Part shown: positions 1 through 64,000 of the stretch, piece after piece
Position numbering within the stretch: the stretch's first letter is position 1
How the letters are laid out: every line of letters begins with the position of its first letter
Assembly: GCA_010015805.1 (NCBI GenBank)
Contig: ML978121.1
Location: 868,001 to 932,000, forward strand
DNA from: Rhizodiscina lignyota
Lineage: Eukaryota
Direction of reading: 5' to 3'
Length of the DNA: 64,000 bases
Position numbers and translations under genes: made by a program
The notes under the pieces: model-generated
What the model was told of the DNA's origin: nothing
Databases searched by the model: none
What the model saw: the letters and a program-made list of their open reading frames with translations, nothing else

Positions 1-482
1 GTAGGAGCGCGAAGAATATCTCGAACCACCGTACCATGCCAAGCATACGAGCGAAGCGCTTGATTTGTGATTGATGGTTGGCCAGATGCTTCGTTGGGTA
101 TACATTCGACCAAAACTGATCATCTTTCCCGAAGGCCACCTGAAGTTTGACTGGGTCCGCCTGGTGCCCTTGTCTCGCAAACATTGTCATCGTGTGATGG
201 AAAATATAGCTGCCCCCTTGCACACCCTGATTTAGCCAGCTTGCACCATGCTTGTTCTTGTCGATTGGGATGGAGAAGGCTTGTCCGCCGCAATAGCCTG
301 CGGCTTCGATGAGGGTTACGTCGAATTTGTCCGGGGGCTCGGCGAGATGATGTGCACAAGACATCCCTATACAATCAGTCAATTGCTCAGCCCTCGCATC
401 AATGGATGTATTAAGCGTCCGTACCAGCTGCACCAGCACCTACAACTAACACACGCTTCCTTTTCATCTCGTTCTTTGCCAT
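1..482 (-). CDS. FAD-dependent oxidoreductase / flavin amine-oxidase-like protein (5' part; runs off the window start)
   Basis: Manual translation: exon 1 MAKNEMKRKRVLVVGAGAAG (Rossmann GxGxxG), intron about 425-368, exon 2 MSCAHHLAEPPDKFDVTLIEAAGYCGGQAFSIPIDKNKHGASWLNQGVQGGSYIF...QFWSNVYPTKHL, open to position 1. Not in the ORF track. Confidence 0.85.
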
Positions 483-1186
483 GGTGGTTGGTAGGATTGG
501 CTCGCTTGAGTCTCTCATATGGTGATCAAGGAGGCCGATATTTCTGTATAACAAGGCAGGAGATGACAGCCCGCGCCCGTTCGAGTGATCTGGCCATGAT
601 AAAGAAGAAACAATCGCGTTGTTGTATGTGGTGCGTCATTGACAGGATGGAATTGGGTTGGTCGGAAAACCCCCGATCTGCACCTATCGATGAGCCGCGC
701 TAGGATCTTGCATATCATCTCATCTCGCGTTGGTCACCTTCATTCGGTGCCATCATAATCCCCCTGATTCAAAGCATCATCATTCATACCTCCCTCCCTG
801 TATCTGAAGTCGCATGGCATCACTTTGCTGCTAACTAGACGATGCTGGATATCTGTTTGGTGTCCTCGACATGCGTCCTTCGTACTCCGTGGAGCTTACT
901 GGACATCTCCTAGCCCCTTTCAGTTACTCTGTCCTAACATCTGCCTTACAGCCTAAGAGATATATTAATGTTCTTCAGGTATCTTCCTCATATTGTCTTG
1001 TATTCAACTGAGCGGTCTGTTCTAAGTTCATTCCTTCGTGCTAATAATCGATGCCCGAGAGCAGCAGTCATCCGACATGTTTGCGCGACTGATAAAAGTA
1101 GCCCTCATTGACTTACTCGCCTTATATGAACCTCACTTTAGAAGGATCGGTTGCTCCGCCTCTCTCTTATTTCCCTCACTGCAATT

Positions 1187-2159
1187 ATGGATCGCAATCC
1201 AAATACGGAATCCACATCCGCATGCTCACGAGTCTTCTCAATAGCCGAATTGGTTGAGCTTATTCTTCTCTGCGTTGAGCCTGACAACTTCAATCTGTGT
1301 TGCGCTCCAAGAGTCTGCCGATTCTGGTACGATGTCACTGGGAAGGAGGGACCATCTATTCGAAAGAAACTTTTCCTGCCGCTGAGCGCTGACGAACCCC
1401 ACAATTCCGCCGCTACAGATGAAGATACGTATGCCCCTAATCCTTGGGTTGAGACACGACTTGAACCATTTCCCCCTCGGTACGTGGGATGGTGCGGTGC
1501 AACGATTTTCTTGGAGCATTTGACTAGATGCATCGGAACGCAAACGAGCGTCAAGAACGCTAAATTATTCGAGCCGCATGCAAGTTGGAGATGGATGCTC
1601 CCGTATCAACCCCCTTGTACGAGACTCCGTATCATTGAGTGTGTCCACTCCCCGAAATACGGTCCGTGTAGGCACGCTCTCATCTGCCTCCCGAACCGAT
1701 GAGTCTTTCCAAACAAGTGTCACAAGATCTCCTCAGTTTGAAGGAGATGGCTGGGGTGGAAAAACAATAGGTATGGGGCTTCTGTATCAGACTGTTCATA
1801 CGTATCTTTTGGAAGGTCCGTGGAACCGTTTCTGCCTACTGAACCCTTCACAATGTACCGATCTTTTCGCGGCGGAGATGCATGAGCAATTTCGTTGCAT
1901 ACGGCCGATATGTCTACGCTGCTTCCTTGTGGAGTTGAAGCGGCTGCATCCAGAGGTAGGGAGCGCTGAAAACAATGCAGGAACTGTAACACTTCTACTT
2001 ATGACTAATCTTGAAGGCATATCAGGCTGGAACGGCCAGGTTTGGGTGATGAAAGGCAGGAGAGATGCCTTCACAAGCTTGGCTTTACAAAATTATCAGG
2101 GTGTTGATTCGCGTGATAGGAATCAAGTCGTTTGGGAATTTGAGTCACCGATATCTTGA
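1187..2159 (+). CDS. F-box-like domain protein
   Basis: N-terminal VFSIAELVELILLCV...RVCRFWYDV...SIRKKLFL is the fungal F-box-like pattern. It continues in a second frame (ORF 1578-2159); the junction near 1665-1745 (intron or frameshift) is unresolved. Confidence 0.6.
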
Positions 2160-2292
2160 TGGAGTCTTATATTTTCATAGACTGACCTCCGGTCACCATG
2201 CCGGCGTGCTACCCACATGAGCATGTGCCTGGCACACCGGCCTCACATACCTGTATACTCCAATTCCAGTTGAATGAAATTGGGATCCTCAT

Positions 2293-2799
2293 TTAGTGCG
2301 TGTGGTCATGTGGATGCGGATGCGTTGGGTCAACCCAATACACCGTCTCCGGTTTCTCCGCCGGCTCAACGTCTGGTAGATTGATCGCAATCGCCTCGCC
2401 GTCACTCCTCGTCAAAACACACTTCAATTCCTCGTCTTCGCTCGCATTGATCTCCTGGTGTGGAACATAGGGCGGAACATAGATGAAATCGCCGGGACCT
2501 GCTTCCGCTGTGAACTCAAGTTTCTCGCCCCATCGCATCCTTGCCTTGCCGGAGACGATATAGATGATTGACTCGAGATGGCCGTGGTGATGAGCTCCTG
2601 TTTTTGCGTTGGCATGAATGGTCACTGTGCCTGCCCACAGCTTTTGAGCTCCAACCCGGGCAAAGTTGATGGCGGCTTTGCGGTCCATGCCAGGGGTTTG
2701 CGCGGTATTGGAGTCAAGCTGATCTCCTGGGATAACGCGAACGCCTGAACCTTTCCAGGAGTCCTCAGGCTTCGGAACGCCAGTCAATGCTTCTGCCAT
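2293..2799 (-). CDS. Cupin (RmlC-like) domain protein, intronless
   Basis: Cupin motif 1 GAHHHGHLESIIYIVSG and motif 2 GPGDFIYVPPYVPHQEIN. Confidence 0.9.
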   Translation of the reverse strand: MAEALTGVPKPEDSWKGSGVRVIPGDQLDSNTAQTPGMDRKAAINFARVGAQKLWAGTVTIHANAKTGAHHHGHLESIIYIVSGKARMRWGEKLEFTAEAGPGDFIYVPPYVPHQEINASEDEELKCVLTRSDGEAIAINLPDVEPAEKPETVYWVDPTHPHPHDHTH

Positions 2800-3031
2800 G
2801 GTCGTGTTTGTCCAGATATCCTCCTGATTACCCAGTTGCTTCCCGAGGAGAGGACAGTCCTAGCTCTTCCGATATCTGATATTAGGGGAGGTAGATCAAC
2901 AAGAGTGTCGGGTGTGAGAATTAATTGCAAGAGCGTAGGTCACCGAGAGTTATGAAGAGAGATGAGTGAAATATAATTTTATATTTCAATTCCAAATGAG
3001 GTCGCCGATGTAAGTACAAAAACCCCGAGGT

Positions 3032-3044
3032 CCCCGCCGCGGGG
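3032..3044. promoter_or_regulatory. Inverted pair of SYGGRG (CreA/Mig1-type) motifs in the divergent cupin/carboxypeptidase promoter
   Basis: CCCCGC-C-GCGGGG palindrome about 85 bp upstream of the carboxypeptidase ATG; motif match only. Confidence 0.3.
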
Positions 3045-3127
3045 TTGTTACCCGATACGCTGACTCGCCCTCTGAATGGTACCATCGAAGCGCATTCTCT
3101 CTGGCCTTAGCGTACCAAATCTTCAGA

Positions 3128-4743
3128 ATGGGTTTAAAGACTATTTTCGTACTTCTATCAATACTTACTTTCTCATGGTGCTCCCAAGTTCCGCTCCAGT
3201 CATGGACCGAAGAGCTCGACACTTATCAAGTCTTCCAATCTGACATCTCTCCACAGCACAGCATCCGTATTAAGCGACAAAATGACACCATCTGCGATGC
3301 TCATTCTGTCCAATACACTGGCTGGCTCGACATTGGCACATCTCATCTCTTCTTCTGGTACTTTGAGTCTCAGCATGCGCCGAAGGACTCTCCGCTTACG
3401 CTCTGGCTTACTGGTGGGCCTGGCGGTTCCTCTATGCTTGGAATGATGCAAGAGCTGGGACCGTGTCTGATCAATGAGCATGGCAATGGAACTGTGTTCA
3501 ATGAGTATGGCTGGAACAAGAGGAGCAACATGATCTTCGTGGACCAACCAGCTGGCGTTGGGTTCTCATACGTGGATGAAGGTACGCCGGTACCGGACAA
3601 CAGCTTCAGCGCGGCATCAGATATGGGATTATTCCTGCAACTGTTTGTGAGCCAGGTGTTCCCATATCTATTGGAGAGTCCATTCCACATTTCAGGAGAA
3701 AGTTATGGCGTAAGTGGTTCCAATTCGTCCCTGATGGAATTGGGTCACGTGCTCAATATTCAACCCGGTGTCCTGTGGGGAAATGTAGAAGAGCATGATT
3801 AGGAGGACCGGGACCTCTTTCACCTCTTACAAGTGTATGCTGATATCACCAGGGCCATTACATCCCGGCTCTGGGTGCACAAGTCGTGCGGCAGAACGCG
3901 CTCTACCCCTCTCGCCCACGCGTAAACCTACAGTCGGTCCTCATCGGTAACGGTCTATTTTCGTTTCTCGATTCCGCCTTCGGACACTGGTCCACGCTCT
4001 GCACAACCCTCCCTGGAGTCGATGAGCCAGTATTCAATTCCACCCGCTGCGACATCCTAGCCACCAACCTGCCACGTTGCATGGATCTCGCACGCGTCTG
4101 CTACTCCCATCCCGACCCCGCAATCTGTCAGGCCGCCGGACTCATATGTTGGGACGGCGTGATCAAGTACTATGACTCAGAGAGCGGGAAAGGCGGGCGG
4201 AACAGGTTCGACATTACCGCCCCATGTGACATTGACGATTTCTGCTACGCGAACACGGCACTGATAGAGGAGTATTTGAACATGCCGCACGTGTTTGAGG
4301 CGCTGGGTGTGCCGAAGAAGCATGTCAAAGCCTTCAACGTGTCTAGCGACGCGATTATGATGGCGTTCACACTGGGCAATGACCTCGAACTGTCGATGAC
4401 CCCGCAGGTGCAGTATCTGCTAGCGGACGGTATCGATGTGTTGATCTACCAAGGGAAGTTGGACTTGGCGTGCAATACGCAGGGCAACATAAGATGGTCG
4501 GAAAGTGTTCCTTGGAAAGGGCAAGCGGAGTTCTGGGCGAAGTCGTTCAAGAGGTGGGAGTCTGGAGGAAAGGAAGTTGGAGAATTTAAGGAGGTGAATA
4601 TCCAAATGAGCGAGGAGCATAAGAAGAAGACACGGTTTGCTTTTGTGACTGTGGACAAGAGCGGTCACATGGTCCCCCAAGACCAGCCGGAGGTGGCATT
4701 GGACCTGATGCTCAGGTGGATTGAAGGAAAGAGCTTCGAGTAG
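3128..4743 (+). CDS. Secreted serine carboxypeptidase, family S10
   Basis: Signal peptide; [26 protein letters not shown] (catalytic Ser), DLACN (Asp), SGHMVP (His); intron about 3710-3852. Confidence 0.93.
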
Positions 4744-4963
4744 TCTGATGGAGGGTTAAATAGAAAGGACATTTACTGAACAGATCCACATGCAGACAAA
4801 CTTTTCTGCGAAAAAAGAAAATGTGGTTGAAGAAATCAGACACCCACAGGCTCCATGTATCGTAGGATATAGATAGTTGTCTACCAGAAGGATTGCAAAG
4901 GGGTCATTATATGCACATTCGGGAACAGGGTGGAGAAGCGTTCCTGAGTCTTTTGGTCCAAAG

Positions 4964-6797
4964 CTATGGCTTGTCTTCGTCAGGATCATCTTTGGGTTGG
5001 AAACTCAGCTGTAGCCATTCTGTTAGCTCCTCAATCACAACAGAAGTCATATACAGTCACTCACCTGGTTTCCATTGTACCAAGTCTCGCCTTGTTTTCC
5101 TTTCTCGTCCTCTCTTTGATCAGCAAATGTCCTGACTCGGATTCCGCCTGGCTGTCCTCCTGCCCTTCGACCTTCGTCTTTCGCTTTTCCTCTCTCCTCC
5201 ACTTCATCTGCCACATCCTTAGACGCAGTTTCGCCTCGACTTTCTCCGCCTTGAGCTCCAACTTGTCTGCCAGCTTGCCCACTTTCTGTACCACTCGAAG
5301 CATCTGCATCATTAGCACTGCCTCCCCAGCCAAGTATACCTCCCAGGACTGAGCCGGCGGTGCCGATTGTGCTGCTTACGAGACCCAACGCTCCACTAGC
5401 AGCGCCGTACACCATACCCTGTATCCCACCGTTGCCTCCCGAATAGGCTTCGGTGCCTCCTTGCACAGCTACAAGGACGAGGGTCGCGCTGGGAAGCAAG
5501 TCCAGGTCCGCAAGGCTCTGGCCTTCCTCTGCAACCTCGATGCTCCGACTTGGTAAAGGATTGCAGACTTGCTTGAAGGTATATGCTGGCGGTCTGCTCG
5601 TATGTGCATCTTCTGCCGCAGCTTCATCAATCCAGTTTCTCACGTCTTTCGCTAGTGTTGCCGTCGCCGGAAACGGTGACCTGAGCGTCCTTCCTGAGAA
5701 TAGCCGCACTTGTATATTTGCCGTACCCGCAAGTCCACTTCTCCGACTCGGATTTCTTCTTGCGCCATCCTGCGGGCCATCCACCTGATCTGGCGATGCG
5801 GGCATCTGCGACATTGTCGCCTGCTCACTCTCCTTTCTCAACCTTTCCCGTTCTTTCCTCGCGGCTTTGTCTGCTTCAATGGCTGCCATTACACGTTCCT
5901 TCTCTTTCTTCGCCGCTGCTAGCCGTTGACGCTGTTGTGCTGCATAGTCGACTCTGGCACTCTGTGGAGCTCCTGATTGTGAGCTACGACTTCGTGCGCT
6001 GGCAGCACGCAGGCGTTCCGTCTCGGCAGCTTGCTGGCGCTCGTGGTCTGCCTCAACGCGCGTCGTGCGGTCGGGGAAGAGGGACTGAAGATTGGATGTC
6101 TCGTATGAAGGTGGTTGTTGGTTGGAATCGCTGGGCTGTGGCGCGGAAGATGATGCTACAGGTGGTGATCGGTCGGTGGAGGGGGTTAGGTCAGAGGCAG
6201 GTGCGTCCGAAGCTGCCGGTAGCGCGCTTTCTTGGTGTCCTGCGGAAGATTCTGGGGGTTGATTTGACGTATGCGATTCTCCTTCTGTAGCTGCAACTGG
6301 TTCAGACCGTTGATCTGCTGCTCCGACTGTGGCAGAGGAGCCATCTTGTTCTCCCAAGGCAGCTTTCACTCTTCTCACAAACTCAGGCTGTTCTACTCCA
6401 CCAATAATATGCTCTATTAATTGTCCATTTCTTATGAAAATCAGTGCGGGTATGGTGTCAATCGGGCAGAATGCGGAGAGAAAGCCAGCTTCTTGTGAGC
6501 CTGACTCTATGCGGAGGATGACCGCATGCGCGACAACGTCGGAAAGTAGCTTGACGTAGTTAGTGATAGGAATGGCGATTTAGGTTCCTAGAGATAGAGC
6601 TGTATGAGATGCGTACAGAATCGTCCTTCAACCAATCATTTTCCCATCGTGCGCTCTCTTCTCCGTCGTCTACCAGTTGTCAACTCTCATCGTTACAGTC
6701 AAGCTTGCATTTGCGTACCTCGAACGAAGCATGCGACGATCTTGTTCTGCTGTATCGCAAGTGCGATGCCGCTCTGCAAATCTCCTTCATGGAACAT
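4964..6797 (-). CDS. UBX domain protein (UBXN4/Ubx7-like Cdc48 adaptor)
   Basis: Exon 1 MFHEGDLQSGIALAIQQNKIVACFVR; coiled coil KKEKERVMAAIEADKAARKE; UBX IQVRLFSGRTLRSPFP...LDLLPSATLVL; C-terminal YNGNQ|LSFQPKDD across an intron. Confidence 0.88.
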
Positions 6798-8318
6798 TGT
6801 GTGGGGAAGATAGGAATGTAGGTATAGAGCTCTGACAGCTCCAAAGCTCAAAGGTGGCGTTTACAAATGACCTCAGAATCAGCTGCAGGGGTCTACGCAG
6901 CAGCCGCCGAATTCGCCTGGCTCTTTTGCCAGGGGAGTCTCACTTTAACACAACGTCTCAGCAATACGTTCACCATGTAATTGGTTACGTCTAACACTTC
7001 GTTGCAAGCAATGTGATGCAGAGTATAAATGCATGATTCCTTTGATTAACATCTTTTACATGCCGGAAATGTCACTCTACGCACAAGTAGATATCGTCAA
7101 CTTTAGGTCTACTATTTCACTAACTGCGACCAATTCCCAAATATCTAGGCGTACGAATAATAGACATATTAAGGGCCGATTCAGAAACTCAGCCTAAGCA
7201 GTAGCAGGCTTCTCATTGGAAAGCTCGAGAAGAAGTGTCAGAGTTTCCAAAGTAACGAGCGACAAAGTCGAATAGCTATTTCGGACAGGCGAACGGCTCG
7301 TTCAGTGACAGTTCGACAGGAGTTTCTCAATGCTAAACACAATTGCAAAGAGAGCAGCGCATGCAATCCACGATTGTGCTACCTTTCGGTTTCTGCCCTG
7401 CCGTTCGAGGGCAAGCTGTCCCTGGATTCGAGATTCTGCTTCCACATCTGCGCCGCTTGCACAGCCGTGAGGAAGCAGAGGCGTCGTCTTCTCAGTCCTG
7501 AACACAAACACCTGAAATCAGTCTTTGGCATGGTAACGAAGATTGCTGCATTCAAGTCGACTGCGTCACATCGAGTCAGGCGAGATGTTGAACCTCGACC
7601 TCTTCACGGTCAGGCGCGTATCGCGAATCCTTGCAGATGATCTACTCTAGAACAATAACAGACTAGCGCATACTCTCATCACGGTTTATAAGTTGACGTT
7701 TCTCGTCTCACCACATCGATTTCTACTTCTCTGGGCTCTCACAGCGGCAGCTTCGATATCAGCGCTCCTCTCTTCGCCAGTGACCTCCAATATGGACCGA
7801 GTAACGACCTGTGCTGTTCATAATGACTTCGTTACTTCGGAAGTTGCCATTCGCCCTTGGAGTTAGGGGGCTGTGGCTCTCCAGCCAAGCCGCCATCGAC
7901 CCCTATTCGTGCCCGCTGTCCAGCACATGCTGCATGCTTTAAACAAAAATCACGGTTTCGTGAATCCCCGGCCTAGTGTGAGCGTTATACGAAAATGGTG
8001 GCAAAGCCGTACACGCGCAATTTCATTCGTCGATACGAACCTGCTCCGATTTCTTGATTCGCATTCCGAAATAGCACATGTGCCACAACCAGCCCAGAGC
8101 TTTTAAGCCGCTTCCCGTGCCCTTGCAGCAGCAGTAGCCCTTTCTGTTGAAGAGTGGTGAAGCTGAACGCTAGTTAAGAACCCCACCTATCCTTTTCACA
8201 GCACCCCGTACTTTGTACGACAGCAACCTTTTTCAACCGTCATGATGTTCTCTTCAAGTCTGAAAGCCAAATGAAAAACATTAGCCACCGTCGATGTTGA
8301 TGATCCTGGCATTCTGCA

Positions 8319-9754
8319 ATGATCCTCGACGTTCGGACACATTGTGTCCGCCTCTCCTTGATTATTCGCCTTGCTGAAATCACCTTGATCCTGCTTCTGG
8401 TACTCGCTTTGCTGGCCTGGCGCGATGAGAATCAACGCAAACTGCTTTTTGGCTGGGAAATAACGGAATTTGATGCGGACACCGATGTGGAGGCGTCTGC
8501 TGTCGATGATGAACCCCCAGATCTAAACGCGCCGGACGACAGCTGCAACGCTCTCCGTGGTGCCGAAGATGTAGTAGTGACAGTTAAGACCGGCGCTTCA
8601 GAGGCGTCACACAAAATTCCGATACAAATGTCGACTAATCTACGCTGCGCTCCGAATGTTTTCATCTTCTCGGACATGGAACAGGACATTGGAGATTATC
8701 ACCTGTATGACGCACTGGACACCATCTCGCGTGCGACAAAAGAGGGGAACGAGGACTTTGATCTCTATCGTCACCAGCAGCAGTTGAAAGCCGCCGGCCA
8801 GGATGTCACGGCATTACACGATGTAAAAGACGCAGCTTGGAGTCTAGACAAATACAAAAACACGCACATCGTCGAAAAGTCATTCGCACTGGAGCCTAAC
8901 AAGAACTGGTACCTGCACATCGACGCCGATACCTATATAGTATGGTCCAGTCTCCTCCCATGGCTGGAAGAACTCGATGCTTCGAATCACCTTTACGCAG
9001 GCTCCATAACCTGCTTTGGCACTGGGACTGCTGCTCACGGCGGAAGCGGCATTCTACTTTCTGGTGCCACGATGCATCTGTTTGCCTTTGAGCATAACGA
9101 CACTGCTGCATCATGGGATCCTAAAGTGCATGACAATTGCTGTGGCGACTCGATTCTGGGCCAAGCACTTAATGCATACGGGATAAATGTTACCAACGCA
9201 TGGCCTATCTTTGATGGCTTCACCCCGGCTACAGTGCCATTCGGTGCTGACCACTGGTGTCAACCGCTCGTTACTTTGCACCACATGTCGCCGTTCGAGA
9301 TGGAGGAGATGCATAGCTTCGAAGAGCGAAGGCTGAATGGGAATGTGAGTGGCACAATACCGAGCCGATGCTCCCGAACTTTAACTGATGTGAACACTTG
9401 CAGAATCCATTGCTGTATTCTGAGCTTTACAAAGATCTCGTCGCTGAGATGATTCCTGATTCCCGCAAAGGCTGGGACAGTATGCCGATTGGCGAGACCA
9501 TTTCGGATATTGGCTCTGCGAAAGCCTGTGAGAAAGCCTGCAGGAATAACCCACAATGCTTTCAGACCTCTTACGATGGCGACAATTGCATCTTAGGCAC
9601 CGACAGCTTCAGACTTGGGGAGAACCGCACGACTGATGGTAAAAGATGGCAGAGTAGCTGGAACAAAACGCGCATATCCGAATGGATCGCAGCACAATAT
9701 CCTTGTGGCGAGGCTAAATTCGGCTTCAGATACGATCGAGCATGCACAGGTTGA
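8319..9754 (+). CDS. Glycosyltransferase family 31 (Fringe-like) with C-terminal PAN/apple-like Cys module
   Basis: N-terminal TM; VKTGASE, WSLDKYK, DxD in HIDADTY, HGGSGILLS, CCGD, VTLHH; intron about 9344-9403; C-terminal CEKAC...CFQ...C. Confidence 0.88.
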
Positions 9755-9899
9755 ACGGCCCCTCAACATACGCTACATTCAATACCACTTTACGAGAATG
9801 AACGTGTTGCATTCTCAACCGGATTCTTCATTCACGTCAACAGCAATTCTGTATAAAATACAGCTGGCCCGAAATCCCTGGCGTCTGCACCTCAACGTA

Positions 9900-10791
9900 T
9901 CAAGTTTGAGCTGGGAGTTCGAGCCTTTCAGGAAATTGTTTAGTGGCCAATTCCATTGGTCCGTCGGGAGACATTTCATGTGGTTGTGCAATGTACGTAT
10001 ACGACGCACTAAGCAACTGCGAGTGTTTCTTGGAGCCCTTTCCGCCATCAAGTTCAGCAGCGTGTTGCCTCTTTTTCTGTTTCCCTTCGAGAACACGCGA
10101 GGCGAGAAATCCCAGGCTGAAGACCAAAAGTGCTCCGAGCGCTGATCCAACACCAATGCCCGCCTTTGCCCCAACAGATAACCTAGTTGCTGGAGCCATG
10201 CTATTATTAGGAGGGTTCCTTGTTCCGTTGGCGGCTGCTTTCGGCGAGGCTGTTGATATTGCTTGGAGGAGGGGAAGGGAGACAGCGTCTTTGTGGTGCT
10301 CCCAGTTTGAGCAACAGTCGCTGGCATTTTGTCCGCAGCACCAGCGTGTTGTGTTCCACGAATCACTACAAGGTGTGATGGACGCCGTATCCTACAGAAT
10401 TACAGTTAGTACCTGGTACTAGTCTCGTCAAAAGATTAGTTTTATTGCGTACGTCCGTTGGACACACCGACTTCAAGCACCCTTGCCATGTAGGGGAGGT
10501 GCAGTACTCGCGGTAGTAGTTGTAAACCACTCCATTGACATTGTTGTAAACAGCCTGGCAGAGGCCATTAGGCAAACAAATATCGCTCGTCGAATGTCCA
10601 GGAGTATTCTGGCCCGAAGCAACTGTTCGGTTAATTGCGCAGCACATCGAAGTCGATCCGAGCACCCAGTTGCAAGGCCGAAACTCGTAATCTGTCACCG
10701 CCTCTTGCGTCTGCTTATAGCATGTAAATTGAGCTCTTGTTCTGCTTGTGAAAAGTAGCACAAGAATGAGCAATGGCCTAAGAAAGAACAT
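9900..10791 (-). CDS. Single-pass membrane protein with Cys-rich ectodomain (Mid2-like TM)
   Basis: Signal peptide MFFLRPLLILVLL; SMCC, CLPNGLC, YYREYCT..W..C, WCCG; TM LSVGAKAGIGVGSALGALLVFSLG; one intron about 10452-10392. Confidence 0.8.
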
Positions 10792-11435
10792 TCTCAACAA
10801 ATAAGAAGGGCGAGAATCGTTCAACGAATATGCTCGTACGTAGGGCTCGAAGCGAAGGTTACCAAAGAATGTACTGCATCCATGGCATCAGCTCCTTTTC
10901 AATATAACCCTTCTTAGTCCAAGCGGGTGCAAGGCTGAAGGATCATCAGCACAGCAACATCAATAGCTTTCGAGCTATCATTTGAACGCATTGATTCGCA
11001 TTAGACGATGCACATGTTGGGTCATTGGATGTAAATTGCATAAAAACATTGGCTGTGCATGCACACTGAGCCGAAAACAGGGAGCGCCAAAAGACGAAGC
11101 CAATGCGGTTACCCGCGGTGCGTTGGCTTCAGCCTTCTGCTACATTCTGAATTTCGCAGATGGCTAAGTGGCTTGAACTAACCAACAGTTCAAGGACATG
11201 AGACGATAGATGACCGACGGTCAAAACCAACGGCATCTATGGAATGAGAATGAGAAAATGAATTGATACTTCAAAGCTACAAGTTCCGTCTGGCGCTACT
11301 GACTTCTCAAGAGGGAATGTACTAGAGCTTAAGTAACATTTGATTCCCGTGAGGCTGCACTTCAGCCTCGTTAATAAAGTAAATAGGACGCGGAGGTGGC
11401 AGCCTCGTAAGCGGCATTGGTAGTTGGTACACCGT

Positions 11436-11769
11436 CAGTGTTCCCATCCAATCAATCGTAATCAAGCTTTGTTTGAACTGTTTGAACTTTCTTGGTTTCA
11501 TAACTTAATTATTATAGCATTCGTTAATTAAAAAGACCTTTAAAGCTTTAATACCATAAAACTTATTATTCTCATTCTAAAGATTTAATTTTCATTCTAA
11601 AAACACTGTCGTTTAAAAGATCTTTATTATAATCAAATGTGGTTGCTTGGTAAACGATTTAAATCGATTTAGATTATTGATATCAAATCAAATTAAATCA
11701 AACTATTATATAATCAAATATTATCCAATCAAACAAAACCGTTTGGCATTTGATTTGATGGGGACACTG
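11436..11769. mobile_element. Non-autonomous hAT-type MITE (334 bp)
   Basis: Left end CAGTGTTCCCATCCAATCAA matches the reverse complement of the right end (CAGTGTCCCATCAAATCAAA). Flanks are 8-bp direct repeats TACACCGT (11428-11435) and TGCACCGT (11770-11777). The interior is very AT-rich with repeated AATCAA motifs and no transposase. Confidence 0.85.
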
Positions 11770-12304
11770 TGCACCGTAGCTTCAAATCTGACGTGGTTGT
11801 CGTGGTCAATGATGTTTGGCCTAGCGTCGACATTTTAACTACTCCAAAAGTAAGCTGAACAGTGCACTAACCTCCGGTACTCCTTTTCTCGCCCGCCACA
11901 TCCTTCATATCTCTTTCCCTTTGCGTGTATTTCTCGCCCTATCCGTTTCGATATACGGGCAACTTGATTCGAAATTGCCGGGACTACGCAGTAATGGGTA
12001 CAACAGGCTATCATAAATGCACAGACGGAAACTGTATGCATTCCTTTTCGGCAGTTGAACATCTCTCTACTCCGCATTTTCTAACCCACGGCGAGGATCT
12101 ACCGCCGAGATTCACCGTGAGTATAAGATGTTCCCAAGCCGAGTTGTAAAGATAGAAACACATCAATCTTACAAAGTTGTCGCGGCCTTTCATACTTTTG
12201 CGCAAGTAGCCTTGACTCTCGATTAGCCACTGCACAACCTGTACCATATCCCATTTCTTGCTTTATTTCAGCATTTCGTCCTTTTCCACTCTGCTTTACT
12301 TAAA

Positions 12305-13237
12305 ATGAGTGCACCGCCCGATCACTGGGGCAACAATTTCACGACTAATCACTCGAGAGCCGAAGGGCCTACCGATCCGTCCAACAACCAGCTCCCTCCC
12401 AACTTCGTAGTTGTGGTCACAGGAGCTGGAAAGGGCCTGGGATATCATATAGCCCTTGCCTACGCCAAAGCCGGTGCCCATGGCCTATGTATCTCCTCAA
12501 GGACTCAGAAAGACTTGGATGATCTGTCTGCAGAGCTGCGTGGCATCAACCCAAAGCTTGACATACTCGCCCGCACCTGCGACACTCGCAAGATCGAAGA
12601 CGTGATCAAGCTCGCAGATGAGGTGAAGGGACGTTTCGGCCGTGCGGATGTTGTCATCGCCAACGCGGGCGTCATTTCGAATTACATCTACGACGGACCG
12701 GACGGCAGTAACCGCCGCCTCCCGATCGGGGTGATCGAAGACGACGACTTCGCACGCGTTATCGATATTAATCTAACCGGCTCATGGCGAGTGGCGCGAT
12801 ACTTCGTGCCTCTTCTCCGAGATACCGAGGACGGAGCCAAGACGTTCATTGTGATCAGCAGTGCCGCAGCGCACTGCGAGGACAGCAAACTGACGCCAAT
12901 AGCGTACAACTTGAGCAAGATAGCAACCAACCGGATGGCAGAGCATATCCATAATGACCATTACGCCAAAGACGGGATCCTGGCGTATGCTGTTCATCCT
13001 GGAGCGGTGGTGACGCCGCAGACGGAGCTGCACAGTACGCAGAAAGGAGATCTATGGGAACGGATTCTGGGTGACGATATCGGGCTATGCGGGGGTTTCC
13101 TGACGTGGTTGACTAAGGAGAGGCGAGACTGGCTGTCCGGGAGGTACCTGCGAGCGAACTGGGATGTTGAAGAGCTGGAGAAGAAGAAGGATGAGATCGT
13201 ACAAGGAGACAAGCTAAAGTTCCGAATGGTCATATGA
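12305..13237 (+). CDS. Short-chain dehydrogenase/reductase (classical SDR)
   Basis: TGAGKGLG, ANAG, catalytic S...YNLSK, HPGAV; intronless. Confidence 0.92.
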   Translation: MSAPPDHWGNNFTTNHSRAEGPTDPSNNQLPPNFVVVVTGAGKGLGYHIALAYAKAGAHGLCISSRTQKDLDDLSAELRGINPKLDILARTCDTRKIEDVIKLADEVKGRFGRADVVIANAGVISNYIYDGPDGSNRRLPIGVIEDDDFARVIDINLTGSWRVARYFVPLLRDTEDGAKTFIVISSAAAHCEDSKLTPIAYNLSKIATNRMAEHIHNDHYAKDGILAYAVHPGAVVTPQTELHSTQKGDLWERILGDDIGLCGGFLTWLTKERRDWLSGRYLRANWDVEELEKKKDEIVQGDKLKFRMVI

Positions 13238-14454
13238 AAGAGTACAATTGCATACTGAATTTCCTTTCACATATTGATTGTATCCACTAAATGCACAACA
13301 TAACGCTTAGACAGGACCCTTTGAGGCTGACCTCGATATTAATATCACAGGATCATTTGGCGTGTTGAACGACGGCTCAATTGTAGTCTGAATTCGCTCG
13401 ATCCTCAGTGCAACAACGGGGCCACAGTATTGCCAGATTGCCAGTATTGTTTGTGGAATAGAGCCGGCGTGCTTGTCGAGCGATCGTTTCAATATAGATG
13501 GAATCCAGTCAAAGCCTGTGGCACAGCTTCTGGAGACCCTCGAGAGTCTACCCTTGATAGTCGAACGGAGAGGCCGCCATACAGGCCAGACGGTGATTGG
13601 ATCATACCTGGAGTCCCTTGATCTGGAGTACAACAACTTGTGCAAAAGCTATGAGATTGCCCCGGGTTCCTTTCCTTCAATTTCTGCACCGGCTGTCAAC
13701 CTTCATTTATAATATATCCAGTATCCGTTTGGTCGGGAGCACAACGGCGTCAACAGGGGCCTGCAAGACCGCCGCTGACTTGTATCTTTGATCCGGGCCT
13801 GTTCGTCAAGCATCTATTCGAATATATGCCGACCTCGTACATGATTGAGCAAATGACTTGTACATTAGCTCTCGAGCTAGCAGCCAGCACTCTTCCAGAC
13901 TTTCAGTTCCGTGCGTGGAGGCCGAACAAAGCCGCTCTCCACAGGTTAAACCCCTTGATTCCAGCAACGATTGGGCGTGTATGCGATTGGATACGGAACC
14001 CACTCGTATAACTAGAGCAGACATGTGGAGTTTCGCGTATTTTACCAGATGCGTGTATTGACGACAGCGAATGCAAGCTGTAAAGTTAGATACCAGGTCC
14101 GAAATCCTAAGAGGGTGCTTGAATTCGACAGTCGAGCGAGGCTGTGCCTAGTTATGTACGGAGTCCCTTCACCCTGTGTAAGACAACTTGTGGAATATAT
14201 ACATTTCACGAAACGTGTGAGGTGAAGGCAGAGTCTCAGACGAGGGGGCAGAATGTCTAAGTCAAAAGCCGCAAAACAGACGAATTCAGACGGTGGCAAG
14301 GCACGTGTGCAGTTGCTCACGGGATCTGATCACGGCATGCACACAAGCTTGTGGAGTTGAAATATTGTAGAGAGAAAGAAGTCATTCCGTTGTCATTCAA
14401 TGGCATGTGAGCCCGTCACCAAAACCGCAAGAAGAGAATCGTGCCCATTGGGCC

Positions 14455-15540
14455 CTACTGCTTCACAACCTCCACCTCCATCTCGTACTCGTCCTCCTCC
14501 AGCTCCACCTTCACGCCTAGGACGCGCTTCTCTCCACTCGTCAACTCCTTCTTCTTCTGCTTGCCAGCAGCCTTGGCAGGGGTCTTGGGCTTCGCCGGGG
14601 TGCCCTTGATCTGCGCGAGCTTCTTGGACTTCTCCTCGTTGTTGCGGCGATTGTTCGCCTTGCGCTGTCGGTTTGTATTAGCAAAACATGGTCATGTTGA
14701 TGATTGGGCGTTGTACATACCGTGAACGAGGCCTTGGGCGCGTTCACAACAATGAGGGCCTTGTGGCCGTCCATCACCTCAATAGAGGCCGACTTCCACT
14801 TCTGCGATGTATTAGAGATTGTGTGGGTGCGATGAAGTTGAGAAGAATGCGACACATACCGAGAGAGTGTTGCAGACTTCCGCCATTCGTTCCTTGAACT
14901 TCAGGCCCTTGTCAGTCGCGCCGGCCTGGTCAATCTGCTCGTTGAGGGATGAACCCTCCAGGTGAAGATCGATAGCAAGCTTCTGTTGAGTGGGCTTTGT
15001 TAGTATAACACAGTGCTTGAATGATAAATGAGAATGGATGACATACGACAACTTGCATCGCGCGCGCCTCATACTCCTCTTCCTTGAATCCACCCTTGAG
15101 GATGCGATTGCCGCGGCGTCCCTCGTGCACAGGGTTGTCCAAGATGCCATCGACGTTCTGCAGAGCCTGCGAGACCTGGGCGGCGTAGGAGGTGAACGCT
15201 TTGTCGCCAGCCTTCGTGCCCAGCTTGGGGACAGTGTTGTCGGGGTGGGGAGGCTTCCAGCCCTTCTTGTTGAGGATGGCTTCGGCATCGGCCCAAGTCT
15301 TGAGCTTGCCGGACCACGGCATGGGATCGCGATTGATGATCAAGGGCTTGCGAAACTATGTTAGTAAGAAATATCGTGGTGAAAAGTGTTAACAAGGTGT
15401 GGAACAAGCGACGTAGCGCCGTCAAATGCTGGCGGCAGCTTGCGCTTAAGACTCACAGAGGCGCTCCTGTAATCCGTCTCGTCGCCGAGGACAGAATCAT
15501 CATCGGCGCTGTCATAGTATTCAGAAACGTTGTCGGACAT
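14455..15540 (-). CDS. Multi-exon hypothetical protein with Lys-rich then acidic C-terminus
   Basis: Exons readable across GT-AG introns: MSDNVSEYYDSADD...; ...NRDPMPWSGKLKTW...EARAMQVV; KLAIDLHLEG...KERMAEVCNTLS; KWKSASIEVMDG...APKASFT; RKANNRRNNEEK...EVVKQ*. Codon usage is coding-like. Confidence 0.7.
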
Positions 15541-17284
15541 GTTGAATGCGTAGGTGCGACGGGAGTGTAGACGTGAGCAGAGCTTGAAAGATCGAAAGCG
15601 GTCAACGCGAAACACCTGAACACTAGCAAGCAATCAGTATTTTGCTCTCGAAAATCGGGCGAAGCGAATAATATCAGCACTGTAAGGATCAGGATGAACA
15701 AGCATGAACGTACCGTTGTATGCTTGAAAACCCGCGCGCACCAGAGTTGTTTCGTGGAGGAGAAGGAGGAAAGGTTGAGGCAACAAGGTGGATTTTTATA
15801 GGCACGCTGCAGAGCAACTAAGATTGCAGAGATCGCACGATCTCCCCATTCGTGTTGAAGTCCCGATTAGTGCTGAAGCAAAATAAACAAGAGGTGTTAT
15901 CAATAGACGACTCTGCCCGACAGTAGCCGAAAGCTTCGTTGAATGGAAGAAACGAACGGCATTCTCTGCACCACAACATAACAACACAAGCACCGTGCGA
16001 GGTGTATAATGAGCAAGTACTGTGCAGCCTAACTTAGGGCCAGTGTGTGGCGCAATCGAGAAGATCATACTAGTCCGAAGGTAAAGTGTTAGTTATTAGT
16101 AGCTTAGGCACTGTCGGGACAGAGTTTCTCGACCAACACTCACTTGGCGGCTAAAGCCGAAACTGGGAGGCGTCTGGCCTAACTAGAGATCGTATCTAAT
16201 CAAATGCAGTGGTTTGAGATAGCAGAGGGCCTGTTCTTTTTCCGAAAACGGTTTAGGACGAAATTGACGATTCGAGACGTTGTCCACTTGTGGTTCTCTC
16301 CTTCATTCTGTTTTTGCCATCTCTTTAGGTAACGACATTCCTGATAGTAAAATCTTCTTGCCGTCTTTCATTCTCAGTCCAAATGCACGTGCGGTCGAGT
16401 GGGTGAGCTGGAGTCTGATGAGCGTCGTCGAGCAGGCGGAATCTTGAGCATCCTTGAGCAGTCATTCTGTCATTTCCGTCCTGTGCTTCTCCACATCACC
16501 TCACTCCGTCTCTTATCTCCTTGATTCTCTCTATTCGAACTTCCAAGGCCTGTTCGCGAATTCACTTTGCACGCGATGTGATAGTGCACCACCAGAACTC
16601 GACCACGTCCACGTCCGTTTCGGCTTCTGCCGCAAATCTTATGCAATTATAGTTAGATCAGACGCAGCAAGATGGAGACTGGATGAAAGAGACTGCCTTT
16701 GAAATGAAGTGCGGTGGAAAGTCGATGATGGGGTAAGCAAAAGGAGGAGATCGACGACAGACTGAACTTTCCGCGACTGCTTCGTCAGGAGTAGATCCAT
16801 TTCCCGGATCTTTCACTTGTCCTACGTTCCATGGGGTAAACTCTTGTTTGCAGAGTCCTCGCTAGATTGATAGAGCCTGAGAGCGAGGTTGACGAGGCAA
16901 ATGAACGTCGATGGAGTTATTCCCGGACTCGGCTTGTCCCGGAGGCCAGCCAGCCCTGCCTAATAATGCAGGTACCAGAGCATTACGCTACAATATCAGG
17001 ATATCACCATGGGCTCTTTTGAATTGCAAGAAAAGAGGAATATCAATATCATTACTTGTCGAATGCTCTATGGGGTATAAGACCTCCTTCCACTTGCATT
17101 GACGCGGGTACCATTACATTTACACAGCCTCCCCCAGTCCGAACGTGTCTGCCAGACCAAAGCATCAGAAAGCCGCAAGAACTTCCTGCCATATGCAAAT
17201 TTTATACATGAATGCGCGCACGAACTCATTTCACGGAAAACAAAAACGCTGGTCTCTGACCGGATAAAAAGACCCCCAAGCGCC

Positions 17285-18503
17285 TTATATTTGCTTCTCT
17301 TCCTTGTAGAAGGTGCTCCGCATGTCCAAAAACTCCCGATGCCGGTCTTCAAACATAGCGCCTGCCAGCGACTTTGCCACAGATGCCATCAGCATGTCCT
17401 GCTTGCTAGTCCAGACATGGCGGACGAAGAGCCCGTAGCACCCTGAGTGGCTCTCTGGAAATCCGTTTGCCTCTGTACATGGCAGCTCACGAATGTCCTC
17501 TTTCTCTTCAAAATCATAGCGAATGTAGTTGCCCATTGCGCCTTGATCTGTCGGCTTTCCCGGGGAATTGTGTTTGAAATTCGAGCAATTCGTGTATTTG
17601 CTATCCTCCTCCGGGCACGATGCCCATGCATCGAGAATGTCATGGGTTCGTGGATTGTTTTGCGCAATGATGAAGCCGGTATTGAGATATCTCCGCCCAA
17701 AACTGTCCTTGTTGTTGTCGGAATTGGGGTCGAGAGCCATGGCAAGGCCCGTTTGGTGGGGGATGATCCGCCAGTAATTCAATAGCCATTCAAAGGGGAG
17801 GTCGAGGTGATAAAAGATTGCGTCGGAATCGACGTAGATGCACACATCGTGCTTTTTAAGGATTTGGGAGATGATAGGCGGTTTTCGCCACGACGGGCGA
17901 CGGTCAGTGGGCGTCTCGGAGCGGATGTAGTAATATTTATAGCCATGTATTTGAGCTGCATGAGCGTTGGTGTCAGGCTTGTGAATACGCTCAAAAAACG
18001 GCAGGTTTCCACTGGGAGCAACTCACCATACATGTAGTGGTTCAGCACACCGGCTGACAAGCCATTTGCGGTGTCAAAATTCCATGACTTTTCGTTGAAA
18101 ATCTGGCCATCTGTGTCTCTCGCCCGATCATCGAGGTCTATAATGCATAATCGCTGGCCGAGAGAATCGGTCCAGAGGGCTTCTCCTTCGCGCTGCCATT
18201 CTTGTCCGCCAAACTCCTTATAACTCTCTGCGTGGACGGGTATCGACGGTGAATGGAGGGCGCGGAAGAGGTCGCGCAGTTCGCTCTTCGAGAAAGGATT
18301 CTTGATCGGCCTGTGAAGTGAAAGGCTCAAATTAGCTTATTCCAGGCGCAAAAGGTCTTGTTTGAGGCGCACCAGCTGTTCGACCTGAAGTCTTGAAAGG
18401 AGTCGGTATGCCGAAGGGAGAGCCAAGCGAGTGTAGCGAACAGGACGAGAGTGATAGCAGCAATATACGGCAGCTTCACCGCTCGTCTGAGTTGTGCAGA
18501 CAT
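17285..18503 (-). CDS. Type II membrane glycosyltransferase (GT34 / Gma12-Mnn10-like nucleotide-diphospho-sugar transferase)
   Basis: N-terminal TM; GVLNHYMY..HGYKY, DxD in YVDSDAIF, LNTGFIIAQN, DQGA, PCTEANG, RHVW; two introns. Confidence 0.85.
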
Positions 18504-20419
18504 AGGGTGCGCTGCAGCGCTCACTCTCAGGTCCACGTTGGGATCTCTGAGCGTGACGATGTGTGATGTTTGAGGTGTGTTCCGCGAGAGGCGCTCTGGG
18601 GATGTGCGACTTTTGGCTTTCTCCCGTGCTCCGACTAGAGGCAGAATTATTATTGAAAACGCGGCAAGGGCTACTAAAAAGGCTCCTGAAGCACGCGGTA
18701 GGGGTAGGTCGTTAAAACGCGGCCGCCAAAGGGAGACGGGGATACGGGCTTTTCATAACTCTCCAGCCACCAGCTAATAGACGGTAGAGCTACGCGACAG
18801 CTTGAGCTTTGATCAGTTCCGGCTTAGAGGATAGGGATTGCAGAGGCGAGCGGGGTGAGTGGCTCTGGGCGAGTAAAGCGCGTGCGACTCCTTTTCTGAG
18901 GCTGTGATGCGCCAAGGAGCCAGCTGCTCGTCCACCCAACCGCGTCCGCTGCAAATTCGTCGCCAAGCACGAAGCGGCTATGTCGGGAGCAGCGTGAAAG
19001 GCCTCTAGTGCGCGCAAAGCAGGTCTAATTCGCCCATTCGCCAAGATTGGCCGTGCCCCATTGCATCAGGAGATTAGTTCCCTGAATCCCTAGACCTCTG
19101 CCGCCCGTTCACCTGCGAAACAAGCCTCGGGCCTCGAGGCTACGACGTGATTCTCTCTCCGCCTTTCACTGTCGTCACTACGATAACTGTGATGTTGAGT
19201 CTGCTGTCTCCCAATCCGGCCCTCATGCATGACCACGCGTACACAACACCTAGCCACGTAGGTCCCCGAACGGAGATCAACCAACGCGCAAGGGGGTCCC
19301 TGAGACACTGCCATATAAAGCCTGCATTGCCCCGCAACCCTGTCAGAATTTTCAGTGCGTATAGCATTCTTTAGCTGTCCAATCCGGCTACGTTGGTGGT
19401 GATCTCTCTACTAAGCATCGCCTATCTTCCTCCCCATGTCACGAGGGCATTCCGCAGCCATTGAGCTCGTCTATTCTTCAAAAGCGCACCAATTACGCTC
19501 GAGGACGACAGAATCCTGTTTCTCAGAAAAGAAAATCGAATGCACAGGGGCTTATACCCGGGCGAGCCTCTCCCGCCACTACAGCTGCAGCAGTCTGCAA
19601 GGCAAGCTGCAAGCCCCTCATGGTCTCGGTGGCGCAGCAGTCTCTGAAACGTCGAAGATCCTCTACCGAAATCGAACGTCAGGTGGCGAGTCTGATGGCT
19701 GAAGAGCCGAATATAACATGTAGCGGAGTAAAATGCGTAAGACGGCATTGTACAAGCGAATCCATCAACTCCAACGATATTTATTTGGCGCGGAAATACT
19801 TGCTTGATGAAAAAACGGAGACCGGAGACAAGGAGAAACTCCGTTGCCCTTGAATACGCCTCTTAATCTGTGCCTGCAGGGCAATCTATCTATCACGTGG
19901 ATTTTCGCCCTGCATCTGAACTCGCGTTTGAAACGTATGCGCCAATTGCGGGTTTTCGAAGAGTTCTCGCACACCAGCAGACTCGCGCCTACTTCCTCAG
20001 CTGGTCTTGGGTAGGAAAACTTGGACGTCCCATCCCGCAGTGGGGACATTCCTCCTGTTGTCCCTTTGCATGGTCGATCTAGATAAAGCGTCCTCCTGGA
20101 ACTTATCGTATAACCAAGTGGCCTCGGTTTAGCACAGATCCAGCTGCCTCTCGTGATCGCACGAAGGACTTCATGACCGAAGACACCTCCGATCAGGAGT
20201 GCCAGGCTCAGGGTCACTAATCATTCATTTCGACGCCTAACATGTTGCGATTTTGGGTCTCGAATAATTATACCGCAAATCCAGCCGCGCTGGACGACGA
20301 GGCAGCACATAGAGAGTCGCCATCGGTATCTTTTTTATGCGGATGCGTAGAGAGCATCAAAGCGAGAGGTCTGGTTCGTGCAGCCTGCTTGACTCAGGAT
20401 CTTGAAGTCAAGATCTTTA

Positions 20420-20457
20420 ATGGGGCGGGACTGAACATGGGGCGGGACTGAACATGG
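20420..20457 (+). repeat. Tandem duplication of 17-mer ATGGGGCGGGACTGAAC (2 copies plus ATGG)
   Basis: Directly visible perfect repeat containing GGGGCGGG boxes. Confidence 0.8.
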
Positions 20458-21178
20458 ATGAAGCATGCACCAAATAAGGTATATCATTTTCTGCGAAGAT
20501 GTCCCTTGTTGGTTCCGCCGTACACTCGTGTGATATATTGGCCTTGAAATCCCTTTCCGCCCCAAGACATCCATATGCAGCCCTGCAGCCCTGCCCAGGG
20601 TATCGTAATGCTGCCATCCCAGAAAACCCCAACTTCTATCCTGCTTAGTTTACGCCCATTAGCCCAAAATCTATAACTTTTCAAAAATGAGTATCTACAT
20701 AAGGTCAAACGGAAGCGCCCTAGGAATCTCCAAAAGAAGTAGCCATCGTCAGGTAAACCTCGCCGCATGCTCCCATTCCGTTCATACCATCATTGCGGAT
20801 CCTCGTGAAAGGAGGGGATGCTGCTATGAGATTCATTCCAGCTCGAGAGCGAACAAAACCAGCGAAGTGATTAATGAGAGGAGTGTAGCCGCGCCGACAT
20901 CCTGTGAATAATACAATAAAGCGCTGTCGAACATAGACGTAGAGCAGCACTCGCAAAAGGACTAGTGACCGTCAGTCAATCAATCAAGCAGACACTTTAT
21001 CAAACGGAAAGGTCTGATTCTCGGGACGTGCATCCAATACTGCCCCGCTCAGCGTAGCAAGGTGTATCGATCGGCCGCAAATCGAAGGGCCTTAACGCAC
21101 GTTTAGCGGATTGTGCAATCCATCGTTAGCTCGGGCTGCCGGACCGATATGGTCTTTTCAAAATCCGAGACGAGTGAT

Positions 21179-24100
21179 TCAAACTTTTTTGGGATCATCA
21201 TCGTACGTATCGTTTGTCGCTCCCAGCATCATCTTCCATACGTTTCCCCCCTCGAATGGCTCGGTATCCACTATGTCTCTGTACTTCTATTAGGTGGGAG
21301 ATTTTGAAGAAGGGTTGTGGCCAATACGAACCTGGAGACAGTTGGGTCATCCTTCCCCAAGCGGTCAAGGCGCTCAAGACGCCTCTTGCCCTCCTTATCG
21401 TTTCCGAAACGAATGAACTGGATACCGACGTTCTTCTGGGGTTGATTGTTCTCGTCGAGAGCTTGGATGAGCGACCTGATACTCTTCTCAGCAGCATCGT
21501 AGCTCTCCGCCTGCCAGACGCCGTCCGTAAATACATAGATTTGAAGTCCCCTGGTAGGTCCGAGCAGCGTTTTGGCTAGTCCAAACCTGTTAAGTTTCCT
21601 TTTGTATTCTGATAGGAGTTTGTCTAGTTGTTTTGGAAGATCGGATTCAACTTTCGAAGGAACAGTGTTGCTGACGAGGTTGATAAGCGGCGTTGTCTTC
21701 TTTTGACCTGACAAACTTTTGGTATTGATCGTGAAACGAAGATCCAAACCATCTTCGTCTAGCCTCTCCTGCTTTATGAGGTATGCAAGTGGCCCAAAAA
21801 GCGTTTTCACGTTCGGCCAATGGGGCTTCATAGAAACCGCGTCGTCGATCAAGAACACCTATTGCATAATTAGCATCCAATCTAGATATGTGCAAACCAC
21901 ACGGGCGACAGGGCCTACATGATTCATCCCACGAAGCTCATTGACAAGATCACTCTCTTCAAGAGATCGACCGTTGCGGGCTGAAGTTGGTGATCTTAAA
22001 ATAGAAGAACTCTCGCGTTTCATCTTTTGATACCACTTCTCAGCTTCAAGTACGGATAAATAGCGGAGGCGTGTAGGGTTTTCGAGGGCTCTGTTCTTGG
22101 AGGAATTAGAGTCTTTCGCTTGATCACTTCCTTCGTGCATGGATAATCCTGTCCGCCCAGCCCTTTCGCCTCTCTTGGACGGGTCTGAAATTGTTGGCAG
22201 ATTCGCTTCTTGGTCGCTGGGAACCTCTATTCGGGGATTTTTCTGGTGTATGAGTTGGGCCTGTTCAGATGGTTGAGCTATGAAAACATCATCTTTCGCT
22301 ACTTCCGTGCTGCTAAGGACGTTCGGGGCTGACCAAGGCGAGACAAGATGGTACTCTTGCTTCGGCTTTCTTTGATGCGCAACAGGCAAAGGCCTTGTAT
22401 AGCCTGAAGTGGCACTTGATTGGGAAGCTTGTGTTGTCATCATACTGTGGTATGCGACAAGGGGCGCCTGACTCGACAGTCCGATGGTGGCATTAGTCGC
22501 ATCAGCATACCCACGGTGGAACCCTTGACTATCAGTAGCCCATGGATGCGAGCCGAATTGCGGTGGATTGTGGTGAGGATCGTAGACTCGGTCGTTTGCA
22601 GAAGAACCTGCTGCGTAGGACAACGGCTCGGGTAAATCATTCTCACGGTCGGAAAGACGATTGTTGTACAACCAGGGCGGATTTCCGTGGGTATGGCCTT
22701 CTTTGAATCTGATAGGCCCTCCATGTTGAAACGGTTCATGAGACTTCCGAATGTCTCGTGTATGGGAGTCTGATAGAACAGTGTTTCTCTGCTTCGATGC
22801 ACTCGCAGGCCCAGGAGGTGGACTGCTAACACTGTTCCGCTGCAAATGAAATGGTGGTGCCATTGGCGGCGGTCCATGGGGCTGCTCGGGGGCAGTGAGC
22901 GCCCTCGTGATCTCCGGTCCTTGCAAGCGGTGGCGCGCCTTTCTTAGAATCCTTTGACATCTTTCATGCAAAAGCTTGGCGGTAGGACGTTCGCCCGCTT
23001 GCAGCATTAAATCTGTTAGCTCGACCACATCACTAGTGATAGGGTCATTTCCGCGAGCGCTAGTCTTTGCTCTCTCAAGCATCTCTTCGACAGTGGCGAG
23101 CCTCTCCTCCCCATTATGGAAGCAATCGTCATCTTTGAAACCATCAATCTTACTTGTCTCAACACGTCGATGCTCGCGATACTGATCAAGCCCTTCTGTT
23201 GTAAGAACAACCCATGCAACAGCCTCACTGAAGACCGCTCCGAGGGACCACACATCGACCTTTGGAGCGACAGGTAGGGGCATTCTTTCAATAAATGAAT
23301 CAGGTCGATAGCACTCCGGAGCGCCTAAGGGAGTATTAGCGAGAGCGAGAATTGAGATGTAGGCACCATTTTACCATATGTTTTACCGCCATGTGAATCA
23401 TTGTCAACCGGAGTGCTCAGATCGTCCACTGCCTTGAAATGGCTGGCTCCAAAGTCCGCCAGCTTAAACTTGCAATGGAATCGACTAGAAGTACCCCCAG
23501 AGACGACAAGGATATTGTCAGGCTTAATATCCTGATGCCAGCTGCAAGGTGTTAGGCATAGTTCATGTGAAGGTAAGAAGAGTAAAAGAGCCCGTACATG
23601 ACGCCTCGTTGATTCTGCCCCTTCTTGACACCATGAATGAACATCAATGCGGTGCACAACTGTAGCAGACTTTCATAGAATGCCAAAATATCTTCCGGTG
23701 TCCGAGGCTCTGACCCATGAAAGAAATCCTCTAACGTACCGCCATCCGCATATTCGAGGATGGAGTGGTAGGAGTCGCCGTGTTGGAAGCTCCCGCAGAA
23801 TTCAATCACCGCGGGACAACCATGACGTTGAAGTAGTGAAAGCGCTGAAGTCTCAATATCGTGGTCCTTTTTCGCTTCTGGGGTGTAGTACGTCTTCAGG
23901 ACTTTGGGTCGTGGGCAATCCTAATCTTGTTAGGAGCGAGCCACAATTCTGAGCATTGAGAATATACCAGTTCATCGTAGCCCCCATATGTCTCGATCTT
24001 GTATACCCTGGCGCTGCTTCCCTGCTTAATTGGGTCTGCATCTCGCGCAAATGGGAGTATTTCGTCCTCATCATAGCGACATTGGCCACGCCGTAACGGC

Positions 24101-24510
24101 TGAGCACAATATTTCCACTGCTCTCGTTTAAATTGGTCGAAGAATTTGTGTGCTTTGGGGAAGCGCTCATGTTCGGATGTGAATGGCAGCTTTTCATCGC
24201 TGAGGTTCTCGAAGATGAAGTGGGTGATGAAGCTCGCAAACTTCGCCTGTTCCGTCTGTAGAAGGATCGCAAACACGGCCGGGAACCTGTTTGCGATGGT
24301 TGGGGCAAGCGATTCCTCGACATGTGTCTCCTGAAGGAGGCTCTTTAGGCGAGAATAATTATTTTCGGAAAACCTAGCCTTCAAAGACGAGGCAGGAAGA
24401 AACGGTTTGGTCGAGTCACCACGAGTCCCAGGAACGCATTCGCGCTCGACCCACCGCAAGTGCTCCTCGACGGCAGGTTTGGGAGTGGCCTCCCCTTGTG
24501 GATCTGGCAT
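21179..24510 (-). CDS. Ser/Thr protein kinase with C-terminal von Willebrand factor A domain
   Basis: Spliced model with 5 introns: QGSSARVYKI, VLK (beta-3 Lys), ILEYADGGTL, WHQDIKPDN, LADFG, TYGAPE, DVWSLGAV; low-complexity linker; VWA VFLIDDAVSM...IYVFTDG...VGIQFIRFG...DIVDTEPFEGGNVWKMMLG; stop at 21179. Confidence 0.9.
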
Positions 24511-25232
24511 GGCGCCCAGGGAGCAATGCCGTGGGGCATTGGCGAAAACGCGTGCTCAGGAGTGGCACAACAGACGAACAGTGCTAATGGATGAGATGAA
24601 TTCAGGATTCGCGCCGGTTTTGAGACAAGAAACCGGTTCATCGAGGCCAGGCTCAGCGCGAGAAAGAGCCTCTCCAATCCCCGCCCACCCGCTTGCGCGC
24701 ATGTTGAGGGCAGGCTGCCGTCCACCTATGATGCGGCCGTGGAGTCCTGCAGGTCTAAGGCTGGGGCGCAATACGAGGGACATCTTTCACCGGTGACTGA
24801 CGTCAAACATGAGATGAATTTTCAGTGCAACTCACACTGTGATCGCTCATACGTGATATGCTGAATGCTCGATAGATGTTGGATTAGCGACTGTCCATTT
24901 TTGATGGCTGACATGAATCGTAAAGCCGTCGTCTACTGCAAGGAATCGGCACGAGCCGATCCCTGGAACCCGGAATGTGGCTGAGGGGCAGTGCTAAGCC
25001 ATTGTAGGGTACATAGGGGTTTGCTGCAGACGATCTTCGTTCTTAGTGTTATGTCGAAGATATATGTGATCTTGATATGCATTAGAGGATGGTACTATAT
25101 ATTCAAATGACATTCGAAATATACGTATAAAAATACATCAAAGAAGCGAAAACATTTGTGAGGGACTGTTGAGTGGCACTACTCCGTACACTCAACTCAA
25201 ATCATCAGATCGTGCAGTCATTGAAGTGGAGG

Positions 25233-27190
25233 TCATGGGAATTGTTGCAGATAGGCTCGTCTCCGCATCCCAGATTCGTTCCGGATCCATAGAAGAAAGG
25301 CTCCGCCGCACAGCAGAACAGTAATGCCCGTTAGAGGAAGGCTTGCTTCAAGAAACGTTCTTAAGGCAGGCCATGAGTATACCAATTCCGACCTCCCATT
25401 CTCAGTGTTCCACTGAACTATGCTTGTACTCATCACAGTCTATCATTGATTTAGTAGATGCTGATATGTGAGAGGCAAATGACTCACAGATATGAAGGTC
25501 GCTGGGAGGTAGACGATTGTCACGAAAGCGATGAGAGTCATGAGAGCAGTTTGCCTTGCTGTCTTGAATGCGACTTGGTTCATCTCCTCCGTCAATATCT
25601 GCATCTTGTCCGCAGATTCTTGGGATTTTTGCGTGGCCTGCTTGCTCGCTTCCAGGTTTCTGTACTCTAAAATGCCGTAAAGCTAGGAAGGAATTAACTT
25701 TTGAACGACAAAGCAAATACATGTACTTACCATGCTTCTGCGGTTCCCTAGAATGCGAAGAAGCGTCTCCGCTCTGGCCTTCTGTGTAATTATATGGTTT
25801 TCCGCATTTTCCAGGGCAAAGATAAAACGTTGCAGTTTCCTGTCACACTTTGTCTTCAACTCTTCGGGCCAGCCTTCATAATTAGGAAGAATCTCGTAGT
25901 ATTGTCGCATTTGCGCCATTACCTTTGCATTCGACTCCAAAACAAGCAGTGCCTCAATGGCCTTTTCTTCAATGAACTGTAACCGTTGCAAATCATCGAA
26001 GTTGAAGACATCCATAACTCTTTGCTTCTCTGAATGTGCTGGAAGTGTACGCATTGGCACTGCGTGACCTGGTCCAGAAGGTGGGGCCATTGGGGGATTC
26101 GAAGGTGGCGGAGGTTGGCCTCGCGGTTCTTGCGCTGGTCTTGCTGGTGATACACCGCGACCTGAATACCATGCCGAATTCGCTACTTCTGGTACAGCCC
26201 GCAGAGTGCTTCGACGCGTGGGCAGAGGTCCGATCTCTGGAGAAACATCCATGGTGACCGGCACAGCATAAGACTGTCGCGTCAATTGCTGAAACTCCTC
26301 TTCAAGAAAGTTCAAGTACCATCGCCAATTCTCGCCGGCCCAGTCGCAGGAGACCAAGTGCACATCAAAAGTCGCTGAAAATAGTCGCTCCACGGACTCA
26401 TGTAAGCTAGGATCGTTGAATGAAGCAGTCTCGGAGAGCTTTGTCATTCTTCGTTTCATCGTATCGTTCCCTTTAACTATGATCCAATTTGTGGCTCCCG
26501 TTTCCACGTCAAATGAGTGGTAGAAGGAGCTGTGCCTAACTGACCATGGCCATGACGGCTGGCTACCGGATCGCTCAACGGATTTGAGGCTGTAGCATAG
26601 GCCGAAATTGCGTCCTGAGCGGCCAAGGTCTTCCTTTATCGCAGTATAATGATCATTCTCACTGATTCTACATTCAGCGCGGAAATAATTCGTGCACGAG
26701 TCTTGCGGATATTGCTGCTCTCCAAATGGGTAAAGGAAGTCCAAGAAATTAGGGAGAACTTGATGGTATGTGAAATACGTCATAAGCATCTGCCGTGTCG
26801 AGTATAGACGACCCAAAGAGTGACCTCCCCAAAGGAATCTGTAGGTCCGTGAGTGCTGGAGTCTGGTGCGATAGAGGAAGTTATAATTACTCACAAGAAA
26901 CGGCATTTTGGGTCCCTTTGAACTGTATGGTTATTGGGGTTGAGATTCAAGATCGTTTGCAGTCTTGCGAAGTTTTGAACCTTCTCGGATTTCCAACGGC
27001 CATCCGCGTCATTCAACTCTAGAAAATTGAGCGATGTCCCATTTTCCGCCGACACAAATAATTGGTTTTCTCTCTTGTTGAGCTTTTCGTAATGGTCGTC
27101 TAGATGATGCTCAAATGGGTAGTCGTCTACCAGGGCTTGGGGTCTGGGAAATTGAGTGGCAGAACGGCACGCGCGAAGTAATTGATCCAT
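25233..27190 (-). CDS. Fungal CorA-like membrane protein
   Basis: Spliced model with 3 introns: DPKCRF...TYHQVLPNFLDFLYPFG...WSVRHSSFYHSFD...WIIVKGN; long stalk helices; two C-terminal TMs MTLIAFVTIVYLPATFISTVMST and LRTFLEASLPLTGITVLLCGGAFLLW. Confidence 0.85.
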
Positions 27191-27647
27191 TCCAGGTCTC
27201 AAGCCTTAGGCAAGAATAATTAAAACAGAGTAGAGAGAGACTAAAATCTGACAGCGCTCGACGAGCACAAATATTCGGAACCATGATCAACTCAGGGATG
27301 TGGATCGATTGTCATGGGCAAATGCACCGCCACGCACGGGATCTGAAAACGTTTGAGCTGGATTGACTCCGGCGGTAAGGCGTTGGCCACGGTTGTAATG
27401 GCTTGAGGCGCAGCCCCCCTTGCCAAGTCTGAAATATGCGCTGAAAGAATCTGGTAATACATTATCTGCTAGAAGACCCAGTCGATTATCGGCTCATGTA
27501 ACTCCACGTTGGACTAAGGAGACGCCCGACGCCCCAAATTGCCACGATACAGCCAGAGTCGTAAGAACTCTGTTTATCTTCCGGATCTGCCTCGGCGCCA
27601 TTGTACCAAGCCTTGTGAAATAATCATAGTAACTCAATTGGAGTTGC

Positions 27648-27968
27648 TCAAAGCGGATTTTGTGTTCTTAGCTCCATGAGACGTTGTCGCTCGCTCTGGG
27701 GGTAGCCTTTTCAGCGCCCATGACCGAGCTGATTCTAATGCTCGACTCACCTCATCCAAAAGACGTGGAATCCACACCCTCCAATGGTCCGTAACGAGCT
27801 TTTGTGGCAATCAAGGTCAGCTTATCGTGCTCAGATCACCAGGAATGAGCCGCGGCTCCAACTTACGGTAGTATTGAAATCGTATTGGCCAAACAGACTG
27901 ACAAGATACTCGTTTACCTTATCCTTCTGTAGGCGGTAGGCGGAAATGAATTCCCAAGTCCACCCCAT
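27648..27968 (-). CDS. 65-aa three-exon microprotein of unknown function
   Basis: MGWTWEFISAYRLQKDKVNEYLVSLFGQYDFNTT | LVTDHWRVWIPRLLDE | SERQRLMELRTQNPL*, joined by two phase-0 introns (GTAAGT..AAG, GTGAGT..CAG) that keep the frame. Confidence 0.78.
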
Positions 27969-28834
27969 GGCTGGTTCTGGGGGCTGGCACCCTGTCTCAG
28001 CCTCGTTATCCTGCAAAGATACGGGAAGGAGAGATGTCTTGATGCAAACTCACCGGAGACTCTTTGTAGAATGATCTGAACTCGAGGCGCAATTATTTGA
28101 CAGCCTGGTTGCTATGTGCGTGTGTGCCCCATTCTTTATACCGTAATCTCGAATAATGTGCGGCCTCAAACGGCCTCTCTTCAATTCTCAGGATGCAGCA
28201 CAAGGCGGTGATGTGCATACCCGCCACCAATGAAGGCTTAGCCAGCCTTGTCGCAGCCTGATCTAGAGTCGCTTGCCTTTTCTTGCCTCGCCCTCTTGCG
28301 GGGCCGAGCGATGTTCTCGCAGGGGAGCAGGCAATTCGGAATACATTCATGCGTCAGTTCCGCGATCGATCCAATTATGTGGGAGATTTTGAGCCTCAAG
28401 TTTCGGTGCGAACACCAATCGCTGTCTTCTGAGTCTAAGGACAGCGTTTTGCAAGGCTATTGTACCAGTTTCATCGCAAAGCCAGCTCTGCAAGGCTGGC
28501 TTTGTAATGGGCCCCAAGAGATGCTTAAGATGCAGCAGTATGGTAAGGATTGATATTCCAAAGGCATTCTTTGAGTTGGCCAAGCTGAGAAATGTCCAGT
28601 CACGTCGGACAGGCTGAAGTGGCTCGCTTTGAGAGGAAATCAGTGTAGCGGCTGAGCAGGCCGCTCTTCCGAACAAGCAAATCTACCCCATGGATCGAGG
28701 AATTCGACGACTTAAGGCAAGCATAGATCTGGAGGATATTGGAGGTGCAAAAAAGCTCGCAAGCCGGACAAAAGCGCTGTTCCATTTTAGGTAACGGTGG
28801 ATTTATAGCGTCCGCTGTCCTTGATATTTGACAC

Positions 28835-29893
28835 TCACACACTCACACTCACTTCTCCAAATCGATTCTTTCCCTTTCGTAGATTCCTCGCGTCCTCTCG
28901 TGTCAATTTCTTCTTCCTTGACCCCGAAAACCCTGCTAGCGTGTCGTCCTCATCTTGTTGCAGGCCTGGGAATTTGTGCTGACGATGCCGAAACGCTCTC
29001 CTCTCCGCTAAACGGTTATTCCTTTCTTCCATCAATACTTTGCTTTTGAAAACTTTGTCAGGCAGGCCCCATATTCTGACCACGTAGGTAGTCCCGTCAA
29101 TCTGGACGCGAATGTTCTTCCTCGGTAGTGGTGTATTCTCGTTGTCCACCCTTGCGGCTCGGAAAATATCCTCAAGAAGTTCTGAGATGCGGGTTTCGAC
29201 AAACTGCTCCCACGTCTCAATCTTTACGGAGGCCAGCGCAAGCACCGCCTGGGACCAACTCCAATAATGTCGCCAGTCGTACTCGCCCCCGATGAGTCTC
29301 CCTCTCACGATGCTTAGATAGCCACCGTTGCCGCGAAGCGTGGCCATTAGATCGAGCCACACGCTACTAATTTCTGCATGATCACTCTGGTTTGGAAGCA
29401 TCTCTTGCGGGATTTCTAACGTCTTCAGTTGTGGCAAGTCCACCGCAAGGTCGAGAAATTTGAGTCTTTGTCGCTCCAAGTAGCCCATGCTGGCTCTGTC
29501 AGACATGTAGTCGACAAAAGGAATCAAAGACAGATGTCTCATGTTGATGTGCTGGCCCTGCTCCATTGCGCGGACAATCGTCTTTTGCATGAAGGACCGG
29601 TCATAGTACCAGAATATGGTCTCTTTGTAAAAAATCGGCAAGGCTTCATTACGAATCTGAGTGCATGTTCCGAACAGACCCATGGCAGGTCTAGGTTGAT
29701 GAGCAAGATCTGATGACATTGGTGACACGCGATGACCTTTGAACTCCTTCAAGAAAGGATATTTGGGACCGGCAATGACGAATCGGTAAATGAGTTGCCG
29801 AAGCTCGAGGGGCAGTCGAAAGAGATGGCTAGACTGAGGCATGTTTCTCGGATTCCGGAGGCTATTGGTGCGTGCAGATAGGGTGAGAGACAT
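28835..29893 (-). CDS. Hypothetical protein with F-box/2EXR-like N-terminal motif
   Basis: SHLFRLPLELRQLIYRFVI...LFGTCTQIRNEALPIFYKETIF is a common fungal F-box-like family pattern; long intronless ORF. Confidence 0.75.
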   Translation of the reverse strand: MSLTLSARTNSLRNPRNMPQSSHLFRLPLELRQLIYRFVIAGPKYPFLKEFKGHRVSPMSSDLAHQPRPAMGLFGTCTQIRNEALPIFYKETIFWYYDRSFMQKTIVRAMEQGQHINMRHLSLIPFVDYMSDRASMGYLERQRLKFLDLAVDLPQLKTLEIPQEMLPNQSDHAEISSVWLDLMATLRGNGGYLSIVRGRLIGGEYDWRHYWSWSQAVLALASVKIETWEQFVETRISELLEDIFRAARVDNENTPLPRKNIRVQIDGTTYVVRIWGLPDKVFKSKVLMEERNNRLAERRAFRHRQHKFPGLQQDEDDTLAGFSGSRKKKLTREDARNLRKGKNRFGEVSVSV

Positions 29894-30884
29894 CTTTGAA
29901 GTAGGATTGATGGAAGTGTGCTGACTGCTTGGAGACACAATGATGGAAGAGGAGCAGCCGGGATTTTTGAGCTTGGAATAGAGCGACTCTGCCTGAGGTA
30001 TCACTCAAGGAAATTTGGCTCTGAGTCCATTTATTTATCTCAGAAGAGCCGTAAATGAGTCAACCATACTCCTGACTCCATTCCGAATATGGTCACCGTC
30101 AAGCTCAGCCTGCGCCACAAGTCGCTAAGCCACGAGCCACAACCACGGAGGTACCTGACCGCCCAGCGAAGAAATAAGGAGTTGTGAGCATATGAGACCA
30201 TGAATAGACATTTTCGTGGACCTACTATTGATGCGGGAAAAGCGGAAAGAACATAAGCGATAACGGTGACATTGACAGAGAAATGAAATAGGTGTCGGCT
30301 GGCAACGGAAGTGCGTCTTGTCGGAGCCGGCCCCGAATTGAGAATGGATGCTGGTGCGGTTCCAACAATCTATCCTAAGCGCCAATTGAAATTCTTTATG
30401 AGTGAATAGTGAAACTTGCCTGCTAAAGGAGCGAAGATAGAGTGAACAACGACAGCAAAGGAAGAGCAATTTTGATGATGCACCCACAGACCAGTTGGGC
30501 TTAGGCCGAATGCTGTGGGCAAAGGCGCGATTTGATTGGGTGGATAGGATCATGAGCTTCTCCGCATGCCGACTTCTTTAGCAGCTAGCTCGTCCCGGGG
30601 GTCACTCTGACAGGCCTTTCCACCAACTGCGGGGAAGCTCTCCAAGCAACGTACCACACCCGCACTGCAAAGGTGAGAAGTGACCAAGCGCTTGCAGACA
30701 GACATTGAGACTCCATCTACCGGATCCCTCCGTCATCTCCCACTTCCCCCACACTGGGCACAAGACATACACAACCTTCGAACGGCTTCCCGAGCCTGTG
30801 GACCGCGACATTCACATTCTTTGCTTTTCACGCGCACTCTACACCTCCAACGCACTCAATTGTACCTCCTCCACCGCTCCAACC

Positions 30885-32098
30885 ATGCTCACCCGACGGA
30901 CAGCGCGAGCTCTCCGCTCGTTCACCTGCCCCTCACCCCCTGCCTTCACACTCACTCGCACTTTCGCGTCCTCCCTCTCCCAACGCGACCCGTCAAAAGC
31001 TCCCGCACTCGCTGACATCACTTCTGACGGCGGATCGCGTTTCGACGCACGCCAGAAGGAGTTCCGCGACCAAGTGGCTGCAAACCAGCGGCGCAAGGAA
31101 CAGGAAGAAAGTCAGTCTCGTCTGTCTGCAAGCCAGGGCGCTTCTCAATCTGAATCTTCTTCTACTTCTTCTTTCATCAATGGTGTTGACCAGACCTTGA
31201 GCTCACTGTCCTTTACTCACGCAGAAGACGCACGCGCACGCGAATCCGCCCAAGATGGCAAGAAGAGTGGACCGCTGAGCAGCTTGTTTTACGGCACGGA
31301 AGCCGGACGTAACATGGACAAAGAGATGGAGAGGAGCTTCAGTCAGGTGCTCGCGAGAGGCAAATATGTCCATACGATCGTGTTCCACGAGGTCAAGCCG
31401 GACAAGGTCGACGAGTACGTCGATTTAGTGGGCATGTGGTATCCAAAGATATCCACCATCCCCGAGAACAAGGTCAACTTGGTGGGAAGCTGGAGGACGG
31501 AGGTTGGAGACTGCGATACTTTCGGTTTGTTTATTCACTTCATTACATTGATTCTCCACTACTCCACATTTTCAGATCCAAGGAAATCTACGACTAACGA
31601 GGCATAACTTCAGTGCACATCTGGGAATATCAACGCTACACCGGCTACCACAACTCGCTGTATGCCACTCACCACCATCCCGATTATCCTGGCTACGAAG
31701 CCAAGCTTAAGCCGCTCATCCACTCCAAGCGCACCTCACTCATGCAAGAATTCTCCTTCTGGCCAACCACTCCTCCTCGTCAACTCGGCGGCCTGTTCGA
31801 ACTCCGCTCGTACACTCTTCACCCGGGCAATCTGCTAGAATGGGAGACTCACTGGCGAAGAGGCCTCAAGGCCAGGAGAGAAGTTATGGAAGGTGTAGGA
31901 GCTTGGTTCGTACAGATTGGCGATCTGAACACTGTGCATCACCTGTGGCAGTTTGCGAATCTCGAGGAACGGAAGGTCAGGAGGGAGCAGAGCTGGAGCA
32001 TCGAGGGATGGGGCGAGACTGTGCACAAGACGGTACCCTTGATCCAGACAATGAAGAGTAGGATTCTGGTTCCCATGCCCTGGAGTCCGGTTGCATGA
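30885..32098 (+). CDS. NIPSNAP family mitochondrial protein
   Basis: Arg-rich presequence; SFSQVLARGKYVH, GSWRTEVGDCDTF|VHIWEY, FELRSYTLHPGNLLEWE, VHHLWQF; intron about 31525-31613. Confidence 0.93.
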
Positions 32099-32690
32099 GG
32101 TCGACGAGTGGATGTTCATCATATCTCAGAACAGCGGCGGCCCTTGACGATGGCTCCTGCTCGTGTGCGCGCAAAGATCGGGATTGAGCATAGCATGTGA
32201 GACGGGAGCAAGCAGGCCTTCATGCGTGAACAGAAGGGGTTCTTTCATGTAAAATAGCACGGCTCACAGAGCCACTTGGACTCAGCATACCAGCGCGTGA
32301 TGAAGTGCTGGAAACATGAAAATGGCTTTACTAGCGTCTACAGATGAAGTCCATCAGAAAGCAGTCAATCTTTCCATAGCATGCACTAAAACTAAGCATC
32401 ACCTAAAATTCGGAGGCATCAAGGATTACTGGTAATGGTGATTGACATCTTGATTTCTTACTTGGAAACAGGCTTTCACGTGCGTTTGGCTTAGCGCAGA
32501 GTGACATCAGCGAATTAACGTCGCGTCGCGTGCAAAGTTTCATTTAAACCCCCGATTGTGATCGCGCGACACTCCGGAATTGGTCGACAGCGCCTCGAAT
32601 AAAGCACTTTCCACCTCCACACTTGCTTCTTTCTTCTATCTTCTTCTTACTATCATTCCTGAAGCGCTGCATTCGTGCGATTTCTTCAAA

Positions 32691-34174
32691 ATGGTGTACA
32701 TTCGGCAGGACAAGCTCCCCAAGCTCAAGGAATACAAGTACTCTGGGGTCGATAAGAGCCTGGTTTCGCGCTACATCATGAAGCCGTTCTATACACACTT
32801 TGTCATCAAATGCTTTCCAATGTGGATGGCGTAAGTGCTCGAGTTCCCTGCTCCTGCAATTGCGTGCCTGCTAACAGTTCCGCAGACCGAATCTTGTACG
32901 CGTCCTCCCATGCCCAGCGAGCTCATAACCACTTTCATAACGATCTGAATCTAACAATATACGCGTAGATCACTCTCCTAGGCTTCGGCTTCGTCGTCGT
33001 AAACTTCCTCACAATGCTGTGGTACACACCTACTATGGACGTGGACATCCCTCCATGGATATATGGCAGCTGGGCAGTCGGCCTCTTCCTCTACCAGACA
33101 TTCGATGCAGTCGACGGTACCCAAGCGAGGCGCACACACCAGTCTGGTCCTCTAGGCGAACTCTTCGATCATGGCGTCGACGCATTGAACACGTGCCTCG
33201 AAGTCCTCCTGTTCGCAGCGGCGATGAATTTCGGACAGAGCTGGCAGACGGTCCTCACGCTGTTCGCGAGTCTGTTGACGTTCTATGTGCAGACTTGGGA
33301 TGAATATCATACAAAGACGTTGACTCTGGGGATCATATCGGGTCCAGTCGAGGGTATTCTCACGTTGTGCATCGTGTATGCGATCACCGCGATCAAAGGA
33401 GGCGGCAGTTTCTGGCAACAGAGCCTGCTGAAGACCATTGGCGTAGGCGAGAAGCCAGAATGGATGCCAGAGACCGCATATGACATGGCGTGGAATGAAT
33501 GGTACATGGTCTATGGTGGTATCGTGCTGGTCTTCAATACCGTGCAAAGGTACGTCATTCTCCGTTCTCCGTATTGCACACGCCAACGGTGAATGTAATT
33601 CCATTGACATACATTTAGCGCGCAAAACGTCCTAGCTGCAAGACGTGCCCGTACGATCAACGGTCAAAACGGCAACCACAACCCTTTATTTGGTCTGCTT
33701 CCATTCTTCTTCGCATGGGTGCTGATCCCAACCTATCTCGCTCTCAATCCGATCATCCTCCGACAGCATCTCGTCCCCTTTACGTTCTACGTCGGCCTGA
33801 TCAATGCGTACTCCGTTGGCCAGATGATCGTTGCGCACTTGGTAAAATCTTCCTTCCCATACTTCAACATCCTCATCGCGCCGCTCCTATGGGGAGTGGT
33901 AGATTCCTTAGGTCCATTAGTTCAGGAGCAGCTCGGCAAGTACGGGTTGGGCCGACTGGGCTGGCCAAGCGCCCTGGGCGTGGACACCGTATATCAGATT
34001 GCATTTGTCTTTATGTGCTTGGGAATGGGGATCGGTGTTTATGGAAGCTTCGTGGTCGACGTGATCACGACCATTTGCGACTATCTGGATATTTGGTGCT
34101 TGACGATCAAGCATCCATGGGTTGCAGAAACGGAGGAAACTGACACGAAGAGGATTGAAACGAAAAAGGATTAA
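32691..34174 (+). CDS. CPT1: Diacylglycerol choline/ethanolamine phosphotransferase (CDP-alcohol phosphotransferase)
   Basis: YKYSGVDKS, WMAPN, CDP-alcohol motif DAVDGTQARRTHQSGPLGELFDHGVD; multiple TMs; three introns. CPT1 versus EPT1 cannot be distinguished. Confidence 0.9.
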
Positions 34175-35166
34175 CTGAGACAAATGGTGAAGGATGAACA
34201 GCCGGTCCGAAGGTTCCTAATTAGCCATTTCCGTATCGGTTGTAATGATGTGTAGTTGAACTTAGCGAGGCGTTTTGGGACGGTGCTTATTGAAGAGGGG
34301 GAAGATGCAGGTGATCGTGAGCGCCTTATACCTCTTGAATCTTCTGCACACCTATTCCCCTGTCTAATTGCATGGATATATTCCTAGCGCTTCTCAAGTT
34401 GTCCGCTCATGGCAGAATCTGTGTCACCTCCAAGCTTGGAGTCTTCGACAAACCTGTGTTTAATACTCCGAATTTTCATTTTCTACGTCATGCGCTGCAT
34501 GTGAATTTGCTGGATTGGCTTAAATGTATGATCAGTGTTTCAATTTAATGAAGAGGATATCGATTAATCCATATCAACATGTTTCATCCACCAACCGATG
34601 TTCCTAATACCTGCATTTGCCCAAGATCTCTTAAGCGTACTGCAAATTGTCTTGTGTGCCAGCATTGCGTTCGAGCATGTCGGGAGCTTCTTTGCCAGTC
34701 TGTGACTTGGCCGCGGAGAGTTGATTGATTCTTTCAGAGCTCCAGCTCGTTCAGCGGGCCAACTACATACAATCGTGTTGTCTCCGATGTCTGATTCACA
34801 CGCTTCCATGCCGGGCTGATTGAAAACTGTACCTGTTGATGTCTTCAACCGCTCTTCGTTACGGCTGGAATTCCGCGCGTGATGCAAATATGTCAGTGCG
34901 AGCCATAATCTACAAGGACGGGTACAGTGGCAGAAGTTTTAACTTGTTGCTCCGTTTGGTCTTGAGGGAATCATGCGATATTTAGCTTCGAGACTACGCG
35001 TGAGTCTCTTGCTTGAGTTGAGTTGTCTTGCCATACACTGAGCTAGTTGGCATTGGACCAGGACGCTGTCCCTCGTCAATTGGATGGAGGGTACAATACT
35101 GGCTTCAATGAGCGCTCGTATATTTGCCATAACTACTGCTATTCGCCGATAGCCATCACCTCCTTC

Positions 35167-36585
35167 TTATCTCTTTGTCACAAAGGGGACACTTTCATCG
35201 TCGTCCCTCTGCACTATGTTCTGCTTCCCTTTCACAAGCTGACACAGCATATAATTGAAGCCCGCAGTGATGCCAAGCTCCTCGCCCCTCTTCACCACAT
35301 ACCCATTGATGTAATCAATTTCCGTTTGCCTTCCTGCTCGTATATCCGCTAGCATAGAGCTCACATTTGCCGCCGTTTTGTTCGCAACCCCTACTACCAG
35401 CGTCTCTAGCCTCTCAGAAGAGAACCTCGTATTAACGTTAGGAAGGCCTTCCAGCTCAGGAAGTCTGATGTAGACGGATGAGATTTCGGACAGGAGCAGA
35501 CGCATGGTGCGCGTGTTGGCGAAATTGTAGAGTAGTGCGCCGTTGCGGCAGTCCATCAAAGCCGTGAGAGGATTCAGAATTGAATTCATAGCCAACTTTT
35601 CGAGTTGTGCTTTGAAAAGTTCTATGGGCGCAAAGCCGACTGCTGCAAGGACAGGAACGCTGGATAATGTGCGCAAAAGATAGCGGGAAGAAGGCGCCAT
35701 CTCAATGCCAGAGAACGCGGTACTTTCCTCGCCAGTTGGAGACGGCGGTCGCGACGGGCGTGGGGGTAGACCAAGCGCAATGGTACCAAAGCCCGCGTGA
35801 GTGGCGACGAAATCCTGTTGGCTGTGCACACCGTGAGAATTGATGCCCAGCATATAGTGCGGACGTGACTCCGGATCTGGAAAGACCTCCTTGTTTACTT
35901 CATCGATGATGCCCATTCCGTTCTGCATGAAGAGAATGGTCGATTGCGGTGTTAACCGTGCTTTGATACTCAGAAGTGCTGAGACGGTCTGTTGCGCCTT
36001 GACGCTAACAATCAAATTCGATATCGGAGATGTAGCGTTCAGGGAGAACTCTTCTGAATGCGATGGTTCTTCGGCCTCCTTGATTCGCTCGTGATATTTC
36101 TCCTCCTCCGGCCCAGGTTCCCCAAGAGGGAGCTGATGCAATCGCTCCGCTTCGGCAATAGGGACTGCCCTGCCATGTCGCCGCCACATCGGGATGGCGT
36201 ATTCCCAGTCAAATCCACTCCGTGCCTCAGTTTGTCCTTGAGTCACCAGTTTAATCTCTTCTGAGCCGCGAAGCCACTGTCGTGCTTTCCCAACTCGATG
36301 CATGAGCAGTGTGACCGCAGGAGGGTTGGATATGCCACGGAGGGAGTGCGCAATGAGAATGCCGATACTACCAGTGCCGAGTATATGAATTCGTCGCGCT
36401 GCTTGCTCCGGCGGGTCTACAATCTTAGGTGGTCGAGGAGCCGAAAGTGGCTCGTAGTAAGCGGTCTCAGAAGGCGGATCCATAGCTCTGTGAAACTCTG
36501 AGTTATACTCTGGGGGACAAGCGATACGAGCCGACATACCTGACAGCCGCCGTAGTTCTGAAATATCTCCTGGGATATGGGGCAC
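35167..36585 (-). CDS. 2-dehydropantoate 2-reductase (PanE/ApbA family); start uncertain
   Basis: HILGTGSIG, VSVKA, MQNGMG, EKLAMNSILNPLTAL, NVSSMLADIRAGRQTEIDYINGYVV. Confidence 0.9.
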   Translation of the reverse strand: MPHIPGDISELRRLSGMSARIACPPEYNSEFHRAMDPPSETAYYEPLSAPRPPKIVDPPEQAARRIHILGTGSIGILIAHSLRGISNPPAVTLLMHRVGKARQWLRGSEEIKLVTQGQTEARSGFDWEYAIPMWRRHGRAVPIAEAERLHQLPLGEPGPEEEKYHERIKEAEEPSHSEEFSLNATSPISNLIVSVKAQQTVSALLSIKARLTPQSTILFMQNGMGIIDEVNKEVFPDPESRPHYMLGINSHGVHSQQDFVATHAGFGTIALGLPPRPSRPPSPTGEESTAFSGIEMAPSSRYLLRTLSSVPVLAAVGFAPIELFKAQLEKLAMNSILNPLTALMDCRNGALLYNFANTRTMRLLLSEISSVYIRLPELEGLPNVNTRFSSERLETLVVGVANKTAANVSSMLADIRAGRQTEIDYINGYVVKRGEELGITAGFNYMLCQLVKGKQNIVQRDDDESVPFVTKR

Positions 36586-37025
36586 ACAATGGTGCCAAAG
36601 GGCGTGCTTTAGCAGTTAATATGGCCACCCGGCCAAGGCCATTGTTACCGCGAGAGCATACTTGAGATGATAGTATTCGAGGCGGGTTGCCTCTGAGGGT
36701 GTGCTTGACAGTGTAGGAAAACAGATTGACTAGAACCAAATATCTACATGGATTGGGAATAAAAAGAAAGGTCTTGGATGCCGTATTTACACGTTTGCTG
36801 AATTGCGATATGTGAATTGGACTGGAGAGTTTGATCGAGATGTCAGTGTTTCCGAAAGCGGTGGTGAACCTTAAGAAGCCCGGCAGAAGCTCGGCGCCCA
36901 TCCAAGAAATTCTGCTATTGGCTGCGGCTGCTTAGCTGCGCTGCATACATAAACTTCAAATTTCTCGCCAAAAATTCAAGCTCCACGCTCGCACGTACAA
37001 CACTCTCACTCTACCATCAGCAAAA

Positions 37026-37856
37026 ATGGACCAGGCCGATTTGCGTCCGGCCATAGATGAGCTCTCGAGCGACATTTCTGCTCTCATGAAGGCGCTCTCT
37101 CCTCTCCTCAATGCCCCACTCTCTACGATCTCCTCCAAGCTCCCACTTCTTGACAAAGCGAAACTCCACGTTTTGATTACATATGCCATCGAATCACTCC
37201 TGTTCTCATCATTGAGGCTCTCTGGTGTCGATGCGAAGCAACATCCGGTATTCAAGGAGCTGGTAAGAGTTCGGCAATATTTCGAGAAAGTCAAGAAGGC
37301 CGAGGAGGGACCAGAGAAGAGAGAGCAGGTGCTGGACAAGGCTGCAGCAGGAAGATTCATCAGACATGCGTTGAGTGGGAATGAGAAGCTGGATAGGGAG
37401 AGAGCAGAAGGATCAGCGAGGTCTGTGAGTGAGGCGATGAAGCAGGTACCGAAACCGAGTGGAGGGGGAGTGCCACTGCCTCTCGACGGGGCCTCTTCGT
37501 CTGGCTATGCGCTGTCTCATTCCAACACACCGGCTGCAGCTAAAAAGCGCAAGAGGTCTGAGGGCGAACTGGAGGAGAGTTCTGGCAACCAATCTATGCC
37601 TTCCGATTCGAAGCGGTTGAAGAAACAAGCAAGAGAAGAGAAGAGGCAAGCAAAGAGACAAGCAAAAGAAAAGGAGAAAGACTTGGCTGGCTTAGATGAC
37701 GACGTCAATGAAGGACCTGCTGCTCCAGAGCCTGCTCCAGAGCCCGAACTGACAAGGAAGCAACAGAAGAAACAGGCAGCGAAACAGGCAAAGAAGCAGA
37801 GAAAGGAGGAGAAAAAGAAGAAGCTAGCAGCACAGAAGGAACCAAAGAGTCCTTGA
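37026..37856 (+). CDS. RRP47: Exosome-associated factor Rrp47/C1D family
   Basis: LPLLDKAKLHVLITYAIESLLFSSLRLSGVDAKQHPVFKELVRVRQYFEK...LDKAAAGRFIRHAL; Lys-rich tail. Confidence 0.88.
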   Translation: MDQADLRPAIDELSSDISALMKALSPLLNAPLSTISSKLPLLDKAKLHVLITYAIESLLFSSLRLSGVDAKQHPVFKELVRVRQYFEKVKKAEEGPEKREQVLDKAAAGRFIRHALSGNEKLDRERAEGSARSVSEAMKQVPKPSGGGVPLPLDGASSSGYALSHSNTPAAAKKRKRSEGELEESSGNQSMPSDSKRLKKQAREEKRQAKRQAKEKEKDLAGLDDDVNEGPAAPEPAPEPELTRKQQKKQAAKQAKKQRKEEKKKKLAAQKEPKSP

Positions 37857-38287
37857 GCCTAAGGCTGTTCACGTTCATTTACCTCCATTATGATTGAGAG
37901 CGCCGCCGGTTGAGCTCGAATGGCTTCATGATTTTACAATGGCGTCGGCTCGCTAGCATAGATACCCATGGTGTGGCTTCACTGCATCGAATTCGGCTCT
38001 GCTGCAATACTTCACTAGGCTTTAGTCTGTGCAATAACAAAATGACATTTATCAAATTCTGGCTGAGCCTCTGGTCTTCACCCGGTCTTCACCCCTCGGT
38101 CTGTCTCCAACTGCCACGTGCCCGGGGGTTTCGCTGAAATTCCGCCGGCAAAACCGCGGCCACGGACCAAAGCTTAGCTCCATCCCGTCCACGACTTTCT
38201 TTCTACCTTGCCCGTCCGATTTCAATTGTCTCTTCACGACAAGTAACGCCTCCTCAACATCCTCATTATCTCCTCTCCAAACTCAAA

Positions 38288-38862
38288 ATGCCTCGCCAAT
38301 CTCGCGGTTCCGCCCCTGCCAGGCGCCCCATGGCAGCTCCTGCTCGTCCATCCGCGCCACCACCAGCACCGCAACAATCCCGATCTGCTTCCACCGCGGC
38401 TCATCCTCCTGCGACCGCTCAGCAACACCCTCCAGCTGCTCAGCAATCCCAAGGTCCGGGTCTCTTTGGCCAGATGGCTAGCACCGCTGCGTAAGTCTCG
38501 ACCCCAGCTCGTAGAGAGTCCTTTGTTGTGGACCTCGGCGTTCACACCCTTCCGAACCTCTCCAAAAGTCGCTGTTATATCTTAGAGAATAACGCTAATA
38601 GTCGAACAGTGGTGTCGCCGTAGGATCCACAATCGGCCACGCCCTCGGCGGCCTCTTCAGCGGTGGTTCCTCCGCGCCAGCCGAGCAGGCGCAGGCTGAC
38701 GCCGCAACTGCACAGTCAAGCAGCTACCAGGCGCCACGAGCATGCGAGAACGACGTCAACGCTTTCAGAAAATGCATGGATGACAACCAGGGCAGCCTGA
38801 CCATCTGCGGGTGGTATTTGGATCAGTTGAAGGCCTGCCAGGCGGCGGCGAGCCAATACTAG
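38288..38862 (+). CDS. MIX17: Mitochondrial CHCH-domain protein Mix17/CHCHD2
   Basis: PGLFGQMASTAA|GVAVGSTIGHAL; twin CX9C (CENDVNAFRKC...CGWYLDQLKAC); intron about 38491-38609. Confidence 0.92.
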
Positions 38863-39086
38863 TCTGGGACAAGGCGGTGGAATGTACAAATAAATGGAGG
38901 ATGTTGATGGTGGCTGTTAGAAGATGATTGCATTTTGGGAGTAGAGCGTATAGCATCTGCATAAAACTAGCAGCGACTGATAAAGACTTGAGAAATGGGA
39001 TATCACCACTCAAAACTCCTAGCCCCTCAAACTTCAACCCCAGTCAAGATCATATCTCGTGAAAAGCTGCACCGGTCGAGGAGCTC

Positions 39087-40178
39087 TTAGACAAACCTCA
39101 GGTCGCCATCAGAGTTCTCGATTCTCTCATCCAGCCACACTGAATCCTCCCTCCAGTGCCCGTCAACGTTGCACAGCTCCGCAACCAGCACCCTTCCTCC
39201 ATTCTCCAATCTCACATGCCTCGCGCTACCGCCAAAGTTTCCACCATGCGGCACCCACCGGAAGTGCCCATTATCGTTCGTCAGCACCTGGTTCAAGCTA
39301 ATGCTCGACAGCTTCGGACGGCCCGAGATGTCCGAGCAAGACGCAATAAGATCGTAGTCTTTATCCAGGCTCATCTGCGAGCTGCTCGACGAGAAGTTGC
39401 CCCGGAATTGCTGATGGTGCTGCTTGCCATGGTCGTCATCGCTCGAGCTCGACGACGAGGATGAAGAAGACGAGCCGCGCCGTCCCATTGCGATCTTCTG
39501 CGCCTTCTTCTCCGCTTTCTTTTTCTTCCTTTCCTCCTTCACATGGTCTTCGAGCTTGTGCCCGGCATACGCACCACCCAGTGCACCGATGAAACCATGG
39601 CCACCCAGTTTATGGCCTGCATAGCCACCTGCGGCGGCGCCACCGATCGCGCCTAGTAGTCCGCGATCTTGTTCATTAGGGTTAGGCGGCATGCCTGGAG
39701 CGCCCGCAGGTGCACCGAAGGCTGGGTCCATTGAAGGTTGTGCCTGCGGCGGATACCCTTGATGCGGAGGATACGGCTGGTCTCCGGCGAAGCGGTCCTG
39801 TTCAGGCATGCCATAAGTCGATACCGGTGGCGGAGAGCCATATGATGGCGCTGGCGGTGGGGGAGAGCCATAGGAGGAATTATGGTCTTGCGCATATGGC
39901 TGCGGAGCGTGGCCCCCATACCACTGCTGCTGGGGATAGGGTTGCTGATATCCTGCTGGCTCTTGTTGATTGTAGCTATCGCCGCCCTGATAGCCCTGAT
40001 GACCGTAATAGTCGTGGCTGGCACCATGCGGTGCGCCGTATCCCGCTGGCGGAGACTGCTGATATTGGCCTTGCTCTTGTCCATACGGAGGATACTGATT
40101 GTATTGATTCTGCGGCGGATAACCCTGCTGGTACTGGTTGTCGCCTTCGCCGGCGCCATAATTAGGAAGTTGAGTCAT
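39087..40178 (-). CDS. Q/Y/P/G-rich protein with glycine zipper and C-terminal CVNH (cyanovirin-N) domain
   Basis: DRGLLGAIGGAAAGGYAGHK zipper; CVNH GNFSSSS...LIASC...ISLNQVLTNDNGHF...FGGSAR...LDERIENSDGDL. Confidence 0.88.
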   Translation of the reverse strand: MTQLPNYGAGEGDNQYQQGYPPQNQYNQYPPYGQEQGQYQQSPPAGYGAPHGASHDYYGHQGYQGGDSYNQQEPAGYQQPYPQQQWYGGHAPQPYAQDHNSSYGSPPPPAPSYGSPPPVSTYGMPEQDRFAGDQPYPPHQGYPPQAQPSMDPAFGAPAGAPGMPPNPNEQDRGLLGAIGGAAAGGYAGHKLGGHGFIGALGGAYAGHKLEDHVKEERKKKKAEKKAQKIAMGRRGSSSSSSSSSSSDDDHGKQHHQQFRGNFSSSSSQMSLDKDYDLIASCSDISGRPKLSSISLNQVLTNDNGHFRWVPHGGNFGGSARHVRLENGGRVLVAELCNVDGHWREDSVWLDERIENSDGDLRFV

Positions 40179-40784
40179 GATGAACGATGATGGGGATTTG
40201 ACCGCCGCGATGGAAAGGAGGCGGACAATGAAGGTGAAGAGGGGTATATGAAGAGATGTTGCTGCCTCAGGAAGCAGTTAATTAAACGCCGGGTGGTTCG
40301 ATGAGACAACCCAAATCTCGATGCTGCGCCTCAGCAAGCTGCTCAGCCACAAATCCTTCGTGTTTGTACAAATCATGCCAACCGAATCAGCCAATGAACA
40401 CTTTGAATTGAACCCCTTGTTTGCACTCAGGAGCTGAGTAGCGCCAGCTGAAGATTTCACGTGTTGAGGGGTAGACATAGTGGACTGCAAGGTTCCAAGG
40501 TTGACGTCGCTTTACAGCGGTCGACGCGTATAGCAAATGCCGAATCAAGAAAAAGCACCAGCCGCACCATCTTCACCGGCGAGTAGGATGAATGTGAAGT
40601 TCGAGTAGTATATGCTTGCACTCAAAAAGCCACAGCGGCTGACGGTTAATCGGCATCCGCATCGTGCTGTGTACAGCTCAGGATGAGCAGCTTCTCACGA
40701 TATCCGGTTCCGATTGCTCTCGTAGAGATAACCATCCAACATTCCAACTTCAGGCATCCAGAGTCGAATTCACGATCGACGATC

Positions 40785-42559
40785 TTATTCATCTTCCTCT
40801 CGTATCGTATCCAAAGCTTTCCTCTTCCGACCTTTCTTCACAGCCGGCATCCTGATCTCCTGGCACAGCTCCCTTCCCAAATACTTCTGCGCTAGACTAA
40901 ACGTCGTGGCGCCTGCATTCAAGACTCTCTGCCTCTTCATCACCGCAACAACATCAGTCTCCTGGATCTGTTTGCGTCCAGCATGCTGCGCGTATGCTCC
41001 CAGATCTTCTCCCAGCTGCTCAAAGAACCAATCTGTTGCCTTTTCAATCTCTAGCAGCGTATCTTTTGACAGCCCAGATTTTGCGCCGCATGCACCATTT
41101 GTACGAGCGAACGTAGTAGCAAGCTTCTTGATGACCGGCAGAGGTAGAGAGGGATATTGAATACCATGCTTTGAAACCTTGAGCTCGCGTCGTTGACGCT
41201 GTTTAAGCTTCGACGGTTCTGCAAGTGGAGGGGGTAATAGTTCGTGAGCTAAAGAGTCCTCACGCAATGGCCGTGGAGTAGGCGCCGTCTCGAGATATGC
41301 TGTCGCTTCATCGATCATGCCATCAACCTCCGCGTCGTCTACACCATCGCTGTGGCCCTCATCGAAAGCGAAGGGTACATTGTCGTCTTCGCCTTCGTCT
41401 GATTGTGCTTGCGCTTCCTCGGGCTCGTCGTCAACGAAGATCGTTGGTGCTAGGCTATTTCGTGGCTTATCCTGAAAGCGGAACTGGAATGTTTCTTCCT
41501 CAACCATGCCAGGAGACGAGGCTATTCCCAAGTCGCTTGGTCGCGATTGACGACGGGAAGCATCGATTAGAGCACGGAATTCTTGCGTGTTTTCGCCACT
41601 AAGCATATATTAGCTCCATGCATAGCCATGTGTGTGAACTTAACCTTACTCTGCCAGGGTACGCCTTGTAACCTCGTCTATCAAGCCACTTATTCCATCT
41701 TCTACGTCTTCCAGGTCCTCTTCCTCGCTCTCGTAATGTCCATGATCTCCGCTATCGTCTCCATCATTCCCAAGTTGCGACAAATCTCCAAGCTTCTCGC
41801 TGAAGAGCTCGCTTGCTCTTACACTACCAAAGCTGTCACGATGTAAGAGGCCCCTGTCTCGTCCTGCTTCCACAGAATGTGTAGTATAATTTTCCTTGTC
41901 CTCCAGATCTACTTCTGACAGTCTTGGCGGTGCCGCGTGGAAGCTGTCATCGTCCTCCAACGCTCCAAGAGGTAGCGAAAGCCGTGGAGGCAGAACCTCG
42001 GGGCCAACATCGAAGTCATCTAGTGCCTTACTCTTTCGTGGAGTCGGAACTGTAACTTGAGGCGATGGCGCAATAGGCTGTGTATTTCTCGCAAGTACTT
42101 TGCTCAATTCTCTGAGCGCGTCTCGCGGTGTCTCCCTCTGCTGCCTTCCACTCCTTCGACGGTTCCTGGCAGGTGTCGCTGCATTCTTCCGCTGCTGTAG
42201 TGCGCGCAGAGCATGTGGCGTCGTAGGCTGTACGCGTCGTGTATTTGGGAATCGTGCGATGGTATTCGGTCGCGGGGTCCGAGATGCTGTTCCTGGTGTA
42301 TGCACAAGGATCCGACTTGCTGAAGCTGGGCGCGAGCTTATCCCAGAGCTAGAAATACGTCGCCCTGGCGTTGATGGCTTTTGGATTAGTCCGGCAAGTT
42401 TGTGGAGCTGTTCATGAACATGAGCGAACGATTTGTTTACAGTAGCTGGCTACAATGGCTTACGTCTTCGTATGGAGTGACCTCTGGCGGTACATTTTCA
42501 TCCTGATTTTCAGAATTGCGCGGCGTGATCTTCGGTCGCTTTCTATCCGGCTCCGCCAT
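40785..42559 (-). CDS. Kinetochore protein CENP-T (Cnp20), C-terminal histone fold
   Basis: PTTPHALRAL, RETPRDALRELSKVL, SKHGIQYPSLP, WFFEQLGEDLGAYAQHAGRKQIQETDV, FSLAQKYL; two introns. Confidence 0.88.
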
Positions 42560-42766
42560 CCTGTCGGTTGGTGTGATGTGGCAGTGTTGACAATGATGGA
42601 ATTGTTGTTTTGGATTTGCCTCTTTAGAGATAGTCGCTTTATCCTAAAAGCGGAAAAGCGTAATGACAGGGATAGTTATCGATAAGCGATTTCTATCCAA
42701 AATCTTCTGTCTTCAATGTTTAAAAATTACTCGAAATACGCCGCAAACCGCGTGAACATTGTCAAA

Positions 42767-43752
42767 ATGTCTGACTCAGATGATTTAAATGGCAATGTAC
42801 GACTTGGCTCTCAATCGCCGTCAGCGTCGCCAGCACCACAGTCATTGAAACGAAAACGAGAAGAACCGTTGGAAGAGCCAAAGAAAAAGAAAAAGAGGCA
42901 GAAGAAGTCCAAGAAACCGAAGGACATTGACGATGACCATCTTGATGAAAAGCTTGGGATCAACAGAGCCATCGCAAATATGGATGGCCGGCTATTGGCA
43001 GACTTGGTGGCGCAACGAACGAAGAGATTTGAACCGAGCCTCAGTCTGGTTGAGCTCGAAGACAAGTACATACCAGGTACGAGTCTGCACAATCCTGAAA
43101 TGCCCTGTTATGATAATGCTGTACTGACAGCGGGCAAACAGAAAAAGCGATTCAGGATACAAGCAACTGGGAGCAGCCGCGGAGGCTCGAGCAGCTGCCA
43201 TCGTTTCTGAAGAAGTATGCGTCGGGAAAACTCTCAACTGCATCAAAAGCAAAGGGAAGCCCGCATACACTGGTAGTGGCCGGTGCAGGACTCCGAGCTG
43301 CGGACTTAACAAGGTAGGAAGCATTTATATGCTTGCTCAGTCGTCGTTGATACTGATCGTGTTGTAAGGGCTCTGCGTACATTCCAGACGAAAGAAGCAA
43401 CAGTTGCAAAGCTGTTTGCGAAACACATCAAGCTCAAAGAAGCTGTCGAGACCTGCAAAAAGCTGAGGATGAACATCGGTGTGGGCACGCCTCAGCGAAT
43501 CCACGATCTACTTGATGACGGTGAGTTGGGAGATTCTTTGGCTATCAGAGCGATAGATTGACAACTTTAGGTGCACTATCTTCCAAGGAGCTGAAGCGAA
43601 TTGTTATCGATGCTTCTCATATCGATCAGAAAAAGCGGGGCGTTCTGGACATGAAAGAGACGCTCCTGCCACTTGTGACTCTTTTGGCGCGGAGCGAGTT
43701 CAAGGAGAGATATGGCGCTTCGGACAAAAGATTGGAATTGATTTTCTATTGA
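42767..43752 (+). CDS. CMS1: Cms1/CMSS1 90S pre-ribosome factor
   Basis: LSLVELEDKYIP, GSPHTLVVAGAGLRAADL, VAKLFAKHIKL, IGVGTPQR, IVIDASHIDQKKRGVLDM; three introns. Confidence 0.9.
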
Positions 43753-44108
43753 GCAAGGTCGCTACGAATTAGAAGAAACACGCTCTAATTCGTAATTGCT
43801 ATTGCGACGTGGGCATGCACAAATTATAGGTTCGTTCAGGCGGGAATTTTTCGCAATCGATTCGTGCGATACGTAGTCTGAATAGAGAAGGAACGATGTG
43901 CTAATCCCACGCATATCTTCGATTGCGCTATTACTCTGATCGCTCATTCCTCCCTCGCTTCTCGCTTCGTAGACGACATATTTATCTACCAACCTTCCCT
44001 CCTCTTGCTTCATTTCATCCCTCTGCCCCTCAGTTGAGTCCATTCGTTCAACCGTTTACTAGTCCGTCGAGGACACCAACCTCCGCTCATTTCTAAGGAT
44101 AAAGTCAA

Positions 44109-44141
44109 TCGCTTGAGTCGTTCGCTTGAGTCGTTCGCTTG
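44109..44141 (+). repeat. Tandem 13-mer TCGCTTGAGTCGT x2.5
   Basis: Directly visible in the Cms1-Rac intergenic region. Confidence 0.75.
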
Positions 44142-46344
44142 CATTCGATCGTTGATGCTTCGTCATTCCTCGAGCAATGCGCACCTCCCTCTACGTCGCC
44201 TTAATCGCGACACTCGCTGGGATCTCTTCATCTCATGATCACATCTCTCGCTCAATGCCTGGTAGTCGCTCTTCGACAGTAGTCCTCATATGAGCGCGTT
44301 GTCTAACTGTTCCGATAGGCTGCGTACCAAAATGCTGGCAGACCTCGAAGTATGTCTCCGACTGTACGAACACCACTTGCCTTTGCCAGGACGATGAATT
44401 TCAAAAGGTTGCCATTTGGATTGTGTTGGAAGACGACGGACTAACCACTTATTCAGGCCTTCTACCAGTGTCTGAGCTCCCAATGCTCGACGGCTCAGCA
44501 ACCCGCAGCTCTTTCTTACGCGATCTCTTTCTGTCCCACCACGACTTTCGTCGATCCACATCCTGACGCTGCCGAAGATATTGAATCTCCAGACGCCACC
44601 ATCACAGCTTCACCCACCTACATTCCAGCACTTGTCCGCTATCAGCGTGCGAAGAGAGGATATAAGCCACCAGAGTACGATTCTCCTCGTGGTCACCACC
44701 TGTACTCAGCCATGCACTCCGTTCAGCACCATCATCACAGCATCAAACCGTACCCTTGGAATCGACCGGTGCCAGAGTACGGACAACCGGCGAAGCCAAC
44801 AGCAGGATACTACTGACTAGAAGAAGAAAAGAAGAGGAGCGAGGTTGAAACGGGCCAGGGGACGAGGATCTCGATGCCGGCGTGGTTGTCTTAATCTGCC
44901 CTTTAATACGTGCATCTTCGTTCTGCGGTATCTTTGATATCCGGTTAATGTTTCATGTCTGGGCTGCATTTTGCTTTTGGAGTTACTGTTGAATGTCATA
45001 CGATGTTTCCATGGCGTTTGGCGCACATTCAGATTCTCAGAAGCCACGCGTAATATGCCTTTGCTGGGAGCCTTGTACGTTAGACATTGGTACATTAGAA
45101 ACGAAGAGCAGTGATAGCGAGTTCGAGAACATAATCTTGAGCACTACCCGAATTGTGACCCACCCCATTAAGGGACATGGCTTGAAGCAGATGTGCCAGG
45201 ATGCGGAATCAGGCCTGACTCACGTCACTGCAGCATTCATGCCAGAAGGACTGGGAGGATTCGAATGGAAGAGATCGAACCAGAAGAACTTTGGACTTGC
45301 GGAGATGGAAGCAAGTTTATGACCTAAGCTCTAAGCCTGGCTGGGCGGCTACGGCTCTTCAAATGGAATCGCAGAGCAGCCACATCTGCACAGTGACTGG
45401 CGGGCGCCAAAGGCAGCCATGGATTTCTGTCCAAATCACGACCAATCTGTCAGCTTCGCAATGCTGCACGTTGGTGCATCTTCCAGCAATCACCTCACCA
45501 TGCTTCGGGCCGTCGGAATGCACCTGCACTTTGGCTCTGAGCCCTCCGTTTCCCGCCACGCGCGAGTAAGGGTCGGAGTCTCCAAGGTGTCAGGATTTGC
45601 TATTCTTGCAAAAGAGACGACGGTTTGAGGCCGTGACTTGGTGGGATTTGCGAGGAAAAGCGGCCAATCAGCGCGTGAGACGGTTGAATGCTGGGACATG
45701 CTTCAGAAGCGTTTGAAGCGGTCCGCGCCTGAAGCGAGCGAAAGATACGATAGCTCGGCCGCTAGCGAGTGCAATTGCAGTGACTTGCGAACCACTCCCT
45801 CTTCTACTGCCACCTGTAGCTCATCTTGCCATCGTGAGCAGCTGCGTTAGATTTACCATCCCTCCACCTGTCAGAACGCGGCCGCTTGTTGGTTGGCTGC
45901 TCTGCTCTGCGAAGGAACAACGGCCAAGACCCCAGTTCACGGCGGCGCAACTTTCTCGCAGCAGCGACGCAAGAGAGGCAGACTCTCACGCCAGCGACCC
46001 TCGGAATCGTCAGCTTCACTGTCACTGCCACATCGCCGCCCGTTCTCTGTCGCTCGCCTTGGACTGCTCTTGGATATCCGCATCTTACCCTCACTAGCCT
46101 CCTTCCCGCATCCGCTGAGCCTCCTCGCTTCGCTCTCGTCCACCGCTCCCGAAGTCAGGATCCCCTTTGCTTCTGTACGCGGGGTCAACACCAATCGCCA
46201 ACGACCAACCACGTTAGCACGAAGCTTCTCACGCTGCGGCGCAGCTCGACAACACTTTTCTGCTGAATTGGAGGGAAGGCCGCCGAGCGGGAGATAAACA
46301 CCCTGGAAATTCGTGAAGGAACAATCACATAGCATACTTTCGCG

Positions 46345-47255
46345 ATGAACGCGAAAACCGAGACCAAGAGCTTGAAGGTATATTATCTCGATCGTCCGAG
46401 TTTAAAAGACGCGTTATAGCAAAGTTTCAAGTGCGGCGGGAGCTAATTGCAATGGCATTATGCAGTGCGTCGTTACCGGTGACGGTGCCGTGGGAAAGGT
46501 ACGTCTGGCTCTTCCACAACAACGGTTCCAACTCGGTGGCTGATAAGCTCGGTGGCAGACATGTCTTCTCATATCGTACACGACAAATGCATTCCCAGGC
46601 GAATACATCCCAACTGTGTACGTTTCAATGTCCCCCTCAACTCGAACCGCGACAAGACCTTTGCAACACGATGAAATAGAAATGCTGACAGGCTTGGTAG
46701 CTTTGACAACTACTCCGCAAATGTCATGGTCGATGGCAAGCCCATAAGTCTTGGTCTGTGGGATACGGCCGGACAAGAGGACTACGACCGTCTTAGGCCA
46801 CTGAGCTATCCGCAGACGGACGTCTTCCTGATCTGCTTCAGCATTGTGAGCAGAGCAAGTTTTGATAACGTCAAGGCCAAGGTACGCGTTCCTCTCCGTC
46901 TATGCCTCTGAACGTGCTGTGAATAGAACGTTACATACCCCTAACGACGCTCTTTTGATAGTGGTACCCCGAAATCGAACACCACGCGCCGACCGTACCT
47001 ATCATCCTTGTAGGCACAAAGTTAGATCTCCGTGAAGATGAAGCTACGAAAGAGAACCTTCGCAAGATGCGCACGCAACCCGTCTCCTATGAAGAGGCGC
47101 TTCAGGTTTCTAGGGAAATAAAGGCAGTCAAATATTTGGAATGTTCAGCATTGACGCAGAGGAATCTCAAGAGCGTATTCGATGAAGCGATCCGAGCAGT
47201 GCTGAGCCCGCGGCCGCAACCAAAGCCGAAGAAGGGAAAGTGTGTTGTCCTATGA
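46345..47255 (+). CDS. rac1: Rho-family small GTPase Rac
   Basis: [82 protein letters not shown]...; polybasic tail and CAAX CVVL; four introns. Confidence 0.95.
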
Positions 47256-48469
47256 GGTGCTGAGGGAGTAAGAGGAGACGAATGGGGAGGCGGTGGACTC
47301 GCATACCTGGCGCAGGCGTCGTCACGTTCATGGGCGTCAGTTGTTTCATCATTTGCGAGCTTTCAAGGGGACGTATGGAGCACGGACAAACGATTCACGG
47401 AGCCTGGAGTCTCACACATCCATCTATCCATCAAAACTCCAAAGACCACAGTTGGCGCGAGAGGCCTCAAAATCCATTGCTCACCATCAAAGAGATTCAA
47501 TGAGCTTCCCTTGCTTTTTTGGATTCTACACTTCTGTTCCTTTCCCACTCGACAGACACATTGCGGAACAGGCGTTCAGTAACACTTACTTACATCTCGT
47601 GCTGCTGAGGAGTCGTTGGGTGCATTTTCCGTTCTCTACGTGAGCTTGAGGAGTGGAGGGGCTGTTGCAGCTTTTGGGTGGGATTGTAGATAAGGTACCA
47701 TGGTTCCTGATTTTGATACCGGACTTTAGTTTCGAATAGACTTTCTCTTCCCGTGACACATTGCTTCGTCAATATTTTCATATCATGACACTGAAACTAA
47801 GACAAGAGGAGACAAGAGCCAGTCCTACCCTTATTATAACAGGCGCGGATCATTCGAACTAAACATAATCATTAGCTCTCGAGATTGCTCTACGCCGGAG
47901 GAAGAGTAAGTCTACGATATATGTCTGACCTGAGCCAGAATATCAATTGTGATAAGTCTCAATCTGGCTAGTTGATTCCGTATCAAGCCAAACATGAAGG
48001 GCAGACGCTAGATGACTAATAATGAACATGGCGTTGGTCAAGCACAAGCAGCCTTGAGACCAGCATTCCTTTCTTCTGATCCTCATACATAGAACTTCTT
48101 GAGTAAGGACAAAGTTTGCTCGGTTCTGAAGGATAAGTAATAACTCGCGTTCTCTATTTGCCTCTCAACATTGAAAGCGTTCACCCGCATACCTAGAAGC
48201 TGGAGACTCATTTCATGATGACCGAGATTTTCATTTGTCCCTCAGGAAAGGCTGCAAACTTAATGCTGAGGGACCATTTCTTCACTGTCTGTTTGTCAAT
48301 CGAAAGCAATGGTATGTAGCCTGCTCTAAGCCCTTTTTATTTAGCCAGCTCGATAAAAGCTCCGTTCTGTGTAGTTACAATTTCAAGCTGTATACCGTTT
48401 GAGATATTGGTTCTTCATTCACACAATCGGAATGGAAGTCTGTACAAGTTCTGGGCTGACACTGATTGT

Positions 48470-49094
48470 AAGGCATTCACAATCTAGAGTGTCCCCAGTC
48501 ATTACTATCGCCTGTGCTGGCCGGGAATGGCAGGTCCATAAGATAGTCGTATGCTCTCAGGCTGATTTTTTCAAGGCTACAATGAATGGCAATGCATGGG
48601 GGTTATGAGCATTGTATGATGTCATTATGTGCTCCGAAAGCTGACTTGTGAGACAGGAAGGGAGTGAGGGTAGAGTATACCTGGGCAATGGACCAGGTTA
48701 TGCCGACGCGATCCATGGGATGGTCTTGTACATGTACAACGGAACGTACGACGAACCAAATGCAATAATTGAATCGAATTTTGCAAGAGCGGAGTTCCAC
48801 TTGAAAGTCTTCCAGACGGTCGACGAGTGTCTTATTCCCGGACTGAAAGACGAGGCAACGAGACGTTTCAAGGAGGCAGCGGCTGTGACGTGGAAATGCC
48901 CGAGCTTCGCCAGCGCCATCCATCTGATATATCCATGAGACAACTCTCAATATCATTGTCAGGAACTGAGGAACATCTTGTTGGAAATCATGGGCCAAAA
49001 TAGTCGTGCATTGCTTCAGCAGAAATGGTTCGTCGACTTCATCAAGGGCGACGAGAACCGGGAGTTCGCGAGAGAGCTACTGCAGAATGCATAG
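48470..49094 (+). pseudogene. BTB/POZ domain gene with in-frame premature stop (5' end uncertain)
   Basis: ITIACAGREWQVHKIVVCSQADFFKA; MVLYMYNGTY; HLKVFQTVDECLIPGLK. TGA at 48936-48938 is followed in the same frame by ELRNILLEIM...EFARELL to TAG at 49094. Confidence 0.65.
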
Positions 49095-50331
49095 AAGGCG
49101 CCAGTGACCGCAAGCTTCTGCTTAGGTCACGACGTTCTACGCGATGAGCACGGCAATTGTGAGCAGTGCGATGACATCGCTTTTGGCACCTACGATCCCT
49201 GAAATGTGGCGAGAGTCAAGCTTCTTCGAGTGCGAATACGAGTAGATATCTGGAAAGATTTAGATAGTTAATGCAATGATGGGTATTTTAGAACTGCCCT
49301 TCTTATGGGCTTGGCAGGGCCCGTCAGATCAGAGGGGATGCTGTGAAATCGGAAATTGTTTTAAGCTTATTTAAGCTTGTTGTGTAGACAGCCAATGTCA
49401 GAAGTGGTTATCTCTATGCGAAGGCGGAGCTCGTCAGCATGAAAGTCATATCGACAACTCTGTTCAGACCTCACTTCCTTTTCCAACAGCGGCATCTTTT
49501 CTATCCGCACGGCCCACTTTCTTGCCTCGTCTTCTCGAGGCATGTCCTGCGAATGTGGCCCCATTAGCAGGACTAGCTGCCGCCCGAGAGAGTTTGTAAA
49601 AGTTATTGATCATGAGTGTGAGCATTACCGGGTATCCTGGATGCGAACGATTGTTCCGGGAGATAAGATCAATCTATTCGAGCTTACCACGTATAGGAAT
49701 CAACTAATCGACGACTTTTGGAGAAGCACGAGAGGGAGCTTTGCTTTTCTACTGTACGGAACTTCGTGTCCTCCGCCAATGAGAAAATAGACGAGCCTCT
49801 GACGCAGTTGGTCGAGAGCGCGATCAAGCTTCTCAAGCATCGCTTCGCTCACCCGATCCAAACTTCCACTCACGCCAGTTTGGCATCGCCAAAAGGTCTC
49901 CACTGCCATAGCTCCGGTTCCAACATTCCGTTGAACCTGGACCCCAGCGGCGTGGGATGCTTATATTCCCTGCGCCTGCATGTCCGTCGGCCTAATGATG
50001 TGCTCGAAGATCCTGAGCAAAGTCCACGATGTGCTCACTTGCATCCCCGCAAACGTCGCACGTGCAACGCTCTCGAGAGCTTCAGTGGCCAAAGTCATGG
50101 CTGCAGGAACCTCCAAGGACTTCGATAGTCTTTGTGCATCTTGCCTTTCAAAGCTAGCGACAGACGTACAATGACAGCTCGACGGTACCGGCGCGGGGGA
50201 CGGAGCTAGAGGATTTCTGCGAAGTTTTTGGGAAGCTCGTGTAGCTACAAAAGCATGCTCCTTCGCGTGCTTCTCGCGTCTCCACTGGAGCTCGTACTCG
50301 TCCTGGTGAACTGGAGCTGTAGAAGGACACA

Positions 50332-52098
50332 ATGTACTTCCTCTCGATTCTAGCAGGCGCAAGCCTGGCTGCTTCGGCCGCAATTGGCTTCGACAAGCGT
50401 CAGAGTGGTGTCCCTCAGTACTTCCAGACCACACCAGAGGTCTTTGCTGGTACGTAGAAGATGCCCTCTTCGCCATTGAACATTGAAATAACTCGTATGA
50501 TAAGGCCCTACGCCGACTGGTGTGCCTGCATTTTTGGCAGAGACCAATCCAGCACCATTTCCATCGACGACGTACATTCCGCCGCAGCCTCTGGAGACCC
50601 AGACTCCGATCAAGGGAGCTCCTGCTAATGGAAACATCTACCATTTGTGTGTTCACTAGAGATCTCCTAATTCGAGACAGTGCTAATGTCATTCAGGCAC
50701 GGTCAATTGAGCCATTACTTCCCCAATCCGGATGGCCTAGGCGTGAACGAATACTCTCTGCCGAAGGGATCAAACATCAGCCAGGTCCATGTGCTTCACA
50801 GACATGGCTCTCGCTATCCCACCGCGACGCCTCCAACTGTGGACAAGCTACTCAACACGACGGTCAAGTGGAAGGCAAGCGGCCAGCTCGCCTTCCTGAA
50901 CGATTGGACCTACAAGCTTGGCCAGCAGATTCTCACTCCTGTGGGCAAGCAAGAGTAAGTCGTGATGCAGCTTACGATCATAATTCAGCAAGAGCTAACT
51001 AATATCCTGAACAGGCTCTTCGACTCTGGAGCGCTGCATCAATATCTGTACGGACACCTGTACCCTCACGATGGCTCCAAAATCATCGCTCGCTCCACCA
51101 CTCAGGACCGTATGACCCAATCTGCAGAGTACTTCCTTGCTGGATTTTTCGGGCTTCAGTGGACAAACAACGCTACACTCGAGCTCATCATTGAAGAACC
51201 CAACTTCAACAATACCCTCGCAGGGTACATGAACTGCAACAACAGCAACTTGGCTCCGGGGGAGAGCGGTAACACAGCCGAGGCTGAATGGTACACGATT
51301 TACCTCGCCGATGCTCTTAAGCGCCTCCAGGGAATGATCGACCCTCCAGACATTCTGAACGTGACCGACTTGTACAACTTCCAATCTTTGTGCGCGTACG
51401 AAACCGTGGCGCTCGGCTATTCCGACTTCTGCGGCCTCTTCACTTATGAAGAATGGGAAGGTTACGAATATAGCGTTGACATTAATTTTGCTGGTAATAA
51501 TGCTTTCCAATCTCCCACAGGCCGTGCTGTTGGTATTGGATACGTACAAGAAATTCGTGCACGGCTCCAGCACCACCTCATCACCAGCGCTGAGGGCCAA
51601 CTCAACACCACTCTTGACGGGATGTCCTCTACGTTCCCTCTCAACCAGAGCCTATACTTCGACTTCTCTCATGACACAAATATCATGGGTATCCTCACCG
51701 CCTTCGGCATTACGCAGTTCCAACCTTTCCTCTCCGCGCAAGCAATCACACCAGGCCGCTGGCTTCAGGTCTCCCATCTCGAGCCCTTCGGTGCACGCCT
51801 TGACATTGAAATCATCAAGACGCCGAGACCCGTACCCGCAGATCGCGCAGCTGACTACGCCGACTCGGGAGACCCAACGACATATGTCCACTTTGTTCTG
51901 AACCAGCGCACACTGCCACTTGGATTCAGCTACGGCGAGTGTGGCAACCGCGCAGACGGTTGGTGTGAGATCGGTGCGTTCTTAGACGCGACCGCAGGTT
52001 TATTCGACGAGGCTGACTATGAGTTTGCTTGCTTCGGGAACTACTCGGCCGTCCCGTACGGACAGATCACAAACGGGGTGCCGCTTAAATCTTCTTAG
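50332..52098 (+). CDS. Secreted histidine acid phosphatase / 3-phytase
   Basis: Signal peptide MYFLSILAGASLAASAA; RHGSRYP catalytic motif; FSHD; three introns. Confidence 0.93.
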
Positions 52099-52626
52099 AT
52101 GTGTTTATCGTCGCTGGTTGATGAATAAGGCTCAAGTAGCGATTTAATGTGTATATGACGCTATGACATCGCAAAGGGTGTGCTGCGTACGCTCGCTATG
52201 AATTATAAATATTTTCTGGCACGTCGAAATTTAAGTTTGTGGGTTATCAGTTTTGTGCTCACAGAAATACCGTCAAGCATTGATTCTGCCTTTTCGAACG
52301 ATGCCTTCATGGCCACGCGTAAACAGTCTTGACCAAGGAGGGGCATATGCAGCTTTTTGAGCAAGTGAACTGTGAGCGTGCGGTCGGTCGAAGGTAAGGC
52401 CTGATTGTTCCTATTGTCCATTGACAGGTGGGTGGCCAAAGCGCCGGCCATAACCATTGTTGTTAGCAAAATAGTAACACCACCTCTCAGGATTCCCCTC
52501 TTTGAACATGAACCATCAATTCTCCAATCTCCGCGAAGAAAAAAACCTCGAGAACCCAACAAACTGCACAAAACACAACACAAACTTTCCATATTCCAAG
52601 AAGAGCTGGACTCTCAAATCAGCAAC

Positions 52627-54267
52627 ATGGATTTCTTCAGGCGACTCGGTGACGGTATCTGCAGGTTTTGGAACACTTCAGAAAGGAATGAGCCGACGAC
52701 TATGAGAACGACAGGGCATGAGGAAGATGTCGGAGTCTCAACGAATTGCCTCTGCAAACGACAGCGAGACCCAGATGAGATATCAACCAGTACCGAAGAC
52801 CGCTCAGCAAAGAGACAAAGACGTGAGCCCAATCGAGCAAATGTCCTGCGCTCAGCTGCGAGACGAAAACGCCAGCCGAATCGAGCAAGTCTTCTGCGCC
52901 CAGCAAACCCGGCAGTGATCATTACCATTCCAGGAAGTGATCTAATTGGAGAAAGAGTAGAAATCAGGGGCAAAGAAATAAGAAGCGAGAACTACGCAGC
53001 CATTCTCGTAGATAACCGAACACTCAACTCTATGAAAGAGGCATTAGCAGGAAGGCAGCGCCTTGATGAGGTAGCAGGACCAGCGTGGGAACGATTTCAT
53101 AAGCTCAATTGGCGATGCAGAGCTTTGGCTGCACAGGTCATGGATACCGAAGCCGAGCTGCAGTTGTTCGAAGAGCTTGCCGCGACAACTCATGACGAAC
53201 ACAGAAGCATCATCAGCCAAGAAGCCAAGAAACTGCGAGACGAAATAAGTGTTGGATGGGCTGAGGTGGCAAGACTCAATGTTGATAAAAGACATGGGAT
53301 TACAGACGAACTGGAGGAGGAGGTTTGGAGGCAGAACGAGATCCAAAAGGAGATTGACGACACCATGCAGAGAGCTTTCGAGGAAGCCAACCTGTTACCA
53401 TCAACGAGCCCCCTGGTTCCAGCATTGGAAGAGCTTTCCGACAAGCACTCAATCTCGAAACGCAGCTTATGGAGCGGTACATCGAAGGCGGAATCAGATC
53501 ATCCAGACACGCCGTCCCAGGCCGCCGCCGCAGAAAGGGAACGTGGATCGGATCATTTCGATTACAATGGTGGCGATCGCGCTGTCTCGTCCCTTTTCCT
53601 ACCTCCGCCGTATGAATCGGATTATTACGATTACAGCTGTGGTGTTCGTGCCGTCTCGCCGTCGGTAATACCTCCGGCCGAAGAATTCCAGAGACCAGTC
53701 GAGATACTCGAAAGCCAAGAAGTTATCGCAAGACTTCAACATTGCACGCTTGAATACTACCAAGCGTACGCGGATTTCCAAACATCCCGGGAGGAACTGG
53801 CAGACGAGAGGCGTCTCTTCAAGGATGCAAAAGCTCGAGGGCTGCGCGACGATTCGCAAACAGCGTTCGATGTTGAACAGGTGAGGCGTCGGATGAATTT
53901 GACGTCTGCACTGGTTTCCGCAGAGGAGAGGCTTGAGGCGGCCAAGAACGCCTGCAAAGACTTAGGTCTTTGGTCCCGCAAGCAGGCGGGCATTTGCTTC
54001 GAGTCGATTGGTACATCTGGTCAATCTTCGAGGGAGTTTGCCTGGATTCAGGAAGAGCTTGAGCGCTTCGATCCACGGCCTATTCTGGAGTGGCAACAGG
54101 GAGTGGACAGCGGCGGCCTCCCTTTGTCGGTAGAGGTCCCTGAAATGGACCCATGGGATGCCAGGTTAGAGGATCGGTGGGACAGCTCGTCGGTCCTGGC
54201 GGGTCAGGATAGCGCTGAAAGGAGGAGGATTGATGGATGGAGGAAGCGCATCGGCGTTGTGGACTGA
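52627..54267 (+). CDS. Hypothetical coiled-coil protein with basic NLS-like patches
   Basis: Intronless ORF of about 546 codons from MDFFRRLG; KRQR repeats; heptad-rich segments; acidic, Trp-containing C-terminus. Confidence 0.7.
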   Translation: MDFFRRLGDGICRFWNTSERNEPTTMRTTGHEEDVGVSTNCLCKRQRDPDEISTSTEDRSAKRQRREPNRANVLRSAARRKRQPNRASLLRPANPAVIITIPGSDLIGERVEIRGKEIRSENYAAILVDNRTLNSMKEALAGRQRLDEVAGPAWERFHKLNWRCRALAAQVMDTEAELQLFEELAATTHDEHRSIISQEAKKLRDEISVGWAEVARLNVDKRHGITDELEEEVWRQNEIQKEIDDTMQRAFEEANLLPSTSPLVPALEELSDKHSISKRSLWSGTSKAESDHPDTPSQAAAAERERGSDHFDYNGGDRAVSSLFLPPPYESDYYDYSCGVRAVSPSVIPPAEEFQRPVEILESQEVIARLQHCTLEYYQAYADFQTSREELADERRLFKDAKARGLRDDSQTAFDVEQVRRRMNLTSALVSAEERLEAAKNACKDLGLWSRKQAGICFESIGTSGQSSREFAWIQEELERFDPRPILEWQQGVDSGGLPLSVEVPEMDPWDARLEDRWDSSSVLAGQDSAERRRIDGWRKRIGVVD

Positions 54268-54861
54268 AGAGTCGTTAGCTGTCTTCGTCGTCAAACCCAC
54301 CCGCGTGTGGGACAGAAAAGTTGGACTCGGCCGCAGCTTTCGACGCACTGGGCAGCAGCTGCGCACAGCCTCTATAGATAACTTGGGATGCAACCTTTTC
54401 AACGGCGTGGTATTGCTTAACACATTCTAGAGAATATGTGACTGAGCTTTCAGAGATAGTCTCGATTTCTGTGAGGTGTACTCCGTAAGAGGCATTTTAG
54501 CCCTTGAGTATTACAGCCGCAAGGCCGTGCTGGCGACCAACTATTTTGTCACCAGCGTGCTACGTAAGTTCACCGCCGCGCTTGACCAGCCCTGCCAGCC
54601 TTTCATTCCAGTGGTTCATGTACCGTTCAACGCTTAAACATTGCAAAATCCAACTTGAACTCATCTCTAATACTCGGCGACTGCGGTTTACGTTAATGGT
54701 AGGTATCCTTGTGGGGTTCTACGTCAAAAGTGTACTCCACAACGGATAAGCATCCATAAGCCGGAGCACATATTTCGCCGTCAATGTTTCACATCACCTA
54801 ATAAATTGTGTCTGATCGTGGTCTGCGTTTCTGTACTCTCATCTCACAATTTCCCTTCACA

Positions 54862-55785
54862 ATGGCAGACACACTCAAGCTCCAGGACGAACAGCTCAGA
54901 GCCAGACTAGCTCCAGTTCACACAGGCCATTACTTTACAGGGCACACCTACAAATCGCCACCAGAGAAAATTAACCCGAAGAACGTTCGGCTGTCGAAGC
55001 CATATGTCGTGTGCATTACTGGAGCAGGACGTGGCCTTGGGGCAGCAACAGCTGTAGCGTATGCTCAGGCAGGCGCAAGCGGCATCGTCATTAGCTCCAG
55101 AACATCCTCCGAATTGGACGAAGTCAAGAAGCAGATCCTGAATGAAGCGCCAAACTGTCAGGTAACGGCCCAGACTTGTGATGTGGTGTCTGATGCAAGC
55201 GTCATGGAGCTGGTAAATGCCGTTGAGAAAGAGCATGGGAGGCTTGATGTACTTGTAAATAACGCTGGGTACCTGGACCGTACAGGTTTTGTGCCGCTGA
55301 CAGAAGGCGAGCCTGAAGAATTCCGTCGTACAATGGATGTCAACGTCTTCGGTGCCTACCTTGTAACACGAGCATTTCTTCCACTCCTCCTAAATACTGA
55401 GAGCGGAGCGAAAGTTGTCATTGGATTGAGCAGCATGAGCTCTCACGTTGCTCGCTACTCCATCGCTATGGGACTCAGCAAGCTCGCTCTGAATCGCTTC
55501 ATCGAATTCTTGGCTGTTGAGTATAAAAACCAGGGGTTGATGGCCTACGCGCTTCATCCTGGATCAGTGCCGACAAAGATGTCGAGCCACGCACCAGTCA
55601 ACTGGGGCAAATTCATTGCCGATTCTCCGGATTTGTGTGGAGCTATGGTAGTCTGGCTAACGAAGGAAAAGCGGCCGTGGCTATCAGGGAGATATGTGGC
55701 GGCGTTATGGGACACGGACGAGCTGGAGGCGCAGAAGGATGAAATTGTGGAGCAGGACAAGTTGAAGTTTAGGATGGTCGTTTGA
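54862..55785 (+). CDS. Short-chain dehydrogenase/reductase, paralog of 12305-13237
   Basis: TGAGRGLG, NNAG, HPGSV, WLSGRY, DKLKFRMVV; the YxxxK position reads MGLSK. Confidence 0.9.
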   Translation: MADTLKLQDEQLRARLAPVHTGHYFTGHTYKSPPEKINPKNVRLSKPYVVCITGAGRGLGAATAVAYAQAGASGIVISSRTSSELDEVKKQILNEAPNCQVTAQTCDVVSDASVMELVNAVEKEHGRLDVLVNNAGYLDRTGFVPLTEGEPEEFRRTMDVNVFGAYLVTRAFLPLLLNTESGAKVVIGLSSMSSHVARYSIAMGLSKLALNRFIEFLAVEYKNQGLMAYALHPGSVPTKMSSHAPVNWGKFIADSPDLCGAMVVWLTKEKRPWLSGRYVAALWDTDELEAQKDEIVEQDKLKFRMVV

Positions 55786-56416
55786 AGATATTGAGCCGCG
55801 ATACTTCGCCAGTCGTCGTGCGTGGTGCTTGCTAGGCCCACTAATGAGCATAGAAGATCATCCATGCTGGAAATTACACTTCGCATAGTTGCTTGCAGTC
55901 GTTCCGCGTCGATGCCGTCCGAGTAGAGAGTGAAAACAGCCATACAATAAGAGTGTGCTTGTATGCCGAGCTGGCGAGCGTCTGATTTCTTGAGAAGCTG
56001 TCTACTATTCGCCTGGATACTTCTGAATTTCTTAGGCTTCACGAATGAGGGCGACACATAGAGCACTGGCATCCACTTAGCGCGTGCACAGTCAACCACT
56101 CCTCGGCCCAAGTCAAAGTCAAACCATCCATCATTGACACTTACCATCATGGCATACCATCCACCGCGTTTGCGATCGTGTTCTCTCATGTTGGTCTTCG
56201 GACAGTGTCGCAATGGAGATACTGTAAAGTCTGAGGAGCCAAGGTTGTGAAAGGGGACGCGCCACGCTAGCGTTTGATTAAGAATTGGATGTGGCATAGC
56301 GCGATCTCGCTCTTTTCGGACTAGTATTCATCGAAAGTTGGGAGCTTCCTCATCCTTCAGTTGACGTTGCTCACTTCTTGGACTTTTAATGTACCGCGAT
56401 ACTGACCTCTCCATCT

Positions 56417-57663
56417 TTAAATGCTCTCAATACTTTCTGCGCGATGTCCCTTCAGAGCTTGACAGATTTTGTCCGTGTCATTAATTCCATGCCTTTCCAG
56501 TGCATCTTTACAGTATGCTTCAACCACTGGTCCCCATATGTGCCTCGCTTTATACCGTGCCATGTCCTCTGGCAAAGCCCTTATAGCACCTAGTAACTCC
56601 TTGAGACTTTGAGGCTCGTCTTCCAGCTCGGTGAGTGGAGTGATATATGTGCGGACGAGGAACGCAACAGTATTCGATTTCGGCAGTCGTTGAAAAGTTT
56701 GACGCTCGTACCGCAACCTGATTTCTTTCGCCGTAGGTACTTTAGATTCTGTTGCGAAGGGCTCTTGAATGAAACTCATCCGTGGTTTGAAGGAAGTAGT
56801 TGTATCGCTCAACGGGAGCATCAGCCTTTAAGCGTCGAAAGAAGCTGCGAGCTATCAGAAATCTCTCGATATATTTTTTCAACCTGGGCTGGCATCGCCT
56901 TTCCACTGGCTCTCTCAACTTTTCTTCCCAGCCCGGGACTGTTTCATGGAGATCCATGAGCGACCAGCCAATCCGCTCCTCGAGATGCCAACCAGCTGGT
57001 GCCATACTGTAGCTTGCAAGCCTACAAAAGAGTTAATGGATACGAGTGCAATGCCTCAGCTGACGAAAATGCTGACAGATAGAACTGATTAGGATCAGGA
57101 CCGGCGCCTTGAATCAGGAGATTGATATCCTCCTTAGCCAGTTGTGCCGCAACTTCCAACGGATGGTTCTCATACGGCTCAGCAACCTTGAATGTGCGGC
57201 CGGTAAGAGCATTGTGAACATAATCGGGGTTTTGAGTTGGGCAATAGAACCATTGCGGATATCTTCTCGTCAAGAACGCAACAATTTCTGCAAGGACTTC
57301 TCTACATGCCATCTCCGACCCTGGCAGGGCTTGGAAGACGCCACGACGATTTTCATGCAGCAAATGCCTTCGAAGCTTCTGCTCTTCGAAATAGCGATTG
57401 TCCAGAAGTAACCAATCTTCACGAGGCATCTTCCGAATACCCATCGTCATCACAAACTTTCCAGATCGCCATGGTCGATAAGGCCTTGGCTCAGTGTTGC
57501 GTATGTCGAAGTCCGCATTAGGTTTGAGGCATTCCACATCCAAAGGCTGTGTTGCGGTACCCCGTGCCCATTGTTCTACCAGTGGCTTCCAGTTAGTGAC
57601 TTTTGAACTAAAAAGCAACGAAATAGCTAGCAGCAGTAGAACAATCGCCAGAGTGAGCGACAT
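56417..57663 (-). CDS. DUF3445 / heme-dependent oxidative N-demethylase alpha-like protein
   Basis: PRPYRPW...MTMGIRKM...WLLLD, EDINLL, PAGW...IG..L..LH..VP, VERYNYF, LRYERQTFQRLPKSNTVAFLVRTY; N-terminal hydrophobic segment; two introns. Confidence 0.88.
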
Positions 57664-58389
57664 TTTGAGCGATCTGGAATTCGAATCTTCTGCAGTCGAA
57701 TCTTCTTAAATGTTTGCTGAAATATCTTACCTACCGTTACCCAGTTGGTACCATATTTGCGGGCGGCGGGCCGATGCATCATGACGGAATTGACATTAGC
57801 CAGGAGTCCAAAAACGAGCAGTGTACTTTCCCGACGTTACGGCTCCCCTCATTTTGTTTCACAGTTTGACATTCTGTGCAGGATCCAAATATGTATGCCG
57901 CAAGTACCCGACTAGCACTCTCTTGCTAACAACGTGCGCTTCATGACAGGCTCTCTCTAACCGCTTGCTGCGTGTGGAACACTCCTAACGCCGAACGAGC
58001 TCTGGACTTATCGAATTACCGGTAAATGAGAAGATCTCAGTTCCTGCAATGATTTGGCCTGCTTTGCAACCCAGGAGTACGGGTTTTAAATAGTCGTTAG
58101 CCAAAAGTCGGGTATGCTGATCTCGCGCTCTGTATCGCCTTGGTATAAGAGCGAGGCCATGACGAGCCAAGCCGTATTGTACTATCCTTCATTGACGCCT
58201 TGCTAATTTACACAGTTTCCCCGACGATTGCACCCTAACGCAGATGTGTCTGCTTTTCTGCCATGTCAAAAAGAGTGCATCACTGCATCCTTTGAACGCC
58301 CGCAATATATAAGCAGCCGTTGCCCATCGATCATTTCCAAGTCATTCCGCACCTTCATCTAGATCATCTACCCTTTTGTCAAGGTATTT

Positions 58390-60685
58390 TCAGTTAGTAC
58401 CTGGGCTGAAAGCAGCAGCCATGCTAATCATCTGCTTCGAGCCCTCAATCACCTCCAAGGTCCCGTCGTCCTGGACCCAGTGAGCTTGGAAGCGAATGTT
58501 GAGCCCATCAATAACCATTTTGATCTGCAGCTCCAGTTTGTATTGGCGCTCATTGGAAGTCGTAGGATCGGCAACAACTATCGGTAACTTGTGACGCAGG
58601 TGAGCCGCGTCAAACACGACCTTCGCAGCGACTTCTGAGCGCCTGTTCCTCCGATGCCGTACTGGATAGTTCGAAGCCATAGGACTGTCGGCGACGTAAA
58701 TGATTTCTTCGCATAATAAGGCGGGTTCGTTTAGAGCGAAGTAATGGAGCGACGTAATCACTGGGAAGGTTTCGAACGGTGCGTAAGGTCCGGCACCCTG
58801 CACCAAGCAACGTCAATCTTCAAGCTGAGAAGGGGGTAGATGATCTAAATATACTGACCTTTTGGATAAACCATGTGATTGAGCTGATATACGGTAGTCC
58901 ATCTTTTCCCTTCCAAGGTTGAGCCCCCCTTTGCTGCGGAATACTCTTTTCGTCATGGACCATGTGTCGCAGCAATCCATAGCTGCACTGCGTATATCTG
59001 TCTGGGCCATTTTCCTTGTCTAAAGCCCTAAGAACGGCACCACAAGAGACGGCGTCCTCTACTCCGTACATCATATCGTCTGTCAGATAGAGCAGTCGAG
59101 TCTTCGGAGACGCGACATTCAGTCTGTCCTTCAAGTAGCGAATCAAAGCACGGTTTCTAGCAAATCCGCCGCTGACGATAGCTACCTGTGTACCCGTTAG
59201 CATGTGCTATAAGGCAAATGCAGAAAAGGTTGCAACTCACATCCACGGCAACGCCCTTCACTGCAGCGCTCTCAACCTGTCCAATGAGCAGTGAACTGTT
59301 TTGATTAAAAATGGGCTCGATGATGCGCCTTGTTTCGGTCCTAAAAGTCTAAGTTCACAGTCGACAACACCAGAGGGTTTGTACTTACATAGATATCGTC
59401 CAGACTCCCTGGCTGAACCCCCTATCCTTGTCTTCAGGCAAGCCTGGAAGATCGAACTTGAATTGCAAAGTAGATGGGTCATTGTAGTCCATTTCCGGCT
59501 TATGTATTTCTTCAAATGGAAGTATGATCCGGGATTGCACCACGCTGCGCAGCGTTTGGCCACGTTCTTTGTCCACGATGTATTGTTCGAAGTCTTCCAG
59601 CGTCTCCAGAGCATATTTTTCCATTGCGGCGTTGAGACAGCTGGAACCGCAGACACCACCTATCAAGATTTGTTAGAAAGTCATGAGAATATGAAGAATG
59701 AAAGGGCTTCAAACTAGTTAGAGGCACCACTTCCTTCTTCAGACGCAGGGTCTCTTTTCCCCCCGTCTCCCAGGTGCCGAAGTCTGCTGTGCTGCCGCCT
59801 ATGTCGCCATATGTAAAAGTCTCGGGGATTTCATTCTGGGCCTGTTAGTCTTTTGCAAAGACTTGTGAAAAGTATGTTTCTTACCCCTGGAAGTAAATCT
59901 GGGATTTCCCTAAGCCTTTGGAGCATATAAGTCGCCCCAGCTTCTTGCTCCGTTACGAAGGATAGCCCGACCGCACAGCCATTCGTAACCGGCCCGAAAC
60001 TCTCTCGCTGTATGGCAATATTCATGGCTTGGTGCAGTTCCCTTCTCTCCTTCGCACCGTATATGACTGGCACGGTTAGGACCAGAATGATGGGAATGCC
60101 ATCTTCCAAAATGCCCCTTTCCAGAAGTTGTTCTTTTGTGTGCCTAACGAGGAATGTCAAGTAATCTGCGTGGATGTCCGAAGCCTTCTCTATCTTTCCC
60201 GTCGCCAGAAGCTGTTTCACGTGCTGAGTTATGGCTTTATAAGCTTGCGTTGGCTCCTCTTTTCCGGCGCGCTGTAAGAAAAGGAACTTAATGTCTTTGA
60301 CAGACTGGACTGTATGGATCAGACTGTTTGCTGTTCTTTGAAGGTGCCTGATATCGTATCCCCAGAGGACGTTTTGCGGCATTGATCTTCCAGATGAGGC
60401 ATTTTGAGCCATGATGTGTTGGGCCTCGACATTCAGATATCCCTCTCCCAGTTCCTGGAGTAGCATTTCCCGTTCCCCATAAAAGATTTCAGTAAGAACG
60501 CTCTTACTTCGTGCCCCATATGGTGCTCTGTCACGGGGGAAGTTGGTGATATTTTGAACTCTACTGACTCCTGGATGCCGGTCGTCGTATTTCGCATAGG
60601 CGACTGCACTTTGAGCCATTGCATAATCGATCCCGATTACTAGTTTCTTGTTCCCCGTATTGATCGAAGAATTGCTCTGACTCAT
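58390..60685 (-). CDS. Atypical Hsp70 (HSPA12-like, actin-like ATPase fold)
   Basis: Spliced model with 5 introns: LVIGIDYAMAQSAVAY, LTVPVIY, VTEQEAGA, DIGGSTAD, CGSSCLN, SGGFARN, AVSCGAVLRAL, RYTQCSYG, WFIQKG. Confidence 0.87.
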
Positions 60686-61809
60686 ACTGATCTAAGGTGT
60701 CGAGCGCGGAAAACTCGTTGCTAGAGTGAAGGGAGTGAGTTGAGAACGCAGACTGTGAGGAGAGTAAAAGGTAAATTGAACGCATACCCAACTATATGTT
60801 GATTCTCTCTTGGGTCTTCGAAGTTGTATTTGCCTGTATCTTAGGATGATTGGTGGTGTTCGTTAGGATGAGACGTTAAGAGAGAGGATTGGAAGGGCGA
60901 AGCTGTAAGACCTTAAATAGCAAAGCTATTTTCCAGGTGGCTGGGCGTCTGTAAGTGGAACGTTTGTCGACGGACTCGACGCGTGAAGCGTATTCGCTGT
61001 AAGCGTGAATGGTTCCGCAAGTTGTTTTATAGGATGAGAGAGTGAGACTGCTCATGCAGCTCTTAAGCGATAGATCTCCACTCTCCTGTGCAAGTGAAGA
61101 AGAGCATGTGAAGGTAGCTGAGGCTTGGCTAACAGATCAAGTTTCGAGATTTCATGACTTGTTGGTGCGTGGATATGTTATAAATCTCTGGCACCTTGAC
61201 GAGTTAAAGGAAAGAGAGAGCTTGTAGATGCAAGTGAATAGCAGCAAGTGGATAGCACAGGTGGCGAAGGTAGTTCAATGAGAATAGAACGTGCTCCAAT
61301 TGGCGAGTTCGACGAGTCTTGGAGCCTCCTTGGTGTGAGTGCGAGTATCTCTGGAAGAAGTGGGTGAATTTGTGCAAGGCGAACGGACCTGTCTGGGTAA
61401 GCAGAGTGAAGCTGGCCCAAGAAAGTCAATGACCACTTCCACAAATTATCTGCTATGAATCAAACTTAAAAAAGAAAATGGCTAGCTGATCGCACGTGAG
61501 AAATGCCACGCAATAATTCATTTATTGATAGGCGCCACCATACGTCATCTTCACACAGCATTCGCGCACGAAGACTTTCAAACGGGAGTACATATATTGG
61601 AAACAGAAGATGGCCAAACACAAACTGAAATTTTCCCCGATTGAGTTTTACTTTCTTTACAACCACCAGAGTTTTCGTCTAGCGACCTAATCCTCTTCAT
61701 CTACAAGACCTCAACTTCACCGCATAAGTTCAATCTACATTAAAGTCCGGCCAAGCAGTACATCTCACAGAGCAAAGAGCGTTGAACAGAAAGCAACATC
61801 AACGTTACG

Positions 61810-63895
61810 ATGCCCTGGACCTCGGAGGGCATCGCAATGCTGCTAGCTTATTTGGACAACTGCATCAAACGAAGGAAACAAAACGGCTTTTTCCAGGAGT
61901 CGGTTACTAAATTCCTGAAAAACAGCATTGAGGAGTATTTCACCTGGAAGCAAGTGAGCGCAAAGCTCCGCGCCATCCTGTCGCACTCGCATGGAATTCA
62001 AGGGAAAGTTGCCAAAGCCAGGGGCACCAAAAGTGAAGCAGAGCTAAAAGAGTTAAAGAGCAACTTAATGGGAGAGGCAATGAAAGAGCTAATAGCGAAT
62101 GGCTCCAAGGTGCTTCGCTTTAAAAGATTCGGGAAAGGCTGGACAGGGATCCCAATAAGTCGATCAATGGTAGAGGAGGCGAGCAGGCAAATCGATGCAA
62201 AAAGCCACAGAACCGATAACGAGCGAGACGCATCCGATATCGAGTTGAGAGACGCAGCGCAGAAACTACCATCTGAAAGACATAGGTCTTCACGCGCTCA
62301 AGCAGAGACTTCCGGGAACACCGAAGCTAATAACCATGGCATTTCCGGGACCGAGTCTGTCCATGAGCCTGCGACTAACCACCTCCGGGACCAGCAGAGC
62401 TCCAAAACGCCAGATCACATGGAACCGAACATGCAAAGCAAGAATGTTGCCATAGCAGAACATAGCGATTTAGCTTCGGTTCCAACCAGACCAGTGCCAG
62501 ACATCCGACAGATCGAACCAGATGAAAGCATACAAGATTTGCCACAAGAGAGTCAATGCGAGGGTTCTTTGATCCATGGGGCAAAAGATCACGGTCAAGT
62601 CCAAGAGTCGTCGAAGGGAGCCTCAGAACTGGATCAGCGGGCCACGCCATCTAATACAAGAGAAAAAGCGGTAGACGATCAGCTCAAACGGATGGAGGAA
62701 CGGATAGCTCAGACGGGGGATGAGTACAAAGAGATTCTCAACTTGCTGCGTTCGCAACAGTATAGAGGCCAAAAAGAGCAGAGTATTCCGAACGACCCAA
62801 CAAACATACTTCAGACCACGCGAGACGAGTATGCATCGATCCTCGCCAAAAAGGACGAAGAAATCAACGATCTTCGAAACCAACTGAATGATGCACAGAA
62901 CGCAGCAAGATATGTGGGAGAAGTGAGCGAAATTAACCATCAAATCCATGTCGAGCAACCCATGGCCGTTATTTTCGAGACACGTATCAAGCAGGCGGCC
63001 CAGGCTATCTCCGTGAATTTGTCGAAACCACTTCAGAATCCGAGACCAGGATCCGTCGCAGCTAGACTGCTGATACGTGCTTGCACCGGTAGACCAGAGA
63101 GTCTCTGTACAGGTGTGCCGACATTGGATATAATGAACATGGACCCACAGGCAGTAGTACGTGCGCTTGTCGCTGCATTTGTCCAAGAACAGGTGTTCGA
63201 AGAAGAGTGGCCAAAGTTTGATCAGGATGAGTCACGTCTCTTGAAGTACTCTCGGGAATTCATTGCTTCCCAAGACGGTAATTCCTTCAAACCCTGGGCC
63301 AGACGACTCGAAGCTCGATACTGACATGATATTAGGAGGCTTGAAATTTATCCAAGTCGTCAACCACATAGCGCACAAGAAGCTAGTTAATGAAGCATCG
63401 TTCAAAACAGAAATGGTTGCCGGGAAAGTAGGGCGGCTGATGATCTTACTCTTGGAAGTCCTGGCCGATATCATTTCGCCCAAAAAGGATAACGAGACTC
63501 CGGACATAGGCGCAAACTGTATTCTTCCGATGCCATCCGAACACCTCCTCTATAGCTCGATGCACAAGGCATTGCTCCTCAAAACTCAGGTCCTTCTGAG
63601 TCCCAACATCTTCAGGTCGTACCATGTCCCTGCAGGTACACAGTTCAACCCAAAATTCATGAAGATGGAGACGAAGAACATGGTAGTGGAGGAGTTGGAA
63701 GTCGGTGCCGATGCAGTTGTAAAGTTGTGCTTATCGCCGGCGATTCTCTACTGGGACGGGCTGAAGACACCGGAAGGACGTGGGAGATACGAGCAAGTAG
63801 CATTTCGCTACAGCACATTCTGGCCCTGGGATCCACATGACGAGAGTCAGAAAGATCCTTATTGCCACTCCAAGGCGATTGTCATTATCGAGTAG
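61810..63895 (+). CDS. Hypothetical protein: Myb/SANT-like N-terminus, disordered linker, coiled coil, helical domain, GrpE-like C-terminus
   Basis: ORF 61810-63324 joined via an intron (about 63277-63336, CTGAC branch) to ORF 63263-63895. N-terminus WTSEGIAMLL...FTWKQVSAKLR; C-terminus PAGTQFNPKFM...VKLCLSPAI...HSKAIVII. Confidence 0.8.
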
Positions 63896-64000
63896 TTGGC
63901 TGTCTAGGGTGGGTTGCTCTGGTCTTTGGGCTCGCCTGTTCCGCGCACATGGATAAGGGAGTTAGTAATGAATTGATTCTGCGTGGATAGCTGAGCACTA

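Follow-up and report, generated by a model that had tools for sequence, protein, structure and literature searches.

Three genes lie side by side on the minus strand of Rhizodiscina lignyota contig ML978121.1, within the 64-kb stretch of DNA analyzed here (the window), and the locus raises the question of whether they form one inherited unit and, if so, what that unit does. They encode a microprotein, a membrane protein of CorA-like type and a fusion of a kinase with a von Willebrand factor A (VWA) domain, and no published description of the three as a unit was found in the literature. The original prediction, made from the letters of the window, was of three intact, adjacent genes in the same direction, with spacers of about 0.45 and 0.7 kb. 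Gene models and translations bore this out: all three genes are spliced, intact and co-oriented, the spacers measure 457 nt and 722 nt, and the three-exon microprotein model yields the 65 aa originally proposed (Table 1). The start, splice points and end of the CorA-like gene agree with the full-length homologues P0014, P0044, and P0065. The kinase-VWA translation is identical, letter for letter over 1021 aa, to database protein P0121, which NCBI names "kinase-like protein [Rhizodiscina lignyota]".

Table 1. Coordinates of the cassette features in the window.
Feature	Position	Strand	Description
Microprotein gene	27968-27648	-	65 aa, splice model
Microprotein exon 1	27968-27867	-	kept in related loci, same intron positions
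Microprotein exon 2	27798-27751	-	48-nt phase-0 micro-exon, kept in related loci
Microprotein exon 3	27695-27648	-	includes stop; splice model
CorA-like gene	27190-25233	-	601 aa, two-TM, splice model
CorA-like exons	27190-26895, 26838-25731, 25682-25488, 25439-25233	-	601 aa, single terminal stop
CorA-like TM helices and intervening loop	25547-25284	-	predicted; read from translation
CorA-like TM helices singly	~25547-25488 and ~25340-25284	-	predicted
Kinase-VWA gene	24510-21179	-	1021 aa, six-exon model
Kinase-VWA exons 1-3	24510-23968, 23920-23598, 23541-23375	-	six-exon model
Kinase-VWA exons 4-6	23324-21919, 21858-21332, 21278-21179	-	six-exon model
N-terminal domain, exon 1	23968-24510	-	family-specific; also encodes first kinase strands
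Kinase/VWA linker	21919..22880	-	low-complexity, roughly 400 aa, from translation
VWA domain	21179-21858	-	residues 814-1021, exons 5 and 6

Each cassette gene occurs once in the window, where no repeats, transposase or extra cassette copies were seen. The surroundings had been described as an accessory region. The immediate neighbours are indeed not housekeeping genes (28835-30004 has a weak, sub-threshold DUF7730 match), but elsewhere the window carries a UBX protein, Sas10/Utp3, CENP-T, CMS1, and a CDP-alcohol phosphatidyltransferase, and the region is therefore not purely accessory. A cassette among ordinary genes would suit an ion-homeostasis or stress unit without any role in conflict, in which the CorA-like protein would conduct divalent cations under the control of the kinase-VWA, with the metal-binding MIDAS as cation sensor and the microprotein as a regulatory subunit. 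Weighing the evidence given below, we consider this explanation rather unlikely.

A total of 80 metagenome loci were collected by the VWA exon alone, so that the survey is VWA-anchored, and were dereplicated to 53 clusters. CorA-like genes were present in 33 of the 80 loci, each one adjoining a kinase-VWA gene. Among dereplicated kinase-VWA loci whose upstream DNA spans 2.3 kb or more, the CorA-like gene lay directly upstream in 20 of 23 (16 co-oriented, 4 inverted; none in L035, L048, and L077); downstream of the kinase-VWA it was found in 0 of 15 dereplicated loci. The microprotein profile matched 23 of the 80 loci and the window (E<1e-5), always about 0.5 kb upstream of the CorA-like gene and co-oriented with it, inverted loci included. 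Of the 17 loci that could be assessed 16 carried it; it went undetected in the L012/L016 cluster and was never found away from a CorA-like gene in 739 kb of locus sequence plus the 64 kb of the window. ORF clustering of 26 loci and window positions 11001-38000 (27 kb) found no fourth gene common to at least five loci.

The three genes have also diverged together, with Mantel r between 0.60 and 0.77. The CorA-like protein gave r = 0.655 against the kinase N-domain and r = 0.60 against the VWA (p = 0.0002, 21 loci; intragenic control, r = 0.84), and the microprotein gave 0.74-0.77 against all three other parts (11 loci). The CorA and kinase N-domain trees share the groupings of loci that were marked for comparison. 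Homologues of the three genes are thus neither unlinked nor carried on incongruent phylogenies, and the neighbourhood conservation foreseen by the original prediction was observed. Before the synteny test, the prior expectation was that members of two expanded fungal families lay together by chance beside a small spurious ORF, both families being large (401 and 1109 matches). The upstream and downstream counts, the conserved exons and exclusive placement of the microprotein, and the congruent trees refute this explanation, to which we now assign a negligible probability. The three-gene linkage is not due to chance.

Divergent haplotypes of the cassette were found on pairs of metagenome contigs. 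Flanks were 97.5-100% identical and cassettes 76-98% identical in three pairs; the corresponding values in two further pairs were 91-95% and 73-75%. Across the three near-identical pairs dS was 0.06-0.6 for the cassette and 0-0.08 for flanking genes, and the divergence was confined to the cassette in sharply bounded islands with intact reading frames. Between L034 and L055 the mismatch count per 100 nt is 0 as far as position 3199 and returns to 0 from 11500, with 466 substitutions in the 8.5 kb between and 40 in 9 kb of flank; module dS was 0.06-0.18, and that of flanking ORFs 0.005-0.014. For L053 and L052 module dS was 0.12-0.6 and the seven nearest flanking ORFs had 0-0.012; three ORFs farther out, which lie in a divergent patch of their own (17.9-20.5 kb), had 0.034-0.124. 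The kinase-VWA genes of L064 and L067 had dS of 0.43-0.51, eight flanking ORFs 0.007-0.076, and the outermost ORF 0.121. The excess of synonymous divergence in the islands was 6- to 90-fold. Main exons were without stops and dN/dS was 0.08-0.43 in folded parts; a ratio below 1 everywhere gives no support for positive selection. RIP was ruled out as the source of the divergence by transition/transversion ratios of 1.5-2.2. The islands could also have arisen by gene conversion from paralogous cassettes or by introgression, without balancing selection.

These data bear in different ways on the ion-homeostasis explanation. A dN/dS below 1 in every folded part is in line with it. Bounded islands with such an excess of dS, together with rearranged haplotypes, are unexpected for a housekeeping transporter. 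Further against it, loci without CorA nest in the tree among CorA-bearing relatives, indicating that the cassette was lost in places, and single samples contained several distinct cassettes.

The position of the cassette relative to its flank varies between relatives (L034 vs. L074; L030 vs. L071, where the flank is 95% identical, the kinase-VWA 73%, and the CorA-like gene relocated). This variation in position, the divergent haplotypes, the tight and self-contained organization without a widely common flanking gene, and a small protein always coupled to a membrane protein would all suit a selfish toxin-antidote or meiotic-drive element of the spore-killer type, with the CorA-like pore as poison and the microprotein or kinase as antidote, spreading and diversifying for its own benefit. 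We judge this quite improbable. In some clades the position is orthologous (L040 and L064 have a common upstream flank, L030 and L064 a common downstream flank), and the lack of repeats, transposase and extra copies in the window also speaks against it. The known fungal spore killers Spok and wtf, moreover, are single genes of other families.

Divergent haplotypes confined to one locus within a species, as found here with one species per pair inferred from flank identity, are a hallmark of het/vic loci. Allorecognition loci of tightly linked, co-adapted genes include sec-9/plp-1 and het-c/pin-c in Neurospora. Like the cassette, het/vic loci hold adjacent genes in one block with old, sharp-bordered divergent haplotypes and intact ORFs. 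Their output is regulated cell death, as is proposed for the cassette. Known het/vic systems, unlike the cassette, are without a CorA-like membrane protein, a kinase-VWA or this microprotein, and Pfam searches of the cassette proteins returned no HET, NLR, patatin, gasdermin or HeLo domain.

With moderate confidence we propose that the three genes are one co-inherited cassette, widespread in Pezizomycotina and present as old divergent haplotypes, which most likely serves as a non-self-recognition or regulated-cell-death device. Such a device could face other strains, as het loci do, or parasites. The original prediction had cast the VWA as sensor, the kinase as switch, the CorA-like protein as membrane effector and the microprotein as adaptor or inhibitor, roles that remain putative. 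A more specific hypothesis, which we put forward tentatively, is that the cassette is a new fungal non-self-recognition or immune "supergene", with ancient balanced haplotypes across several Pezizomycotina classes, in which a SAM-like non-RD kinase-VWA gates a CorA-derived death channel and the microprotein is the specificity adaptor. If true, this would be the first eukaryotic CorA-family conflict effector, convergent with bacterial CRISPR-CorA.

In the proposed device the cytosolic kinase-VWA would be both sensor and switch: its VWA (through the MIDAS) and a SAM-like domain may bind a protein ligand and drive oligomerization, which would activate the kinase. Residues 189-387 of P0121 match Pfam Pkinase (PF00069; 8.6e-20, 71.7 bits vs. 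a cut-off of 31.7), and, as in eukaryotic-type protein kinases, none of the 28 family members lacks the beta3 Lys, the alphaC Glu, the H-x-D Asp, the Asn or the D[FL]G Asp; the motifs in the window are HQD, DFG, and APE. Judged by these residues the kinase is predicted to be catalytically intact. An Arg before the catalytic Asp was present in 0 of the 28, making the family non-RD. Matches of the kinase to those of bacterial defence systems, for instance mad6 (2.1e-24), cover the generic kinase core only. Exon 1 is modelled as a helix, a beta-hairpin and a five-helix SAM-like bundle at about residues 73-137 (AF2 pLDDT 89.1). A wide VIA-align search with this model placed SAM domains on top (8ucy, Z 7.2, rmsd 2.0, 60 of 65 residues), with those of SARM1 at Z 6.5; most top rows were whole-domain SAM matches, yet according to the tool's own note Z<8 can reflect a common helical arrangement. 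Foldseek with the domain model and the Pfam SAM profile on exon 1 gave no matches.

The VWA exon retrieved 1109 proteins at E<=0.001. PF00092 did not match the window exon at E<=0.1, and no solved VWA structure was found with the family profile at E<0.001. Four relatives scored above the PF00092 cut-off of 23.8 bits (L005 exon, 25.0; P0144, 24.4; P0229, 25.4; P0230, 25.3), and these match the window exon by phmmer at 1e-17 to 1e-25. The MIDAS motif is DxSxS ... T ... D. Among the 28 members the first D is kept in all, the third position has S 22 times and A 6 times, and the fifth has S 25 times and T 3 times; in the following T-D-G the T is kept in 28 and the D in 21. The window protein reads D-D-A-V-S and then T-D-G, so that its first MIDAS Ser is an Ala and most of the motif of a VWA domain is retained. 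Conservation of these divalent-metal-binding residues also favours the ion-homeostasis explanation. The exon encoding the linker between kinase and VWA had no Pfam match. P0229, an NLR-like TPR protein, ends in the same type of VWA.

A working analogy for the sensor is wheat Lr9 (WTK6-vWA), a rust resistance protein in which a tandem kinase is fused to vWA and Vwaint (PMC10260399). Like the kinase-VWA it joins a kinase to a C-terminal vWA, in its case within an immune receptor; it differs in its plant origin and its tandem kinases, and it is not known to have a linked channel or microprotein. For the step from sensor to effector the proposed logic is that of RIPK3-MLKL necroptosis (PMC12881547): a kinase activated by oligomerization phosphorylates a membrane-permeabilizing executioner, leading to cation flux and death. 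The parts of the cassette are unrelated to that pair, the proposed executioner being an integral CorA-like protein and not 4HB/HeLo. The cassette proteins showed no RHIM or amyloid motif.

Pairing of a vWA with a Ser/Thr kinase also recalls the bacterial TerY-P triad, in which the vWA (TerY), the kinase and a PP2C phosphatase are encoded by separate linked genes. In the cassette the two are fused in one polypeptide, the ORF clustering gave no conserved PP2C or other fourth gene, and the VWA matched no PADLOC or NCBIfam model, TerY-type models included; membership was rejected. CorA of type III CRISPR systems is a membrane effector linked to cas or signal-nucleotide genes, and the CorA-like protein would share with it a role as conflict effector. 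The locus is eukaryotic and without cas or signal-nucleotide genes, and P0014, P0044, and P0065 matched no PADLOC or NCBIfam model, so membership in this class was rejected as well. Both bacterial analogies, which come from the original prediction, are resemblances only.

The presumed target of the kinase is the CorA-like protein, probably a pentameric two-TM pore without the Mg-selective GMN filter. Phosphorylation, probably of its disordered Pro/Ser-rich linker, would open the pore, and the resulting ion flux would either signal or kill. The predicted architecture is an N-terminal cytosolic domain (PF26616 label), the Pro-rich linker, a long helical stalk and, behind it as in CorA/MIT proteins, two C-terminal TM helices corresponding to hydrophobic segments ALMTLIAFVTIVYLPATFIS and LPLTGITVLLCGGAFLLWI; P0014, P0044, and P0065 have the same layout. 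Exon 2 retrieved 401 proteins at E<=0.001 (top E 7.5e-94); all 120 listed matches carry PF26616 (UniRef name "CorA-like transporter domain"), with a best identity of 48% among those listed. A local Pfam search of exon 2 had no match, so the PF26616 label of the N-terminal domain rests on precomputed annotation. PF01544 matched window exon 3 weakly (E = 0.039, 13.7 bits) and P0014 below the cut-off of 27 (24.6 bits, E = 1.9e-5); Pfam searches with P0044, P0065, and P0021 gave no match, and the precomputed table likewise gives PF01544 for P0014 only. The CorA assignment leans on these weak PF01544 scores and the precomputed label.

CorA/MIT channels carry a G-M-N pore motif where TM1 ends. This motif is absent from the window protein and the aligned homologues, where the site reads M-S-T (...TFISTVMSTS... 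in the window, ...TFISTLMSTD... in homologues); P0014, P0044, P0065, and P0021 share ...LPGTFISTLMSTDI... in the alignment with the window protein. Compared with the CorA/Mrs2/Alr1 Mg2+ channels (PF01544), the protein has the same cytosolic N-domain, long stalk, two C-terminal TM helices and ...LPxTF... before the pore loop, and differs in the M-S-T, the PF26616 N-domain, the long Pro-rich insert and its sub-threshold PF01544 scores. CorA-family ancestry of the effector favours ion homeostasis, as does a CorA expansion in a lichen fungus that its authors interpreted as nutrient exchange (PMC3897900); replacement of the selectivity motif speaks against it. A precedent for the non-self-recognition reading is mimpvic32 of Morchella importuna, a CorA-like (PF01544) gene whose polymorphism was tied to vegetative incompatibility through bulk segregant analysis (PMC8940278). 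It too is an ascomycete CorA-like protein with divergent alleles, and its connection to non-self recognition is a genetic association only. It differs in length (765-773 aa) and in having 8 introns, and in the partner linked to it, mimpvic33, no domain is known.

The microprotein, always accompanying the CorA-like gene, would be an adaptor, a ligand that confers specificity, or a pore inhibitor. It possibly reads PPx(hydrophobic)PP motifs common to the disordered linkers of channel and kinase; PPMAPP occurs in both the kinase/VWA linker and the CorA-like linker. No PADLOC or NCBIfam model matched it. The intron-less homologues P0276 (64 aa), P0294 (75 aa), and P0295 (62 aa) share its three-part layout, and the AF2 model of P0295 (pLDDT 90.8) has the order beta-alpha-beta-beta-alpha, from which the microprotein is predicted to be a compact, aromatic-rich alpha/beta domain. 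A small alpha/beta protein likewise partners a large one at Podospora het-B, where a HET-lectin protein is paired with a small PII-like protein (PMC10890737).

Exon structures were worked out from stop-to-stop frames together with the sequence itself, and all three genes of the cassette proved to be intact, spliced and carried on the minus strand, with intergenic spacers of 457 and 722 nt. The three-exon model confirmed the 65-aa microprotein of the original prediction. The kinase-VWA protein is named by NCBI 'kinase-like protein [Rhizodiscina lignyota]', its source being a Dothideomycete. For the CorA-like gene, no 100%-identical protein of 202-646 aa was retrieved in the protein collection search, and the gene may be unannotated or differently modelled in the public record. 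The cassette had also been placed in an accessory region among non-housekeeping genes. This description is only partly right because the window includes the housekeeping genes UBX, Sas10/Utp3, CENP-T and CMS1.

Coordinates of the cassette genes, neighboring reading frames and the shared proline motif in the window
Feature	Position	Strand	Details
Kinase-VWA gene	24510-21179	minus	six exons, 1021 aa; translation identical to database protein P0121
CorA-like gene	27190-25233	minus	four exons, 601 aa; start, splice junctions and end match full-length homologues
Microprotein gene	exons 27968-27867, 27798-27751, 27695-27648	minus	65 aa
Upstream neighbor ORF	28835-30004	minus	352-389 aa; weak DUF7730 match (26.8 bits vs. 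cut-off of 27)
ORF with C-terminal CVNH (cyanovirin-N homology) domain	39087-40277	minus	E=3.9e-23
Proline motif	CorA-like linker 26000-26110; kinase-VWA linker 22990-23030		PPMAPP hexamer in both

Conservation of the gene neighborhood was assessed in metagenome contigs, which supplied all comparison loci. The query consisted of the VWA exons only (alignment A1), excluding any information on the CorA-like protein and the microprotein, which makes the synteny test conditional on that domain. With 10-kb flanks, 159 pattern matches were obtained; of these, 113 held up on confirmation, and the 80 best were dereplicated at ≥90% nucleotide identity into 53 clusters. Searches by tblastn with four CorA-like proteins found a CorA-like gene at 33 of the 80 loci, and all 33 fell among the 54 loci with a kinase upstream of the VWA. 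Among the 23 dereplicated kinase-VWA loci whose sequence extends 2.3 kb or more beyond the upstream end of the kinase, the CorA-like gene lay directly upstream in 20; it was inverted in 4 and, as it is in the window, co-oriented with the kinase-VWA gene in 16. On the downstream side, the 15 loci offering 5 kb or more of sequence served as an internal control, and none had a CorA-like gene there. The gene was not found upstream at loci L035, L048 and L077. The first two, both present in the tree, nest within CorA-bearing relatives and therefore look like secondary losses. A rearranged cluster with short flanks (L070/L071) carries the CorA-like gene downstream of the kinase-VWA gene, and no microprotein was detected there.

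At E<1e-5, the microprotein exon-1 profile had matches in 23 loci as well as in the window. Every match lay approximately 0.5 kb upstream of the CorA-like gene and was co-oriented with it, inverted loci included, and none occurred elsewhere in the 739 kb of loci or in the remainder of the window. The microprotein was thus present in 16/17 assessable dereplicated loci, the miss being L012/L016. Clustering of ORFs of at least 70 aa from 26 loci and 27 kb of the window (11001-38000) yielded no other gene common to five or more, and the DUF7730-like upstream neighbor was not kept beside the cassette. The unit therefore consists of three genes, and widely conserved synteny does not account for their linkage. 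Chance adjacency, which was our starting view, is contradicted by the synteny counts; we rejected it and now regard it as extremely improbable.

Distances between the cassette parts were correlated. Mantel tests over 21 loci gave r = 0.655 for CorA vs. the kinase N-domain and 0.60 for CorA vs. VWA (p = 0.0002), compared with r = 0.84 within the kinase-VWA protein, between its two ends. Microprotein distances correlated with those of all three other parts (r 0.74-0.77, 11 loci); partial Mantel values (0.32 with CorA and 0.15 with the kinase N-domain, from 11 loci and 50 columns) hinted at a closer tie to CorA but were too weak to build on. These correlations speak for co-inheritance and not for interaction, because shared species history contributes to them. 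Trees of the CorA-like protein and of the kinase N-domain share the same starred groupings of loci, and the inverted arrangement occurs in two separate clades, in both of which the microprotein gene was relocated together with the CorA-like gene. Linkage, correlated distances and matching tree groupings together uphold the proposal of a co-inherited unit.

The original prediction also suggested a search for divergent haplotypes, and islands confined to the cassette were found in the contig pairs L034/L055, L053/L052 and L064/L067. In several contig pairs, each assigned to one species from the flanks alone, the flanks are near-identical and the cassette is not. Between L034 and L055, the mismatch count per 100 nt is 0 as far as position 3199 and again from position 11500; the island holds 466 substitutions in 8.5 kb vs. 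40 in 9 kb of flank, with its edges approximately 670 nt ahead of the microprotein start and 750 nt past the kinase-VWA stop. Synonymous divergence (dS) in this pair was 0.06-0.18 in the cassette vs. 0.005-0.014 in flanking ORFs. For L053 vs. L052 it was 0.12-0.6 in the cassette and 0-0.012 in the seven nearest flanking ORFs, peaking over CorA exon 1, the microprotein, and the N-domain, kinase and linker of the kinase-VWA gene. For L064 vs. L067 dS was 0.43-0.51 in the kinase-VWA gene; the outermost flanking ORF gave 0.121 and the eight others 0.007-0.076. Cassette dN/dS ranged from 0.08 to 0.43 in folded parts and from 0.27 to 0.8 in the linker; values for L047 vs. L055 were left out, because the coordinates used were those of L034 and the frame may be wrong. 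A second, smaller divergent patch is seen in L052/L053 at 17500-19500, approximately 7 kb downstream of the cassette, with 89-96% identity where the flanks are otherwise 99-100% identical and dS of 0.05-0.12. Three ORFs lying beyond the seven nearest ones, in a divergent patch apart from the cassette, give dS of 0.034-0.124.

Structurally distinct haplotypes at one chromosomal place were found in the pairs L030/L071, L062/L071 and L034/L074 (flanks 91-95% identical, kinase-VWA approximately 73-75%). Between L030 and L071, the downstream flank is 95% and the kinase-VWA gene 73% identical, with the CorA-like gene on the opposite side; L062 vs. L071 is similar, and one flank segment of L074 lies across the cassette from its place in L034. 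Repeat-induced point mutation (RIP) was rejected as the source of the islands: transition/transversion ratios were 1.5-2.2 as in the flanks, ORFs were intact and GC content was unchanged. Introgression, or conversion by paralogous cassettes, could also generate such haplotypes. Judged by sequence, the divergence is of the kind seen at het loci, where old alleles persist alongside one another, and the cassette is conserved, co-diverging and hyper-polymorphic.

Searching a library of 1.84 billion proteins with the VWA exon returned 1109 proteins at E≤0.001. A Pfam scan of 47 matches longer than 500 aa placed a kinase upstream of the VWA in 37, and the kinase-VWA fusion therefore forms a large family; nine had no Pfam match and one was an NLR-like DUF7779+TPR protein (P0229). 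Across 28 full-length members, the catalytic kinase residues are all retained, as is the VWA motif D-x-[S/A]-x-[S/T] ... T-D-G. The kinase is of the non-RD type, with Arg preceding the catalytic Asp in 0/28 members and HQD in the window. The N-terminal 160 residues have a confident predicted fold (pLDDT 89.1) containing a five-helix bundle, whose top structural matches were mostly SAM domains (Z 7.2 to 5.0). A SAM-like N-domain is a lead from these models; Foldseek against the PDB gave no match to it at E≤0.001. PDB searches by sequence returned only generic kinases for the kinase and nothing meaningful for the VWA profile. Residues 163-479 of the window protein scored higher with the PADLOC model mad6 (84 bits, 2.1e-24), a kinase of a methylation-associated defense system, than with Pfam Pkinase (71.7 bits), which may be a mere effect of model construction. 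The match to defense kinases such as mad6 is confined to the generic kinase core, and no PADLOC or NCBIfam model matched the VWA, the CorA-like protein or the microprotein.

The C-terminal end of P0229 is a VWA of the same type. At loci L004-L009 (VWA at approximately 10001-10546 of L005), a non-kinase N-terminus without Pfam match precedes the VWA, and there is no CorA-like neighbor. The same VWA thus occurs on NLR-like and non-kinase scaffolds, and by its sequence it looks like a module exchanged among signaling scaffolds.

With the large exon of the CorA-like gene as query, 401 proteins were retrieved at E≤0.001. PF26616, which UniRef names 'CorA-like transporter domain', is the precomputed label on each of the 120 matches listed; identity reaches 48% at best, and the genera named among the members are Peltula, Lachnellula, Endocarpon, Bisporella and Mycoblastus. 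At the C-terminal end, a stalk is followed by two TM helices. The match to PF01544 (CorA) is weak, M-S-T stands where the pore would have the GMN motif, and a PDB search by sequence with the homologue P0014 gave nothing below E=0.28.

The microprotein exon-1 profile matched 44 database proteins (E 4e-14 to 6e-7). Three of these, intron-less and 62-75 aa long (P0276, P0294 and P0295), agree with the three-exon reading; Logan assemblies supplied two and JGI/IMG one, on contigs of approximately 1 kb, consistent with putative transcripts. In most of 12 loci examined, a 48-nt phase-0 exon 2 occupies the same position. P0295 is predicted to form a compact beta-alpha-beta-beta-alpha domain (pLDDT 90.8). 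No specific PDB relative was found (Foldseek, none at E≤0.001), and VIA-align wide gave generic ferredoxin-like matches only (ACT, HMA, RRM and secretin N-domains, Z≤5.0). Met1, Tyr9 in the Y-R-L loop, Leu20 and Phe29 (P0295 numbering) are invariant in the family alignment A4.

We infer, with confidence evenly balanced, that the cassette is a conflict or recognition device. The kinase-VWA protein would sense a protein ligand via its VWA and/or N-domain, oligomerize once bound and so become active; the active kinase would act on the CorA-like protein, the opening of which would allow ion flux leading to signaling or killing. The microprotein, tied to the channel, would be an adaptor, specificity ligand or inhibitor. 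This proposal builds on three genes inherited as a unit, a non-RD kinase with the residues of a competent catalyst, a VWA mostly retaining its metal-ion-dependent adhesion site, a two-TM CorA-like protein lacking the Mg filter, a microprotein with a predicted fold, and the haplotype islands. A complex prediction combining exon 1 of the window kinase, the first 540 residues of P0014 and P0295 gave no verdict (score 0.01); it made no use of alignments, its chains came from different species, and it speaks neither for nor against binding. The alternative that the cassette is a physiological ion-signaling unit is appreciably less probable, and a selfish toxin-antidote element is improbable. The bacterial TerY-P triad and CRISPR-CorA systems provide analogies only; differing from the triad, the fungal cassette has no linked PP2C or fourth gene.

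To our knowledge, conserved multi-gene cassettes are few in fungi outside metabolism, and the known fungal self/non-self recognition and cell-death cassettes have influenced thinking about how innate immunity arose. The three parts found here are not known from any fungal system of recognition or death described so far. The literature searched contained no description of the trio; a protein atlas search gave Ascomycota clusters only, and a review from 2025 on regulated cell death in fungi does not mention transporters. The nearest published accounts describe, in Morchella, a CorA-like gene that is polymorphic and linked to vegetative incompatibility (PMC8940278), an expanded CorA family in Endocarpon (PMC3897900), the wheat immune receptor Lr9 of kinase-vWA type (PMC10260399) and het-B, a het locus of a linked gene pair (PMC10890737). 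The Morchella interval comprises 23 genes (listed in Supplementary Table 7 of PMC8940278), and this list may bear on the presence of a kinase-VWA gene there. If the recognition reading is true, a CorA-derived channel would be a new type of executioner and the kinase-VWA protein a new type of sensor echoing Lr9. A conserved microprotein would be added to the field, and the large unexplained 'CorA' gene expansions of lichen-forming and other ascomycetes would gain a testable meaning.

A proline motif, PPx[LMIV][PA]P, recurs in the disordered linkers of both large proteins; G and a hydrophobic residue (F or M) often come next. It occurs in 8/28 kinase-VWA and 14/120 listed CorA-like proteins vs. 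0.15 and 0.12 in shuffled sequences, an enrichment of approximately 50- to 100-fold. One reader may serve both linkers, the two candidates being a cellular proline-binding domain and the aromatic-rich microprotein. The motif was also noted at loci L013, L017, L025, L028, L045 and L056. Across 21 loci, PP..PP was present in both partners at 7, in neither at 10 and in one only at 4.

Follow-up and report, generated by a model that had tools for sequence, protein, structure and literature searches.

In the Rhizodiscina lignyota locus described here, a divergent HSPA12-like protein with an Hsp70 nucleotide-binding domain is encoded head-to-head with a coiled-coil protein whose C-terminal domain plausibly has a GrpE-like fold, and the pair as a whole is tentatively best explained as an HSPA12-type ATPase and a GrpE-like coiled-coil partner that acts on it. 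The original prediction is partly supported by these results. The partner may assist a chaperone family, HSPA12, for which, to our knowledge, no cofactor has been described. The function of HSPA12 is called "presently unknown" in a 2026 review (PMC13580251).

The gene pair claimed at the outset, with its 1.1-kb spacer, is present as two intact divergent genes that encode 675 aa each and have an ATG-to-ATG distance of 1124 bp (Table 1); the spacer is presumed to contain both promoters. The spliced product of the ATPase gene matches the database protein P0002 (NA57DRAFT_70177) letter for letter, and all five of its introns are GT..AG introns of 48-61 nt. The translation of the partner gene is likewise identical to a database protein, P0001 (NA57DRAFT_50822). 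No second copy of either family was found within the window, which is the whole 64-kb stretch of DNA that was analysed.

Table 1. Coordinates of the two genes and their features in the window
Feature	Position	Strand	Basis or remark
HSPA12-type Hsp70-like ATPase gene (P0002, 675 aa)	58390..60685	-	Spliced translation identical to P0002
ATPase gene exons (stop included)	60685-59885, 59835-59715, 59659-59389, 59340-59241, 59185-58859, 58797-58390	-	Six exons
Degenerate putative phosphate-1 loop of the ATPase, GIDYAMAQSAVAY	60611..60649	-	Alignment A2; relatives have GLDYGTTFTS(V/I)SY
Divergent intergenic spacer	60686..61809	.	1124 bp, 45% GC; both promoters presumed inside
Partner gene (P0001, 675 aa)	61810..63895	+	Spliced translation identical to P0001
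Partner gene exons (stop included)	61810-63277, 63336-63895	+	One 58-nt intron, 63278-63335
Conserved helical N-terminal domain, residues 1-150	61810..62259	+	AlphaFold model, alignment A1
Predicted disordered linker, residues 153-265	62266..62604	+	pLDDT <50; variable and poorly conserved in A1
Antiparallel coiled-coil hairpin, residues 267-374	62608..62931	+	Model helices 279-323 and 331-374
Helical part of the C-terminal domain, residues 383-576	62956..63595	+	Model; split by the intron 63278-63335
C-terminal beta domain with a predicted GrpE-like fold, residues 581-675	63608..63892	+	Model mc86fd9b61995, pLDDT 80
Motif PAGTQFNPKFM, residues 588-598	63629..63661	+	Placed by HHalign on GrpE G..FDP..H

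The HSPA12-type label given earlier to the ATPase is borne out by several observations. The profile of its family (A2) matches the DnaK nucleotide-binding domain over 230 positions (E=1.8e-5), the homologues P0003-P0005 give borderline PF00012 matches, and Atlas relates P0002 to HSPA12-like clusters of the "Heat shock 70 kDa protein 12A" type with feature scores of 0.96-0.98 and TM of 0.68-0.72. The Pfam scan of P0002 itself gave no match and detected neither a canonical lid nor a substrate-binding domain, and bacterial relatives of the fungal ATPase were sought without success. In the segment that we take, from general knowledge of Hsp70 proteins, to be the phosphate-1 loop, alignment A2 places AMA where the relatives have GTT. 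Because this loop is degenerate, nucleotide hydrolysis by P0002, and hence a need for exchange, appears doubtful from the sequence.

The partner belongs to a sparse family with 25 further homologue representatives (E<=0.001), the named members of which (17 of 17) come from filamentous ascomycetes, and the R. lignyota genome carries two paralogues on another contig. Relatives in both the partner and the ATPase families are 18-30% identical, except for one 142-aa fragment at 47%. Such patchy, fast-evolving families, together with the paralogues in the same genome and the divergent layout, would fit a fungal allorecognition or conflict locus, a two-gene system that evolves fast, like the het loci, some of which are known to have divergent two-gene layouts. 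This suggestion of the original prediction is unsupported and highly improbable, however: neither protein carries a HET, NACHT, HeLo or other known incompatibility domain, nor do the adjacent ORFs that were scanned, whose functions are metabolic or housekeeping (HODM-like, short-chain dehydrogenase, histidine phosphatase, CENP-T, and CVNH), and a PADLOC search returned zero matches.

Searches of P0001 against Pfam and against PDB sequences gave no match, and its domain plan could be derived from the AlphaFold model and alignment A1. The three C-terminal strings quoted in advance (PAGTQFNPKFM, VVKLCLSPAI, and SKAIVII) all occur in it, and the expected long helical region is found as the two hairpin helices that precede the conserved C-terminal domain. 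For the hairpin, Pfam and PDB sequence matches are only coiled-coil-type noise, and the VIA-align matches are helical hairpins only, at Z 9-10. The helical part that follows holds the conserved block "...VFE..FP.F....S.LL..YRE....Q.G...L...D..AH", and in the motif of the beta domain M598 is invariant across the family and F593 nearly so (M108 and F103 in exon-2 numbering).

The N-terminal domain is confidently modelled, with pLDDT of 81-96 per 10-residue block over residues 1-140 and 74 over 141-150, and opens with three predicted helices (5-20, 25-40, and 46-60) that carry the family pattern W..E...LLAWLD.C...F..TV..L....FT..QV..KL. These helices are a weakly supported candidate for the Myb/SANT-like module that had been proposed: Pfam reports GeBP-like_DBD in two of 26 family members at a best E of 0.038, one of them located at residues 17-79 of P0022, but P0001 itself has no Myb/SANT or GeBP-like_DBD match. 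The same helices and the divergent gene arrangement would suit a DNA-binding regulator, dimerised by its coiled coil and controlling transcription at the 1.1-kb spacer common to both genes or at other sites, for which the link to the ATPase gene would be regulatory and not physical. This alternative is unlikely, as residues 1-110 searched against PDB sequences gave nothing relevant and conservation in the family is highest in the C-terminal domain rather than at the N-terminus (alignment A1).

Fold searches with the model of the last 185 aa of P0001 (pLDDT 80) point to GrpE for this C-terminal part. Among 350,542 chains, Foldseek places GrpE at ranks 1, 2, 3, 6, and 9; the top three have E values of 0.4-1.3, and the GrpE matches overall have E of 0.4-2.6 and TM of about 0.2. 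In a VIA-align search of 48,161 representative chains, four of the 50 matches listed extend past model residue 100, and two of these four are GrpEL1 and GrpE (Z 5.8 and 5.2), the remaining listed matches ending by residue 92. In a second VIA-align comparison, five of 44 matches enter the beta part, and all five, its sole structural matches there, are GrpE proteins from three organisms (human, E. coli, and Thermus). The best superposition is with human GrpEL1 (9blt_C; 49 aligned residues at rmsd 2.0 A, Z 5.4, model 92..185 on chain 160..214), and the other GrpE matches are 9bls_B (Z 5.8), 1dkg_B (Z 5.2), and 3a6m_B (Z 4.6). The program itself warns that Z values under 8, as for these GrpE matches (4.6-5.8), may reflect no more than a common arrangement.

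Profile comparisons agree in direction. When aligned by HHalign with a profile of 30 bacterial GrpE sequences, all 30 with PF01025, the FNPxxM of the partner falls on FDPxxH with a score of 23.9 (P=0.006), a score reached by none of 150 column shuffles (mean 10.3, maximum 18.1) and compared with 12.6 for the reversed profile. In a control with 12 families built from dnaK loci, GrpE scores 23.4 and the runner-up 17.1. With 48 GrpE sequences against the helix-plus-beta part only, the score is 24.6 (P=0.0018, probability 15%), and 0 of 100 shuffles reach it. Across the GrpE comparisons the HHalign probability is 6-15% and P about 0.002-0.006; the confident alignment is limited to some 19 columns at and near the motif, with the downstream alignment shifting between runs, and full-length alignments pick out the coiled coil alone. 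Pfam GrpE is not matched at E<=10 by P0001, by the piece of it encoded in exon 2 or by any of five short relatives, and PF01025 is absent among the 25 families listed in a Pfam scan of 26 partner-family members. Because the structure and profile scores favour GrpE yet none reaches conventional significance, the predicted GrpE-like fold is plausible and somewhat more probable than not, short of being established. The claim of a GrpE fold is supported by the top structural rank and by the motif held in register above controls, but all its scores are sub-threshold and the Pfam match is missing.

These sub-threshold scores, the lack of a Pfam GrpE match, and the head-to-head adjacency being observed at one locus only are also compatible with unrelated neighbours, the partner ending in a family-specific alpha/beta module with another target, such as a GTPase or membrane. 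Its likeness to GrpE would then be a generic arrangement or convergence, and the module might be akin to the C-terminal domains of plant GIL1/IRKI/COST1 (DUF641) proteins or MIEAP. The nearest named Atlas clusters for residues 400-675 are PF24994 GIL1_IRKI_C (with PF04859 DUF641) and PF16026 MIEAP, alongside a basidiomycete cluster with an MMR_HSR1 GTPase domain (all TM 0.50-0.55), and these links point to non-Hsp70 partners. The DUF641 protein COST1 is reported to dimerise and stimulate the GTPase RHD3 (PMC13189119). However, the Atlas feature scores of 0.77-0.82 lie under its own bar for family naming and are a "lead only", PF24994 and PF16026 are not matched in Pfam at E<=10, two aligners rank GrpE first among solved structures for the beta part, and a GrpE-matching gene adjoining an Hsp70-type gene by chance would be an unlikely coincidence. 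We regard this alternative as a serious one that is nevertheless somewhat improbable.

The reading that we tentatively prefer, an ATPase with a GrpE-like partner, extends the gene models, family assignments and predicted fold resemblance to binding, nucleotide exchange and targeting, which we infer. The ATPase would combine a nucleotide-binding domain with a C-terminal domain of non-canonical type and would lack the canonical substrate-binding lid. The partner, a coiled-coil protein so far confined to filamentous ascomycetes, would form a small GrpE-type beta domain from its last ~95 residues and dimerise via its coiled coil. Its beta "wing" could then dock on the HSPA12-type protein encoded next to it, at the ATPase domain, and either control the nucleotide state of this ATPase or keep it in position, and the N-terminal helical, possibly Myb/SANT-like, module might direct the complex to its site, possibly DNA or chromatin.

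Among known systems, plant DUF641 proteins (GIL1, IRKI, and COST1; PF04859 and PF24994) have a coiled coil and a C-terminal domain in common with the partner, and Atlas relates it to PF24994-carrying clusters at TM 0.50-0.53, as a lead only, whereas Pfam finds no sequence-level match. COST1 also dimerises and regulates an NTPase (PMC13189119), but the NTPase there is a dynamin-like GTPase. Vertebrate HSPA12A/HSPA12B and the fungal "Hsp70-like / actin-like ATPase" expansions are where P0002 groups by Atlas features and predicted structure; it likewise has no detected canonical lid or substrate-binding domain, and it differs in the degenerate phosphate-1 loop.

GrpE, Mge1, and GRPEL1 (PF01025; 1DKG, 3A6M, 9BLS, and 9BLT) are nucleotide-exchange factors for DnaK-type Hsp70. 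They have in common with the partner the plan of a coiled coil, then helices, then a small C-terminal beta domain; the alignment is in register at the motif G..F[DN]P..[HM], GrpEL1 and the predicted beta domain can be superposed, and the partner gene also adjoins an Hsp70-family gene. In contrast to them, the partner lacks a PF01025 match, has Met at the invariant His, and, at 675 aa, carries an additional N-terminal domain, a helical bundle of ~190 extra residues that separates the coiled coil from the beta domain, and an insertion within the latter. It is presumably cytosolic or nuclear rather than organellar, the adjacent gene encodes an HSPA12-type ATPase instead of a canonical Hsp70, and any exchange activity is a prediction. 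Met at the His position does occur in bona fide GrpE paralogues of Planctomycetota: four of four with FDPxxM (L122/L123, L125, L140, and L146) match PF01025 and lie immediately upstream of a second gene for Hsp70, and a 599-aa GrpE (L147) shares with the partner a long N-terminal extension and also precedes an Hsp70 gene. These paralogues differ from the fungal pair in their clear PF01025 matches (E 1e-16 to 1e-25), clear PF00012 Hsp70s and same-strand operons, and HHalign of the fungal domain with them (score 23.6, probability 3.8%) is no better than with canonical GrpE. They indicate, therefore, that GrpE and Hsp70 genes can form dedicated pairs and that GrpE can take a long coiled-coil form.

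The partner protein P0001 and the Hsp70-family ATPase P0002, both recorded under the ascomycete Rhizodiscina lignyota, are encoded by divergent genes whose start codons are separated by 1124 bp, which confirms the head-to-head layout of the original prediction, and the C-terminal strings quoted there were indeed found in the product of the plus-strand gene. The deposited model, in which the donor GTTTGA at 59714 is in frame, was adopted for the junction between exons 2 and 3 in the ATPase gene. No second copy of the partner or ATPase family is present within the 64-kb window. A Pfam scan of the open reading frames around the pair showed a protein resembling the alpha subunit of haem-dependent oxidative N-demethylase (HODM-like; PF11927 matches with E-values of 6e-28 and 1e-22), a short-chain dehydrogenase, a histidine phosphatase, CENP-T, and CVNH. 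It had also been supposed that such a divergent pair might mark a fungal allorecognition locus. This was not borne out: neither P0001, P0002, nor the neighbouring frames scanned carry a HET, NACHT/NB-ARC, HeLo, or similar incompatibility domain, PADLOC returned no matches for P0001, P0002, and the P0002 relative P0003, and nothing suggests that the locus is an incompatibility cluster.

Locations of the gene pair, its neighbours, the protein segments, and GrpE genes outside the window
Feature	Location	Strand	Description
ATPase gene	window 60685..58390	minus	six exons, 675 aa, P0002 (NA57DRAFT_70177)
Phosphate-1 loop of P0002	window 60611-60649	minus	GIDYAMAQS
Partner gene	window 61810-63277 + 63336-63895	plus	two exons, 675 aa, P0001 (NA57DRAFT_50822)
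HODM-like gene	window 56417-57663	minus	two exons, immediately downstream of ATPase gene
Open frame	window 52405-54267	plus	620 aa, no Pfam match at E≤0.1
CVNH-domain protein	window 39087-40178	minus	with glycine-zipper segment; further upstream
CENP-T histone-fold protein	window 40785-41606	minus	further upstream
P0001 N-terminal domain	residues 1-150		conserved, helical (A1 and model)
P0001 linker	residues 153-265		disordered (A1 and model)
P0001 coiled-coil hairpin	residues 267-374		antiparallel (A1 and model)
P0001 C-terminal domain	residues 383-675		conserved; helical bundle (383-576) and terminal beta part (581-675) (A1 and model)
FDPxxM GrpE	L122/L123 132-971
FDPxxM GrpE	L125 868-1767
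FDPxxM GrpE	L140 1444-2475	minus
FDPxxM GrpE	L146 907-1803
Long GrpE	L147 4-1800		599 aa, PF01025 at residues 409-586
Hsp70 gene after long GrpE	L147 1800-2816

Atypical Hsp70s of the HSPA12 type are widespread; fungi and bivalves have expanded sets of them, and in mammals they have been linked to disease. P0002 alone gives no Pfam match at E≤10 and no PDB sequence match, and a word-based database search with it retrieved three relatives, all from Sclerotiniaceae, at 28-29% identity by BLASTP and 30% in the four-sequence alignment A2. PF00012 is borderline in these three relatives, with E-values of 8.6e-5 to 7.5e-3 around the gathering score. When the A2 profile was searched against the PDB, the nucleotide-binding domain of DnaK ranked top (E=1.8e-5), its alignment covering ~230 positions from 314 to 543; mortalin and other Hsp70s came next. 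The profile and the PF00012 matches of the relatives thus place an Hsp70/actin-fold nucleotide-binding domain in the product of the minus-strand gene. In the ESM Atlas, P0002 groups with a chordate HSPA12A cluster and with fungal clusters labelled 'Hsp70-like / actin-like ATPase' (feature scores of 0.96-0.98), and its predicted structure (residues 7-667) aligns at TM 0.68-0.72 with a cluster named 'Heat shock 70 kDa protein 12A', the two Atlas measures being counted as one source of evidence. Because the profile match to DnaK, the cluster placement, and the structural alignment agree, the label of HSPA12-type Hsp70 originally given to P0002 is a fair description. As to a canonical substrate-binding domain (SBD) or lid, no Pfam domain was found within residues 490-675. 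No bacterial relative of the fungal ATPase turned up in the 853 genomes sampled: the A2 profile matched 0/301 and 0/301 genomes from two phyla at E≤1e-6, and a search with P0003 produced marginal matches of ~5e-4 in 2 of 251. In another set of five genomes, one match was a planctomycete second Hsp70, and a metagenome scan with A2 yielded 593 pattern matches and no relative.

In Hsp70 proteins, the GTT residues of the phosphate-1 loop hold the beta and gamma phosphates. In the A2 alignment, the three Sclerotiniaceae relatives read GLDYGTTFTS at this loop, for which P0002 has the replaced segment listed in the table, while it retains the loops for phosphate-2 (DIGGSTAD) and adenosine (VSGGFARN). 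The full set of intact ATP-binding loops (phosphate-1 DxGTT, phosphate-2 DxGGGT, and adenosine GG) is therefore absent from P0002. Since the replaced residues are those that hold the beta and gamma phosphates, P0002 may bind or hydrolyse ATP poorly, as a weak binder or a pseudo-ATPase would. For any working relationship with the partner, the degenerate loop makes docking or regulation a likelier suggestion than classical nucleotide exchange.

The partner shows nothing but coiled-coil noise against Pfam, with no real domain. Among 1.84 billion representatives searched exhaustively with HMMER, 25 other homologues were identified at E≤0.001, three of them at E≤1e-10. The 17 that are named are all annotated as 'hypothetical proteins', and all come from filamentous ascomycetes (Dothideomycetes, Xylariales, Leotiomycetes, and one Fusarium), including two R. 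lignyota paralogues on another contig, P0007 and P0009. Zopfia, Tothia, Microthyrium, Xylaria, Hypoxylon, Neoarthrinium, Xylogone, Fusarium verticillioides, and Botryotinia convoluta also contribute members. A metagenome scan with the family member P0017 gave 130 pattern matches and no relative. The closest relatives of P0001 are P0006 and P0010, with 51% identity over residues 584-675 and 42% over 407-495; both are short gene calls that list a longest contig of 14,028 bp, and a single orthologue of a close relative, split in two, probably accounts for both. In P0028 from Xylaria curta, an FGE-sulfatase domain at residues 621-691 (E=7e-9) replaces the usual last strand, probably as a product of gene-model merging on a short contig (8.1 kb). 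The family alignment A1 and the AlphaFold model of P0001 (mean pLDDT 73.7) agree on the architecture, in which an antiparallel hairpin is predicted ahead of the C-terminal domain, so that the coiled coil proposed to precede this domain is upheld.

GrpE, which binds the nucleotide-binding domain of Hsp70 and accelerates ADP release, ends in a six-stranded beta domain, and the original prediction assigned a fold of this kind to the tail of P0001. Searches with the whole model were of no use, as the coiled coil dominated them: Foldseek returned nothing at E≤0.001, and both the wide and the second-look lists of VIA-align were occupied by coiled-coil hairpins. For this reason, the exon-2 product (residues 491-675, 185 aa) was folded alone, with 19 relatives in the alignment and a resulting pLDDT of 80. 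Against 350,542 PDB chains, Foldseek ranked GrpE at all of the first three positions (9a81_A, E=0.40; GrpEL1 9bls_C, 0.61; 9blt_C, 1.3), none of which is significant, with 9bls_B at rank 6 and 1dkg_B at rank 9. In VIA-align against 48,161 representative chains, the second row was GrpEL1 (Z 5.8) and the seventh E. coli GrpE (Z 5.2); among the 50 matches listed, only a phage T7 tail protein and Cep63-Cep152 pass model residue 100 besides GrpE, and the remaining rows end by residue 92. In the second look, five of the 44 matches listed reach the beta part, and all five are GrpE: human GrpEL1 (9bls_B, Z 5.8; 9blt_C, Z 5.4), E. coli GrpE (1dkg_B, Z 5.2), Thermus GrpE (3a6m_B, Z 4.6), and a GrpE-DnaK integrative model (9a81_A, Z 3.8). 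The superposition on 9blt_C (rmsd 2.0 Å over 49 residues; model 92..185 on chain 160..214) spans almost the whole GrpEL1 beta domain. All GrpE rows lie below Z 8, the mark under which VIA-align cautions that a match may mean merely a common arrangement, and the result is therefore suggestive, not decisive.

Direct sequence searches did not detect GrpE in the partner. PF01025 was found at E≤10 in none of P0001, its exon pieces, and five short relatives, so that P0001 does not reach the gathering score of the Pfam GrpE model; for the 26 family members, this model is absent among the 25 Pfam families listed of 72. The C-terminal 185 residues matched nothing in a PDB sequence search, and the A1 profile retrieved only coiled-coil noise, in which GrpE 4ani (E=0.43) was aligned through the coiled coil. 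The reference for profile-profile comparison consisted of 30 GrpE proteins gathered from bacterial and archaeal dnaK loci, each of which matches PF01025. With full-length alignments, HHalign paired only the coiled coils (probability 19% and 2%). With the partner cut to its exon-2 region, the family consensus PGTxFNPxTM was placed on the G..FDP..H of GrpE, with a score of 23.9, P=0.0059, and a probability of 6.3%. Shuffling the columns of the GrpE profile gave scores of 10.3 ± 1.9 (maximum 18.1); the real score was reached in 0/150 shuffles, and the reversed profile scored 12.6. Among 12 families built from open reading frames of the same dnaK loci, GrpE came first with 23.4, ahead of 17.1 for the runner-up. 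With 48 GrpE sequences and a comparison limited to the helix-plus-beta part, the score was 24.6 (P=0.0018, probability 14.9%), which was reached by 0/100 shuffles; only ~19 columns around the motif are confidently aligned, and the register downstream varies between runs.

The GrpE signature is G-x-x-F-D-P-x-x-H, in which the histidine is invariant. P0001 reads PAGTQFNPKFM at the aligned positions, and the two families agree in where their invariant residues lie: at F, which is nearly invariant in the partner family, and at the M/H position, where the partner family has an invariant methionine and no histidine. Methionine at the histidine position occurs in true GrpE proteins: four GrpE paralogues of Planctomycetota (279-344 aa) carry FDPxxM instead of the invariant FDPxxH, and all four match PF01025 (E 1e-16 to 1e-22) and lie directly upstream of a second PF00012 Hsp70 gene. 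As a bridge to the fungal domain, the Met-variant proteins did not improve the HHalign result (score 23.6, probability 3.8%); a combined set of 34 GrpE sequences scored 25.9 with a probability of 10%. Another GrpE has an N-terminal extension of ~400 residues before its PF01025 region, and its stop codon overlaps the start of the following Hsp70 gene.

The predicted GrpE-like C-terminus is therefore plausible and partly supported, in that GrpE appears at or near the top in Foldseek and VIA-align and the motif falls in register, but no PF01025 match appears and every score stays below threshold (E 0.4-1.3, Z<8, and probabilities of 6-15%). The GrpE-like reading is favoured because three independent weak signals agree, namely two structure aligners and a profile alignment in motif register, and because the partner adjoins an Hsp70-family gene, which is rare for an unrelated gene. 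On this basis, the last ~95 residues of P0001 are somewhat more probably of a GrpE-like fold than of another, as judged from the model and the sequence. The C-terminal domain could alternatively serve NTPases other than Hsp70. In the Atlas, the closest neighbours of residues 400-675 are unnamed ascomycete clusters; at a greater distance (TM 0.50-0.55, feature scores of 0.77-0.82, below the naming bar) are the plant PF24994 GIL1_IRKI_C and PF04859 DUF641 clusters, MIEAP, and a basidiomycete cluster with a GTPase domain. These links to DUF641, MIEAP, and GTPase clusters support an other-NTPase role together with passages of a 2026 paper (PMC13189119), in which the DUF641 protein COST1 is reported to dimerise and to stimulate the GTPase RHD3, and in which the existence of non-plant COST1 counterparts is raised as a question. 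The same DUF641/COST1 and MIEAP links could also point to a wider GrpE-like class.

The Myb/SANT-like character predicted for the N-terminus of P0001 is possible. In its favour, residues 5-60 form three predicted helices (block-mean pLDDT 81-95), a pattern W...F...(L/W) is conserved in A1, and PF04504 GeBP-like_DBD matches 2/26 family members at E≤10, with E=0.038 at best; one of the two matches lies in the N-terminal domain of the family member P0022 at residues 17-79, under the 29.5-bit cut-off. However, P0001 itself matches no Myb/SANT-type Pfam model, and a PDB sequence search with residues 1-110 gave only an irrelevant match (E=0.55).

Returning to the GrpE-like reading, a physical, GrpE-like working relationship between the partner and the neighbouring ATPase is predicted tentatively, at rather less than an even chance. 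A complex prediction of P0002 with residues 380-675 of P0001, run without alignments or controls, gave ipSAE values of 0.00 and 0.01 against a mark of 0.34 and is taken as evidence neither way. A broader proposal, which we regard as unlikely in its full extent, is that fungal HSPA12-type ATPases would have their own adjacent, distant GrpE-like coiled-coil factor for exchange or anchoring. On this proposal, a Myb/SANT-like module fused to the factor in filamentous ascomycetes would tether the ATPase to DNA or chromatin, and a wider class of GrpE-like NTPase regulators would include the C-terminal domains of plant DUF641/COST1-type and of MIEAP-type proteins. The open-access literature searched contained no account of HSPA12-type proteins with a GrpE-like partner, and passages of a 2026 review (PMC13580251) call the function of HspA12 'presently unknown'. 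If true, the linked partner would provide the first concrete hypothesis for the cycling or targeting of an HSPA12-type ATPase, and a simple two-protein system in which the mechanism of this type could be tested.

The comparison with GrpE also includes the helical parts of the two proteins. In GrpE, dimerisation is mediated by a long paired N-terminal helix and a four-helix bundle, whereas the coiled-coil hairpin and the helical bundle of P0001 are arranged differently in the model.
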